From Candidatus Magasanikiibacteriota bacterium (GTDB taxonomy: Bacteria; Patescibacteriota; Patescibacteriia; Magasanikbacterales; GWA2-37-8): 64,000 nucleotides of DNA. A program made the translations under genes and the position numbers. Location: contig JAPLWQ010000002.1 of assembly GCA_026396515.1 (NCBI GenBank), positions 193,230-257,229 of the forward strand. Reading direction: 5' to 3'. Under the pieces are notes generated by a model that saw only the letters and a list, made by a program, of their open reading frames with translations, searched no databases and was not told where the DNA came from. Shown here one piece after another: positions 1 to 64,000 of the stretch. Position 1 is the stretch's first letter; the number at the start of each line of letters is the position of its first letter.

Positions 1-9526: not shown

Positions 9527-9576
9527 TCTTACCACTATAAATCATTTTCGGCATAAATACCCAAAATGATTTATAG

Positions 9577-9648
9577 AGCAGGTGAGCGGAATCGAACCGC
9601 CATCTTATCCTTGGCAAGGACATATACTAACCATTGTACTACACCTGC
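9577..9648 (-). tRNA. tRNA-Gly(GCC)
   Basis: Acceptor GCAGGTG/CACCTGC, anticodon loop TTGCCAA, T-arm GGCGG-TTCGATT-CCGCT. Confidence 0.85.
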
Positions 9649-9754
9649 AAAAAATAAATATCAATTTGTGCTTAACATTATAGTGTCCAAAGCCTTTTTT
9701 GTCAAGCGCGATGATACCCATAATCTACATAATTTGATATAATAGTAGCATCTT

Positions 9755-12382
9755 ATGAATTTCTATAAGCGTTTCCATAAACGCGAAAAAAAGCCATCTG
9801 ACCCGGCTTGCTATAGTGCAGCCGACCGGCCTTTTTTTACGTTTGCCAAAAAATCATCGCATGAAGTAATGAAAATATTAAAAAGTTCCGCTTCATCCGG
9901 CCTTTCCATTGCACAATCGCATACTCGACTGTTGAAATATGGCCGTAATGAAATTGTCCGGGAAAAACGCCGCTCATGGGTTGTTCTATTGCTAAAGAAC
10001 TTCAAAGACCCCTTAAGCGCTCTCTTAGTCGCTCTCGCCCTGATTTCCTATCTGACGCACGATATGAAGGCAACTATCATGATAGGTATCATGGTAGTAT
10101 TAAGCGTTTTTTTACGCTTCTACCAAGAAATTAAAGCCGACTTTGCGGCGCAAAAATTAAAAGCAATGGTGCGTACTGTGGCGCATGTTGTCCGAAAAAA
10201 TAAAATCAAAAAAATTCCATTTGAACGCTTAGTCCCCGGAGACATTATCCACTTATCGGCCGGAGATATGATCCCGGCCGATGTCCGGCTACTAGAGACA
10301 AACGGCTTGTATATTAATGAAGCTACTCTCACCGGCGAAGCTCTTCCGGCTGAAAAACACTCCCAACCGATTGCCACAGAGGCAAAAACTCCGCTCGAGC
10401 TTAACAATATCTGTTTTTTGGGCACCAATGTCGCCAGTGGTTCGGCAAAGGCCATCGTAATACTTACCGGTAGCCGGACATATTTGGGCTGCCTGGCAGA
10501 AAGTTTGGTGAAGCCGGAACCACCGACCACTTTTGATCTTGGTGTTAAAAAATTTACATGGCTGATAATGGGCTTAATTTTGGTGATGTCACCGGCGGTC
10601 TTTTTGATCAACGGATTTGCCCATCATCAATGGCTTGAAGCATTTTTATTTGCTATGGCTGTGGCAGTGGGGCTCGCTCCGGAAATGCTACCCATGATTG
10701 TCGCGGTTAACCTGTCCAAGGGCGCTTTGGTTATGTCAAAGAAAAAAGTAATTGTAAAACACCTTGATTCAATACAAAATTTTGGCGCCATGGATATTCT
10801 GTGTATGGACAAAACCGGCACTCTCACCGAGGGCAAAGTGGTGCTGGAAAAATATCTCAACATAAAAGGCGAGGAAGAACCGGCAGTGCTTGAATACGCA
10901 TTTTTAAACAGTTTTTTTCAGACTGGGCTAGAGAATCTTTTAGACGCCGCCGTACTTAAGCATAAAGATGTCGGCGTTAAACTAAAAATAAAAAGCGACT
11001 GGAAAAAAATTGATGAAATTCCATTTGATTTTATCAGGCGCCGCATGTCAGTGGTGATGGAAAACAAAGAAGGCGACCATTTATTAATATGTAAAGGAGC
11101 GGTGGAAGAAATTATTTCCCTTTCCTCACATGTCGATATCAACCATCATACGGAAGCATTCCACGCAGATACATATGAAAAACATTTAGGCATTGAGGAC
11201 AAAATGAACGACGGTGGGTTTCGCGTTGTCGGAGTAGCTTACAAAAAAATCCCCAATACTAAAACGAGATACTCTATAGCTGATGAGACAGGCATGACTC
11301 TTGTCGGATTTCTCGCTTTTCTCGACCCGCCCAAAGAAACGGCCAAGGTCTCTCTCAACGAACTGCGCGACAGCGGAATAACGGTGAAACTATTAACCGG
11401 CGATAATGAATTGGTGACCAGAAAAATTTGTCTTGACGTCGGCCTTGAGGCGACAGATATAGTGTTGGGTTCGGAAATTGAGGAAATGTCTGAAGAAGAA
11501 ATTAAAAAAATTGCCATAAAAATTAATATCTTCGCAAAGCTCACGCCAATGCAAAAAGAACAAATCGTTTCCGCTTTGCGCAGTGCCAACCACACTGTCG
11601 GATTTATGGGCGACGGTATAAACGACGCTCCGGCCTTACGTGGAGCGGATGTCGGCATATCAGTGGATACAGCCGTGGATATTGCCAAGGAATCCTCGGA
11701 CATTATTTTGTTGGAAAAGGATCTTTCAGTATTATACGAAGGCGTCCGTGAAGGCAGGCGCATCTTTGGGAACATCACCAAATATATCCAGATGTCGGCC
11801 AGCTCAAATTTTGGCAATATGTTCAGCGTGGTTGGCGGTAGTATTTTTCTTCCTTTTTTGCCGATGTTGCCAATCCAAATATTGGTGAATAATTTATTAT
11901 ACGACCTTTCCCAAACCACCATACCCACGGACAAGGTTGATGAGGAATATTTAAAAAAACCGCGGCAATGGCGTATCGACCATATTCGCCGGTTTATTAT
12001 GTTCATCGGTCCGGTTAGCTCCCTTTTCGATTACGCCACATTTTTTGTAATGCTTTTTGTCTTTAACACATGGCTTCATCCGTCCCTTTTCCAAACCGGC
12101 TGGTTTGTGGAATCGCTATTAAGCCAAACTCTAATTATTCACGTCATCAGAACAAATAAGATTCCCTTTATTCAGAGCCGCGCCTCCTGGCCGTTAATAG
12201 TAAGTACTGTGGGGATTTCGGCAATCGGTGTCGCATTGCCCTACTCTCCATTCGCCTCTTCATTAGGTTTTTCGCCCCTGCCTTTGTGGTATTGGCCAAT
12301 ACTAATCGCCATGTTATTTATTTATTTTTTTCTTACTCAAATGGTCAAGCGCTGGTTTGCAAAAAAGTATAGGATTGAATAG
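9755..12382 (+). CDS. Cation-transporting P-type ATPase (MgtA-like, Mg2+ importer type)
   Basis: 875 aa with DKTGTLT phosphorylation motif, TGES-like actuator, GDGINDAPAL hinge and about 10 TM helices. The true start may be an internal Met. Confidence 0.85.
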   Translation: MNFYKRFHKREKKPSDPACYSAADRPFFTFAKKSSHEVMKILKSSASSGLSIAQSHTRLLKYGRNEIVREKRRSWVVLLLKNFKDPLSALLVALALISYLTHDMKATIMIGIMVVLSVFLRFYQEIKADFAAQKLKAMVRTVAHVVRKNKIKKIPFERLVPGDIIHLSAGDMIPADVRLLETNGLYINEATLTGEALPAEKHSQPIATEAKTPLELNNICFLGTNVASGSAKAIVILTGSRTYLGCLAESLVKPEPPTTFDLGVKKFTWLIMGLILVMSPAVFLINGFAHHQWLEAFLFAMAVAVGLAPEMLPMIVAVNLSKGALVMSKKKVIVKHLDSIQNFGAMDILCMDKTGTLTEGKVVLEKYLNIKGEEEPAVLEYAFLNSFFQTGLENLLDAAVLKHKDVGVKLKIKSDWKKIDEIPFDFIRRRMSVVMENKEGDHLLICKGAVEEIISLSSHVDINHHTEAFHADTYEKHLGIEDKMNDGGFRVVGVAYKKIPNTKTRYSIADETGMTLVGFLAFLDPPKETAKVSLNELRDSGITVKLLTGDNELVTRKICLDVGLEATDIVLGSEIEEMSEEEIKKIAIKINIFAKLTPMQKEQIVSALRSANHTVGFMGDGINDAPALRGADVGISVDTAVDIAKESSDIILLEKDLSVLYEGVREGRRIFGNITKYIQMSASSNFGNMFSVVGGSIFLPFLPMLPIQILVNNLLYDLSQTTIPTDKVDEEYLKKPRQWRIDHIRRFIMFIGPVSSLFDYATFFVMLFVFNTWLHPSLFQTGWFVESLLSQTLIIHVIRTNKIPFIQSRASWPLIVSTVGISAIGVALPYSPFASSLGFSPLPLWYWPILIAMLFIYFFLTQMVKRWFAKKYRIE

Positions 12383-12417
12383 GCGTATTTGTTCGTTCTG
12401 CCTCTTCACCTAAGAAA

Positions 12418-12449
12418 ACAAAAACCGCCAAAGGCGGATTTTGTTTTTG
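12418..12449 (+). terminator. Intrinsic terminator after the ATPase gene
   Basis: AAAAACCGCC-AAA-GGCGGATTTTGTTTTT. Confidence 0.6.
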
Positions 12450-12498
12450 AGCTCCTTGGTAATAGACATTAGAACTATTTTGAGAGATAATTGCTGAC

Positions 12499-12538
12499 CT
12501 TATACCCTGTAGGACATTCACAATGTTCACAAGTTCAC
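12499..12538 (+). repeat. TTCAC-triplet motif, copy A
   Basis: CTTATACCCTGTAGgacaTTCACAATGTTCACAAGTTCAC. Near-identical copies at 14563-14602 and 62556-62596 in the same orientation. Confidence 0.7.
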
Positions 12539-12648
12539 GCCGTAGATTACTGTACCCAGACTTCAAACCACCCGGTAGGGGATATTAGGAGGTGGTTTGA
12601 TACTATTAAGGTAATTATGTGGCCAGCGATGGTGTAGAATTTTATATT

Positions 12649-13182
12649 CTATTTTTGGTTAAAGTTGTTTCTCATATACTGTGGCATTTCTATCGATATA
12701 TCTTCGACCATCCTTTTGGTCTTTTCTGCTACGGTATAAAACTGTTCCACTTTCAAAAAATGTTCCTTTAACTCCATTGTACATTCTTCAATAGTATTAT
12801 TAACGTAAGGTCGAAAAACTTCTGCGCTATCATTTAATTTCTGCACATCTTTACAGTCCCTGTCACTTTCAAAAAGCATTGCTGGAATTTTAGATTTTGT
12901 GAGCGATGCGGCGGTAGTTCGATGGTTACCGTCCAGTGCAAAATATTTTACTTGTGGGTGACTTTTTTCAAAATCCTTAAATTTTTTCTTAACTTTTTCG
13001 TCGAAAACAGCAGTCACCAACTCTTTAGGTAACACAATCACTCTGGCGATAATGTTAGCACAGCCTTTTTGAAAAATTCTAAAATACAATTTTAAAATTA
13101 CACCATCACCTTCCAATAAGTCGTGAATTGGATAGTCAATCATTGTCACAATTTCATTATCTGCTATTTCTAATAGTTTCAT
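12649..13182 (-). CDS. ParB/Srx-fold (ParB-like nuclease domain) protein
   Basis: 177 aa. YFALDGNHRTTAA...KIPAML resembles the ParB N-terminal/sulfiredoxin-fold DGHHR motif. Confidence 0.45.
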   Translation of the reverse strand: MKLLEIADNEIVTMIDYPIHDLLEGDGVILKLYFRIFQKGCANIIARVIVLPKELVTAVFDEKVKKKFKDFEKSHPQVKYFALDGNHRTTAASLTKSKIPAMLFESDRDCKDVQKLNDSAEVFRPYVNNTIEECTMELKEHFLKVEQFYTVAEKTKRMVEDISIEMPQYMRNNFNQK

Positions 13183-13397
13183 AAGAAATGTTTAATACCA
13201 TCATTCTAGCAAATTGTGGTTAAAAAAACTAGATGGGTTCGATTTCTCCTTGGGTCTTAACAAAAAACCCCGCTGTTTAAGCGAAGTTTTTCGGTGAGCT
13301 CGGTGGTAAATGATGTTAGAACTTGTTTGTGTCTGAATTGAAAGTTTAAACCCCTTGGGCAGGGATATTCGGCAGTAGTTTGAAGGCTTAAGCGGAT

Positions 13398-14480
13398 TTA
13401 AGGTCCTACCTTAGTTAAATATTCATGAAATTGACCGCTGGCTCCACCCAAACAAAATTCTAATTCATATGAATTTCCGCCCTTTAAAGGCCTATACGCA
13501 TATTGAAAATTGGTCGGGCAATTTCCGTCATTCGGTAAGGGAGTGCTGGGAATTTGTTGTAGATATACTACACCATCATTCGATAACTGTTTACCTATTT
13601 CTATTTTTTCCGGATACTTTCCATTATCTGTATAATACAGCTCAAGAGCAGTTTGTATCACTTTTATATCGCTAACTCTTTTGTGATCCCGGATTGCAGA
13701 TTCATCAATTACTACAGGTACTACGGGCTCTTTAGTTTGTATCGATTCAACCACAATGTCGGAATAAAATCTAAAAGTATTGTTTTTTTCTGCTCCCACT
13801 TTCCACGTTACATCATCGTATACAGGCTTACCATTTGATACTGGAATATTACACAATTTATTTATCTGAGTAGCGTAATCGGCATCAACCACAGGGATGC
13901 TCATACCTTTATCAATTGAAATCTCTACTAGAGTTTTATAATTTTTTTCTACATTAAAACCTGCGCCCTTAATATATTCATTAGCCTTTTTATGCAGTCT
14001 GTTACACTCATTAAAATCTATTTCTTTTATTCCATCGCAGCAACCATTATATTCAATATCGCAATGATCAGGATATTTTGCAGGCATGATATTGTCCGGT
14101 ATCTCATATTCATTCCCGGAGAAAATTATCTCCTTACTACCCATAAAATTTTTAATCTGGTTAATTTGCGATTGGCCAAGCTGAGTTATAAAATAAAATG
14201 TATTCCGCTCAGGATATGAAGGCATTTCTCTGAAAATTTTTCCATTCTGGCAAAAAATAAAGCGTTCTTCAGCTAATAACAACAACGGTTCTTTATCAGA
14301 GATTACGTATTTTTGTGGTGCGACGCAGTCAATTTCTTTGTTGTTCTCATCCACACAGACATTTAAATTATTGTATTCGGAGCTATTTAAGTCACTACGC
14401 CATTGAAAAAACTTAAATGTCCCAACAGAGGCAGCGATGAAAATAATTATCAAGATTACCGGCAATAATATTTTTTTCAT
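13398..14480 (-). CDS. Secreted Cys-rich protein with C-terminal pseudopilin (GspG-like) domain
   Basis: N-terminal signal/anchor helix but no G|FTLIE prepilin motif. C-terminus TALELYYTDNGKYPE...LSNDGVVYLQQIP...CPTNFQYAYRP resembles type II secretion/type IV pseudopilin globular domains. At least 12 Cys. Confidence 0.4.
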   Translation of the reverse strand: MKKILLPVILIIIFIAASVGTFKFFQWRSDLNSSEYNNLNVCVDENNKEIDCVAPQKYVISDKEPLLLLAEERFIFCQNGKIFREMPSYPERNTFYFITQLGQSQINQIKNFMGSKEIIFSGNEYEIPDNIMPAKYPDHCDIEYNGCCDGIKEIDFNECNRLHKKANEYIKGAGFNVEKNYKTLVEISIDKGMSIPVVDADYATQINKLCNIPVSNGKPVYDDVTWKVGAEKNNTFRFYSDIVVESIQTKEPVVPVVIDESAIRDHKRVSDIKVIQTALELYYTDNGKYPEKIEIGKQLSNDGVVYLQQIPSTPLPNDGNCPTNFQYAYRPLKGGNSYELEFCLGGASGQFHEYLTKVGP

Positions 14481-14562
14481 ACGTAATGTTCAAAAATAAA
14501 GTAGTATGTACTTCCGTATAAGACAATTCTATCATTGCTTGGATATAAAAACAACGACATTA

Positions 14563-14602
14563 AGGCCGCTGTCTTATACCCTGTAGAACGTTCACAATGT
14601 TC
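14563..14602 (+). repeat. TTCAC-triplet motif, copy B
   Basis: CTTATACCCTGTAGaacgTTCACAATGTTCACAAGTTCAC. Directly abuts a 16-nt duplicate of the tRNA-Gly(TCC) 3' end (GAGCGGGCAACGGGAA, 14604-14620). Confidence 0.7.
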
Positions 14603-14615
14603 ACAAGTTCACCCG

Positions 14616-14746
14616 AGCGGGCAACGGGAAATCTCACGCGGCGCTACGCGCCTTTCACGAAAGGGCTTCCGCCCTCTCGTGAACTCTCCCCCACAATAGC
14701 GGGAAAACCGCCAAGCAGTTTTCCCAAACCCTTTCGGTTCGATTCC
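14616..14746 (+). repeat. tRNA-associated structured element, copy 3
   Basis: GGGAAATCTCAC...GGTTCGATTCCC termini. Three hairpins (GCGGCGC-TAC-GCGCC, CACGAAAGGGC-TTC-CGCCCTCTCGTG, GGGAAAAC-CGCCAAGCA-GTTTTCCC) with compensatory changes versus copies 1 and 2. Confidence 0.6.
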
Positions 14747-14794
14747 CGTCCGATATAATAAAATAATCCCACGGATTCGGGATTATTTTATTAG

Positions 14795-14866
14795 AGCGGG
14801 CAACGGGAATCGAACCCGTATCACCAGTTTGGAAAACTGGAATAATAGCCGTTATATTATGCCCGC
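14795..14866 (-). tRNA. tRNA-Gly(TCC)
   Basis: Acceptor GCGGGCA/TGCCCGC, anticodon loop TTTCCAA, T-arm ACGGG-TTCGATT-CCCGT, discriminator T. Confidence 0.85.
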
Positions 14867-15035
14867 AACGAGTGGAAACCGAGAATAAATTCTCGGTTTT
14901 CCGAGCAAGGGCATTATATACCTAAGTATATTATGCCCGCGAAATTGACATATGAATTGTGGTGATATCTTACAAAAATACTTCCGATTAGTCAATATTC
15001 AACAATAGTAAATAATTTGATATAATGATACTAAT

Positions 15036-15329
15036 ATGATTGAAATCATCTTAACCCCAATTCACTGGGCTGTGATTATTTACCTCACCACCATCAACCT
15101 GGTCACTTTCTTTGTTTATGGCCTTGATAAGGCAAAATCCGGAGTTTCAGGCGCAAGACGTATCAGCGAAAAGACACTGCTCATCATCGCCCTCATCGGT
15201 GGCTCTTTAGGCGCACTCGCCGGAATGAAAGTCTTTCGTCACAAGACAAAAAAGCTTGGTTTCCAGGCACCACTGGCCGTAATATTGTGCCTCCAAATAT
15301 TTCTTGTCTGGTTTTTATTTTTCCGCTAA
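15036..15329 (+). CDS. DUF1294-family small membrane protein
   Basis: 97 aa, GLDKAKSGVSGARRISEKTLLIIALIGGSLGALAGMKVFRHKTKK. Confidence 0.55.
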   Translation: MIEIILTPIHWAVIIYLTTINLVTFFVYGLDKAKSGVSGARRISEKTLLIIALIGGSLGALAGMKVFRHKTKKLGFQAPLAVILCLQIFLVWFLFFR

Positions 15330-15413
15330 ATTATTATTGACAACTTCTTATTTCCATGTTAATATGCTGGAAAAATTTATTTAATATATATTTTTTAAGT
15401 TTTTATACAAACT

Positions 15414-15650
15414 ATGGCAACCAATAATATTGACGAGTTGAACAATGAAAATGATGGCTTAGCCGAAGACAAAAATGAAGAAATGGTGGGATTCCACGAG
15501 ACAGTCGGCGAGGAAAGCGAAGACGAGGACGAAGAAGAAAGTGGCGACGAAATTGATGACTTAGATGAAGATAAGGACGGGGTAGAGGTGAAGAAAACGA
15601 AAGTGGAAGAAGATGACGACGATGACGATAATGCCAAAAATGATTGGTAA
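15414..15650 (+). CDS. Highly acidic small protein (poly-D/E)
   Basis: 78 aa, more than 45% D/E. TTGACA...TAATAT promoter at 15337-15365 and a terminator at 15658-15688. The antisense poly-Ser ORF is a mirror artefact. Confidence 0.4.
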   Translation: MATNNIDELNNENDGLAEDKNEEMVGFHETVGEESEDEDEEESGDEIDDLDEDKDGVEVKKTKVEEDDDDDDNAKNDW

Positions 15651-15657
15651 ATTCAAA

Positions 15658-15688
15658 CCGCCCCGATAAAAATCGGGGCGGTTTTTTA
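15658..15688. terminator. Bidirectional intrinsic terminator between the acidic ORF and efp
   Basis: CCGCCCCGAT-AAAAA-TCGGGGCGG flanked by A/T runs on both sides. Confidence 0.6.
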
Positions 15689-15701
15689 TTTATAAGATTA
15701 T

Positions 15702-16262
15702 TTACGCCCTGGCCGAATATTCACCGGTTTCAGTATTTACCAAAATCTCTTCGCCTTCTTTGATAAAAATCGGAGCAGCAATATGCAAGCCGTTTTCCAA
15801 CACCACTTCTTTGGTCACATTGCCCGAAGCGCTGTCGCCCTTCACCGCCGGCGGGGCTTCCATCACCTTGTACTGAACTTTCTTCGGGAGTTGTATGCTG
15901 ACCGGCCGGCCTTCATACATGCCAACAATCACTTCCAAACCCTCTTTCAAATATTTGGCATCGTCGCCAGCTAGGTCGCCATTCATTTCAATCTGCTCAT
16001 AGCTTTGCATATTCATGAAAGCATAATTGTCGCCGGTTTTATAAAGATACTGCATGGTCATGAAATCAACTGAAACAATATCCACCGATTCTACGGTCTT
16101 GTAAGTAATCTCCATGGCTTTGCCGGTGCCAAGCGATTTCATGCGTGTGCGCACAAAAGCCGCGCCCTTACCCGGGTTAACATGTTGAAATTCAACTACA
16201 ACAAATAAGTCGTTTTGATGGCGGATGACCACGCCTTTGCGGATTTCGGATGTGGAAGCCAT
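15702..16262 (-). CDS. efp: Elongation factor P
   Basis: 186 aa, MASTSEIRKG...VNPGKGAAFVRTRMK with the conserved loop Lys in PGKG. Confidence 0.9.
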   Translation of the reverse strand: MASTSEIRKGVVIRHQNDLFVVVEFQHVNPGKGAAFVRTRMKSLGTGKAMEITYKTVESVDIVSVDFMTMQYLYKTGDNYAFMNMQSYEQIEMNGDLAGDDAKYLKEGLEVIVGMYEGRPVSIQLPKKVQYKVMEAPPAVKGDSASGNVTKEVVLENGLHIAAPIFIKEGEEILVNTETGEYSARA

Positions 16263-16369
16263 ATATAATTATTATTTTGGGAACAGCGGGATTTTAGCGA
16301 AAATTATCAGGTTTGTCAACTCTTGCGAACCAGATTCCTGTTAAGGAATATCAAAGATCCTTCGCTTCA

Positions 16370-17404
16370 TCAGGATGACAGCTGGTCGCCCACGGCCTGA
16401 AAAATCACCTCATTAATATCTTTCGCCCCGGTAAAAAGCATTATCATGCGATCAACGCCCAGAGCAATACCGCCTGCATTCGGAATACCGGATTCTAGGG
16501 CTGAGATAAAATCAGAATCAACCGGCCAAGTTTCTTTGCCCATTTGCGCACGTTTTTCTCTATCCGCTTCCAGTCGTTTTTTCTGTTCGACCGCATCAGT
16601 CAATTCGCCAAAGGCATTAGCCATCTCCAACCCGGCAATGTAAAGTTCAAACCGCTCGGCATAGCGCGGGTCATTTTTTGACAAGCGCGAAAGCGATGTC
16701 ATCTGCTCCGGATAGTCATAAATCATTATCGGTTTTTGCATCCCGAGTTTAGGTTCTATCTCATTTAAAAATATTTTGTAAAATAAATCTTCAAACGCCT
16801 CTTTTTCTTCTACAGCGTACCCGCGCGCCTTCACCAACTCAGCCATTTTTTCACTGGTCAGATAATCATTCAATTCAACATCCGAATATTTTTTCCATAC
16901 CTCGCGCATACTCAATCTCTCCCACTCACCAAAAATCGGCACAACATGATCTTTTGACTTTAGACTTTCAACTTTCAACCCGGTGGCCACATATTTAAAT
17001 AATCTCTCTGTGTCATCCATAATTTCCTCAAGTGTACCTGACGCACGGTACCATTCAATCATGGTAAACTCCGTATTATGATTTCCGCCAAACTGTTCGA
17101 AATCTCGAAAACATTTACAAATCTGAAATATTTTTTCATAACCGACGGCCAATAATTTTTTCATGGCAAACTCCGGCGATGTCTGCAGATAGAATTTGTT
17201 CACAATACCATTCGGATCATGAAACAAGACCGGGATCGGATTCAAATAAGGCTCCTGACCGGGCAGGCGCACGGCCACCGGTGTTTCCGCTTCCTGAAAA
17301 TTTTCAGACCAAAAAAACTCGCGTATCAGACGAGTTATCTCTAAACGCTTTTTAAATATTTCGTTTAGGCGCGGATTATTTTTTAAGTCAGACCATTTGG
17401 ACAT
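16370..17404 (-). CDS. epmA: EF-P (R)-beta-lysine ligase EpmA (PoxA/GenX, class II LysRS paralogue)
   Basis: 344 aa with FTMIEWY, RFELYIAGLEMANAFGELTD and GIALGVDRMIMLFTG class II synthetase motifs. Adjacent to efp. Confidence 0.8.
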   Translation of the reverse strand: MSKWSDLKNNPRLNEIFKKRLEITRLIREFFWSENFQEAETPVAVRLPGQEPYLNPIPVLFHDPNGIVNKFYLQTSPEFAMKKLLAVGYEKIFQICKCFRDFEQFGGNHNTEFTMIEWYRASGTLEEIMDDTERLFKYVATGLKVESLKSKDHVVPIFGEWERLSMREVWKKYSDVELNDYLTSEKMAELVKARGYAVEEKEAFEDLFYKIFLNEIEPKLGMQKPIMIYDYPEQMTSLSRLSKNDPRYAERFELYIAGLEMANAFGELTDAVEQKKRLEADREKRAQMGKETWPVDSDFISALESGIPNAGGIALGVDRMIMLFTGAKDINEVIFQAVGDQLSS

Positions 17405-17439
17405 ATTATCAAATTACCCCGCTGGCGCGGGGTAATTTT

Positions 17440-17664
17440 TTACTTTGGTATGAAAGACATGAGCGAGGCTTGTCGCGCGCGCTTAATCGCGCTCGCTACC
17501 TGGCGCTGATGTTTGGCGCAAAGTCCGCTGCGTCGGCGCGGAGCAATCTTCATATACGAAGAAACAAACCGGCGAAGATTAATAATATCTTTATAATCCA
17601 CCGCTGTCTTATTATTCACGCAGTAGTGGCAGGCCTTGCTAACCTGTACTTTCGTGGAATTCAT
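17440..17664 (-). CDS. rpsR: 30S ribosomal protein S18
   Basis: CHYC...VDYKD...LRRFVS...RRSGLCAKHQR. The start is moved to MNSTKV so it does not overlap ssb; the track ORF begins at 17706. Confidence 0.8.
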   Translation of the reverse strand: MNSTKVQVSKACHYCVNNKTAVDYKDIINLRRFVSSYMKIAPRRRSGLCAKHQRQVASAIKRARQASLMSFIPK

Positions 17665-17686
17665 AATTTGCACAACTATATATTGA

Positions 17687-18121
17687 TTAAAATGGAATAT
17701 CCTCAACTTTTATCTCTTCTTCAGCCACTTCTCCCGGCGCTTCTTCTGCTGTCGTCGGCGCACTTCCCGCGCCAGACCATTCACCGCCGCCCTGTTTGGC
17801 TGAAAGCATAATCATATTTTCTCCGATTATTTCAGTTCGGTATCTTTTCACACCGTCCTGTCCGGTCCATTCGCGGGTCTGCATTCGGCCCTCCACGTAC
17901 ACCTTTTGGCCCTTTTTCAAATACTGGCCGGCGATCTCGGCGAGTTTCGCCCAAAATACCACATTATGAAACTCGGCTTGTTTTTGTTTTTGGCCATTGG
18001 CGTCTGTCCAGACACGATTGGTGGCTACACTAAAAGATGCCACTGACTTACCATTCGGCGTTGTGCGCACTTCCGGATCGCGGGTCATATTGCCGATGAT
18101 CATCACTTTATTCAAGTCCAT
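17687..18121 (-). CDS. ssb: Single-stranded DNA-binding protein
   Basis: OB-fold sequence MDLNKVMIIGNMTRDPEVR... and the acidic C-terminal tail ending DIPF. Confidence 0.9.
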   Translation of the reverse strand: MDLNKVMIIGNMTRDPEVRTTPNGKSVASFSVATNRVWTDANGQKQKQAEFHNVVFWAKLAEIAGQYLKKGQKVYVEGRMQTREWTGQDGVKRYRTEIIGENMIMLSAKQGGGEWSGAGSAPTTAEEAPGEVAEEEIKVEDIPF

Positions 18122-18129
18122 ATATTTTA

Positions 18130-18693
18130 TTAAATATTGATATTATCATCAGCTAAAATCTCGTCCAGTTTTTTATCAATCTCTTTCAGATCAAGCGTTT
18201 TAGCTTTGACCGGCACTTTCGGGAAAACAACTTTCTCCGCTTCCGCATCAACCGCCTCTTCTTTAGCCAAATCCGCTGTTTCAATCAATTGCTCTTGTAC
18301 CGGTGTTTCTTTAAAGTCCGATTCAACCTTATCTACAACAAATGTTCGCGCCTGCTCTTCCTGTTGCGGCATTTCGTTAAAATAGGTTATTTTTTGCGCG
18401 CCAATCATCGCTTTATTATAATGCGTAATAATAGCGCGGAGTAGACCGCGGCTTAATCTTAATTTTTCTTCAATCTTTTGTATATTTTCCGGCTCAGCAG
18501 AAAAAACAACTGTATAAAAATAGCCATAGCGCACCTGCTTAATCGGATACGCCAAACGATTTTTGCCAAGCACAGTCAAATCGGCTTCCTGGACAAATTC
18601 ATTAATTATTTCAACAACTTCTTTTGTTTTGACCTCCGCTTCTTTTTCATCAAGCGTTCCAGGCAAAACCAACAATAACTCGTATTTTCTCAT
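18130..18693 (-). CDS. rpsF: 30S ribosomal protein S6 with a long acidic C-terminal extension
   Basis: MRKYELLLVL...RLAYPIK N-terminal domain. 187 aa is longer than a typical S6 because of an E/D/K-rich tail. Confidence 0.85.
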   Translation of the reverse strand: MRKYELLLVLPGTLDEKEAEVKTKEVVEIINEFVQEADLTVLGKNRLAYPIKQVRYGYFYTVVFSAEPENIQKIEEKLRLSRGLLRAIITHYNKAMIGAQKITYFNEMPQQEEQARTFVVDKVESDFKETPVQEQLIETADLAKEEAVDAEAEKVVFPKVPVKAKTLDLKEIDKKLDEILADDNINI

Positions 18694-18938
18694 AATTTAC
18701 TTTTTAACAAATTACGGTAATTCTCAAATGATTACCTTTTTGGCGCATTTAATATAGCATATGCGCGAAATAAGTCAACCCCGCAGAATCTCCTGGAGCT
18801 CTGCCGGGCAAGCCCCGTGCAAACAATAATTAATGAACGAATCTCTCATCAACCCGCCTCTTATTCTCGTAAACATACAATATATATGCTATAATACAGC
18901 TAAACCGCATGTAGTGGTGAGTTTTTCGCTTATACAAT

Positions 18939-20666
18939 ATGATACCTATAAAAATACTGGAGGATGTAGTCAAAAAATACGGTCTGGTGAAAGACGAAGG
19001 GAAGTGGGGACAGGCCAAAAAAGACGCTATAGCACAAAATAAGGACCTTGTGGAAATCGCCTTAGGCGCGAATATATTAGACGAAAACGCGCTTTTTCTT
19101 AAAATCGCCGAGTATCTTGGCCTGGAATTTGTGTCCTTTAAGGGGCGCGATATCAGCCAAGAAGTTATCAATCTGGTGCCCAATCCCCTGGCTCTGACCC
19201 ACAATGTAGTGGCCTATGACAAAACCAAAAGCGAGGTGCTACTTGCGATGACCGACCCGACCGATATCGAAGCGGCTGAATTTATCCGCCGGAAGACCGG
19301 ACTGGAACCGAAAATTGCCGCCACTTCTCCAACGGAGATGAAGGAGGCGCTACGAATGTACCGGACCGGTTTTGAGGAGGAGTTTAAGATAATCCAGGAA
19401 AAATCTGCCGAGGCCGCTTCAAGCGGAGATCTGAAAAAAGTGGCCGAAGAACTGCCAATTGTGAATGTTGTGAACAGTATTTTGGAACATGCCATCTACG
19501 AGGGTGCATCCGATATCCACGTTGAACCAAATGAGAAAGAAATGGACATTCGCTACCGGATTGACGGGGTGTTGCGGCCGATAATGACTTTGCCAAAAAG
19601 TCTGCAAAACGGAATCGTGGCGAGAGTAAAAATTCTCGCAAATCTCAAACTCGACGAACACATGGCCCCGCAGGACGGCCGTTTCAAAATTCAAATTCAA
19701 AATGACAGAACCGCATTTCGTGTCTCCATCATACCGGTCTATGATGGGGAAAAGATCGTAATGCGACTTTTACCTGAAGGCGCCAAGTCGCTCACGTTGG
19801 ATCAACTGGGCTTTCTTGAACAGCCGAAGCAGGCCTTAGAGCGCGCCATAAAAAAACCAAACGGCATGATTCTCGTCACCGGCCCCACCGGTTCAGGTAA
19901 AACTACTACCCTATACTCTATTTTAAGCATGCTTAACCAACCGGGAGTAAATATTTCCACTATCGAAGACCCAATTGAGTACCGTATTAAAGGAATTAAC
20001 CAGAGCCAAATCAATCCGAAAGTCGGTTTCACTTTTGCCACCGGATTACGCGCTTTTTTGCGCCAAGATCCGAATATTATCATGGTCGGAGAAATCCGCG
20101 ACCAGGAGACCGCGGAGATATCCGTCCACGCGGCCATGACCGGACATCTGGTGCTTTCCACTTTGCACACCAATGACGCGCCGACCACTCTACCCCGTCT
20201 CATTGATATGGGAGTACCGCCGTTTCTTGTCGCTTATACCATCAATTTAATTGTCGCCCAACGTTTATTACGAAAAATTTGTACGTTCTGCAAATCCGAA
20301 TTCAAATTGGACAAAAATTCTTTGAACGAATTAGCAAAAGTATTCGGCGTGGAAAAAATTCTGAATTTATTTAAGCAAGCCGGAGTACTTAAGGCCGGAG
20401 AAACGTCTTTGGAAGAAATTACTTTTTATCAGGGCGCCGGCTGTGCCAAATGCAATCAGAGCGGGTACAAGGGACGCCTTGGCATATATGAGGTGCTGGA
20501 GATGAACAATGAGATTACAAAAAAAATAAACGAACACGCCACGGCGGCCGAGCTCAAGACAATCGCTCAAAAATTCGGCATGTTAACTATGTCTGAAGAC
20601 GGCTTAATTAAGGCAAAAATGGGCATTACTTCCATTAGCGAAATTTTGCGCGTTACCAAGGATTAA
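18939..20666 (+). CDS. pilB: Type IV pilus assembly ATPase PilB (GspE family)
   Basis: N-terminal GSPII_E_N-like domain, Walker A GPTGSGKTT, Asp box, His box, tetracysteine CxxC...CxxC. Confidence 0.9.
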   Translation: MIPIKILEDVVKKYGLVKDEGKWGQAKKDAIAQNKDLVEIALGANILDENALFLKIAEYLGLEFVSFKGRDISQEVINLVPNPLALTHNVVAYDKTKSEVLLAMTDPTDIEAAEFIRRKTGLEPKIAATSPTEMKEALRMYRTGFEEEFKIIQEKSAEAASSGDLKKVAEELPIVNVVNSILEHAIYEGASDIHVEPNEKEMDIRYRIDGVLRPIMTLPKSLQNGIVARVKILANLKLDEHMAPQDGRFKIQIQNDRTAFRVSIIPVYDGEKIVMRLLPEGAKSLTLDQLGFLEQPKQALERAIKKPNGMILVTGPTGSGKTTTLYSILSMLNQPGVNISTIEDPIEYRIKGINQSQINPKVGFTFATGLRAFLRQDPNIIMVGEIRDQETAEISVHAAMTGHLVLSTLHTNDAPTTLPRLIDMGVPPFLVAYTINLIVAQRLLRKICTFCKSEFKLDKNSLNELAKVFGVEKILNLFKQAGVLKAGETSLEEITFYQGAGCAKCNQSGYKGRLGIYEVLEMNNEITKKINEHATAAELKTIAQKFGMLTMSEDGLIKAKMGITSISEILRVTKD

Positions 20667-20674
20667 ACATTACT

Positions 20675-21775
20675 ATGGAGGGCGAAAATCACCTAACTTT
20701 ATGGAAAAAGGTTGAAATCTGGCTCACGGATAATCTGACCCGTGTGTCTTTTGTTGAAAAATATCTTTTTGTTCATCATCTGCAAATAATGACCAATGCC
20801 GGACTTTCAATCGTTTCGAGCTTGCACGTTCTCAGTCAGGAAGTAAAAAACAAGAAATTAAAAAAAATCATAACAAACATTAAATCAGAGGTGGAAACGG
20901 GCAAGCAATTAAGCGAGGTATTGGCGCGTTATCCAAAAATTTTTCCGCGTATTTATGTGAGTATGATTGCCGCCGGCGAAGTCGCCGGAAAGATGGAGGA
21001 GGCGCTAGCGCAAATCAGCCACCAAATGAAACAAAGCCAGCAAATATCGTCAAAAGTGCGCGGCGCTATGATATACCCTCTTATCATAATCATTGCCATG
21101 GTCGGCATTTCAATATTTGTTGTTTTTTATATTCTTCCCAAAATCATGGTTATGTTTGATGAAATGGATGTGGAACTTCCTCTGGCCACCCGCTTTTTGA
21201 TCGCTCTGACAAAATTCGCACAAAATTATTGGTGGCTGGTACTGATAGTTATCGGCGTGGCCGTCGCTTCGTTTACCCGCTTGATGAAGATCTCCGGTTT
21301 TAAACATGCTATACATTCACTCTATCTTCGCCTGCCGATATTCGGCGTAATTATTAAAAAAATAAATCTGGCGCGCTTTACGCTCACGCTGTCTTCACTG
21401 CTCGCTTCCACAATCCCGGTGGTTGAAGCGGTCCGCATTTCCTCTGAGGTGCTTGGAAATGTAATTTTCAGGGACAATCTGCTTGCCGCTTCAGAGGCGT
21501 TGAAGCGCGGCGAATCGCTATCAGAAGTTCTGTCGCGATATCCAAGAACTTTTCCACCAATGGTCAACGAGATGATTATGGTCGGAGAACAATCCGGCAA
21601 GATGGAAAATATGCTTTCTGAGCTGTCTGAGTATTACAATAATGAAGTTGAGACAACAATGAATAATTTTACGGCGGTAATTGAACCTGTGATTATTCTG
21701 TTGCTTGGGCTTGGCGTTGCCGGTATCGCCGTTGCCGTTATTATGCCGATGTATTCGCTGGCGCAAAACATTTAA
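20675..21775 (+). CDS. pilC: Type IV pilus platform protein PilC (GspF family)
   Basis: 366 aa with two GspF repeats and 3-4 TM helices. Confidence 0.85.
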   Translation: MEGENHLTLWKKVEIWLTDNLTRVSFVEKYLFVHHLQIMTNAGLSIVSSLHVLSQEVKNKKLKKIITNIKSEVETGKQLSEVLARYPKIFPRIYVSMIAAGEVAGKMEEALAQISHQMKQSQQISSKVRGAMIYPLIIIIAMVGISIFVVFYILPKIMVMFDEMDVELPLATRFLIALTKFAQNYWWLVLIVIGVAVASFTRLMKISGFKHAIHSLYLRLPIFGVIIKKINLARFTLTLSSLLASTIPVVEAVRISSEVLGNVIFRDNLLAASEALKRGESLSEVLSRYPRTFPPMVNEMIMVGEQSGKMENMLSELSEYYNNEVETTMNNFTAVIEPVIILLLGLGVAGIAVAVIMPMYSLAQNI

Positions 21776-21779
21776 TATT

Positions 21780-22871
21780 ATGTTTATCAACAATCCATTC
21801 CATAATGCATTTGGCCTTGATATCGGCGACTCATCGCTCAAGCTTGTTCGTCTTGAAAAAAAAGTCCGGCTTAGCGGCAGAGCGCAATATGAAGCTCCTG
21901 ACATCCGCCAAATCTCCCTACCCGCCGGATGTATTGTCGGCGGAGAAATACGACAACCGGAGTTGGCCAGAGAGAAAATAAAATTATTGTTAGATAAACA
22001 AAATGATGCACCGGCTATTCGCACATCTTGGGTGGTCGCCGACTTGCCGGTATCAAAAACTTTTTTAAAACTTATCCGAATTAGCGCACCTGAAAATGAA
22101 GTTAACGATGAAACAATGCGCCTTGAAGCGACAAAGCATCTTCCTCTGGACATTAAGGAAATGGATATTGATTGGCAGATAATTCACGGCCAAACGCTAA
22201 AACCGAGCGCCACATTCGTACTTCTTGGTGCCACGCCAAAAAATATCGTCAAATCGTATTCAAATTTGCTAAAATCAGCCGCTTTAACACCATTGGCTCT
22301 GGAAATTGAGGATATCTCTATAGCTCGTGCCATGATTACGGCGAATAAGGAATATCAGGGAGAAGCGCGGGCAATCCTGGACCTGGGCGGTTCGCGCTCA
22401 AGTTTAATTATTTATGATAAGGGGTCCATCCAATTCAGTTCATTGCTTAATTTTTCAGGTGACCTGATTGATAATACCATTATAGATCACCTAAAAATTG
22501 AGCCTGCCGCAGCAACCGCGCTTAAAAATAAAAATGGACTAAATTATTCCGACCAATACCCGTCATACTTGAAGATTGTCACAGAATTAAGCGAGAAACT
22601 TGTTGATAATATTTATCAGGCAATAATGTTTTATCGAGATCACTTTTACGAGCCAAATCCGGTGACGCATATTACTATGTCCGGGGGATTATCCGCTTTG
22701 ATAAACCTTGATAAGTTTCTATCAGACAAACTCCAAATTGAATCGACCCTCGGAAATGTTTGGAAAAATTTGTTTAATCCATCTTTGGAAAAAGAAAACG
22801 GCAAGGACCTGGCTATGGCCTCGGCAATAGGGCTGGCGCTCAAAGCGGCCGAATGGCCTATTATTAAGTAA
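21780..22871 (+). CDS. pilM: Type IV pilus assembly protein PilM (actin-like ATPase fold)
   Basis: Start MFINNPFHNAFGLDIGDSSLKLVRL one codon-gap after the pilC stop. Actin/FtsA-like fold. The track ORF begins upstream in the overlap. Confidence 0.75.
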   Translation: MFINNPFHNAFGLDIGDSSLKLVRLEKKVRLSGRAQYEAPDIRQISLPAGCIVGGEIRQPELAREKIKLLLDKQNDAPAIRTSWVVADLPVSKTFLKLIRISAPENEVNDETMRLEATKHLPLDIKEMDIDWQIIHGQTLKPSATFVLLGATPKNIVKSYSNLLKSAALTPLALEIEDISIARAMITANKEYQGEARAILDLGGSRSSLIIYDKGSIQFSSLLNFSGDLIDNTIIDHLKIEPAAATALKNKNGLNYSDQYPSYLKIVTELSEKLVDNIYQAIMFYRDHFYEPNPVTHITMSGGLSALINLDKFLSDKLQIESTLGNVWKNLFNPSLEKENGKDLAMASAIGLALKAAEWPIIK

Positions 22872-22872
22872 T

Positions 22873-23403
22873 ATGATGCCAATACATCTGAATTTCCTAC
22901 TGGATGAAGACCGCCGCAAGGTAAAATCTGCAGCCGTGCTGTCTTGGGTGTGTAATGTTTTGCGCTGCTTGCTGATTGTTTTAATTATTTTCAACGGATT
23001 TCTCGGCCTGGTATTTTTTCTTTTCCATGATCAGGTAGAAATTCTCGACCAACTCTCCAGCGATTCCAGCCAGCGCTATGCTTTCTACGACGAGCAAATT
23101 CAAAAAATTAACGGCCAAACCGGCCAGCTCAATCTGGCCGGAGAAAAATACCGTATTCTTACCGCCCGTTTCTGGTCTATTATCAATTCAGTGCCTCAAG
23201 ATATTAAGATATCAAATATCATACTGGATATAAACGACACAACAATGAATATACCGGGCGTGGCCCAAACGCGCGACGCATTGATTGCTTACGATAAATA
23301 TCTTTTAACGCTGCCTTGGGTGGAAAAAACGTCGCTGCCCAAATCGCAACTCCTGCAAAAAGAAAACGTGCCGTTTCAAATTCAGATAACAATAAAAAAA
23401 TGA
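22873..23403 (+). CDS. pilN: PilN-like bitopic protein
   Basis: Short cytoplasmic N-terminus, a single TM helix and a periplasmic coiled-coil region. Position is right after pilM. Confidence 0.5.
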   Translation: MMPIHLNFLLDEDRRKVKSAAVLSWVCNVLRCLLIVLIIFNGFLGLVFFLFHDQVEILDQLSSDSSQRYAFYDEQIQKINGQTGQLNLAGEKYRILTARFWSIINSVPQDIKISNIILDINDTTMNIPGVAQTRDALIAYDKYLLTLPWVEKTSLPKSQLLQKENVPFQIQITIKK

Positions 23404-23945
23404 GCTCCACTGCTAAAAAAACGATTATTTTTATTGGGATATCACTTATAATTAATATCCTGCTTATTGTCTTGGCGATAATAATTTCAAATAAGATAAC
23501 CGTTCAATCACGAACAATTTCAACCCAAGTAGCGGCTCTGAACAAACGAAATTTAAGCACCGAAAATTTGCGCGAAAGCTTGGCCCGCATAAAAACTGTC
23601 GGCGCCCGTATTGATAATATCGACAAATACTTATTTACGGCCGGCGAAGAACTTTCTCTTATTACCGACCTGGAAAATATCGCGGCAAAAAATAAAATCT
23701 CTTATAAAGTTGCCAGCTCCAATCTGGATAATTACCAAAACAATCGGCTTGATATTATTTTGAACGTCGACGGCCCGCTTTCCGGCATAATAAAATATTT
23801 GTCGGATTTAGAATCTTATAAATATGTAGTATCAATCCAAAGAATTGAATTTGCTCCATCCGGTTCATTAAACCAGGAAAATAGCTCGCAAATAAACGTA
23901 AATATGCGGCTAATTCTGTTTTTATATGCTCAACCGACAAAATAA
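23400..23945 (+). CDS. PilO-like bitopic protein
   Basis: Start MSSTAKKTIIFIGISLIINILL overlaps the pilN stop (ATGA). Single TM helix plus a soluble domain. Confidence 0.45.
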   Translation: MSSTAKKTIIFIGISLIINILLIVLAIIISNKITVQSRTISTQVAALNKRNLSTENLRESLARIKTVGARIDNIDKYLFTAGEELSLITDLENIAAKNKISYKVASSNLDNYQNNRLDIILNVDGPLSGIIKYLSDLESYKYVVSIQRIEFAPSGSLNQENSSQINVNMRLILFLYAQPTK

Positions 23946-24330
23946 CAACTTACCGAAAAAGTACAATTTGACTCCGAATGAAAAGAACTATATGATCTGG
24001 TTGTTTTCTACCCTGTCTTTTATGATTGCAGTTATCGCCGTTCTTTGCGTATATGGCATCATTATCTACCATCGTGCCTTAAATCTATTTAATTCGACGA
24101 ATGAACAAATTGTCCAAAAAACCGGCTTGGAAATGACATCGGAAATTAATTCCGCAGCGGTTGAATTGGTTGAAAAAATAATTAGCAAAAAGATTGAAAC
24201 GCCGCAATTGCCGGAAAAAGCGCGAAATATATTCTTTTATAATTCCTACATCAATATTTTACCGCCGGCGGCTATTCCCGAAATTATTACAGCCACAACC
24301 AGCGGCATAAATTCCGACAATCAACAATAA
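23926..24330 (+). CDS. Small membrane protein in the pilus operon (PilP-like?)
   Basis: 134 aa, one TM helix. Placement is by operon position only. Confidence 0.3.
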   Translation: MLNRQNNNLPKKYNLTPNEKNYMIWLFSTLSFMIAVIAVLCVYGIIIYHRALNLFNSTNEQIVQKTGLEMTSEINSAAVELVEKIISKKIETPQLPEKARNIFFYNSYINILPPAAIPEIITATTSGINSDNQQ

Positions 24331-24340
24331 CATTCAGCAC

Positions 24341-25540
24341 ATGTCCCGATCAATAGAAAATGAAACATGGTTTGTTTTGGGGTCGTTCCCGGAATTATCG
24401 GCCGCAGAAATATCTGCGGTTTTGTCTTTGGACGAACGGTCCTTTGTTTATAAGCCGCCATTTCTTATCATTTATGGAAATACGGCAGACAATGATAGTC
24501 TTATGTTGAGGCTCGGCGGTACAGTAAAAATTGCTAAAGGCCTCTTTACCGCAGAAACTGAAGCGGTTTTGATTAAAAAAATTTGTGCTAATTTGGCCAA
24601 TAATTCAGGAAAGATAACTTTTGGAATAAGCAATTATTATAAGGAAGGTAACACCGCAAAATTTTCTGAGCAGCTGGGAAAGGAAATAAAGAAAAATCTC
24701 AAACAGCAGGGGTTGTCGGTTAGATATGTATTTAACAGCGATCCAATATTGTCATCTGTAACCGTATCCAAGAATGGTCTCACCGGCCGAGGAAAGGAAT
24801 TTATTATTTCAAAAGATGAAGAAAAATTTTTTGTCGCCGCGACCGTCGCCGTTCAACCTTACGAGGATTGGGGCAGCCGCGATTTTGGCCGTCCGGAAAG
24901 GGATGACGTGAGCGGTATGCTGCCGCCGAAACTGGCGCGTATCATGCTCAATTTATCCCAGGCGGATGAGAACGATGCTGTCCTAGATCCTTTTTGCGGC
25001 TCAGGAACCATAATAACTGAGGCTCTAACGATCGGCATGAACAAAATCATCGGTTCGGATAGTTCGGAAAAAGCGATTAATGACACTAGGTCAAATATTG
25101 ACTGGCTGATATCAAGAAATAAGAACCTCCAAAAATCCAAAGTTGATTTATTTTCTTCTGATATTACCGACTTAACAAGACGACTTGAGCCTGATTCAAT
25201 AGACGCGATAATCACCGAACCGTATCTTGGCAAGCCGTTGCATGGCACAGAAACCGTCGCTGAACTAAAAAAACAGGCAATAGAACTTTCAACCTTATAC
25301 CGCATGGCTTTTGTCACATTCAAAAAAATCGTAAAAAAGAACGGACGCGTTGTTATTATCTTTCCAAGATTTCGATATAATAACGAATGGATTACGATTA
25401 ACATTCTTGATAGTCTAAAAATCCTTGGCTTTACTCCGGAAACTTTAATAAAAATAGGGAACCGAACAGTCGATTCCCTACCATATAGTCGCCCTAATCA
25501 AAAAGTCGGAAGAGAAATTTGGCGCTTCAAAAAAAATTAA
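24341..25540 (+). CDS. Class I SAM-dependent methyltransferase (THUMP-like N-terminal region; RNA/DNA N-methyltransferase type)
   Basis: Motif I VLDPFCGSGTIITEA and motif IV-like DAIITEPYLG, which is DPPY-like. Confidence 0.55.
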   Translation: MSRSIENETWFVLGSFPELSAAEISAVLSLDERSFVYKPPFLIIYGNTADNDSLMLRLGGTVKIAKGLFTAETEAVLIKKICANLANNSGKITFGISNYYKEGNTAKFSEQLGKEIKKNLKQQGLSVRYVFNSDPILSSVTVSKNGLTGRGKEFIISKDEEKFFVAATVAVQPYEDWGSRDFGRPERDDVSGMLPPKLARIMLNLSQADENDAVLDPFCGSGTIITEALTIGMNKIIGSDSSEKAINDTRSNIDWLISRNKNLQKSKVDLFSSDITDLTRRLEPDSIDAIITEPYLGKPLHGTETVAELKKQAIELSTLYRMAFVTFKKIVKKNGRVVIIFPRFRYNNEWITINILDSLKILGFTPETLIKIGNRTVDSLPYSRPNQKVGREIWRFKKN

Positions 25541-26608
25541 TTATCTTGAATTTGGATTTGTCGGAGTGCTTGTCGAACCGGTGTCCGGTTCGATTATTAT
25601 TTCTGTCCCGCTGTCATCCGCCGATCCCGGTTCAACGACTCCGGCGTCATCCACCGGTGCTTCCACATCAAGCAAGTTTATACTATCGTCGCTAGATGTA
25701 ACAATATCAAATACCACATCATCCGGATTGGCGCTGGTAAATTGCTCAAATTCTTTGATAATTTCTTCGCGGTATTCATCCAGAGCTTCCTCGCTCGTCA
25801 TACCACCATCTTCAATGGCCTGCAAACGGTCATTAATCTTTTCATCGGCTTCAAGCGACGACTTCACCCATTCTTCACCCAGCACCGCATCGCCCACTTG
25901 CTTAACATCTTCCGAAATTTCTTTCCCGATGCTCGCATAATCCAATACTGTGGCATCGAATATTTCCAAATACTTATCCTCTTCAACCGCCGCCTGCTGA
26001 TTTCCAATCACTTCATCTGTTTCTGGGTTAACAGCATTAACCGCAATTATATGTTCTGACCCGATAATACGGGTCTTTCCGCGTGAATAACTCATGCCGA
26101 ATGCCGAACCGCGCACCGCCGCGACAGCATTAGTTGTTCGCACTTCCCAAACCGACTCCGGCGTCGCCAATTTCATAATTTTTGACCAAAGATTGCCGAC
26201 AATTAATTTAATTCTAACCGTTAGGGTTTTTGTTTTGACATCATACATTCCGGCGGATATTGTAATCTTTGTTTGTGAATCTAAACGGGCCACTGATCCA
26301 TCCGAAAAAAAGATATTCGCCAAACCGTTTTTATCAGTTTCAATTGTCACACCCGCGTCCACTTCATCACCGGTTTTAAGAACAATTTTTTCTGTATTGC
26401 TTGTAATTAAAAAAGCCCCATCCTTAATAACTTGAATCCATGGCTTGCTCGCCATAGTGCCCGTATCTTTTGTCTGATCGCCTTTTTGCTCTTCTGTCTG
26501 TTGCACATTGAGATTCGTTTCAGCAGTTTTCTTGCCACAACCGCTAAACAACATCGCTCCGGCGATGAGAAGAACAAAAATCGCTAAAATGCCTATTGTA
26601 TGCTTCAT
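25541..26608 (-). CDS. FecR-domain lipoprotein with acidic C-terminal tail
   Basis: Lipobox LFSGC. Sequence ...VAAVRGSAFGMSY resembles the FecR domain. D/E/T-rich C-terminus. Confidence 0.5.
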   Translation of the reverse strand: MKHTIGILAIFVLLIAGAMLFSGCGKKTAETNLNVQQTEEQKGDQTKDTGTMASKPWIQVIKDGAFLITSNTEKIVLKTGDEVDAGVTIETDKNGLANIFFSDGSVARLDSQTKITISAGMYDVKTKTLTVRIKLIVGNLWSKIMKLATPESVWEVRTTNAVAAVRGSAFGMSYSRGKTRIIGSEHIIAVNAVNPETDEVIGNQQAAVEEDKYLEIFDATVLDYASIGKEISEDVKQVGDAVLGEEWVKSSLEADEKINDRLQAIEDGGMTSEEALDEYREEIIKEFEQFTSANPDDVVFDIVTSSDDSINLLDVEAPVDDAGVVEPGSADDSGTEIIIEPDTGSTSTPTNPNSR

Positions 26609-26617
26609 ATATATTTA

Positions 26618-27697
26618 TTACGTACTAATATGAAAATATATGACATCACCATCCTTTACAACGTAATCTTTTCCTTCCAGCCGCATTTTCCCGGTTTCTT
26701 TAATCTTACTCCAGCCGCCATATTTTACAAAGTCCTCCCAATTCATAACATCTGCTTTAATAAAACCCTTGATAAAGTCGGTATGTATCACACCAGCGGC
26801 CTCAGGAGCTATCGCCCCTTGTCGGACAGTCCAAGCGCGTGTCTCCGGCTCTCCACTGGTCAAAAAAGTCACCAAATTCAATAACTTATAACTGGCCGTA
26901 ATAAGTTTATCTAACCCTGTTTCCGTCATGCCCAGATCTTTCAAATATTCTTTAGCTTCGGTTTCATCTAAATCAGCCAACTCCGATTCCAGTTTGGCAC
27001 AGATCTCAATTTGAACCGTACCTTCATTTATCTTTGTCGGCGTACCCTTTGCCGCTTCGGCTTCATCGACATTCAAAACATAAAGCATCGGCTTCATGGT
27101 TAAAAGGCACATATCACGCACCATTTCCATTTCATCGTCAGAATACTCAAGCTCGCGCGCCGCGCCGCCTTTTTGCAGGTGTGCGTAAACCCGCTCCAGC
27201 AACTCAATATTTTTTTGCGCGTCTTTGGCGGCCGCCCCTTTGGCATTTTTTTTAACAGACTCCAGGCGCTTACCGACCGTGCCTAAATCGGCCAGGGACA
27301 ATTCAATATTTATAACATCAGCGTCATCTTTCGGATTAACTTTATTGCTCACGTGTATAACATTCGTATCTTTAAAATCACGCACTACTTGAGCAATGGC
27401 ATCCACCTCGCGAATATGCGATAAAAATTGGTTGCCCAGCCCTTCGCCCTTGGACGCTCCGGCGACTAACCCGGCGATATCAACAAACTCAATGGCTGTG
27501 GGAACAATTTTTTGCGATTTTGATACTTCGGCAAGTTTGGCCAGCCGATCATCGGGTACCTCAACAACGCCGACATTGGGATCGATGGTACAAAAAGGAT
27601 AATTTTGCGCATTCGCCTGCTTGCTGCGCGTCAACGCATTGAAAAGTGTTGATTTTCCCACATTAGGTAAACCAACGATACCGACGGAAAGTGACAT
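26618..27697 (-). CDS. ychF: Ribosome-binding ATPase YchF (Obg family)
   Basis: [24 protein letters not shown]1 motif, TGS-like C-terminal domain, 359 aa. Confidence 0.9.
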
Positions 27698-27743
27698 ATT
27701 ATTTTTTTATGCATAGAGACGAGGATTTCCTCGTCTCTATATC

Positions 27744-27817
27744 GTGGACCGTATCGGATTTGAACCGATGGCCTCTTCCATGCCATGGAAGCGCTCTAGC
27801 CAGCTGAGCTAACGGCC
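27744..27817 (-). tRNA. tRNA-Ala(GGC)
   Basis: Acceptor GGGCCGT/ACGGTCC with the G3:U70 identity pair, anticodon loop ATGGCAT, T-arm ATCGG-TTCAAAT-CCGAT. Confidence 0.85.
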
Positions 27818-27872
27818 CGAAATGTAAAAATATTATACTCCGCCGGCATATTTTGTCAAGACAAATAGAACA

Positions 27873-27900
27873 AAAACGCCGCTATTTAGCGGCGTTTTTT
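27873..27900. terminator. Intrinsic terminator ending the surface-protein operon
   Basis: AAAAACGCCGC-TATTT-AGCGGCGTTTTTT. Confidence 0.6.
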
Positions 27901-27901
27901 A

Positions 27902-30787
27902 CTATGCGATTGGAGGTCGTATCGGCAAATTGGCGGGAGGCGGACTTACTGCCGGGGGTATTTGTGGCGGTGCCGGTGGTGGAACAATGGGCGGTGCCGG
28001 CGGTGGCTGGCTTCCCCGCGGCGGTTCAACCGGCGTCATCCCGCTTTTTTCCATTCCAATATCAACCTTAACTACTTCATTTTTCTGTCTGATTTTTATA
28101 TCCGCACTGGTTGTTTTATCATACCCGTTCTTATCAAAAGTAATGAAGTATTCATTAGGTCCAACCATAAACGAATATCTTCCGCTATTATCAGTTACCT
28201 CAGTAGCAACCAATTTGTTAAATTGCTTGCTAAACAATCTTGTAACCACGCGGCCAATTGGTTTCTTATCCGTTTTATCATACACAATACCCCAATTTTT
28301 TGGTTTCTTGGCCACGGACAAACGTTTGAACAAATAATATAAAGCAACCTGCGCAACTAATAGTGAGATGGTCCACCAATTCGGCGATATAACCACAGCT
28401 ATGATACCGGCAACAATGCTTAAAGAGGCGATGAATTTCTGTACATCTCTCAGCCAGCGCTCAATAAGAATGCGCCGCGGCGTTCTTTCTTCGACTCCTG
28501 CCGGATCCACCGGGATATTCGCGGCTATCGCCACGTATTTGTCGTCAACATGAACCGGTTCGCCATGGTAAATGTCCAAAAAGCCTGTATCCTCCTTGAA
28601 TTCCTGCAAAATTTTTGTCGGAAAAACATATCCTGGTTTTGTTACTTCCAAACGGTATAAACCCGGCTCAACGAAGAACGCATAGCGGCCCTCAGCATCG
28701 GTCACCCGGGACTGGACAATTCTGTTTGTTTTTGAATCAATTACCCGAACAATAGCCAGGTCAATCGGCATTTTACTTAGTGAATTATATACAATTCCCC
28801 ACTTCTTCCTTTTTCTTCTGCCAAACAGGAATATCGGCTGTAGGAATAAGAATCTCAAATATGATAATAAACTTAACAGGGAAAGAGCCGGGACAGTGGC
28901 TAAAAGAGCTGACCCCAAAGCGATCGGCGCCACCGCCTGCTCGGCGGCTTTTTCCACATTCGGGTTGTCCGCACTTTCTATTAATTTATTAACTTGATCT
29001 TGCGCTACCGAAGCTACATAGGAGGCTTTATCAGTAAGTGGTACGTTAGTGTCCAAAAGGTCAACTGATCCAACTAATTGAAACTGTCGATTGACTATAT
29101 GATTTGTCAGCGCAAATCCGCTTGTTTGTTCAGTGCGAAAACCGCCGGCCTCGGCCCTAATTCTAAATGTTCCATTCGGCAATACAAAACCATATCGGCC
29201 ATTCGCTGATGTCTGCGTTCTGGCCACTTGTACATATTGCCCGCCCGCATACTGCTCGGCTATTACGCTCGCGCCGGATACTGGGCCGATACCATCCCGG
29301 GTTTTGCCATTAATAATGCCCTGCGTCAAGATAGAAACAGTAAATGGAATTACTGCTTCGCTCGATGACCCATAATCAATCGTAAGCGCCGCATTGTGCA
29401 AACCGACAGCGCTTAAATCGGTAACATCAACCGCGTACATCCGCAAGGAGTTATCATAATATAGGCGATAAGTATTTTCACCAAGCAATAAATTGACTTC
29501 GGAAACCTGTTCGCCTATCTCACTTATATCAGCGGCCACAGTTAAAGAAAACCCGCTTAAAGCTTCAACCGAGCCGCCTGTATTCGGCACTGCTTCAACA
29601 GTTCTGTTGGCCAAATAGAATTTTAAATCGGTCAGCGAAACAACTCCGCCGGTTGATGGTGTGGACGTGGCGGTCGGGCACTGTACTTCACCGAAGACAA
29701 ACTCATTATTGTCAGTTTCATTTTCACAGCCCGGATCCGCTAAATCGATCAGATTGTCATTATCATTATCTACCCCATCACTGCACTGAGTTACAATACC
29801 GCCGCTGGGCGTTGTCGAGCAAGAATAATCACCGGTCGAAAATTCATTATTATCATCCGAATTCGCGCATCCGGCATCAGCCGGAAAATCAATTCTACCA
29901 TCACCATCATTATCCACACCGTCAGAACATTGAGGCGTAATTGCACTGGCTGAGCAGCCAAGCTGGGCGCAGGATAAGTCATTAAACTGATAGGTCCTGG
30001 ACATGGCGTTACCGGCCTTATCAACAGCAGAAGCCGACACCACCACCTTTAGTTCCGGCGTAAGATCATTTACGGGATTTATATCGATTGAATACCACTT
30101 GTCATCAGTACCGTGCGCCGTGCGCGTAACATTTATCGGCAACTCAATATTGTTTTGCTTTACCACAACACTGAAGGTGCTCATGTTAAGGCCGGATCCG
30201 TCGTCGCGAATATCAAATTTAATATTCTGTCCGACCGGATGGTTTGGATTGTCCGGTACCGGGTCTAAATTAGTAAGATATGGCGGCTGCGTCTCACAGT
30301 ATCCATCAATAACAGTGTAACTACCTGATGTAACGCCGGTTAAGATATTTTCACTTGAGGGGTGAGCCGCAATTTTACTCGTAATGTCGCCGGCATTATA
30401 TCTGACGGTCAGATTAAGAGCGCCGTTGATATTACTCCGAACATTCACAGTGGCATAATTTAACGCGTTGCCATTTACGATTCCACCATAGCCAAACAGG
30501 CCGACCGTCCCGGCCGGCACTCCCGGTGGCGTACCATAGGTGCTGAATAATCCCGCGCCGGAAAGCCCAATTGTTCCGCCACCTAGCGCTCCATAATCAA
30601 CATATACTTGCGCGCCATTTGACGCCTGACCGTCTGTGCTCATTTTGACACGGATCTGCGCCGTGCATCCTTTTATAAGATTGCCGGATGCCGGTTCAAG
30701 ATAAAAAGTCGCGGCAGATGCCAAGTCAGCTTTAAAGAAAATCAATAGAGCAACAGCTGCAAGCGACCAACGGATAAATTTCAACAT
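27902..30787 (-). CDS. Large surface protein with TSP3-like Ca-binding repeats, two internal TM helices, two CarboxypepD_reg-like domains and a Pro-rich tail
   Basis: Signal peptide MLKFIRWSLAAVALLIFF...ASA. Repeats CSDGVDNDGDGRIDFPADAGC...DDNNE occur twice. Two segments resemble the carboxypeptidase regulatory domain. C-terminus is PPPAPPIVPPPAPP. Confidence 0.6.
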   Translation of the reverse strand: MLKFIRWSLAAVALLIFFKADLASAATFYLEPASGNLIKGCTAQIRVKMSTDGQASNGAQVYVDYGALGGGTIGLSGAGLFSTYGTPPGVPAGTVGLFGYGGIVNGNALNYATVNVRSNINGALNLTVRYNAGDITSKIAAHPSSENILTGVTSGSYTVIDGYCETQPPYLTNLDPVPDNPNHPVGQNIKFDIRDDGSGLNMSTFSVVVKQNNIELPINVTRTAHGTDDKWYSIDINPVNDLTPELKVVVSASAVDKAGNAMSRTYQFNDLSCAQLGCSASAITPQCSDGVDNDGDGRIDFPADAGCANSDDNNEFSTGDYSCSTTPSGGIVTQCSDGVDNDNDNLIDLADPGCENETDNNEFVFGEVQCPTATSTPSTGGVVSLTDLKFYLANRTVEAVPNTGGSVEALSGFSLTVAADISEIGEQVSEVNLLLGENTYRLYYDNSLRMYAVDVTDLSAVGLHNAALTIDYGSSSEAVIPFTVSILTQGIINGKTRDGIGPVSGASVIAEQYAGGQYVQVARTQTSANGRYGFVLPNGTFRIRAEAGGFRTEQTSGFALTNHIVNRQFQLVGSVDLLDTNVPLTDKASYVASVAQDQVNKLIESADNPNVEKAAEQAVAPIALGSALLATVPALSLLSLLSYLRFLFLQPIFLFGRRKRKKWGIVYNSLSKMPIDLAIVRVIDSKTNRIVQSRVTDAEGRYAFFVEPGLYRLEVTKPGYVFPTKILQEFKEDTGFLDIYHGEPVHVDDKYVAIAANIPVDPAGVEERTPRRILIERWLRDVQKFIASLSIVAGIIAVVISPNWWTISLLVAQVALYYLFKRLSVAKKPKNWGIVYDKTDKKPIGRVVTRLFSKQFNKLVATEVTDNSGRYSFMVGPNEYFITFDKNGYDKTTSADIKIRQKNEVVKVDIGMEKSGMTPVEPPRGSQPPPAPPIVPPPAPPQIPPAVSPPPANLPIRPPIA

Positions 30788-30819
30788 AGTTTTTATTTGA
30801 TAATTTTTCGTAATTAAAA

Positions 30820-31764
30820 TTATAATATCGGATCGCCTTTCTTGTTATAATTCACCAGAACGGCACTCATATCAAGCACATCAACAATTCCATCGCGGTT
30901 TAAGTCAAACTCAAGATTATGAGAGTTGAATTTAATGTCTTCAGCGGAAATATCAAGGATGTCGACATAATTATCTTTTAAACCAGTACCCTGAACATCA
31001 CCTGCTAATAATGAAAAAACGCTGGCCTCGGAAAAATCCAAAACCGCGTCCGTACCATTTTCCAAATGAACGCCAATTATTTTTTTTGCCAGATGCGATT
31101 GGCCTTTCAAAACTGCTTCAAAATTTCCGGTAGGCGCCCCGATATATTGTACTGTCGAAGAACCGACATCATTAATTGCGGTTGTAAATGAAAACATCAG
31201 TTGCTTTGTCGCCGAATCATACAGCAGCAAGGTTACATCCAAAGAGAGATTGCCGCCCGTCTTTGGCACACGCTTCTCCGGCTTGGCAATTATTGTCAGT
31301 TTATTTTGAAAAGCGGGAGAAAGAGTAACAAATGTGCCAGTGGCGGTTGTCTGATTGCTGGTATCAGCGCAGGTAATTAAAAAATAGTACGGCGTACCAG
31401 TGGTTAGGTCGCTTAAATTGACATAAAAATTTGAACCAGCTACGTTTGTCGCGCCAGAGGTGCCGTACATATCGGTAAGACCATAATTAAAAGAACAATA
31501 ACCTACTGACACATTATCTGTCGCTATCCAACTTACTGTGGCAGTAGTAAAGGATACATCTGTATTTATATTTGAAATAACCGGCGGTATGTTGTCGCTT
31601 GAACCGCCGCCTCCGCCCGGTGGCGTGCTGGTTGATGGCACGACAAATTGCACGTTTATATCCCCGGTTTCTTGAGCGGTAAAAGCAAAAGAGCCAAACA
31701 AAAAACAACCGCCCAATAATAGAAGTAGCAACACTACCCCAATATTGTAACGATTGTTAATCAT
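30820..31764 (-). CDS. Secreted FN3-domain protein with C-terminal dockerin-like repeat
   Basis: Signal peptide. PPVISNINTDVSFTTATVSWIATDNVSVGYC is FN3-like. DLNRDGIVDVLDMSAVLVNY is a dockerin/EF-hand-like Ca-binding repeat. Confidence 0.5.
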   Translation of the reverse strand: MINNRYNIGVVLLLLLLGGCFLFGSFAFTAQETGDINVQFVVPSTSTPPGGGGGSSDNIPPVISNINTDVSFTTATVSWIATDNVSVGYCSFNYGLTDMYGTSGATNVAGSNFYVNLSDLTTGTPYYFLITCADTSNQTTATGTFVTLSPAFQNKLTIIAKPEKRVPKTGGNLSLDVTLLLYDSATKQLMFSFTTAINDVGSSTVQYIGAPTGNFEAVLKGQSHLAKKIIGVHLENGTDAVLDFSEASVFSLLAGDVQGTGLKDNYVDILDISAEDIKFNSHNLEFDLNRDGIVDVLDMSAVLVNYNKKGDPIL

Positions 31765-31765
31765 A

Positions 31766-32644
31766 TTAAACTTTTTTTCTTCTAAATATCGCGACAGCTC
31801 CCAAAGCGGAAAATATCGCCAATAATATCCATAAATATAAAGGAAGATACCAGACGCTCTTTGTCGCCACCACTGTTTGCTTTGTTAAACCATAATTCAC
31901 CTTTACTTCAGCTTCATAGAGTCCTGGTAAGAGCAAACGCGCCGGCAAGTCCAAGTTTGCCGAAAAGCTCCTGCCTGACGATGGTAAAAGAGGCAGGCCA
32001 AAACTTATATCGCTTCGCGACACTTCGCGTCCCAGCCAATCGCGTACCGTAATTTCGCCTTTTACCGGCAATTCGGTGACGCAAGTATTAACTATGGAAA
32101 GAATCGCAGGCCAACTCTTCTTGACCGTAATGCCCGGCACCTCCCAGTGGTCAATACTTAACGACTCATTTACAACACCCGCGACCTGCAAAAGAAAAAC
32201 TGATACCAATTGGCCCGAGACGCCAACTTGCTTTTCAGCCTCACCAGTCACGCTCTCTGCCGCCAAGCCAAGATAATGAGACCCTGCCAAAGCGTCCTGC
32301 GGTACACTGACCGAAAAGTTAATTATTTTTTCAGAGTTTGGAAGAATCTCCACTATATCAACTTCCGGACGCACCCATGTTTCAGCGACTGAATTCTTTT
32401 CCATAAATGCCAGCCGCCCGCTTTCCATCTGCCGTGCGCCTAACACCTTTATCTTATATACCTGTTTTTTTGAAGACGAATTTTTGACTGTCAATGATAC
32501 ATCATGGCTCGACGTGCCCGGCGTAAGCGTCAGGTGATACTTGAGAGGGCTAATTGAAAAAGATTGACACACCGTAGTGAAAAATAATGCGCCAACGACC
32601 GCAAAAAAAAATATTTTTATCCAGCTTCTCATCATGTTTATCAA
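31766..32644 (-). CDS. Cell-surface protein, N-terminal signal peptide and C-terminal TM anchor with RRKKV tail
   Basis: 292 aa. Resembles the DUF916/DUF3324-type architecture of Gram-positive surface loci. Weak. Confidence 0.35.
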   Translation of the reverse strand: MINMMRSWIKIFFFAVVGALFFTTVCQSFSISPLKYHLTLTPGTSSHDVSLTVKNSSSKKQVYKIKVLGARQMESGRLAFMEKNSVAETWVRPEVDIVEILPNSEKIINFSVSVPQDALAGSHYLGLAAESVTGEAEKQVGVSGQLVSVFLLQVAGVVNESLSIDHWEVPGITVKKSWPAILSIVNTCVTELPVKGEITVRDWLGREVSRSDISFGLPLLPSSGRSFSANLDLPARLLLPGLYEAEVKVNYGLTKQTVVATKSVWYLPLYLWILLAIFSALGAVAIFRRKKV

Positions 32645-33264
32645 AGATTAGCGGACGCAGACATAGTCACTGTCTGGCTATAACTGCCGACAGCAGACGC
32701 AGCATCTATTGATGCTTTAAAAGAAATATCTGTCGCACTCGGGTCTATCGCCGTTGAGGTCGCCGAAACAATCGTACCAGCCGCTACCGCCACATCGCCT
32801 ACCACCTGACTTTCCGAACCACTGGCCGAAAAACCGTATTCTTCAGACCCAATGCTAACGGCGCCGTCGGATACTGCCGCAAGACCGGCCCCTGCCACGG
32901 CTGACATAGACATGGAATAGCCACTAATGCTATCTGTCCCCACGGTTACCGTAGTTATTGCAGTATTTATTGCCCCAGTACTTAATGTGCCTAAATTGAG
33001 CGCATTGTCGCTAATATCCATGGACAAATAGCCCCGCTCCATATATTGATAGCCGGCTCGTATTTCATAGGCGCTGCTTGATGAAAAATCACTCGGCGAT
33101 TCGCCGATTGTATCTTGAAGTGTGTAAGCTCCGCCCGAACTAAAACTACCGCCTGCATCTACTGAATCGGCATAAATGTAATAATTTGTTGAAGACATGG
33201 CGGCGAATACATTAAAAGGTACGGCCGCCATGGCCAACATAAGTAGCGCCGCGTAGAAACGCAT
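32641..33264 (-). CDS. Secreted Ser/Ala/Gly/Thr-rich protein (possible fibre/fimbrial-like subunit)
   Basis: 207 aa, signal peptide MRFYAALLMLAMAAVPFNVFA, low-complexity S/A/G/T body. 4-bp overlap with the downstream gene. Confidence 0.35.
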   Translation of the reverse strand: MRFYAALLMLAMAAVPFNVFAAMSSTNYYIYADSVDAGGSFSSGGAYTLQDTIGESPSDFSSSSAYEIRAGYQYMERGYLSMDISDNALNLGTLSTGAINTAITTVTVGTDSISGYSMSMSAVAGAGLAAVSDGAVSIGSEEYGFSASGSESQVVGDVAVAAGTIVSATSTAIDPSATDISFKASIDAASAVGSYSQTVTMSASANL

Positions 33265-33273
33265 AACAAATTT

Positions 33274-35586
33274 TTATTGATTCGCCGGTGTTTCCTCCGG
33301 AGCAGCCGTTCCTCCACCAACCAGAGACCTAATTTTGCTTGTGATATCTTTATTGTCCGGATTTAAATCTTTTACTTTGTAATAGTACTGCAGAGCAGTT
33401 GTTTTATCTCCGCGCGATTCATACAGCAACCCTAAGCTGTATAAAGCGTTTGAATAATTTGGCTGGAGGTTCACTGAATTTAGCCAAAGCGTTTCGGCAT
33501 CAGCGCGATCTTTATCTTTATTGCGGTTATATAATAGGCGGCCAAAATCAAAGAGTAAAACCGGATTGTTCGCGGCACCATATGACATCGCAGCTTTGTA
33601 CGATTCTACCGCTTCATCCAATTTATTTTGCTGTTCATACACTCTCGCCAGGCCGACATACGAATCAAGATAGTCGCGCTTTAACTCGCTCGCCTCCTTA
33701 TAATTTTTTATCGCATCATCCATCTGGCTTGATAACGCATAGTTGTTGGCTAACCGCCAAGAAAGTACCGGGTTGGTCGGCTCAAGCTCTTTTGCCTTTT
33801 GCCACGATTTAATCGCCCACTCTCTCGCTTCAGGGACAATGACGGCCGCATTTTCATACATGATAGCCAGATTTTCCCAGATCGCAACAGAACGGGGGGA
33901 TATTTCAGTGGCAGTTCTCGCTTCGTTTACAGCTTGCGCCACAAACGAACTGACAGCTTGCAGGTCTTTGCTTCCAGTGTTAACTAAATTTACCGCCTGC
34001 ATTAAGTATACCTGCGCCAATGCTGCATGATAAACATCCGAGCTGCCCCTCTGAAACAGTGCACGAGTTAAATTGCTTTGCGCTTCATTATAATCTTTAC
34101 TGGTGATAGCTTTGGCATACGACGCCTCCGCAAGATATAACCGCGCCCCCCACACTCCAACCATAATCAGGCCGGCGAGCACAACAATCATTACGAATGA
34201 AAAAGTCAGGCTGTATTGCGGAGTATCTTCAACTTCCCACTCTTTTTGCTTAATTACTTCGGGGTTAATAAATGATAACCCGGTAATAATTAAACCAAGC
34301 ATCAGCCACCATAACCACCATAATACCGGACCGAAAAACACGACAGCCATGGCACCAGTTAATACCAGCCAGGCCGCTGCCGTAATAAAAGTATCCAATT
34401 TGGTTTCCACAGAGTCGCCCATATCAACCATTTTAACAGCCGAAAAACCACCCCTCTTAAACCAAACGTTAAATACATGGCCAATTACATATAGGACCGC
34501 GAACAGAATAATAAGAGTGATCAGGACTCCGCCTTCAGCAAGGAGCGCCATAAAGGTTGAAAGCGGCTGACTGAACCGTAATGACCAAGCCAAAGTATCA
34601 TTATTAAAATCAACTGACCGATACTTTGAGAAATCAACATTGAAAGTACCCAAACCACTACCCAATAAAAATCCTTTTGCTCCGGAAAAAATAGTTTGAG
34701 ATGTAATGGACCATGAAGGTTTTGCCCCAAGAGAAATTTCGGCCGGAACTGCAGTCTGCAAATATCTCGGCGTACCAAATGCGATAAATATTACCGTTAA
34801 CATTAACATGGCAAACAAAGCTGAAACCCAGCCCAGCCGTACTTCTTTCATAAAGCTGACACCGACAAGCAGTAATAATATCAACCCTGCCAACACTATC
34901 CACCAAAGAATATTAAAGCTGAGCAACACGAGCGAGGCAAAACAAAGAATCGTTACGAAGAAATACATTATTGACTTCCCTACCAACATGTTCTTTTTAA
35001 GCAAATTGCCCGCGGCCAATAACATGATGACAATAATCCAAATGCCAAATGGCGTATTAATTTTATCAATTGAATTTAATGCGCCCGGGAATAACCAAGA
35101 AAGCAAGTCAAGTTTAAAGACAGCCTTCAAGATAAACACTAATGTCGTAAATCCACCGGTGTACACCATGGCATCAACCAAACCGCTCCAACGCGCGCGG
35201 GAATTGATGAAATTAGTAATAAGAAAATAAAAAACCGCTAGGAAAATAAGGTAAACATAGTTGAACACGAAATATTCATTTCTACCAAGAAACGAATCAT
35301 AATGATTCACTGAAAAAATGGACGAGAAAAGTGCGAACAGCAGTAAACCCAAGATCGGTAAATCCATTATTGACCGACGGTATGAAAGTGTTTTTGACAA
35401 AATCATTTTCGCCACAAACAAAATTACATTTACCAACAGTAAGCATATAAATGCATACTGTTTTGGTATGATATAAAAATTAACCAAATTTCTGTCCATA
35501 AACAGCGGCACGGCCACTGCATTGACCAGCAAAAAGACATACGAAAATATGTCTATAAACTTCAATACCTTCTGATTACCCATCAT
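33274..35586 (-). CDS. Wzy_C (O-antigen ligase-like) polytopic membrane protein fused to C-terminal TPR repeats
   Basis: 770 aa. About 12 TM helices in the N-terminal 480 aa, then at least 5 TPR-like repeats. Same architecture as PglL/TfpO-type O-oligosaccharyltransferases. Confidence 0.6.
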   Translation of the reverse strand: MMGNQKVLKFIDIFSYVFLLVNAVAVPLFMDRNLVNFYIIPKQYAFICLLLVNVILFVAKMILSKTLSYRRSIMDLPILGLLLFALFSSIFSVNHYDSFLGRNEYFVFNYVYLIFLAVFYFLITNFINSRARWSGLVDAMVYTGGFTTLVFILKAVFKLDLLSWLFPGALNSIDKINTPFGIWIIVIMLLAAGNLLKKNMLVGKSIMYFFVTILCFASLVLLSFNILWWIVLAGLILLLLVGVSFMKEVRLGWVSALFAMLMLTVIFIAFGTPRYLQTAVPAEISLGAKPSWSITSQTIFSGAKGFLLGSGLGTFNVDFSKYRSVDFNNDTLAWSLRFSQPLSTFMALLAEGGVLITLIILFAVLYVIGHVFNVWFKRGGFSAVKMVDMGDSVETKLDTFITAAAWLVLTGAMAVVFFGPVLWWLWWLMLGLIITGLSFINPEVIKQKEWEVEDTPQYSLTFSFVMIVVLAGLIMVGVWGARLYLAEASYAKAITSKDYNEAQSNLTRALFQRGSSDVYHAALAQVYLMQAVNLVNTGSKDLQAVSSFVAQAVNEARTATEISPRSVAIWENLAIMYENAAVIVPEAREWAIKSWQKAKELEPTNPVLSWRLANNYALSSQMDDAIKNYKEASELKRDYLDSYVGLARVYEQQNKLDEAVESYKAAMSYGAANNPVLLFDFGRLLYNRNKDKDRADAETLWLNSVNLQPNYSNALYSLGLLYESRGDKTTALQYYYKVKDLNPDNKDITSKIRSLVGGGTAAPEETPANQ

Positions 35587-35853
35587 AATGTATATATTAC
35601 GAGTAAAATATTTATTATTAAGTCAACAAACGGCGATCCGACCGAATCACCTGCAGCAATTATATCACACTTTATAAATATGATAAACTGTGAATAACTC
35701 AGTAATGGGACCTGTGTAAACATCTGCACATCTCGGAACCGTGTCCATGTATTTATGGCATATGCATGTGCTCTATTGCGCGAACTGGAAGTTCAACCGG
35801 GTTGGACAATTCATTTTCGGGTTATCTCACGCCTCGTGTGCAGAAATGTCATT

Positions 35854-35877
35854 TTTGTGTACGCTAGCGTACACAAA
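35854..35877. promoter_or_regulatory. 24-bp perfect palindrome P1, copy a
   Basis: TTTGTGTACGCTAGCGTACACAAA is its own reverse complement. Copies at 36825-36848, 61047-61070 (1 mismatch) and 61160-61183. Confidence 0.6.
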
Positions 35878-35913
35878 TTTTCAATATATCGCATGCTATC
35901 CACAATTTATTCA

Positions 35914-35938
35914 CAAAAAAATACCCTGCAAGGGTATT
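35914..35938 (-). terminator. Terminator of tRNA-Ala(CGC) (minus strand)
   Basis: Minus-strand read AAATACCCTTGCAGGGTATTTTTT: hairpin plus U-run directly 3' of the tRNA. Confidence 0.55.
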
Positions 35939-35942
35939 TGAG

Positions 35943-36013
35943 TGGACTTACCGGGAATTGAACCCGGGTCTCCGCAATGCGAATGCGGCGTACTACCGCT
36001 GTACTATAAGCCC
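35943..36013 (-). tRNA. tRNA-Ala(CGC)
   Basis: Acceptor GGGCTTA/TAAGTCC with G3:U70, anticodon loop TTCGCAT, T-arm CCGGG-TTCAATT-CCCGG. Confidence 0.8.
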
Positions 36014-36091
36014 AAATATATGATGCCAATGCTATATCCTCGGTAATGGAGATAAATTTCAATTTCCAACACACCGAATAGCTTGCTCGAA

Positions 36092-36113
36092 AATTGTTTC
36101 ACGTGAAACAATT
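36092..36113. promoter_or_regulatory. 22-bp perfect palindrome P2, copy a
   Basis: AATTGTTTCACGTGAAACAATT with a CACGTG core. Identical copy at 36580-36601 and an 18-bp core copy at 36729-36746. Confidence 0.6.
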
Positions 36114-36280
36114 TGACTCAATTTCGAATATTATATCACAATTCTTGAAGAAATCAAGGGCAAAATGTGTATAATTGTGCATAAATACCGCCTCTTGTCA
36201 GGATATCAGCCAGAACATAAAAAAAACCGCCTCAACCGAAGTATGTTGGCGGGAGCAGAGGGGCTGCTCAGTCCTTGCGA

Positions 36281-36535
36281 TCACTTGCTCTTGTAGAAGA
36301 TGGTAATGGTAACATGATGAGAAAGGCGGCCGGAAGCGTTTTGTAGCACCCGCGTGATCTCGACGGTTGCGCCGGCCAACTCGAGCCAGTCATTAATCTG
36401 CTTCTCGAGACCCACTGAGTTATCGACCGCATAGAACACTTTTACTCTCTCCATTTGCTTCCTCCTTTTCGGCAAAAAATGAGCTTGAACCACTATCGGC
36501 TTACTCAAAATAGCACGTGATGTCATTTCTGTCAA
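36281..36535 (-). CDS. Small hypothetical protein bracketed by P2 palindromes
   Basis: 84-aa ORF, or 57 aa from MERVKVFYAVDNS. P2a lies downstream and P2b upstream. No homology recognised. Confidence 0.3.
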   Translation of the reverse strand: MTEMTSRAILSKPIVVQAHFLPKRRKQMERVKVFYAVDNSVGLEKQINDWLELAGATVEITRVLQNASGRLSHHVTITIFYKSK

Positions 36536-36579
36536 TATAGCGCCGGAAAACAGCTATTTACGCAGTTATACATGATAAG

Positions 36580-36601
36580 AATTGTTTCACGTGAAACAAT
36601 T
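36580..36601. promoter_or_regulatory. Palindrome P2, copy b
   Basis: AATTGTTTCACGTGAAACAATT. Confidence 0.6.
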
Positions 36602-36646
36602 CTTTGGGTAAATATGAGATTTTTGGCTAATTTCAGCCAAATATAG

Positions 36647-36718
36647 TGTCCTCGCCAGGAATCGAACCTGGATCCGAGCATTAGGAGTGCCCGGTTCTAT
36701 CCATTAAACTACGAGGAC
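36647..36718 (-). tRNA. tRNA-Arg(CCT)
   Basis: Acceptor GTCCTCG/CGAGGAC, D-stem GTTT/AGAC-type, anticodon loop CTCCTAA, T-arm CCAGG-TTCGATT-CCTGG. Confidence 0.8.
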
Positions 36719-36728
36719 CTGATAGAAG

Positions 36729-36746
36729 ATGTTTCACGTGAAACAT
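36729..36746. promoter_or_regulatory. Palindrome P2, copy c (18-bp core)
   Basis: ATGTTTCACGTGAAACAT, 10 bp from the tRNA-Arg 5' end. Confidence 0.55.
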
Positions 36747-36824
36747 TCTTGCACGTTAAATGCCACCACTATCACAATGCCTGCAATTGTCATATGCGCA
36801 ATCCTAGAAGTCGATTTTCACGCG

Positions 36825-36848
36825 TTTGTGTACGCTAGCGTACACAAA
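36825..36848. promoter_or_regulatory. Palindrome P1, copy b (upstream of rmuC)
   Basis: TTTGTGTACGCTAGCGTACACAAA, about 105 bp upstream of the rmuC start. Confidence 0.6.
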
Positions 36849-36953
36849 TCTACAAATGAGACCACGGCCAGTAATAAGCAGACAATTACATTCATGGCCT
36901 CTCCTTGTGGAAAACTTGCCGGGATGGTAATATCTTACTATAAAATACAAATT

Positions 36954-38033
36954 ATGACTACACAACTACTCACAATTATCTTGCTATCACTCCTAGTCTT
37001 CGTACTAATCGTCTTCGTTATCGTCCGCGGTTCAAGAAATCATTCTGGAAAAGACGACAATAACCTATATCTTTTGATTCAAAACCAAATACAGGATCTC
37101 TCCCGTCTTATGGACCAAAAAATGGGCGAAACAAACCGTACTATGAATGAGACGCAAACCAACCTTCACAAAACCATTCAAACGCAGTTTGGACAAAGCG
37201 CGAAAATAATATCCGATGTCACCGAGCGCCTGACCAAACTGGATGAGACCAACCGCCAGGTAATCGGATTTGCCGACCAGCTTCAGAATTTGGAAAACAT
37301 ATTACAAAATCCGAAACAACGCGGCATCCTTGGAGAGTATTATCTGGAAAATGTTTTAAAGAATGTTTTGCCACCGGGCTCGTATGAAATGCAGTATAAA
37401 TTTCCGGACGGAGATATCGTTGATGCAGTTGTGTTTGTGAAGGACAAAATCATACCAATTGACTCCAAATTCAGTTTGGAAAACTATAACCGTGCTGTCG
37501 GCGAGAAAGACCCGGTTCGCCGTGCCGAATTGGAAAATGATTTTAAAAATGATCTAAAAAAGCGCATTGATGAAACAAGCAAATACATCAAACCCAAAGA
37601 GGGGACGATGGATTTTGCTTTTATGTTTATTCCGGCCGAGGGCATTTATTACGATCTACTTATCAATCAAGTCGGCGCGATGAAGGTAAATACTCATGAT
37701 CTAATTGAATACGCTTTCAAAGAAAAACGCGTCATTATTGTTTCGCCAACTTCATTTCTCGCTTATCTGCAAACTGTGATGCAGGGCTTGCGCGCTTTGC
37801 AAATTGAGGATTCCGCCAAAGAAATTCGCAAGCGGGTGGAAGACTTAGGCAAACATATTTTGGCCTATGATGATTATTTAAAAAAGCTCGGCGGTAATCT
37901 TTCTACTACTGTGAATTCTTACAATTCCGCTTACAAAGAATTTAACAAAATTGATAAGGACGTAATAAAAATCGCAGGCGGAGAAAAACAAATTGAGCCG
38001 GTTTTATTGGATAAACCGAATGTTGAAGAATAG
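36954..38033 (+). CDS. rmuC: DNA recombination protein RmuC
   Basis: N-terminal TM helix, coiled coil, and C-terminal RmuC domain (FAFMFIPAEGIYYDLL...). Start set at MTTQLL. The track ORF start at 36729 overlaps the tRNA and palindromes; an alternative ATG is at 36894. Confidence 0.75.
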   Translation: MTTQLLTIILLSLLVFVLIVFVIVRGSRNHSGKDDNNLYLLIQNQIQDLSRLMDQKMGETNRTMNETQTNLHKTIQTQFGQSAKIISDVTERLTKLDETNRQVIGFADQLQNLENILQNPKQRGILGEYYLENVLKNVLPPGSYEMQYKFPDGDIVDAVVFVKDKIIPIDSKFSLENYNRAVGEKDPVRRAELENDFKNDLKKRIDETSKYIKPKEGTMDFAFMFIPAEGIYYDLLINQVGAMKVNTHDLIEYAFKEKRVIIVSPTSFLAYLQTVMQGLRALQIEDSAKEIRKRVEDLGKHILAYDDYLKKLGGNLSTTVNSYNSAYKEFNKIDKDVIKIAGGEKQIEPVLLDKPNVEE

Positions 38034-38086
38034 GTTAGTTTGTCATATATATTCGTTTGAATTTTTAATCATTTATTTTTAAATAT

Positions 38087-38611
38087 ATGAAGGGCATACT
38101 ATTTGGAATCCTATCCGCGGGCTTGTTGGCATTGAGCGGCTGCACAATTTTGGGGCAACAAATACAAATCACTCCAGTTCAAAATATTCCTACGAATAAT
38201 GGCGTATCCAATCCGACAACGCCGGCAGTTAAGACCAGCGTCAAATTGGATCTGAGCAACCAACAACTGACAAAAGTCCCGGAGTATGTTTTTAATATGA
38301 CCAATTTGGAAGAGCTAAATCTTTCCAATAATCAACTCACCGGCGCCATCCAGTCGCAAATTGGACAGCTGAAAAAACTCAAAGTGCTTAATGCCAGCAA
38401 CAACTTGATGACCGGCGTGCCGGCCGAGGTCGGCCAACTGCAAAATTTACAGGTGCTGGATTTATCAAACAACCAGCTAACCGGGCTGCCTAATGAGCTG
38501 GCTAATTTGAAAAATCTCAAAACATTTAATATCTCGGGCAATAATTATTCGACGCAGGATTTGAATACTATTATGAAGGGCCTGCCGGCAAGCGTGAATA
38601 TTATTAAATAG
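38087..38611 (+). CDS. Leucine-rich-repeat lipoprotein
   Basis: Lipobox LALSGC. Five LRR units LxLSNNQLTxxP... of 23-24 aa. Confidence 0.65.
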   Translation: MKGILFGILSAGLLALSGCTILGQQIQITPVQNIPTNNGVSNPTTPAVKTSVKLDLSNQQLTKVPEYVFNMTNLEELNLSNNQLTGAIQSQIGQLKKLKVLNASNNLMTGVPAEVGQLQNLQVLDLSNNQLTGLPNELANLKNLKTFNISGNNYSTQDLNTIMKGLPASVNIIK

Positions 38612-38663
38612 GTTCCCGCTCTGATAATAGCACGGAGCGCTCGCAATGTCTTAAATAAGAGCC

Positions 38664-38692
38664 TTGACATTTCTTGATGAATCCTCTAAATT
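38664..38692 (+). promoter_or_regulatory. Sigma70-like promoter of GC-rich cassette 2
   Basis: TTGACA, 17-nt spacer, TAAATT. SD AAGAGGAGGAG lies 5 nt before the ATG. Confidence 0.5.
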
Positions 38693-38736
38693 AACGGACA
38701 AGAAACAAACCACTGCCCTTTAAAGAGGAGGAGACA

Positions 38737-39003
38737 ATGGATCTGAAGATCGGTGAAGAAGTGATGCTCGTCTTGGATAAAAAAGGCGCCCTGGAAGAGC
38801 CATCCGACGACTTCGATGATTTCGCGGCGAGAGCACTACACGGTAGGATTATCGGTACGACCGACTACTACGTCACCGTCGAGATCATGGACGACCAGTG
38901 CTCCGTCAAGCGTCTCATCGTGATGGAATCCAACTTCGACAAGCTGCGCTTCCACCCCGTCATGCCCACCCTACAGAACGCTAACCCACCGCCCAGCGCC
39001 TAG
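38737..39003 (+). CDS. Hypothetical protein (GC-rich cassette 2)
   Basis: 88 aa, GC-rich, strong SD. Own terminator at 39031-39058 (CGACTCC-ACATCA-GGAGTCGTTTTCATTT). Confidence 0.45.
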   Translation: MDLKIGEEVMLVLDKKGALEEPSDDFDDFAARALHGRIIGTTDYYVTVEIMDDQCSVKRLIVMESNFDKLRFHPVMPTLQNANPPPSA

Positions 39004-39126
39004 CCAGAGCCCCTCCTTCCAATCCCGCCACGACTCCACATCAGGAGTCGTTTTCATTTCTATTGACAGAAACGCCAAAATCAATTAATATATGAACGCT
39101 CTCATTTTTTGTTCAAATTTCATAAT

Positions 39127-39381
39127 ATGCCAAATAAGCAAAATGCAAAAAAGGCTTTACGCCAAAATGTTAAGAGACAGGCTAGAAACAAGGCGAGAAA
39201 AACTGCTTTCCGCGAGGCGATAAAAAACGCCGGTAAAGCTGCTTCAGCAGAAGAAGCGAAGAAATTCGCCCGCGAAGCGCAGAAGGCATTGGATAAGGCG
39301 TCTAAGACAGGCGCGATCAGAAAAAAAACTGCTGCCCGCCGCCTCTCGCGATTGATGAAGAAGGTCAACAAAAAGAAGTAA
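39127..39381 (+). CDS. rpsT: 30S ribosomal protein S20
   Basis: MPNKQNAKKALRQNVKRQARNKARKTAFREAIKN..., 84 aa. Terminator at 39387-39417. Confidence 0.85.
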   Translation: MPNKQNAKKALRQNVKRQARNKARKTAFREAIKNAGKAASAEEAKKFAREAQKALDKASKTGAIRKKTAARRLSRLMKKVNKKK

Positions 39382-39467
39382 CATTAAAACCGTCAGCCCA
39401 TAGCTGACGGTTTTTTTAATATCGGCTTGTCCAATTGAGCAAGGGAATTTGAACAAGCTAAAAAGCA

Positions 39468-40466
39468 CTAAAGCTTCCCCACGAAAAAATCTATCAATAC
39501 CGCCTGATCCGCCAGACCGGTTTTTGTTTTAACATCAATTTCCAGCAACTCATCATACGCGCGCCTTAAATCCGTCATAGTAAACTTCCTAACAATCGGC
39601 ATGCTTTTTTTTGCCACAAACGGATGCAATTTCATTTTTTTTGCCATCACATCGCTCGTAAGATTGTCCTCCCGCTCCCAGAGGTCCCTCATCTGCAACA
39701 ATATCTTGAATTGCCGCATAATCATAGCAAACAAATATGATTCATCTTCACCCAACCGGCGCTGTTCATTGATTAACTTAAACGCCAATTTTTTATTTCC
39801 GGAAATGATCGCGTCAACCATGTTAAAAATGTTGTCATCAACTTTCTCGTCGATAAACAACCTTACATCAGCCGTACCGATTTCAGCGCCATTTTTAAAG
39901 GCGACAAGCTGGTCAATCAGTGAGTTTAACAACCAGACATCGCCGGCGTCGGTTGCAAGAATTGACGCCGCCCTCGCATCAATTTTCCCGCCGCGCTCTT
40001 TCATCTCTTTAATTATCCATTTTGTCAGTTCTGCCTGGCTCATAGCGACAAACTCGTAAGCAAATTTTCCTTTTGCCAATATTTCCTGCAATTTTTTCGC
40101 CTCGCCGGATTTGCCGATCGGTTCCCCCTGCCAAACTACCGCCACATTCGTATCCGGAATTTTATTACCCTCGACCAACTCGCGAACCCTCTCCAAAAAA
40201 TCTTTATCTTTTGCGCTTAACAAATTTTGTATTACAACCATTCTTTTTTCAGCCAAAAAAGGGAGAGCCAGCATATCCTGGAGTATTTTGCCGGGATCAT
40301 CCGACTCAGCGTCAAAAATCAGGGTGTTATACCCCTGAGGATCGCGCTTCGCCTTGAATTCATTCACACTTTTGCGCAAAAATTCCCGGCTGCGAAATGT
40401 GTCATCACCGTAGATATAGATGATCATAGACGGTGTCATAATACAATTCTTTACAAAACTTGGCAA
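39468..40466 (-). CDS. holA: DNA polymerase III delta subunit
   Basis: 332 aa with the layout of HolA: N-terminal Rossmann-like domain and C-terminal helical domain. An alternative start is at MTPSMIIYIYGDD. Confidence 0.65.
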   Translation of the reverse strand: MPSFVKNCIMTPSMIIYIYGDDTFRSREFLRKSVNEFKAKRDPQGYNTLIFDAESDDPGKILQDMLALPFLAEKRMVVIQNLLSAKDKDFLERVRELVEGNKIPDTNVAVVWQGEPIGKSGEAKKLQEILAKGKFAYEFVAMSQAELTKWIIKEMKERGGKIDARAASILATDAGDVWLLNSLIDQLVAFKNGAEIGTADVRLFIDEKVDDNIFNMVDAIISGNKKLAFKLINEQRRLGEDESYLFAMIMRQFKILLQMRDLWEREDNLTSDVMAKKMKLHPFVAKKSMPIVRKFTMTDLRRAYDELLEIDVKTKTGLADQAVLIDFFVGKL

Positions 40467-40514
40467 ATCAAATTAGAAAATGTATTATTCATCTATAATT
40501 TATTGTTTAACATT

Positions 40515-41210
40515 ATGGACAAAAAACATTCCTTAACGGCGTTATTCCACATGGCGGGTGATGAAGAAACCGGCAGTAATGTGGTTGATATGTATAAACT
40601 CCACCAGATTGCTGAAGATCAAGAACGAAAAAAAGTCGTCGGTGATACGGTGAAACATCTGGAAGAAATTTTAGCCGACATTGGCAGTATCCGGCTTAAG
40701 AAAGAAGACACAAAACAACAAGTTATTTTGAATAAACAAAAAGATACTTCCCGCGAACTTTTGAACGGTGTAATAGAAAGCGCGAAAACCTATCTTGAAA
40801 CAGTAATGAGTACTGAAAATTATAAACAAGGGAGAGAACACTTGGAACAACAGGATTATCTGGAAGGTCTTAAAAAAATGGATATAATGCGCGAACAAAA
40901 ACACAATCTTTTAATTGATGCTATTAACATCGCTAACCGTTATATATCGCTGCATTTCTCAAAATTGAAAACAGATGACCTTGATGCGTTTATCGAAGAT
41001 GAAGAAAATAAAGGAAGAGCCACAATAGATGTGCAAAGAATTATTTTACCGATTTCCGGAATATGTACGGCGGGAATTAATTTAAGAGACCGGAAATCAA
41101 TCGCCAACTGGGCCCGCGTGCTATCTTCAGAACTTTCGGACTATAAAAAAATCAACGGAAGAGACTATGCTCTTCCGTTGGAGGGTGGTGATGGAGGTCA
41201 GAGGGCTTGA
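40515..41210 (+). CDS. Hypothetical protein
   Basis: 231 aa from MDKKHSLTALFH. The upstream part of the track ORF overlaps holA. The 3' end runs into the GC-rich patch. Confidence 0.4.
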   Translation: MDKKHSLTALFHMAGDEETGSNVVDMYKLHQIAEDQERKKVVGDTVKHLEEILADIGSIRLKKEDTKQQVILNKQKDTSRELLNGVIESAKTYLETVMSTENYKQGREHLEQQDYLEGLKKMDIMREQKHNLLIDAINIANRYISLHFSKLKTDDLDAFIEDEENKGRATIDVQRIILPISGICTAGINLRDRKSIANWARVLSSELSDYKKINGRDYALPLEGGDGGQRA

Positions 41211-41425
41211 CGAAGCGCCGCGTCGCAGTAGGCGCGAACCTCGCTCTCAAGATCAATACCCGGTGGGCAATGAAGCTCGAGGCGCAGTTGCGTGATATTG
41301 TTATCAATCTCCGACTGGATTGGAGTGATAGGCTGGTTGTTGAGAGCCAGCCAACCGCGATCCATCATCAAAAAGTACGTTTCCCGAACCAGTTTCCTGG
41401 TATTGTCATTATCCGGCCGTATCAT
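41198..41425 (-). CDS. Hypothetical protein (GC-rich cassette 3, minus strand)
   Basis: 75 aa. Minus-strand promoter TTGACA-17-TAATGT (about 41466-41494), SD GGAAGGAGGG 8 nt before the ATG, and a terminator CAACGGAAGAG-CATAGT-CTCTTCCGTTGATTTTTTT at about 41152-41196. Confidence 0.4.
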   Translation of the reverse strand: MIRPDNDNTRKLVRETYFLMMDRGWLALNNQPITPIQSEIDNNITQLRLELHCPPGIDLESEVRAYCDAALRQAL

Positions 41426-41546
41426 CTAAATACCCTCCTTCCAAGGTAGTTCAGGTTAATGGAGAACATTATCACAACTTCCCCGGCCTGTCAATGCTGA
41501 TATCAAAAAACACCTGCTTGAGGGTGTTTTTTCTATTTTGACTAAA

Positions 41547-44225
41547 TTACTTTATCTCCCCCCAATTTTTTGCAGTATGCACCTCAACAATCACCGCTAC
41601 ACGCAAATGCACTACTGTTTCCATTGCATCTTTAACAATTTTTGACACTTCCCCTGCTAATCCTTCCTTTACTTCAAAAACCAGTTCATCATGCACCTGC
41701 AATAATAATTTTACTTCGTCCGATGAATATTTATTCAGCTTTTTTTCGATTTCGATCATCGCCATTTTCATGAGATCAGCCGCCGTGCCCTGCACCGGGT
41801 GGTTAATCGCCATCCGCTCAGCTGCCGCCCGTAATTGAAAATTCGATGCATTCAATTCCGGGATATACCGACGCCGGCCGAACAATGTTTCAGAGTAACC
41901 TTCCTTCTTAGCAAAGGCGATGGTATCTTCCAGATATTTCTTTACCCCGCTGAATTCAGAAAAATACTTATCAATAAACCGTTTAGCATCAGCTTGCGTC
42001 AGGTCAGCCCGCCAGCTCAAACCGTATGACCCCATTCCGTAAAGTACGCCAAAATTTACTTCCTTTGCCGCACGGCGCATTTCTTTTGTCACTTTATCAA
42101 GTGGCACGCCATTGATCGCTGCCGCTGTAGCACGATGGATATCTTCGCCGCGTTGAAAAATTTCTATCATTTTTTTGTCTTCAGCCAACGAGGCTACAAT
42201 ACGCAGTTCAATCTGAGAATAATCCGCACTAATCAGTATATTTCCTTTTTCAGCGATAAATGTTTTCCTAATTTCCGCTCCCAATTCAGAGCGGATCGGT
42301 ATATTCTGCAAATTCGGGTCTGAACTGGACAGGCGACCGGTCGCGGTCACCGCCTGATTATAGGTGGTGTGTACCCTGCCGGTTTTCGGGTTGACCAATA
42401 ACGGCAATACATCTACATAAGTATTTTGCAGTTTTGTCAGTTCGCGCCAGTGTTCAATTTTATCAATAATCGGATGGAGGCCACGCATTTTTTCCAGTTC
42501 AGCCGCGGCTGTAGACAAGCCGGTCTTGCCTTTTTTAATGCCCAGTGCCGGAATATCCATCTTCTCAAACAAAACCTCGCGCAATTGAACCGGTGAACCG
42601 ATGTTAAATTCAGAGCCGGCCATTTCATATATGGCCTTTGTCTCTCTTTGTATTTCGCCGGCGATATGTTTAGAAAGCCGATCCAGTTCCGCCAAATCAA
42701 CCGCTATTCCGTTTATTTCCATTTGCGCCAAAATCAGAGCCACAGGAATCTCAATTTTTGTCAGCAAATCCAAATTATTAGCGCTTTCAAGATCTCTCTG
42801 TAGGTTGTCTTTCGCCAATGTCAGCATGTGCAATTCTCCGATCGCCACTCGCGCGTCCGGACCAAATAAACTGTTTTGACTGCCGCCGCCAGATAGTTCT
42901 TTCCCTAAATATTTTAAAACAATACTTATCGGATCATGAGCTCGCGAACCGGGACTGAGTAAATATGAGGCAAGCATTAAATCAAATATTTCATTCCTTA
43001 GAAGCCACTTTTTATTCAGCAATATTTTTGCCAATTTTTTTATATCATGCGCAATAAGGGTGAGGGACTCGTCACTAAAGATATCTTTCATCATTTCCGC
43101 CGCTTCCTCTGAAATAAAATATCCATACTCGCCGATGACTAAGGCAAACCCATAAAATTTTGCCGAAAAAATATCATCACCCGAAGTTAAGGCACGGCAA
43201 CTGAACACGCCCATCTTTCTCAATTTATCGCCCACCTTTTCAAACGACTTTCTGTCATTTATTTCCTCAAATATTATTTTTTTAATCGCCCCGCGCTTGG
43301 TTTTCTCTTTCTTAACTAATTCCACAACCGGCGAACCGGGCAACCGTTTTAACAATGAAACGAATTCCATTTCCTGAAATAATTTAACCACTTTTTCGCG
43401 ATCGAAATCTTTAGCCCGGCAATCCTCGAGTATAAAATCAACTCCGGGCACATTCTGATCAATCGTCGCCAGCTCATAACTCATATTCGCACTCTCTTCG
43501 CCGGAAATTAATTTCTCCAAGACACCCGGTTTAATGCTGCTACTTTCTCTTTTCTTCTTACTGTTTACTGTTTTATAAATTTCTTTTACACTGCCAAATT
43601 TCTGCAACAACTCAACCGCTGTTTTTTCACCGACGCCGGGCACGCCCGGAATATTATCCGATGCATCGCCGCGCAATGCCTTATAGTCAATCATCTGCTC
43701 AGGATTAAAACCAAAAGTTTCTTTAACTGCCGCCGCGTCATAAGTAACCGTGTCGCTCATCCCTTTGCGTAAAGTAAAGACTTTAACATTTTTATCAATC
43801 AGCTGAAGTGTATCTTTATCTCCGGTAACAACCACTATTTCCAGATCGGTATTATTTTTAGTTTTCTTTACCACGGTGCCGATAACATCATCAGCTTCAT
43901 ATCCTTGCTTTTCAAAAATCGGGATATTAAAGGCCGATACCAAATCGTGAACCATCGGAATTTGGTCGTAGAGCTCCTGATCGGCTTTGACGCGGGTGGC
44001 TTTGTACTTGTCATATTTCTCATGCCGAAAAGTCGGGCCCGCCATATCAAAAGTTACAGCAATATATTCCGGTTTCAAATCACGCCATACTTTAAGCAGC
44101 ATGGAGGTAAAACCATAAACAGCGTTTACCAAAACACCCTTTTTCGTGATCATCGGCGGCAGGGCATGGTAGGCGCGGTGAATAATAGCATTTCCGTCAA
44201 TTATTATCAGGCGTTTCATATACAA
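41547..44225 (-). CDS. polA: DNA polymerase I
   Basis: 892 aa with 5'-3' exonuclease N-domain, central domain and polymerase motifs (RRAAKEVNFGVLYGMG, LLQVHDELVFE). Confidence 0.9.
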   Translation of the reverse strand: MYMKRLIIIDGNAIIHRAYHALPPMITKKGVLVNAVYGFTSMLLKVWRDLKPEYIAVTFDMAGPTFRHEKYDKYKATRVKADQELYDQIPMVHDLVSAFNIPIFEKQGYEADDVIGTVVKKTKNNTDLEIVVVTGDKDTLQLIDKNVKVFTLRKGMSDTVTYDAAAVKETFGFNPEQMIDYKALRGDASDNIPGVPGVGEKTAVELLQKFGSVKEIYKTVNSKKKRESSSIKPGVLEKLISGEESANMSYELATIDQNVPGVDFILEDCRAKDFDREKVVKLFQEMEFVSLLKRLPGSPVVELVKKEKTKRGAIKKIIFEEINDRKSFEKVGDKLRKMGVFSCRALTSGDDIFSAKFYGFALVIGEYGYFISEEAAEMMKDIFSDESLTLIAHDIKKLAKILLNKKWLLRNEIFDLMLASYLLSPGSRAHDPISIVLKYLGKELSGGGSQNSLFGPDARVAIGELHMLTLAKDNLQRDLESANNLDLLTKIEIPVALILAQMEINGIAVDLAELDRLSKHIAGEIQRETKAIYEMAGSEFNIGSPVQLREVLFEKMDIPALGIKKGKTGLSTAAAELEKMRGLHPIIDKIEHWRELTKLQNTYVDVLPLLVNPKTGRVHTTYNQAVTATGRLSSSDPNLQNIPIRSELGAEIRKTFIAEKGNILISADYSQIELRIVASLAEDKKMIEIFQRGEDIHRATAAAINGVPLDKVTKEMRRAAKEVNFGVLYGMGSYGLSWRADLTQADAKRFIDKYFSEFSGVKKYLEDTIAFAKKEGYSETLFGRRRYIPELNASNFQLRAAAERMAINHPVQGTAADLMKMAMIEIEKKLNKYSSDEVKLLLQVHDELVFEVKEGLAGEVSKIVKDAMETVVHLRVAVIVEVHTAKNWGEIK

Positions 44226-44297
44226 ATATTATACTCATTTTACGTCAAAACTGCGGTTTCCGCAACAGAATAAAAAACCCGCCGATGGCGGATTTTG

Positions 44298-44369
44298 AGG
44301 TACCGGTGGGAATTGCACCCACGCATAGAGGTTTTGCAGACCTCTGCCTTACTGCTTGGCTACGGTACC
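44298..44369 (-). tRNA. tRNA-Cys(GCA)
   Basis: Acceptor GGTACCG/CGGTACC, anticodon loop CTGCAAA, discriminator U73 typical of Cys, atypical T-loop TGCAATT. Terminator hairpin CCGCC-ATC-GGCGGGTTTTTT follows on the minus strand. Confidence 0.7.
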
Positions 44370-44420
44370 ATATTTTTTGTGCTAGAAATATAACACAAAA
44401 AATGTTCTCTTTCAAGATTG

Positions 44421-45806
44421 CTACCTGACGTATTTCAGTGGGTTCATTCTAGCGCCATTAACACGCACTTCAAAGTGCAGGTGGATGCCGGTTCGGCCGC
44501 GCACATTACCGGTGTTGCCCATTAAGCCGATTGTCTGACCGGTTGTTACCTGGTCGCCGACACTAACTAATAATTTATTATTGTGGCCATATAATGTAAC
44601 AACGCCATTGCCATGATCAATCATAATTTCACAACCATAGCCATTATTCCAGCCACATTGCGATTTGATAACCGTGCCGGCTCTGGCGGCGTAATTGGCA
44701 GTGTTCATCGGGCCGGCCAGATCTAAACCATAATGGCGCCAGCCGTAATACTGAGTTATCGTTCTCGCTGCTGTAGGCCAGACATAACCAGCCACAGTCG
44801 GAGCTTGAGCTGATGAAGCCGGTTTTGCGCCTGCATATTTGCCTTGCGTGGCGGTATACTGCAAAGGTGTCCGTACTGCAGGTGCCTCCTGTTTCGCGCC
44901 TCCCGGAACCATAATTTTTTCTCCAATCACTAAATCAGTACCATCCTCTTTTAAATTATTAAATTTAATAATGTCTTCCTGCTTTGAACCATATGCGGCA
45001 GCAATTTTCTTAAGCGTGTCTCCTTTTTTGATTGTGTGCATCACGCCGGTGGTCGGGGGTATCCGTATCGCATCACCCGGCCTGATTATTGATCGCACGC
45101 CAAGACTATTTTCCCACATCAGAGTAGCCACACTAATTCCATATCGATAAGCAATGCTTGATAGAGAATCTCCCGGTTCAATCGTATAATTGATAATATT
45201 TTTTCTTTCGACCCCGACAATGACCATCCCTGGGATAAGCGACGGCTTAATAACCGCGCCTCCGCCCAATGCCATCATGCCGAGCTCCGTTGAAACAACA
45301 TTTTCCTGCGAACCGCTACCGGCGGGTTCGCTTTCAACCGCTCCTGTGCGCCACACCGGCGCCGCAACCGGCACATATCCAGTATTTGAACCGCTCACTA
45401 TTTCTTCGACACCGTAGTCCTCGCCCGGTCCAAAAAGCTGGTAGGCAATGGTATTTTGCCCCGGACGCGCGCCAATTTCTTTTGACAATAATTTAGTCTG
45501 CGGCAACGCTGAAATAAAAAGTACAGCGAGTAAAATTAGCTGCAAATTGTCGCGTTTAAGCCACCAAATTTGATCCTTTCCCCAGCCCACCCGACGCAAG
45601 TAGTATTCCAACTTATAATTCCAGAAAGCAAAAAAACGCCAAATCTTGGCGGAAAATTTGGCTAATACATAATGCATTTTTGATCCAAGCCACCAGGAAA
45701 ACCGTTTTAGACCGATCAGCAAGTGCAGTATTTTTAACAACACCTTGTATTTCATATCTTGACGATACGGCCCTAATAGCATATTATATTTATCGCATAA
45801 AAGCAA
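44421..45806 (-). CDS. LysM-domain M23 family metallopeptidase
   Basis: Two LysM motifs (YTIEPGDSLSSIAYRYG, HTIKKGDTLKKIAAAYG). C-terminal M23 HxxxD...HLHFE (GHNNKLLVSVGDQV...GIHLHFEVR). Confidence 0.8.
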   Translation of the reverse strand: MLLCDKYNMLLGPYRQDMKYKVLLKILHLLIGLKRFSWWLGSKMHYVLAKFSAKIWRFFAFWNYKLEYYLRRVGWGKDQIWWLKRDNLQLILLAVLFISALPQTKLLSKEIGARPGQNTIAYQLFGPGEDYGVEEIVSGSNTGYVPVAAPVWRTGAVESEPAGSGSQENVVSTELGMMALGGGAVIKPSLIPGMVIVGVERKNIINYTIEPGDSLSSIAYRYGISVATLMWENSLGVRSIIRPGDAIRIPPTTGVMHTIKKGDTLKKIAAAYGSKQEDIIKFNNLKEDGTDLVIGEKIMVPGGAKQEAPAVRTPLQYTATQGKYAGAKPASSAQAPTVAGYVWPTAARTITQYYGWRHYGLDLAGPMNTANYAARAGTVIKSQCGWNNGYGCEIMIDHGNGVVTLYGHNNKLLVSVGDQVTTGQTIGLMGNTGNVRGRTGIHLHFEVRVNGARMNPLKYVR

Positions 45807-45851
45807 GATGAGGGAGACCTCTAAATTTAATCAATTTAATCTATTTTCTTT

Positions 45852-47849
45852 ATGACAACGAACGTTATTATTGCTCTAGGCGCAATTATCCCAGCTTTGG
45901 CCGCAGTGGTCTATGGCGTGATTCTTATCCGCTGGATCAACAAACAACCGGCCGGCGACGAACGCATGCAGGCCATTGCCCGCGCTATTCAAGATGGAGC
46001 CAAGGCCTATTTGGGCAGACAATACAAAACCATTGCCATGGTGGCAATCGTTATGTTTTTTGTAATCGGTATCGCGACCGATTGGATCACTGCCCTAGGA
46101 TTCTTGCTTGGGGCGATTCTTTCCGGGGCGGTCGGCATTATCGGTATGAATATATCGGTCCGAGCTAATGTGCGTACTGCCGAGGCCGCTAAAAAAGGTT
46201 TTAAGGAGGCATTAAACATGGCCGTCCGGGGCGGTTCTATCACCGGTCTTCTGGTGGCCGGCCTGGCATTGTTTGGAGTAGCCGGATTCTACATTGTTAC
46301 AAAAGATGTTTTTGCGCTCGTTGGTTTGGGTTTTGGCGCAAGTTTAATTTCTATCTTTGCCCGTATCGGCGGCGGAATCTTCACCAAGGCGGCCGATGTC
46401 GGCGCTGACTTGGTTGGAAAAGTTGAAAAAGGAATTCCTGAGGATGATCCGCGCAACCCGGCTGTTATTGCTGATAATGTAGGTGATAATGTGGGCGATT
46501 GCGCCGGCATGGCTGCTGATCTGTTTGAAACGTACGCGGTTACAGTCATCGCCGCAATGGTGCTTGCCTCGCTCCTCTTCCCGGGTAATAATAAAATTTT
46601 AATCTTGCCGCTCATTCTCGGCGGCGTGTCAATGATTGCTTCTATCCTTGGTACACTTTGCATCCGCGTCGGCAAAGATCAAAAAGTGATGAAGGCACTG
46701 TATAAAGGTCTTGCTGCTGCGGGCATTCTTGCCCTTATTGGTTTTTATCCGGTTACAAAATGGCTGGCTGCGGGATTGGAAAATATTAAAATTAACAACC
46801 TGTACCTCACGGGCATTATCGGTTTGGCACTCACGGGTATTATGGTTTTCCTCACTGAATACTATACTTCCCAAAAATATAAGCCGGTGCAAGCGATCGC
46901 CAAGGCCTCCACTACCGGACACGGCACAAATATAATCGCCGGCCTGGCAGTTTCAATGAAGGCCACCGTTCTGCCGGTTCTGTGTATAGTAGCCGCCATT
47001 CTTGCCTCATTCTGGCTTGCAGGCATTTTCGGCGTAGCCATTGCTGCCGTGGCCATGCTTTCGCTCACTGGTATTATCGTGACGATTGATGCTTACGGCC
47101 CGATTACTGACAACGCCGGTGGAATTGCGGAAATGGCAAACCTGCCAAAAGAAGTTCGCGATATTACCGATCCGCTGGACTCTGTCGGCAATACCACAAA
47201 AGCAGTAACAAAAGGCTACGCCATTGCATCAGCTGGTTTAGCCGCGCTAGTTTTGTTTGCCGATTTTACACACAAACTTCCCTCAACAATGCAATTTCTA
47301 ATCGATGATCCAAAAGTTCTCGCCGGTTTATTTATCGGTGGTTTACTGCCATACTTATTCGCCGCACGATTAATGGAATCGGTTGGAGTAGTGGCGGGAC
47401 AAGTAGTAGAAGAGGTTCGCCGCCAATTTAAAGAAATCACGGGAATTATGGAGGGCACAAACAAGCCCGATTATGGCAAGGCGGTTGATATTGTGACAAA
47501 GGGCGCTATTGGCCAAATGGTATTGCCGGCGTTAATCCCTGTTATTGCGCCTATCCTAGTAGGCTTTATTCTTGGTCCGCAGGCCTTGGGCGGCATGCTC
47601 GTCGGTACAATCATCACCGGTTTGTTTATGGCCATATCAATGACAACCGGCGGCGGCGCTTGGGATAATGCCAAAAAATATATTGAGGAAGGCAACCACG
47701 GCGGTAAGGGCTCCTTCGCCCATCAGGCCGCGGTCACTGGCGACACTGTTGGCGATCCGTACAAAGACACTGCCGGCCCGGCCATTAACCCCATGATTAA
47801 GGTCGCAAACATAGTAGCCCTTCTGATTGTTGGATTACTAATCCGATAA
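45852..47849 (+). CDS. hppA: Membrane-bound H+/Na+-translocating pyrophosphatase
   Basis: 665 aa with [20 protein letters not shown] and DNVGDNVGD signature motifs and about 16 TM helices. Confidence 0.9.
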
Positions 47850-47950
47850 ACCCGACTTGCCCCGTAGCGAGGCCGAAGGCCTCTGCTACTGGGGTAATAA
47901 AAGTGGCGAATATTGTTGCCTTGCTGATTGTTGGATTGTTGATTAAATAG
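47850..47950 (+). repeat. Palindromic insert plus duplicated hppA 3' end
   Basis: 47899-47950 (AAAGTGGCGAATATTGTTGCCTTGCTGATTGTTGGATTGTTGATTAAATAG) re-encodes the last 16 codons of hppA. It is separated from the real stop by a 48-bp imperfect hairpin CCCCGTAGCGAGGCC-GAA-GGCCTCTGCTACTGGGG. Confidence 0.55.
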
Positions 47951-48102
47951 ATATATTGTTATTAAAGAACACCCTGCACAATGTCAGGGTGTTTTTTAAT
48001 TATTTTGACGCCAAAAATATCCGCAAACAAGTAGAAATATTGACATCTTGGCTGATTTATGGTACCGTTACTTGTCGATCTTTTCACCAAAAGGGGGCAT
48101 AA

Positions 48103-48585
48103 ATGTCTTCTCAACAAATAGACGAAATGCTGACCTACGTCAGCCAAATCATGCATCAAATTGAGCAGGGCGACATCCCCGCGGCCGAAATCGAACTGAT
48201 TGTTTCGCTGTTCGCCGGCCTGATCAAACCCGAGAGTCGCGCCAAGGTTCTTCGCTCATTGACGAGAACCATTCCGACCATGCCGCCGGCATCAGCCGAT
48301 GCGCCGGACGAAGGGCCGATTACCATTGAGTCGGAGAAGGAGCTCATCGAGCAGAGGGGTCGGGAAGAAACGATCGCCATCTCCACGGAGCCGCAGGATC
48401 TGCCGACCTATGCCGCCAAGATTGGTATAAAACCCACGGGCGATACAACCTACCACATGGTCGGCCAGGGGGCTCACGCCGGACCCCACAGGGGCGGGCT
48501 GCGGGCCGCCAACCTCGACGAGCAAACCACAAAACAACGCCGAGTCATCGATGTCCGCAGTCTCCGCGGCCCGGGCAAAGATTAA
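48103..48585 (+). CDS. Hypothetical protein (GC-rich cassette 4)
   Basis: 160 aa. SD AAAGGGGG 6 nt before the ATG. Upstream TTGACA at 48040-48045. Dense shadow ORFs on both strands show high GC. Terminator AACCAGCC-CCACAG-GCTGGTTTTTCC at 48602-48627. Confidence 0.45.
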   Translation: MSSQQIDEMLTYVSQIMHQIEQGDIPAAEIELIVSLFAGLIKPESRAKVLRSLTRTIPTMPPASADAPDEGPITIESEKELIEQRGREETIAISTEPQDLPTYAAKIGIKPTGDTTYHMVGQGAHAGPHRGGLRAANLDEQTTKQRRVIDVRSLRGPGKD

Positions 48586-48691
48586 CTCGCGCACCTTTCC
48601 GAACCAGCCCCACAGGCTGGTTTTTCCATATATAATTGACTTTTCTCAATATTTCCGCTAAACTGCCAATTGCTTTTATTAACATCATTAT

Positions 48692-49972
48692 ATGCCATAC
48701 GAATTGAAAAAATTGGAAAAATCAGAAGTGGAATTAACTATCACGGTCACACCGCCTGAGTACCAGCACGACCTTGAGCATGCGGCAAAACATTTGTCCG
48801 AAGTAGCCGCCATCAAAGGTTTCCGCCCGGGAGCTGCGCCTTATGATATTGTTAAACAGCAAGTGGGAGAGCAAAAAATATTGGAAGCCGCTCTTGAAGA
48901 AGTCGTCCATAAGAATTTTTATAAAGCGATTGATTCAGAAAAGCTTCAGACGGTCGGCATGCCGATGATCACGATCGAAAAACTGGCTTCGGGCAATGAT
49001 ATCGTTTTTAAGGCAAAAGTCGCTCTTCTGCCAAAAATTAAACTTGCTGATTTCGGGAAAATAAAGGTTGAGACAAAAAAAATTGAAGTGGGCGACAGGG
49101 AAATTGCCGCCACCTTGTATGACCTGCAAAAAATGCGAATGAAAGAGGAAACAAAAAATGGCGCCGCCACAAAAGAAGACAAAATTGTGGTTGATCTGGA
49201 TATGTTTATTGATAAGGTACCGGTAGAAGGCGGACAGGCCAAAGGTCATCAGGTATATTTAAGCGAAGAGCATTACATACCGGGTTTTGCCGAACAGTTG
49301 ATCAATTTAAAAAAAGACGACGAAAAAGAATTTTCCTTAAAATTCCCTAAAGAACACTACCAAAAACATCTGGCCGGCAAGGAAGTTGATATTAAGGTTA
49401 AGGCAAAAGATATTTTCTCTCTGGAATTACCGGCTCTCAATGATGATTTCGCCAAAAGTTTGGGGCAAAATGATATCGAAACACTAAAGTCTTTGATTCA
49501 AGAAAATCTTAAACATGAGGCTGAGCATAAGGAATCTCAACGTCTTGAGGTGGCAATTCTGGAACAGTTGGTTGAAAAAAGCGAATTTGCGGAAATTCCT
49601 GAAGTGCTTATTAAATCGGAAAAACAGAAAATGTTCAATGAATTAAAACATGATTTGGAACACCGCGGCATTGAAATGGAAAAATATTTACAGGACTTAA
49701 AAAAATCAGAAGAGGAAATCTACCGTGACTTTGAGGAAGGCGCACTCAAGCGGGTAAAGGCTTCTCTGGTCGCGAGAGAAGTGGCAATTGAAAACAAAAT
49801 CGAGGTTGATAAAGACGAATTGAATAAAGAAATCGATTTAATCAAGGCCACGTATGGCAACGACCCGAAGGTGGAAGAAAATCTTAAGCGGCCGGAGGTG
49901 CTGGACACTATCGCACGGACAGTGCAAAATAGAAAAGTGGTTGAATTCCTCAAAAAGCAAATAATAAAATAA
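48692..49972 (+). CDS. tig: Trigger factor
   Basis: 426 aa. N-terminal ribosome-binding domain with a GFRPG-type motif, then PPIase-like and C-terminal helical arm regions. Confidence 0.85.
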   Translation: MPYELKKLEKSEVELTITVTPPEYQHDLEHAAKHLSEVAAIKGFRPGAAPYDIVKQQVGEQKILEAALEEVVHKNFYKAIDSEKLQTVGMPMITIEKLASGNDIVFKAKVALLPKIKLADFGKIKVETKKIEVGDREIAATLYDLQKMRMKEETKNGAATKEDKIVVDLDMFIDKVPVEGGQAKGHQVYLSEEHYIPGFAEQLINLKKDDEKEFSLKFPKEHYQKHLAGKEVDIKVKAKDIFSLELPALNDDFAKSLGQNDIETLKSLIQENLKHEAEHKESQRLEVAILEQLVEKSEFAEIPEVLIKSEKQKMFNELKHDLEHRGIEMEKYLQDLKKSEEEIYRDFEEGALKRVKASLVAREVAIENKIEVDKDELNKEIDLIKATYGNDPKVEENLKRPEVLDTIARTVQNRKVVEFLKKQIIK

Positions 49973-49973
49973 T

Positions 49974-50813
49974 ATGTACTTCGGAGCGCATGTTTCCATA
50001 GCGGGGGGGCTTGTAAACGCGCCGTTAAACGCCGCCAAGATAGGCTGTGAAGTTTTTCAGATATTCACCCGCTCTCCTCAGGGCGGCTGGACGCCGGAAT
50101 TAAACGCTAAAATCGCGACCGATTTTAAAGCTGCCTGCAAAACTGCCAAGCAAAAAGAGTGGTATGTTCACACTCCATATTTTATTAATTTTGCTTCTTC
50201 TAACCCGCGAATTAAGCACGCCTCCATCAGCATCGTCCGCCAAGAATTGGAGCGGGCTTCCATGCTCGGCGCAAAATTTTTAATGACCCACCTCGGCAGC
50301 TACGCCTCGCTCGGCAAAGAAAAAGGATTCGTGCAATTAATTGCCGCACTAGACGCTACACTCAAAGGCTATAAAGGAAAAACAAAATTTCTAATAGAAA
50401 TATCCGCGGGAGCCGGCGACATAATCGGCGGCACCTTCGAAGATATGGCAAAAATTGTTCTTCACCCGACATTAAAAAAATACGACATCGGCGTTTGTTT
50501 TGATACACAGCACGCCTTTGCTTCCGGCTATGACATCCGCGATAAAAGCCTCGTAGACAAAACATTGGCACACTTTGATAAAACTATCGGGCTAAAAAGG
50601 CTGAAAATGTCTCACTGCAATGATTCAAAAACAGAATTCAACTCTCATAGCGACCACCATGCGCATATCGGCAAAGGTAAAATCGGAAATGACGGTTTCG
50701 CGGCGCTAATATCCGACAAGCGCCTCGCCAAAATAAATTTTATTTTGGAGACAAAACCGGATATGGTCGAAGATGATTTGGTATTGCTCAAGAAACTTCG
50801 CGATAATAAGTAA
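49974..50813 (+). CDS. nfo: Endonuclease IV (AP endonuclease, TIM-barrel)
   Basis: MYFGAHVSIAGG... and the conserved His/Asp/Glu metal ligands, alignable along its length to E. coli Nfo. Confidence 0.85.
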   Translation: MYFGAHVSIAGGLVNAPLNAAKIGCEVFQIFTRSPQGGWTPELNAKIATDFKAACKTAKQKEWYVHTPYFINFASSNPRIKHASISIVRQELERASMLGAKFLMTHLGSYASLGKEKGFVQLIAALDATLKGYKGKTKFLIEISAGAGDIIGGTFEDMAKIVLHPTLKKYDIGVCFDTQHAFASGYDIRDKSLVDKTLAHFDKTIGLKRLKMSHCNDSKTEFNSHSDHHAHIGKGKIGNDGFAALISDKRLAKINFILETKPDMVEDDLVLLKKLRDNK

Positions 50814-50814
50814 T

Positions 50815-51033
50815 ATGCGACTAAATGTTAGGGTGATACCTCGATCTTCAAAAAATGAAATCATTGAACTTTCCGACGGCTCGATTAAAGCCAAACTGAC
50901 GGCTCCACCAGTGGAGGGCGAGGCAAATAAAAAACTAATTGAACTTATCGCAAAAAAATTTAATACTGCAAAAAGCCGTGTACAAATAGTGAGGGGAGCA
51001 AGGGGAAAAAATAAAATTATTGATTTACTCTGA
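50815..51033 (+). CDS. DUF167/YggU-family protein
   Basis: 72 aa, MRLNVRVIPRSSKNEI...KAKLTAPPVEGEANKKLIELIAKKF. Confidence 0.55.
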   Translation: MRLNVRVIPRSSKNEIIELSDGSIKAKLTAPPVEGEANKKLIELIAKKFNTAKSRVQIVRGARGKNKIIDLL

Positions 51034-51034
51034 T

Positions 51035-51427
51035 ATGCTTCAGCAAATAAACCGTTTGGCCAAAATTCGCGATTTTAATTTATTGGTTAAGCATGGCCGT
51101 TTTATAAATGGTTCTTTTTTATCTTTGAAAACGCTGCACTTAATTGACATAAAAAAATATTTTCCCTTAAAAGAAGACCCCGATAAATTTGAAGCGCAAC
51201 TTCGCATTGCTTTTGCCGTTAGCACTAAAATTTCTAAAAGCGCAGTAAAACGCAATCGTTTCCGCCGACAACTCCGCGAAGCTATCCGCCTACTTATTAA
51301 AGAAACCAAAATTGACAACGGTTGGTACCTGTTGTTTATTGCCAAGCCCGGCTGTCTGGATAATACTTATGAAGATATTAAAAATCAAGCAGTGGAACTA
51401 TTAAGCAGGACGAAGGCTTTAAAATAG
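51035..51427 (+). CDS. rnpA: Ribonuclease P protein component
   Basis: RnpA-like basic protein (KHGRF..., RNRFRRQLREAIR). Start at MLQQ directly after the DUF167 stop. Confidence 0.8.
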   Translation: MLQQINRLAKIRDFNLLVKHGRFINGSFLSLKTLHLIDIKKYFPLKEDPDKFEAQLRIAFAVSTKISKSAVKRNRFRRQLREAIRLLIKETKIDNGWYLLFIAKPGCLDNTYEDIKNQAVELLSRTKALK

Positions 51428-51428
51428 T

Positions 51429-51701
51429 ATGAAAAAATTGCCGGAATACATTAAATTTTTACTATATTTACCGCGAATGCCATTTCTAATGCTTATTAGA
51501 CTATACCAGAAGACATTCTCCCCTGACCACGGACCAGTAAAGCGTTTTTTTCCGCATGGATACTGCCAATTTTACCCCAGCTGCAGCGAATATGGCCACC
51601 AAGCCATAAAGAAATACGGCCTTCTAATAGGCATCCCCAAGGCAATCTGGAGGGTTCTGCGCTGTAACCCCTGGAGCGCCGGCGGGATTGATCTGCCATA
51701 A
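51429..51701 (+). CDS. yidD: Membrane protein insertion efficiency factor YidD
   Basis: LIRLYQKTFSP...GYCQFYPSCSEYGHQAIKKYG...RVLRCNPWSAGGIDLP, diagnostic of YidD. Confidence 0.85.
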   Translation: MKKLPEYIKFLLYLPRMPFLMLIRLYQKTFSPDHGPVKRFFPHGYCQFYPSCSEYGHQAIKKYGLLIGIPKAIWRVLRCNPWSAGGIDLP

Positions 51702-51711
51702 TTATTATACA

Positions 51712-51740
51712 AAAAACCCGCTATTTTAGCGGGTTTTTTA
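51712..51740. terminator. Bidirectional terminator between yidD and rpmH
   Basis: AAAAAACCCGCT-ATTTT-AGCGGGTTTTTT. Confidence 0.6.
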
Positions 51741-51783
51741 AATTTGGTCGGCAGAGATCAAAGCCATTCTACCGGGTTGACAA

Positions 51784-51960
51784 CTATCTGGTTTTCCGCG
51801 TACGCTTACCCTTGCGCTCATTTGAAACGGTTAATTTCTTTCTTCCCTTGGCACGTCGGCGACTTAATACGTTTCTACCGCCCTTCGTACTCATGCGCTT
51901 TCTAAAACCATGACTTTTGGCTCTTTTGCGCTTATTTGGTTGGTATGTTCTCTTCGGCAT
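51784..51960 (-). CDS. rpmH: 50S ribosomal protein L34
   Basis: [45 protein letters not shown], with a short basic C-terminal extension. Convergent with rnpA-yidD and divergent from dnaA. Confidence 0.8.
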
Positions 51961-52040
51961 ATGACTATATAATATTAGAATGCTATAAGCATAGCTCATT
52001 ACGCGAGTCAAGTCAAGGTTTGCGGTCGTTTAAGCGGTAA

Positions 52041-52049
52041 TTATCCACA
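52041..52049 (+). promoter_or_regulatory. Consensus DnaA box upstream of dnaA
   Basis: TTATCCACA, followed by a weaker TTTTCCACA at 52052-52060. Confidence 0.55.
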
Positions 52050-52140
52050 CCTTTTCCACATCTCCTGCACTTTGTAAGTTCGATTTTTTGGCTATGTTGT
52101 GATAAAATTCAGTAAATTAAAAAACTCGGATATACCCATT

Positions 52141-53538
52141 ATGAACAATAACGAGATCTGGCAGGCCGTGCTTGCCGAACTGGAACTATCAATATCAAAA
52201 GCCAATTTTATCACCTGGTTTAAAAATACAGGCATCGTTTCAGTTCAGGAAGGCCAAATATTGCTTTGCGTGCCCAACACATTCGCACGCGCCTGGTTTG
52301 AAAAAAAATATCACCATATGATTATCAAATCAATGGAGCGCATTATGGGCAAGCCTGTGCGCCGCCTTGAATATAAAATTGATAATATAAGAAATTTAGC
52401 TGAACAAGCGGCAAATGCATTCGATACCTTTACCACTGCCTACGCCGGAGGCGCGGAGACAGTTGACGCCTCACGGTCACTATCGAGACCCGCCAGCCAA
52501 AATGGGGGTTTTGCTCTCAATCCAAAATATTGTTTTGAAAATTTTGTCGTCGGTAGCGGATCAGAGCTCGCTTACGCGGCGGCCAAGGCGGTTTCTGAAC
52601 GGCCCGGCGAAGCATACAATCCACTATTTATTTATGGGGGCGTCGGTCTCGGAAAAACCCACCTCATTCAGGCCATTGGCACCCAAATATTAAAAAATAA
52701 TCCAAGCGCCGCTGTTTTATACGTAAGCGCTGAAAAATTTTCAAATGATTTTATACAATCGGTAAAAGAAGGCACGGCAAAAGAATTTCAAAATCATTAC
52801 CGAAACATTGATTTGCTTCTAATTGATGATATCCAATTCATTGCCGGCAAAGACCGCACGCAGGAATCTTTTTTTCACACCTTCAACGAACTCCACCAAC
52901 AGAACAAGCAAATTGTATTAACCTCCGACCGGCCGCCAAAAGCCATCCCCACATTAGAGGACAGATTAAAATCCAGATTTGAGTGGGGGATGATCGCCGA
53001 CATTACCATGCCTGATTTTGAAACACGCGTCGCTATTTTGCAGAAGAAATGTTCAGAAAAAACTTTTGACTTGCCTGAAAAAGTGCTTCACACCATCGCC
53101 GCTTCAGTCCAATCGAATATTCGCGAGCTTGAGGGGTCGCTTAATAAAATTATCGCCTACCACCAATTGAAGAATTTGACTCCCTCGGTTGAGTCAGTGA
53201 AATCATTACTTAGCTCAATCGAAACAGCCTCAATGAAGCAATCACTGGCCCCGCGCCAGATTACAGAGACTGTTTGCCAGTTTTATAGCATCCCATCGGA
53301 AAACATTTCCAATAAAAGCCGCGAAAAACGCGTTTCTTACCCACGGCAGATCATTATGTATCTCATGCGTGAGGAATTAAAAATGTCTTACCCTACAATT
53401 GGCGGCGAATTGGGCGGCCGCGATCACACTACGGCAATGCACGCCTATGAGAAAATTCGGCGCGACGTTGAAAATAGCCCTAAATTGAAACAAGAAATTG
53501 AATTAATTAAGCAACGACTATATATAAATAATGTTTAA
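52141..53538 (+). CDS. dnaA: Chromosomal replication initiator DnaA
   Basis: AAA+ Walker A GGVGLGKTHL, Walker B LLLIDDIQF, sensor motifs, and the C-terminal DNA-binding domain with a DnaA signature. Alternative upstream start at 52099. Confidence 0.9.
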   Translation: MNNNEIWQAVLAELELSISKANFITWFKNTGIVSVQEGQILLCVPNTFARAWFEKKYHHMIIKSMERIMGKPVRRLEYKIDNIRNLAEQAANAFDTFTTAYAGGAETVDASRSLSRPASQNGGFALNPKYCFENFVVGSGSELAYAAAKAVSERPGEAYNPLFIYGGVGLGKTHLIQAIGTQILKNNPSAAVLYVSAEKFSNDFIQSVKEGTAKEFQNHYRNIDLLLIDDIQFIAGKDRTQESFFHTFNELHQQNKQIVLTSDRPPKAIPTLEDRLKSRFEWGMIADITMPDFETRVAILQKKCSEKTFDLPEKVLHTIAASVQSNIRELEGSLNKIIAYHQLKNLTPSVESVKSLLSSIETASMKQSLAPRQITETVCQFYSIPSENISNKSREKRVSYPRQIIMYLMREELKMSYPTIGGELGGRDHTTAMHAYEKIRRDVENSPKLKQEIELIKQRLYINNV

Positions 53539-53800
53539 TTTTGTTTATATTGTGTGGATAAATCTGTTAAAACAGTGACTAGCGGCTCTTACTTATCCCC
53601 ACATTATAGTAGCTATACACACTCAGGCGAAGAGCAAAAAAATGTCCTCACCTTTTATACAGAGATTTTTACTTGACTATACACAGGTAACTAATCAATA
53701 ATACCCTTATCTGAGCGCAAAAAAGGAATTATCCCCTCTATTCACATCCCTTATTATTATGATTATCTAAATATATATAAAATAATACCAATTAATAAAT
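53539..53800. promoter_or_regulatory. Putative oriC (dnaA-dnaN intergenic)
   Basis: DnaA box TGTGGATAA at 53553-53561, near-box TTATCCCCA at 53593-53601, and an AT-rich stretch CTAAATATATATAAAATAATACCAATTAATAAAT at 53767-53800. Confidence 0.6.
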
Positions 53801-54925
53801 ATGAAGATCACATGTATAAAAGAAAATTTAGCGACAGCACTATCATTAGTAACAAATTTGGCTACAAAGAGCGTAAATTTGCCAATATTAAGTAATGTTT
53901 TAATTAAAGCCAGCGAACAAAAAGTGGAAATAATATCAACAAATCTGGAATTAGCAATTATTGTTTCCATCAGGGCTAAGGTGGAAGAACCCGGGTCGTT
54001 TACCGTACCAGCTAGAACCCTGACAGATTTTGTAAATTTGCTAGCTGATGAAAAAATTGATGTCGAATTGAAAGAAAATGAACTGGTTGTGTCGTGCGGA
54101 AAATCGGCGACTAAGATTAAGGGTATCCCGGCGGACGAATATCCCGTCATACCAGCAGTGGGCGAGGGTCAGGGTTTTTTGGTACCGGTGGAAGATATGA
54201 AAAAAGGCCTCTCACAAGTCAACCTGGCGGCCGCGCGCAACGACATCAGGCCGGAACTGTCCGGTGTATTGTTTGCCTTTAATCTGGAAAACAGCGGCCA
54301 GTTGGTTGTAGCGGCGACAGATAGTTATCGCCTGGCCGAGAAAAAGATAAAGCTCCTTCAGGGCAAGGAATCCTTTCGGGTTATTGTACCAGGCCGCACC
54401 TCACAGGAAATTGCTCATATTCTTTCTTCGTCCAGTGAATTGGAATCTGAAAAAAGCGTACGCATAATTCTAAGTGAAAATCAGATTGCGGTGAATTATA
54501 ACAGTGTGCAGATGATTTCACGTTTGGTGGAAGGGCAATATCCGGACTACACTCAAATTATTCCCAAAGATTTCAAAACATCGGCTGAGTTTTCTATCGC
54601 CAAAATGGTTAAAGAAATAAAAGCAGCGAGTCTATTTACAACGGTCGGAGTAAACGCGGTTGCTTTTGATATTCTGCCCGCTGAGGGAGAAATAAAAATT
54701 GCGTCAACTTCAACTCAGACAGGTGAATATCGCTCCGGGATGGAAGCGGAAATTAAAGGAGAAAAAAATGCTATTCTCTTAAATCACAGATATTTATTGG
54801 ACGGGTTAAATAGTATTAACGGAGACGTAGGGACGCTTAAAATAATTAATAGTGACAGTCCATGCGTCCTCATTGGAAAAAACGAGGAAAATTATTTGTA
54901 TATAGTCATGCCTATACGGCAGTAG
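53801..54925 (+). CDS. dnaN: DNA polymerase III beta sliding clamp
   Basis: 374 aa, three-domain clamp, N-terminus MKITCIKENLATALSLV. Confidence 0.9.
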   Translation: MKITCIKENLATALSLVTNLATKSVNLPILSNVLIKASEQKVEIISTNLELAIIVSIRAKVEEPGSFTVPARTLTDFVNLLADEKIDVELKENELVVSCGKSATKIKGIPADEYPVIPAVGEGQGFLVPVEDMKKGLSQVNLAAARNDIRPELSGVLFAFNLENSGQLVVAATDSYRLAEKKIKLLQGKESFRVIVPGRTSQEIAHILSSSSELESEKSVRIILSENQIAVNYNSVQMISRLVEGQYPDYTQIIPKDFKTSAEFSIAKMVKEIKAASLFTTVGVNAVAFDILPAEGEIKIASTSTQTGEYRSGMEAEIKGEKNAILLNHRYLLDGLNSINGDVGTLKIINSDSPCVLIGKNEENYLYIVMPIRQ

Positions 54926-54977
54926 ATTAATAATTAAAAAACATCCCGGCACAACCGAGATGTTTTAATTTCTCCAA

Positions 54978-55400
54978 TTAATTTATCGGAGGATTATAAT
55001 TATCTCTTAACAAATTTTGAATGGGGAGGAAAAGTGGCCGTGGCAGGTCGCCCCATTCAAACCACTCCCATTTTTCGCACTTGTCCGGCTCCATTATTTT
55101 TATCTCGCCGGAATCATAGTCGGCGAGCATGAAGATTGTAATATAATGTTTTTCTTCATTCGAAAAAATATCATTGGTCGCCGTGCCGAAGCGGATGCCA
55201 TTTATTTTTATTCCTGCTTCTTCCATCGTCTCTCTTGCGGCGCAATCTTCCCATGTTTCATTAAATTCCAGATGGCCGCCTGGAAAGCTCCACGTGCCGT
55301 CTCCATGAGAATTTTTTCTTTTTCCCATAAGTATCCTGCCGTTTTTTATAATAATGACCCCTACCCCCACCTTGGGTCGTTTGTCTTCGCAATGAATCAT
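54978..55400 (-). CDS. NUDIX hydrolase
   Basis: Nudix box GGHLEFNETWEDCAARETMEEAGI. Confidence 0.8.
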   Translation of the reverse strand: MIHCEDKRPKVGVGVIIIKNGRILMGKRKNSHGDGTWSFPGGHLEFNETWEDCAARETMEEAGIKINGIRFGTATNDIFSNEEKHYITIFMLADYDSGEIKIMEPDKCEKWEWFEWGDLPRPLFLPIQNLLRDNYNPPIN

Positions 55401-55885
55401 ATAGAAAAATATTTTTTCAGGATATACAACAATTCGGGGTGAAATTTTTCGCCCTCGGAAATCATCTTAGTGATTTCGTCAATGCTAAAGAAATCCACTC
55501 TTTCAACTACGCCGAGGTCCGGCCTGAATGGGCCATTAAAACTTGTTTTAAATACGGAAATGAATTTATCGGGAGAATCTGGCACCTGATAAAAATCCTT
55601 GCCGACAAGCTCTATACTGCTGTTTGCACCTAATTCCTCGGAGTACTCTCTCGCCGCGGCTTGTTTGTAGGTTTCGCCGGCCTGAACGTGGCCGCCGACG
55701 GCAGTAGACCAATGGTTTGGGCAAAAAGAAACATTGTTGCTTCTAAGCTGCAGGGCCATTTTTCCCTCGTCATTAAATATGAGGACGTGCGATATCCGAT
55801 GACACAGTAATTTTTTATATGCATCTTCTTTTGATACGAGTCCGATCACATTATCACCACTGTCAACGATATCAAGCATCTCCAT
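55397..55885 (-). CDS. NUDIX hydrolase (second, adjacent; 4-bp overlap)
   Basis: Nudix box GGHVQAGETYKQAAAREYSEELG. Confidence 0.75.
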   Translation of the reverse strand: MEMLDIVDSGDNVIGLVSKEDAYKKLLCHRISHVLIFNDEGKMALQLRSNNVSFCPNHWSTAVGGHVQAGETYKQAAAREYSEELGANSSIELVGKDFYQVPDSPDKFISVFKTSFNGPFRPDLGVVERVDFFSIDEITKMISEGEKFHPELLYILKKYFSI

Positions 55886-55897
55886 ATTAAATGGTTT

Positions 55898-58738
55898 TTA
55901 CTCCACCCGGACTTCCAGCGTTTTCGAAACCGTCTTCCCATCCACGCCAGTTAATAGGCCAACAAGTTCATAGACCCCGGCGCCGGGCGAATTTTTCCAG
56001 CTGAAATTAAGCTTATCAACCAAAAGCTGGTCGTTGTGGTCAAAAGTATAAATTAATTTATTCTGGTCATTACCTGTGAGTTTAATTTGAATATTTTTAA
56101 TATCACTCCAACGGAAAGGAATTATGCCGATCGATCGCGGAAAGTCGTCAGAGCGCACTGTGATGGAAGATCCGTCGACCCAATTGAAATCCGGAGGATC
56201 AAGCTCCGCTTGTAAATCAAAAGTAATTTCCCGGATAGAGCTATTGCCCACGTCGTCAGATGCCAGCACTGTAAGAATATGCAGACCCTTATTCAGATTT
56301 TTTAAATAGTAGTCGGTTGAAAATGGCGGACCGTATTTAACAGCAATTGTATTGTCGTCCAATTTAAAAGTTACCTGGGAAATACCCCGGGGCGCCGATG
56401 CGTTAACGGAAATAACAATATTTCGATCCAGAATTGTTGAGCTGGCCAGTGGCGAAACAATTTCTATCGTCGGCGCTAATGCGGGGTCGGCGGAAAAAAG
56501 ATCCACTTCCGCCGGCGGCTCCGAAAAGGATACAAGCCGCCCGGCTTCTTGTTCGCGCCTTGCCCAATCTTGCAGTGCTGATTCCCAATTTTCATATTGC
56601 GGGTCATCTGCCGGAAACGCCGGGATAGGGCCGCGCGGGTCGTCTTTATTCACATAATACAATATATCATGTGGTGGTAGAAATTCTTTTTCCGCAATCA
56701 AAGCCTCGGGGGTCGATGATGTTGCCAGTTTCCCGTTCAAGCGGTTAATCTTTATTCTCATCACGCCATCTCCACCGCGCAATACCGCTTTATCCGTGTC
56801 ATTTGCCGGCGGTGCCGGGAATTGCTCCGGTGAAGTGGAAGCGAGCGACAGTTTCATAAATCGGTTCCAGATTTGTCCGGCTAATGTGTTGCCACCGCCT
56901 TTCATTGGTGCCGGGGTGGTATTGCCAACCCAAACTCCGGCCGCAAGAGAAGGGACATAACCAAGCGTCCAGGCGTCTTTATAATTGTTCGTGGTGCCTG
57001 TTTTGGCGGCGACCAGGCGGTCAGGCAAAGTTAGAGTACTACCGCGCCCAAAAATATATGAGCGGGCGTTATCATCGGTTAAAACGCTGGAAATTAGCGC
57101 AGCCAGTTCCGGTTTAACGGCCTCGCTCCCTTCGCTGGTTTTGGCCTCAAATATGGTAGCTCCCTTGTCATCAGTTACTTTCAATATACTGCTTGGCTGG
57201 TGGTATCGGCCGTTATTGGCCAGCGTGGCATAGGCGTTGGTGTGTTCAAGAAGGTTAACTTCAGCGCCGCCCAGCACCAAGGAGAGCCCAAAATTGCCGC
57301 CCTTTAGCGTGGTATAGCCAAAACGCTCGGCGAAGTCCGACATATATTGTTCGCCGACCAGATAAAGTGTCTTTACGGCCGGGATATTGAGTGACCCCTG
57401 GAGTGCCTTACGCAGGGTGACCAGACCGTGCTCCTTATTATCATAGTTAACAGGAGTATAATTGCCGCCTGTGCGCATATCAAAATTAGTTGAAACATCA
57501 TAAAGAACGGTTTCCGGGGTGAAACCTTTCTCAAAGGCAGCCGTATAGACAAACGGCTTGAATGATGACCCCGGCTGGCGCTTGCCGAGAACTGCCACAT
57601 TAAATTGCCCGTCGATTTCTTCATTTTGAAAATCGCGAGAGCCGACCATGGCTAATATTTCGCCGGTTGATGGAGCAATTGCCACCAGAGATGCATTATC
57701 TGCATTAGCGTCTTTGGCAAATTTATCACCCAATTCTTTTACGGCCGACTCTGCAATTTTTTGTTTATCATAATCAAGCGTTGTAATAACTTTTAAACCG
57801 GACTGGTCAACCGTCTTTTCTCCAAATTGCTCCGCCAGCAACTGCTTCACATATAAAACAAAATGCGGTGCGTCCATAATGCCTGCGTTTCGGATTATTT
57901 TTAGCGTTTCGTTTTGCGCCGCCGTTTTTTCTTCTTCGGAAATATATCCCTGCTCGTTCATCAGGCGCAATACAACATTTCGCCGCTCTTTTAACATTTC
58001 CTGATCATTTAAATAGCGCGTTGGTTGTTTCAACAATGCAGCCAGTGTTGCCGACTCGGCGAGAGAAAGATCGATCGCTTTTTTTCTAAAATAACTTTGC
58101 GAAGCCGCCTCTATTCCATAGTTGGTTGACCCATATGGAATTTCATTCAAATACATTTTCATTATTTGATCTTTGGTATATTTTTTTTCGAGCCGCAGAG
58201 CCAGAATAGCTTCCTTAATTTTTCTGAAATACGATCTTTCGCCGCCTATAATAGTGTTCTTAATTAATTGTTGCGTTAGAGTGGAAGCCCCGCCTGAGCC
58301 AGCTTGTCGTCCGATTAAATTATTAACACCGGCTCGGATAATGGAAATCAAGCGCACCCCATTATGGGTATAGAAATTTTTATCCTCTACCGCCACCGTC
58401 GCTTTTATCGCCAGCGGCGCTATTTGATCGAGTTCGACCATTGTCCTCTTTTGGTCCTGGTAAACCTCATAAAGCAAATGCTCTCCGGTGCGGTCATAGA
58501 TTTTTGTGCTCTGAGCGACCTGGCGTTCAGACAGCTTTTGCGGGTCAGGTAGCTCGCGGCTGACGACCACGACCACGATTGTGCCAATGATAAAACAGGC
58601 GACGCACAAAGCGATGCCGCCCAAAATAATTATTTTCAGCCATTTTCTGTCCCTTTTTTGTTGACGCCGCGCATTTTTTTCCGGCTCCACCGTCCCATAC
58701 GCCCGGCGCTCCTTTTCAATCAAATGCTTTATTGGCAT
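55898..58738 (-). CDS. Class A penicillin-binding protein (PBP1A type) with C-terminal Ig-like extension
   Basis: N-terminal TM helix, glycosyltransferase-51 motifs (RQAGSGGASTLTQQLIKN), transpeptidase SxxK/SxN/KTG motifs, about 250-aa C-terminal extension. Confidence 0.9.
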   Translation of the reverse strand: MPIKHLIEKERRAYGTVEPEKNARRQQKRDRKWLKIIILGGIALCVACFIIGTIVVVVVSRELPDPQKLSERQVAQSTKIYDRTGEHLLYEVYQDQKRTMVELDQIAPLAIKATVAVEDKNFYTHNGVRLISIIRAGVNNLIGRQAGSGGASTLTQQLIKNTIIGGERSYFRKIKEAILALRLEKKYTKDQIMKMYLNEIPYGSTNYGIEAASQSYFRKKAIDLSLAESATLAALLKQPTRYLNDQEMLKERRNVVLRLMNEQGYISEEEKTAAQNETLKIIRNAGIMDAPHFVLYVKQLLAEQFGEKTVDQSGLKVITTLDYDKQKIAESAVKELGDKFAKDANADNASLVAIAPSTGEILAMVGSRDFQNEEIDGQFNVAVLGKRQPGSSFKPFVYTAAFEKGFTPETVLYDVSTNFDMRTGGNYTPVNYDNKEHGLVTLRKALQGSLNIPAVKTLYLVGEQYMSDFAERFGYTTLKGGNFGLSLVLGGAEVNLLEHTNAYATLANNGRYHQPSSILKVTDDKGATIFEAKTSEGSEAVKPELAALISSVLTDDNARSYIFGRGSTLTLPDRLVAAKTGTTNNYKDAWTLGYVPSLAAGVWVGNTTPAPMKGGGNTLAGQIWNRFMKLSLASTSPEQFPAPPANDTDKAVLRGGDGVMRIKINRLNGKLATSSTPEALIAEKEFLPPHDILYYVNKDDPRGPIPAFPADDPQYENWESALQDWARREQEAGRLVSFSEPPAEVDLFSADPALAPTIEIVSPLASSTILDRNIVISVNASAPRGISQVTFKLDDNTIAVKYGPPFSTDYYLKNLNKGLHILTVLASDDVGNSSIREITFDLQAELDPPDFNWVDGSSITVRSDDFPRSIGIIPFRWSDIKNIQIKLTGNDQNKLIYTFDHNDQLLVDKLNFSWKNSPGAGVYELVGLLTGVDGKTVSKTLEVRVE

Positions 58739-58892
58739 AAGTAAAAAATCACCTCAAATTGGACTTGAACTATATCATTATAGCAGTATCGTCGACTCTT
58801 GACAAAAACCATATTTTATGGTAATATTATGTGTTAAAATTATACAGCGAAAATATCCTAAATAGGATATTTTTTGCTTAAATAAGCCATTT

Positions 58893-59600
58893 ATGGACAA
58901 TACATTAAGAAAGAGCTTGTTTTCTAGCGGTAAACTGTGGTTAGTTTCAGCCATTACCGTTATTATCTTTATCCCTACTGTTACTTTGGCTAAATCTAGC
59001 GAAGTTTTCTGCTCATATACCTCTTTGGACCATTATTTAGCTATGTATTATAAGCAAAATAAGGTGAAAGAGCTGAAAACTAGCCAAAAAGGTGAAGATA
59101 AATTGAATTTGGCTCAGACTGCGGAGAAAACGAAGGTTGCCATAGTACCCGCTAAGAACGTAGCCAAAACACAGGTTATCAATCAGTTGGAAAAGCAGAT
59201 TATTGTAAATCCAGCCAAAAAAACCGTGTCTTTACCGGTCGCTGGTCAAAAATCAGCTGGTTCCAAGCCGGATAGAGTGGTAAACGCGGTGATTACTGCC
59301 TACACCTCTACTCCTGACCAAACTGATGATACTCCTGATATAGCAGCTTCGGGCAAACATGTCTATGATGGCATGATTGCCGCGAACTGGCTTCCGTTTG
59401 GTACCCAGATCAAGATTCCTGCCCTTTACGGCGACAAAATTTTTACCGTAGATGACAGAATGAATAGACGTTACGGCTATGGCCGTATGGATGTCTGGTT
59501 GGATACTTCCAAATCAGAGGCCCTCAAGTTCGGCGTCAAGCGCGTTGAAATTGAAGTGTACAATAAAGTGAAAACAAAACAACTTGTGCTGGCAAAATAA
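58893..59600 (+). CDS. 3D-domain protein (MltA-like barrel; YuiC-type)
   Basis: Signal peptide. C-terminal 3D domain with conserved Asp residues (TAYTSTPDQTDDTPDIAASG...VDDRMNRRYGYGRMDVWL). Terminator at 59612-59645. Confidence 0.7.
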   Translation: MDNTLRKSLFSSGKLWLVSAITVIIFIPTVTLAKSSEVFCSYTSLDHYLAMYYKQNKVKELKTSQKGEDKLNLAQTAEKTKVAIVPAKNVAKTQVINQLEKQIIVNPAKKTVSLPVAGQKSAGSKPDRVVNAVITAYTSTPDQTDDTPDIAASGKHVYDGMIAANWLPFGTQIKIPALYGDKIFTVDDRMNRRYGYGRMDVWLDTSKSEALKFGVKRVEIEVYNKVKTKQLVLAK

Positions 59601-59695
59601 CCTTACGAGTCAAAACACCCCGGAGACGGGGTGTTTTGTTTTTATGATTCCCTCACTACGAATTGGTGGACCTCGAATAAAATCTAAAAAATATA

Positions 59696-60133
59696 TTACT
59701 TAGCCGTTCGATCGCCGGCGGAATTGAAGATGCAAATTACGGCGCCGATAATAATTAAAATGTCAGCCAAGTTGAATAGACTGGTAACAAATAGGAAATA
59801 ATCGAGTGTCTTATGGAAGACAAGACGGTCAAATAGGTTGGAGATAGCTCCAAGCAAAATAAATAAAAATCCAAAACGTAAAATAGTATTTTTAGCATGG
59901 AAAAAATAAGTGAGCAGGATTGTAATAAATGCTATCGAAAGTATGATTATCGCGATTTGCGGAACAGGCAGGCCGAAGGCGATACCGGTATTTGTTGAAG
60001 GCGACCAACCTAAAAATCGGTTAACATATGCATCATGGCTCCAGGCAGATGCTGATAAAGTTTTAAATATACGGTCGGCGATAAATAAAAAACCGCCGAC
60101 AATTACGAGTGCCAGGCGGGTGTTGTTCGCCAT
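59696..60133 (-). CDS. lspA: Lipoprotein signal peptidase II
   Basis: 145 aa, four TM helices, conserved NTGIAFG and FNLADI blocks. Confidence 0.85.
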   Translation of the reverse strand: MANNTRLALVIVGGFLFIADRIFKTLSASAWSHDAYVNRFLGWSPSTNTGIAFGLPVPQIAIIILSIAFITILLTYFFHAKNTILRFGFLFILLGAISNLFDRLVFHKTLDYFLFVTSLFNLADILIIIGAVICIFNSAGDRTAK

Positions 60134-60148
60134 ATGATTATCTCAAGA

Positions 60149-60583
60149 TTACAATTCTTGAGTAATGGTTTTTTTGCATTCAACGCAGGCGCTTGAAGTT
60201 GGGCGAGCCAACAGGCGTTTTTCTTCAATCGCTTTTCCACAATATTTACACACCCCGTAAGTTCCTTTTTCAATACGCTCCATGGCTTTGTTCACGTCGC
60301 GTAGAGTTTTTTCCAGCCCTTCCTCAACTGGAAGATTATTGATATATTCAGCCACTTCAGCCGCGTTTTCATCTTCCTTATCTCCGTATTCGGGGAATTG
60401 CGTATCAAAATCATCAGCCACATGCTGGCTTTTTTTTGTAAATTGGCCCAGCTCATTTTCGAGCTTTAGGCGCTGTTCTTCCAGTTGTTTTGCAATCTCG
60501 TCTAGGAAGTCCTTGGAAAAAGAAGATTTTACATTCATAAAATTAATTGAATTCACTGTATCCACAGTAATAGTATATGGCAC
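60149..60583 (-). CDS. DksA/TraR-family C4 zinc-finger protein
   Basis: Coiled-coil N-terminus and C-terminal CKYCGKAIEEKRLLARPTSSACVECK. Confidence 0.75.
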   Translation of the reverse strand: MPYTITVDTVNSINFMNVKSSFSKDFLDEIAKQLEEQRLKLENELGQFTKKSQHVADDFDTQFPEYGDKEDENAAEVAEYINNLPVEEGLEKTLRDVNKAMERIEKGTYGVCKYCGKAIEEKRLLARPTSSACVECKKTITQEL

Positions 60584-61046
60584 TATTATACAAATTTATT
60601 ACCGATAGGTCAAGCAAATGGCCTGAAAATATAAAAGGCCGATACGCCCGTATAACATTGTTGTTTTGAGGCCTCGGCCTTTATTTGTCTACGAGTAAGC
60701 TTTTTTGCCCCTTTCGGGGCCTGTCGGCATTACGCCGTAGAACGATGATTCCAACCGCTTTGGGGTAGTACTCCAGACTTGTCGGCCGATATACGGCACA
60801 ACGAGTTAATAGCGGAGATACCCGGGTTGAAGTCGGAATGCCATGATTTCATTTTTTTATTTGATCGTGGTATTTCGGCTTGTGTTTTTTGCAGTTTGGA
60901 ATCGTAGTGGATTGTATCAATGAACGACATTTACATTTCTTACTACCTAAATAGTATACCATATTTTTGGTATCCTGTCAAGGGTGGGTGTTTTTTGGCA
61001 GGTTTTCTTTAATATTAGCCAAAAAAATGCATATTTTGCAATATTT

Positions 61047-61070
61047 TTTGTGTACACTAGTGTATACAAA
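61047..61070. promoter_or_regulatory. Palindrome P1, copy c
   Basis: TTTGTGTACACTAGTGTATACAAA, one mismatch from a perfect palindrome. Confidence 0.55.
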
Positions 61071-61159
61071 CATTATTTTAGCTATAATTAGGGCAAACTA
61101 TTAGGATTTGTACATAATTTATCCCCATATTCACAGAGTTATCCACAGACATATCCACT

Positions 61160-61183
61160 TTTGTATACACTAGCGTACACAAA
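61160..61183. promoter_or_regulatory. Palindrome P1, copy d
   Basis: TTTGTATACACTAGCGTACACAAA. 113 bp from copy c and about 120 bp upstream of the 61303 gene start. DnaA-box-like TTATCCACA at 61138-61146 is adjacent. Confidence 0.55.
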
Positions 61184-61302
61184 CTGATAGATTAAGTGAC
61201 ATTAAGTTCCTAAGCAGCCTGCGCACCCCGGGATAAATATTTTTTTTGTTAAATACCCGCATGCTTGCTCATTAATTGGATACGGAGTAGACTATACCGC
61301 AT

Positions 61303-62421
61303 ATGAGCCACATAATAACAATTATTCTATTGATTTTGGCTGCCCTAGGCATTGTGTTTGCCAGCCATTTTTTCGTTTATTATTCACTTGGTCATTTTTT
61401 TAAGATTGTTAACCCTGACATCAACACGGCGATGGCTATTGTAATCTCAATTCTAGCTGTTAGCTTTATTGTCGCTTCCGTATTGGCCCACTGGAAGGAG
61501 AACATATTTACTCGGGCACTATATTTTACTTCCGGTCTGTGGCTCGGGTTATTGGTGAACCTGATCATTGCTTTATTGTTAGGATGGTTGGTTTCAGCGT
61601 TAGTGCATTCCGTCGGCATATATCCAAATTTGGCTATAATTGGCGTATTATCAGTTATTTTGGCGCTAATTTACACCTCTTGGGGTGTTTGGAGTGCATT
61701 TAATCCGGTCGTTCGGCATGTGGATATTACCATTAAAAACCTGCCTGAATATTGGAAGCAAAAGACAGTGGTACAAATATCAGACGTGCATTTGGGCCAT
61801 GTTTTTAACAAAAATTTCTTGAATAAAGTGGTAAGTCAAATAAACGCGGAAATGCCGGAAGCAGTATTCATCACCGGTGATTTGTTTGATGGTATGGACG
61901 GGCAGTTGGTTTCTCACGTCGGTCCGCTTGATAGTATTATCGCTAAGTATGGTGTGTTTTTTATTACCGGTAATCATGAAATATATTTTGGCGTTGACCG
62001 GGCAAAACAAATATTGTCACAAACAAAAGTGCGCATTTTATCAGATGAGACAGTCGATTTGGAAGGCCTTCAAATTGTCGGCTTAAATTATTCTGACCAA
62101 TTTGAAGACCGCGATCTTGTAAAACTAATCGGCGAACAGAAAAATTTTTCCGCTGATCGTCCGGCGATATTGCTTTATCACAGCCCGGTGCAGGTAGATA
62201 AGATTAAAAAGGCGGGCATTGATCTTCAACTTGCCGGCCATACTCACGGCGGCCAGATGTTTCCTTTCGGATATATTACCCGGCTGATATTCAGGGGATA
62301 TGACTATGGCTTGTCACGGGATGGCGATTTTTCAATTTACACCACTAGTGGGGTCGGTACATGGGGCCCGACCATCCGTACCGGTAACCGACCAGAAATA
62401 GTGGTCTTACATTTTCAATAA
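61303..62421 (+). CDS. Membrane-anchored metallophosphoesterase (calcineurin-like; YkuE type)
   Basis: Four N-terminal TM helices, then MPE motifs VQISDVHLGH, GDLFDG, GNHE, GHTHGGQ. Confidence 0.8.
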   Translation: MSHIITIILLILAALGIVFASHFFVYYSLGHFFKIVNPDINTAMAIVISILAVSFIVASVLAHWKENIFTRALYFTSGLWLGLLVNLIIALLLGWLVSALVHSVGIYPNLAIIGVLSVILALIYTSWGVWSAFNPVVRHVDITIKNLPEYWKQKTVVQISDVHLGHVFNKNFLNKVVSQINAEMPEAVFITGDLFDGMDGQLVSHVGPLDSIIAKYGVFFITGNHEIYFGVDRAKQILSQTKVRILSDETVDLEGLQIVGLNYSDQFEDRDLVKLIGEQKNFSADRPAILLYHSPVQVDKIKKAGIDLQLAGHTHGGQMFPFGYITRLIFRGYDYGLSRDGDFSIYTTSGVGTWGPTIRTGNRPEIVVLHFQ

Positions 62422-62555
62422 TTTGCTTATTGAGGAGGGAATATTCTCTGACAGCGGCAGTAGCCATTGTCGGTTTTTTGTTGGTAGATCACTGTACTCA
62501 GACTTTAAACCCCATTATGCTGGATTTGAGACGGTGGATGGAGGGAATACCCTTG

Positions 62556-62596
62556 CTTAATACCCTGTAGGTGGTTCACAATGTTCACTTGTTCAC
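62556..62596 (+). repeat. TTCAC-triplet motif, copy C
   Basis: CTTAATACCCTGTAGgtggTTCACAATGTTCACTTGTTCAC. Confidence 0.65.
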
Positions 62597-62724
62597 TACT
62601 TAACTATAATGCACCGAACAATTGAAAAAGGGCGATTAGGTAGATGATGAATAAAAAGCATCCATTAATATAGTATTTTACCATTGCCCTAGAAACCTTA
62701 TGAATATTTTTAGCTTCTTTTTTA

Positions 62725-63222
62725 TTACTCCCACCAATTAATAGTTCTGTATATAAATTCAAAAGATATAATCTTTCTATCCTTAGCATAGCGTTCAATA
62801 TCCTTATCTTTCATGTGCCAGGAATAGGTGTTTTTGCCTTTACGCTGTAAAGCCAGCAAATGTTTCAGCGACAGAATATAACAATAAATTTTTTCGCCAG
62901 CGTCAATCACCAAAGCAAAATAAGGTTTGCATTTGAACGCTTTACAGGCCTTTTTGATTTTCCTGAAATTGTCGTTATCTATGCTTAACGGCGTTCCTTC
63001 CTTGCCGACATTCCGGCTTCTGCCTTTAACAGAAATGCCTATCACTTCTTTTGAACGCAGCCTTCGGGCAATAATATCAATGCCGGTATGGTCTATGATG
63101 GCGCATTCAAAGCCATATTTGGAAAGCCAATAGCGGATAATATTTTCACAAAAATCACCGGTAATCTTGGCATGCCTTGAACTTTTTTTAAGCTTCATAT
63201 TATCTAAAAACCCGCCGAACAT
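62725..63222 (-). CDS. Hypothetical protein, possibly restriction-endonuclease-like (PD-(D/E)xK-type) fold
   Basis: 165 aa. GIDIIARRLRSKEVIGISVKG resembles Hjc/Mrr-type catalytic cores. The weak, spaced D/E/K pattern is the only basis. Confidence 0.3.
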   Translation of the reverse strand: MFGGFLDNMKLKKSSRHAKITGDFCENIIRYWLSKYGFECAIIDHTGIDIIARRLRSKEVIGISVKGRSRNVGKEGTPLSIDNDNFRKIKKACKAFKCKPYFALVIDAGEKIYCYILSLKHLLALQRKGKNTYSWHMKDKDIERYAKDRKIISFEFIYRTINWWE

Positions 63223-63437
63223 AAAAGCGGCGGGTGTGTTTGTTAGTGATTATAGCTGGCAATATCCATAAATAAGCCAAAAATATGCTTATGGCTATAT
63301 TATATCAAAATTAAGCCGTTTTGTCCGTATAAACAAAACGCCCACTGAGGAGGGATCCTTGGTGGGGCTTTGTGCTCATATTATTGAGCCCGAGTATTAT
63401 AGGAGAATACTTGACTTTTAGCCATATTTTGCCTCTC

Positions 63438-63537
63438 TTGACAGGGAAGGTCGTTTTTGGTAAGATATCATCACAATAAATAAACCTGCGACATTTCACC
63501 TGATTTTCTAATCGGGCGAAGGTCGCGGGTTTTTTTA
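63438..63537 (+). ncRNA. Candidate small RNA or leader/attenuator (promoter plus terminator, about 65 nt)
   Basis: TTGACA (63438-63443), 17-nt spacer, TAAGAT (63461-63466). An 8-bp stem CCTGCGAC/GTCGCGGG encloses a 28-nt loop, followed by TTTTTTT at 63531-63537. Confidence 0.3.
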
Positions 63538-63585
63538 TTTAAGGCGCAGCAAATTTAGCCAATAATAATTAATTAATAATTCTAT

Positions 63586-63894
63586 ATGCTTAGTGCTTTG
63601 GAAGATAGCCAAATACAGACAAGTCGGAGCGGAGCTGGAAAGGGGGTTGAAAGAACTGAGGACATTAGCCGAGACATAATGTTTAAAAGGAAATTCAAGG
63701 AATATTTTAATGATGCCGAGCTAGTAGAATTGCTAGCGTCGGTTAAGACGCAGGCTAAAGTGAATCCTGCAATGTTGAAGTTCTGCTTAGAACAAATATT
63801 TGGTCGTGCTCCTCAACGGGAGAAGGATTCAAATGACGAACAAGCCCGGATGCAGATGGCTCGGATAGAGGATTATATGAAAAAATTTTTTTGA
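63586..63894 (+). CDS. Hypothetical protein
   Basis: 102-aa ORF, no recognisable family. Confidence 0.3.
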   Translation: MLSALEDSQIQTSRSGAGKGVERTEDISRDIMFKRKFKEYFNDAELVELLASVKTQAKVNPAMLKFCLEQIFGRAPQREKDSNDEQARMQMARIEDYMKKFF

Positions 63895-64000
63895 AATTAG
63901 AGCAGATTAAGACTGCTGTATGGGAAATTTAAACTCTTTACAAGGTTTTTTTCGAAACAGATAAAAAACGCCGTAACGGTTTTGGCAGAGGAGGTGACTC

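Follow-up and report, generated by a model that had tools for sequence, protein, structure and literature searches.

What does a 40-nt sequence mean that recurs within a single stretch of a Candidatus Magasanikiibacteriota genome (64,000 nt, hereafter the window) and that lies, at one of its copies, a short way beyond the end of a gene for a nuclease-like protein? The first-pass annotation had joined repeat and gene into a functional unit: two different putative nucleases, each followed by the same motif, were taken to suggest a small mobile or defence-related gene set sharing a recombination or regulatory site. Here, we examine the repeat, the genes beside it and their occurrence in other genomes, and ask which explanation accounts best for where the copies lie (feature positions are collected in Table 1).

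Table 1. Positions of the repeat copies, neighbouring genes and associated repeat modules in the 64-kb window.
Feature	Position	Strand	Remarks
Left-arm module, site A	12434..12493	+	includes 3' half of bidirectional terminator 12425-12437
Motif copy A	12499..12538	+	110 nt beyond stop (12649) of 177-aa gene
Block plus hairpin module (AAACCACC...GGTGGTTT)	12542..12602	+	right of motif A
177-aa protein gene	12649..13182	-	GC 0.337; DGNHR motif; weak ParB/Srx-like fold matches
Left-arm module, site X	13281..13340	+	68% identical to 12434-12493
Hairpin module, site X	13343..13385	+	13 nt beyond stop of 360-aa gene; no motif, no block
360-aa protein gene	13398..14480	-	GC 0.347; N-terminal transmembrane segment; weak T2SSG (type II secretion pseudopilin) match
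Motif copy B	14573..14612	+	5' of 360-aa gene start; 16-nt duplicate of tRNA-Gly 3' end begins 2 nt on
GC-rich tRNA-derived element	14613..14760	+	between motif B and tRNA-Gly terminator
tRNA-Gly (anticodon tcc)	14794..14866	-	
Block (GTAGATCACTGTACTCAGAC) plus hairpin-like module	62484..62544	+	left of motif C; 74% identical to 12542-12602
Motif copy C, TTAATACCCTGTAGGTGGTTCACAATGTTCACTTGTTCAC	62557..62596	+	128 nt from stop codon at 62725
157-aa protein gene, predicted PD-(D/E)xK Hjc-like fold	62725..63198	-	GC 0.38; ORF extends to 63222

The repeat (CTTATACCCTGTAGnnnnTTCACAATGTTCACnnGTTCAC) is real and non-random in this Magasanikbacteria genome. Its three window copies all lie on the plus strand and are sharply bounded, the flanks diverging at once outside the 40-nt block. 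Each combines a head of 11 invariant nt (ATACCCTGTAG) with a TTCAC triplet whose boxes follow one another at 9 and then 8 bp, the spacers being AT-rich; such a triplet would be expected 0.11 times by chance in 64 kb and was observed three times. Copies A and B, 2074 bp apart, differ at 2 of 40 positions, and identity among the window copies across the 40 nt amounts to 95% and 83% (blastn E 8e-10 and 2e-6). Copy C was found where the first-pass annotation had placed it, with TTCACAATGTTCACTTGTTCAC at 62575-62596, and its conserved unit reaches the full 40 nt (62557-62596). A profile-HMM search of the window returned no further degenerate copies, nor was a minus-strand or inverted partner found anywhere in it. 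The motif lacks the dyad symmetry typical of a recombinase core site; its sole internal structure is a weak 7-bp hairpin containing wobble pairs (GGACAUU-CAC-AAUGUUC), which is lost in copy C. A miniature transposable element of the MITE type (terminal inverted repeats with a target-site duplication) was rejected as an identity on these grounds, the motif having no inverted partner and the 40-nt block no duplicated flanks.

Outside this genome, the only convincing copy (87-92% identical) lies on a metagenome contig, L002, that shares nothing else with the window, and is placed between orphan genes without domain matches. All four copies keep the TTCAC-AATG-TTCAC-(AAG/TTG)-TTCAC layout, and 31 of the 40 positions do not vary between two genomes with no other sequence in common, such that selection or recent transfer is hard to avoid as an explanation; conservation of the motif without conservation of its flanks, as the fourth copy displays, argues for a recognised site. 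Four convincing copies are few cases on which to rest any positional rule. Matches at three other loci (L003, L004 and L005) were set aside as chance or simple-repeat matches. Locus L001 is a mobile-element-like region with an HTH_17 excisionase-type gene and two inverted TTCAC triplets that straddle a gene start, both spaced 9/8 bp (the spacing of one of the two was not constrained by the search pattern); the locus was chosen by that pattern itself, with ~0.6 chance matches expected by estimate, so that whether it is related to the window motif is uncertain. A phage or plasmid origin of the motif was also rejected: two scans of viral contigs gave zero matches, no phage match was seen, and plasmid matches were at chance level only.

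The gene beyond copy C had been described as a 165-aa reading frame with a weak, restriction-endonuclease-like D...E...K pattern. The frame was over-extended (the NCBI-annotated product, P0001, comprises 157 aa and starts at 63198, the first ATG of the 165-aa ORF lying inside a hairpin), and a Ser takes the place of the second acidic residue, but the nuclease-type fold is borne out by modelling. An AlphaFold2 model of the 157-aa protein (pLDDT 90.2, pTM 0.85) yields 25 Foldseek matches in the PDB at E<=0.001, with Hjc at the top (3.5e-6; target-normalised TM-score ~0.67) together with SPARDA DREN domains, RecU and restriction enzymes, and on this model we confidently assign a PD-(D/E)xK core fold (alpha-beta-beta-beta-alpha-beta). 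The predicted protein has core fold and topology in common with archaeal Hjc and the wider PD-(D/E)xK group, its N-terminal helix Glu, strand Asp and xK motif being equivalently placed; residues E18, D41 and K58 are invariant in 31 sequences of the family. It differs from Hjc in that the residue preceding xK is an invariant Ser (S56-V57-K58), in ~40 additional C-terminal residues, and in belonging to a bacterial family found across the candidate phyla radiation. Residues D36, H37 and D99, likewise invariant in the 31 sequences, might compensate for the missing acid. The likeness is at the level of fold only: at E<=10, a profile run against every PDB sequence gave neither Hjc nor any other nuclease, and the protein has no sequence match to a solved structure. 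The protein scores below the Pfam gathering thresholds for UPF0102 (YraN, PF02021; 18.6 versus 23.6 bits) and Mrr_cat (PF04471; 15.8 versus 21), and at 14.5 against a cutoff of 124 for the NCBIfam YraN model. Its family has at least 794 members in many phyla (55-68% identity) and no Pfam model.

For the gene beyond copy A, previously named a ParB-like nuclease, the ParB element of the name survives in weakened form and the nuclease element is at most putative. Foldseek comparison of the 177-aa model returns ParB, Noc, KorB, PadC and Srx as best matches, the best at E 7.6e-3 and none at <=0.001 (model pLDDT 77, four of five models poor), and the structural matches are mostly CTPase/DNA-binding or ATP-dependent proteins, not nucleases. 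No Pfam match was found, ParBc included. We therefore describe the protein as putatively, and weakly, ParB/Srx-like. Its family counts 28 members, in Magasanikbacteria and close relatives, with G85, H87 and R88 of the DGNHR motif invariant. The gene occurs in three different contexts in three lineages (with an ISL3 transposase adjoining in one, and 37-nt inverted repeats enclosing it in another); these changing contexts, together with the spread of the 157-aa family across phyla, indicate that the cargo is mobile. In the P0125 lineage (sister genomes, loci L025-L032), the 177-aa homolog has a 156-aa gene upstream, which was considered as a relative of the 157-aa protein and proved unrelated.

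These comparisons bear directly on the proposal that the motif is a shared site coupled to PD-(D/E)xK and ParB-like genes in a mobile or defence module. Two of the three window copies do lie 110-128 nt beyond such genes, in the geometry that had been reported (128 nt from motif C to the stop at 62725, 110 nt from motif A to that at 12649); the predicted nuclease fold holds for one of the proteins, and a 157-aa homolog in another genome (L015) is found beside a gene with a Shedu SduA_C domain. However, copy B sits between the pilin-like 360-aa gene and tRNA-Gly, the L002 copy likewise has no nuclease-like neighbour, and the motif is absent from 19 loci carrying homologs of either gene, including 157-aa homologs in two other genomes (L014, L015/L016; no motif nearby) and 16 loci from two sister lineages with 177-aa homologs 79-82% identical to ours (no motif within 2-7 kb). 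Compared with these sister loci, homology around the 177-aa gene ends ~14 bp outside the ORF. Neither nuclease-like neighbour matches a PADLOC defence model and PHROG matches are marginal only, and membership of the neighbouring proteins in a defence system was accordingly rejected. The coupling of nuclease and motif fails because motif copies elsewhere lack nuclease-like genes, the observation that the first-pass annotation had itself named as contrary to its claim; the motif has no specific tie to nuclease genes, and we consider a nuclease-containing module very improbable. The broader idea, that accessory or mobile genes have a recombination or regulatory site in common, is compatible with our results, the copies lying at the edges of low-GC accessory segments, and the earlier interpretation is in this sense partly supported.

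The copies have their setting in common. A and B form direct repeats around 2 kb of sequence, and nowhere else in the entire stretch does a 1-kb window fall below 0.36 GC (interior GC 0.352, the lowest found, against a mean of 0.433 and sd of 0.034). A P-type ATPase gene (9755-12382) lies to the left of A, and a metallophosphoesterase gene (61303-62421) to the left of C. The GC steps at the four copies rank at the 88th, 96th, 88th and 75th percentiles of all window positions, with the low-GC side to the right of A, C and the L002 copy and to the left of B; each step is modest singly, and those at A and B are not mutually independent. The 181 nt between motif B and the tRNA-Gly gene hold the GC-rich tRNA-derived element, in which 14615-14630 is an exact 16-nt copy of the tRNA-Gly 3' end (14794-14809) and 14716-14755 an inverted partial copy of the same tRNA. 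A duplicated tRNA 3' end is a classic neighbourhood of integration. A role for the motif as promoter of such GC-rich tRNA-derived elements was discarded, two others having no motif. At the far end of the window, independently assembled Logan contigs from two samples, 100% identical to our sequence, both end at 62519, 38 nt before copy C and within the block-plus-hairpin module (the other breaks coincide with tRNA-related repeats). Neither assembly contains the 157-aa product, and the ORF that follows is present only on a 2.1-kb contig. This points to a repeat or a strain-variable joint.

The motif is, moreover, shuffled together with other local repeat modules. Site A reads arm-motif-block-hairpin, site X arm-hairpin and site C block-hairpin-motif, such that the order of motif and block-plus-hairpin at A is reversed relative to C, while B and L002 carry the motif alone. 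Within the window these modules are confined to the flanks of three low-GC genes and occur nowhere else. Recurrence inside the islet (at site X) of the left-arm module that lies outside motif A places the motif near, and not exactly on, the GC transition.

We favour the interpretation that the motif is a lineage-restricted, protein-binding DNA site at the junctions of horizontally acquired gene islets, possibly att-like, to which we assign a probability of roughly 40%. Such junctions would be the places where core genes meet short low-GC accessory stretches, and the motif sits there. A small DNA-binding protein would read the three TTCAC boxes as an array, with the 11-nt head as a probable second recognition element, and the site may mark or mediate the joints at which accessory genes enter or are swapped, much as an att site does, with an enzyme acting in trans; protein binding, and any role in recombination, are what we infer from the arrangement of the copies. 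The nuclease-fold and ParB-like genes would then be ordinary islet cargo rather than functional partners of the motif. The features in keeping with a junction site are the sharp bounds of the block, the L002 copy, the bracketing by A and B, the GC steps, the tRNA duplicate, the Logan break, the mobile cargo, the spacing of the L001 triplets and the layout of boxes and AT-rich spacers; those that sit poorly with it are the missing recombinase and dyad, the mismatches between A and B, the left-arm module inside the islet, the modest size of the GC steps, the small number of copies, and the fact that neither an empty site nor a circular junction was observed. As to the recombinase, searches for an integrase, transposase or other such enzyme came up empty in the A-B islet, in the Pfam-annotated genes lying up to ~9 kb from the copies on the sides that are visible, and in another 20 proteins of the window.

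Comparison with known systems yields partial likenesses. As in tRNA-linked genomic islands bounded by att sites, two direct copies flank a compositionally deviant 2-kb accessory segment, one of them (B) adjoins a duplicate of a tRNA 3' end, and the cargo is found in different contexts in related lineages; unlike those islands, the islet is tiny, no integrase was found here, the motif does not overlap the tRNA gene itself, the same 40-nt block is present at a second locus and in another genome, and an empty site was not seen. Cassette boundary sites (integron attC, or the pdif/Xer sites of Acinetobacter plasmids) resemble the motif in that a short site alone is common to unrelated small gene modules and in that the enzyme would act in trans. 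They differ from it in the attC imperfect palindrome, the R''/R' cores and the Xer dyad arms, all lacking here, and in the inverted copies of pdif modules where ours are direct; no IntI gene or cassette array was seen. An attC identity in the strict sense was rejected, the motif having, on direct reading of its sequence, neither an internal dyad nor the R'' (RYYYAAC) and R' (GTTRRRY) cores, with no integrase found. By analogy with attC and pdif, the block could be the recombination site of an undescribed, trans-acting cassette-exchange system of Patescibacteria, a bolder proposal that we regard as quite unlikely.

In box arrangement the motif resembles arrays bound by ribbon-helix-helix proteins, in which short boxes are separated by 3-4-bp AT-rich spacers (PMC3130281, PMC9499535). 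The omega WATCACW heptads of pSM19035 and the ParG ACTC boxes of TP228 (4-bp AT-rich spacers) are likewise non-palindromic and repeat every 7-9 bp, and a single base distinguishes the motif box TTCAC(A/T) from the omega heptad core; however, the motif has three boxes, where full omega activity takes four or more contiguous heptads and ParG arrays hold 8-20 boxes, and it carries an extra 11-nt head, lacks an adjacent cognate gene, and is chromosomal and mostly located beyond gene ends. This arrangement underlies the view of the motif as an operator of the host, regulatory or architectural, with its three boxes bound by a chromosomal protein (a ribbon-helix-helix protein, or a ParB-like one such as the 177-aa protein beside copy A) that would regulate or insulate the accessory genes. 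The 8-9-bp period with AT-rich spacers matches ParG and omega operators and centromeres, GTTCAC differs from the half-site of canonical parS (GTTTCAC) only in lacking one T (parS sites of the canonical form occur in the window), ParB, Noc and KorB are among the best fold matches of the 177-aa protein, and the inverted triplets of L001 lie across a gene start as operators do. But three of the four copies lie beyond gene ends and therefore have no promoter or gene start to regulate, the 16 sister loci with the ParB-like gene lack the motif, the fold match is a weak one, none of the copies adjoins an identified ribbon-helix-helix gene, and the conserved head is left unexplained, all of which make an operator unlikely. 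Binding by an OmpR-family PhoP regulator was rejected: PHO boxes also contain GTTCAC direct repeats, but these follow an 11-bp period (7-bp motif plus 4-bp spacer; PMC4832192), in contrast to the 9 and 8 bp of the motif, most copies of which are not upstream of a promoter.

The serious rival to a junction site is a mosaic intergenic repeat, neutral or weakly functional, comparable to BIME/REP of E. coli or pneumococcal BOX elements. Motif, block, hairpin and left arm would all be modules of a lineage-specific family dispersed in gene-end gaps, shuffled by duplication and recombination; they would have no dedicated protein partner, and any effect on mRNA 3' ends would be a generic one. The differing module combinations at A, X, C, B and L002 fit such a family well, as do the location of three of the four copies in convergent gene-end gaps with adjoining terminators, the failure to find a cognate enzyme gene among the window genes examined, and a Logan break inside block-plus-hairpin, as would follow from near-identical copies at other places in the genome; BIME and BOX modules, too, occur in varying order in gene-end gaps where assemblies break. 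What holds us back is that the motif, unlike REP units, is not palindromic and loses its weak hairpin in copy C, that its density is low (three copies per 64 kb) and its modules are restricted to the flanks of three low-GC genes, that no RAYT-like (REP-associated tyrosine transposase) gene was seen here, and that 31 positions are kept between two genomes without other shared sequence. On balance we hold a mosaic repeat to be possible, if doubtful.

Two further readings fare less well than a junction site. The motif might belong to an RNA element, as the 5' part or promoter of structured plus-strand RNAs convergent to the accessory genes or as a minus-strand 3'-UTR element, given that on the plus strand each copy is followed after ~5-45 nt by a hairpin-rich and then T-rich segment (12559-12648, 14613-14790, 62634-62725 and, in L002, 7312-7400) and that, on the minus strand, a transcription unit precedes each of the four copies. 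Yet these segments are mutually unrelated in sequence, the variable positions of the motif show no covariation and its small hairpin is not kept, Rfam families are unmatched even at permissive thresholds around all copies including L002 (only tRNAs reach the gathering threshold), and intrinsic terminators of plus-strand genes come before copies A and C. Nor could a conserved -10 or -35 element be placed on either strand, with promoter scans flagging nothing that overlaps the motif, and a sigma-70 promoter and a structured RNA were both dropped as identities; we judge an RNA element improbable. A polar element of replication or segregation (a DnaA-box cluster, or a Ter-, KOPS- or Chi-like site) is suggested by the origin-proximal position of the window, which holds dnaA (52099-53538), dnaN and three parS sites, and by TGTTCACA, which loosely resembles a DnaA box. 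This is largely refuted: the DnaA boxes of this genome are canonical (TTATCCACA), none of the 15 TTWTNCACA matches in the window falls in the motif, and the L002 copy does not adjoin replication genes. GC skew turns at ~48-58 kb, which puts A and B on the opposite replichore to C, although the three copies share one strand.

The present result mainly corrects an over-interpretation, in that the motif is real but is not the partner of a nuclease gene, and the roles we ascribe to it are predicted ones. As a by-product, the 157-aa protein defines a very large, tightly conserved family that has no Pfam model, with a predicted Hjc-like fold and an unusual invariant SxK. Were the cassette-exchange proposal to hold, its site would be non-palindromic, with a conserved head and three tandem protein-binding boxes, and small genes of accessory or defence type (for Hjc-like nucleases, ParB-like proteins and pilins) would be swapped in and out beside core genes and tRNAs. 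Bacteria of the candidate phyla radiation have tiny genomes, and to our knowledge little has been established on how they acquire and exchange accessory genes; a conserved site at islet edges would help to find variable regions, and the recombination machinery that acts on them, in these uncultured lineages.

The motif flagged near the right end of the window, which belongs to a Candidatus Magasanikbacteria (Patescibacteria) MAG, is real, as are two other copies on the same strand: the window holds three TTCAC triplets against 0.11 expected by chance. Alignment defines the conserved unit as a sharply bounded 40-nt block, CTTATACCCTGTAGnnnnTTCACAATGTTCACnnGTTCAC, with copies at 95% and 83% identity and flanks that part from one another at once on either side; profile-HMM searches of the window recovered no additional, weaker copies. 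Across four copies, 31 of 40 positions are invariant, comprising an 11-nt head (ATACCCTGTAG), boxes 1 and 2 with their AATG spacer, and box 3. AT-rich spacers lie between the TTCAC boxes, whose starts are 9 and then 8 bp apart. Such a period differs from the 11 bp of OmpR/PhoP-type GTTCAC direct repeats (PMC4832192), whereas the layout of boxes and AT-rich spacers matches the arrays of ribbon-helix-helix proteins; in ParG arrays each ACTC box takes one dimer and regular AT-rich spacers of 4 bp stand between the boxes (PMC3130281), and for omega of pSM19035 the bound units are 7-bp WATCACW heptads that follow one another without a gap (PMC9499535). Dropping one T from the parS half-site GTTTCAC also gives the box sequence GTTCAC, a likeness that may serve as a lead only.

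Positions of the motif copies, associated repeats and neighbouring features (window coordinates unless a locus is named)
Feature	Position (strand)	GC, 1 kb left	GC, 1 kb right	GC-step percentile among all window positions	Remarks
Copy A	12499-12538 (+)	0.424	0.364	87.6	arm, motif, block, hairpin
Site X (motif-free)	13281-13385				arm, hairpin; between the two islet genes
Copy B	14573-14612 (+)	0.338	0.416	95.7	motif alone
Copy C	62557-62596 (+)	0.427	0.366	88.2	block, hairpin, motif
L002 copy (metagenome)		0.376	0.328	75.3	motif alone
TTCACAATGTTCACTTGTTCAC	12517-12538, 14591-14612, 62575-62596 (+)				within copies A, B, C
177-aa gene	12649-13182 (-)				NTW66_01515
360-aa gene	13398-14480 (-)				pilin-like
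157-aa gene	62725-63198 (-)				NTW66_01785
tRNA-Gly(tcc) 3' end, 16-nt duplicate	14615-14630 = 14794-14809				exact
GC-rich elements, ~100-150 nt	1937-2180, 9420-9526, 14613-14760				just past terminators of tRNA-Leu, tRNA-Gly(gcc), tRNA-Gly(tcc), respectively
AATTGTTTCACGTGAAACAATT	36092-36113, 36580-36601, 36727-36748				contains parS palindrome TGTTTCACGTGAAACA
DnaA-box match cluster	35689-36914
dnaA; dnaN	52099-53538; 53801-54925
Perfect TTATCCACA boxes flanking dnaA and dnaN	52041-53561
Palindrome TTTGTGTACGCTAGCGTACACAAA, 24 nt	35854-35877, 36825-36848, 61047-61070, 61160-61183
Hairpin CCCGCCG...CGGCGGG	63199-63228				T-runs on both strands
Promoter-like site with downstream hairpin and T-run	63438-63540				TTGACA-17-TAAGAT with TG extension
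37-nt inverted repeats	L017 918-954, 1620-1656; L020 843-879, 1545-1581				92% complementary
L002 hairpin	7312-7400				stem ~25 bp, ~28 nt downstream of motif

The first-pass annotation had proposed a module in which nuclease-like gene and motif are coupled. The geometry it described holds, with stop codons 128 nt from copy C (at 62725) and 110 nt from copy A (at 12649), but motif copies occur without a nuclease neighbour: copy B has the start of the 360-aa pilin-like gene on one side and a tRNA-Gly on the other, with no nuclease adjacent. Conversely, two other genomes encode homologs of the 157-aa protein (locus L014 in one, L015/L016 in the other) with no motif nearby, and 16 loci from two sister lineages, which hold homologs of the 177-aa gene at 79–82% identity, have neither the motif nor its associated modules; nucleotide homology between these loci and the window is limited to the ORF and about 14 bp on either side. 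With the rarity of the motif elsewhere and the orphan genes around the L002 copy, these results tell against the coupling by the very test that the first-pass annotation had set. The broader idea of accessory genes sharing a site survives in its loosest form only, stripped of the nuclease pairing.

The gene beside copy C had been over-extended to 165 aa; the annotated start, at 63198, is the second ATG, because a hairpin overlaps the first, and the 157-aa product is identical to an NCBI protein on a 328,883-bp contig. This hairpin is probably a terminator of an upstream minus-strand unit. Pfam returned UPF0102/YraN and Mrr_cat for the 165-aa ORF, both below threshold, and sequence comparison with solved structures detected no relative. 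An alignment-based AlphaFold2 model is confident (pLDDT 90.2), and its closest PDB matches are Hjc, the Holliday-junction resolvases of archaea (E 3.5e-6), with SPARDA DREN domains, RecU and restriction enzymes ranking next. The model thus confirms a nuclease-type fold for this putative nuclease; its catalytic motif is atypical, with SxK in place of (D/E)xK. The Hjc-like family, which has no Pfam model, counts at least 794 members at E<=0.001 with 55–68% identity, from Patescibacteria, Nanoarchaeota, Thermodesulfovibrionales, Deltaproteobacteria and Latescibacteria, many of them on very short contigs, and its invariant residues are E18, D36-H37, D41, S56-V57-K58 and D99. At L015/L016 the homolog overlaps an upstream gene for a 145-aa partner and lies near a Shedu SduA_C-domain gene; at L014 its neighbours are housekeeping genes.

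For the gene beside copy A, described earlier as a ParB-like nuclease, the ParB/Srx-like assignment is plausible, the nuclease part no more than putative. The 177-aa product (identical to an NCBI protein on the same contig) had no Pfam match, and its medium-quality model (pLDDT 77) matches ParB, Noc, KorB, PadC and sulfiredoxin coherently but weakly (best E 7.6e-3). Its family comprises 28 proteins from Magasanikbacteria and close relatives, with an invariant DGNHR motif. The gene looks like mobile cargo: its neighbours vary by lineage (an epimerase in one, Fic in another), and one homolog sits beside an ISL3 transposase (L021). In the lineage of L017 and L020, 37-nt inverted repeats enclose the gene and bound a 739-bp cassette-like unit with terminal inverted repeats.

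What the motif copies share is their position. As direct repeats at a distance of 2074 bp, copies A and B bracket the 177-aa and 360-aa genes, and their interior (GC 0.352 vs a window mean of 0.433, s.d. 0.034) contains the only 1-kb windows below 0.36 GC. The GC steps at the copies are each modest but consistent in direction, and no more than suggestive; over longer stretches at L002, GC is 0.422 left of the motif and 0.341 right of it. The left-hand neighbour of A, C and L002 is a core plus-strand gene together with its terminator; on the right come accessory or orphan genes on the minus strand. Copy B is followed 2 nt on by the tRNA-Gly(tcc) 3'-end duplicate, and between this and the tRNA gene lie a GC-rich tRNA-derived element and the tRNA terminator. 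Sensitive comparison revealed three further flank modules, a left arm of 60 nt containing half of a terminator, a 20-nt block (GTAGAT.ACTGTAC.CAGAC) and a 45-nt hairpin-like module, all restricted to the 3' flanks of the three low-GC genes. Their order differs between sites, and the motif is thus an independent unit that may take up various places among other local repeats. Independent Logan contigs from two samples (SRR20698648, SRR20698649), 100% identical to the window, both terminate exactly at 62519/62520, 38 nt before copy C and inside the block-plus-hairpin module; their other ends lie at tRNA-related repeats. The 157-aa product is absent from both assemblies, where the ORF next to its gene is seen only on a 2.1-kb contig, as a 71-aa call. 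In the source population, then, the sequence beyond 62519 on the right is either repeated or variable between strains.

Copies outside this genome are very rare: 185,579 species genomes scanned with a tolerant pattern gave one locus (L001), a scan of 241 million metagenome records gave four, of which only L002 is convincing (87–92% identity over 39–47 nt), and viral, phage and plasmid collections yielded nothing meaningful. L002 has no sequence in common with the window apart from the motif, which sits there between orphan genes without domain hits; a long, nearly perfect GC-rich hairpin nearby has no Rfam match. L001, whose genes encode a sigma-70 region-4 protein, a DUF5659 protein and an HTH_17 excisionase-type protein, carries two inverted TTCAC triplets about 90 bp apart, both with 9/8 spacing, the second of which was not constrained by the search pattern. 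This supports reading the three-box array as a genuine protein-binding layout of mobile DNA in Patescibacteria, but the kinship of L001 to the window motif is uncertain, since the pattern itself selected it and about 0.6 chance hits are estimated for the scan.

Other repeats were observed in the window. Three canonical parS copies flank tRNA-Arg and tRNA-Ala beside a DnaA-box cluster 16 kb from the dnaA/dnaN region; the boxes at dnaA and dnaN, together with a turn in cumulative GC skew at about 48–58 kb, indicate that the window spans the replication origin region. A perfect or near-perfect palindrome has four to five occurrences, two of them a short way upstream of the 61303 gene start, and looks like an operator. 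The GC-rich elements each open with an inverted partial copy of the acceptor end and T-arm of a tRNA (that at 14613 starts additionally with the direct 16-nt copy), the Logan assemblies break at them, and they may form a family of tRNA-derived miniature mobile elements. Beyond the 157-aa gene, a strong promoter-like site, 86% similar over 28 nt to the tRNA-Gly(tcc) promoter region (14951-14978) and followed after ~60 nt by a GC-rich hairpin and T-run, may mark a small RNA gene, for which Rfam gave no match.

We favour, at a probability of roughly 40%, the reading that the 40-nt block, lying at the joints of accessory islets acquired horizontally, is a DNA site recognised by a protein, and possibly a recombination junction of att-like type that is acted on in trans; on this view the islets would carry the nuclease-fold and ParB-like genes as ordinary cargo. 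Against it count the left arm, which lies outside motif A and recurs within the islet, and the small number of known copies, only four. The neighbourhoods of the copies and 20 further window proteins yielded no recombinase, and the dyad symmetry expected of a recombinase core is missing from the motif. A neutral mosaic repeat of the BIME/BOX kind, which accounts for the module shuffling and the assembly break, is a lesser possibility.

A host operator, bound by a ribbon-helix-helix or ParB-like protein, is an unlikely reading; it would explain the box layout and the fold matches, yet most copies have no promoter to regulate. An RNA element is less probable again, with no Rfam match, promoter or covariation, and the nuclease module, given copies that lack a nuclease neighbour, is highly improbable. 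Scarcely credible is a replication-polar or DnaA-box element: canonical DnaA boxes lie elsewhere, and the copies occupy both replichores yet one strand. The motif joins a broad class, that of short intergenic repeats or junction sites, as a new and lineage-restricted member, and its interest is modest unless it is shown to be an active recombination site.
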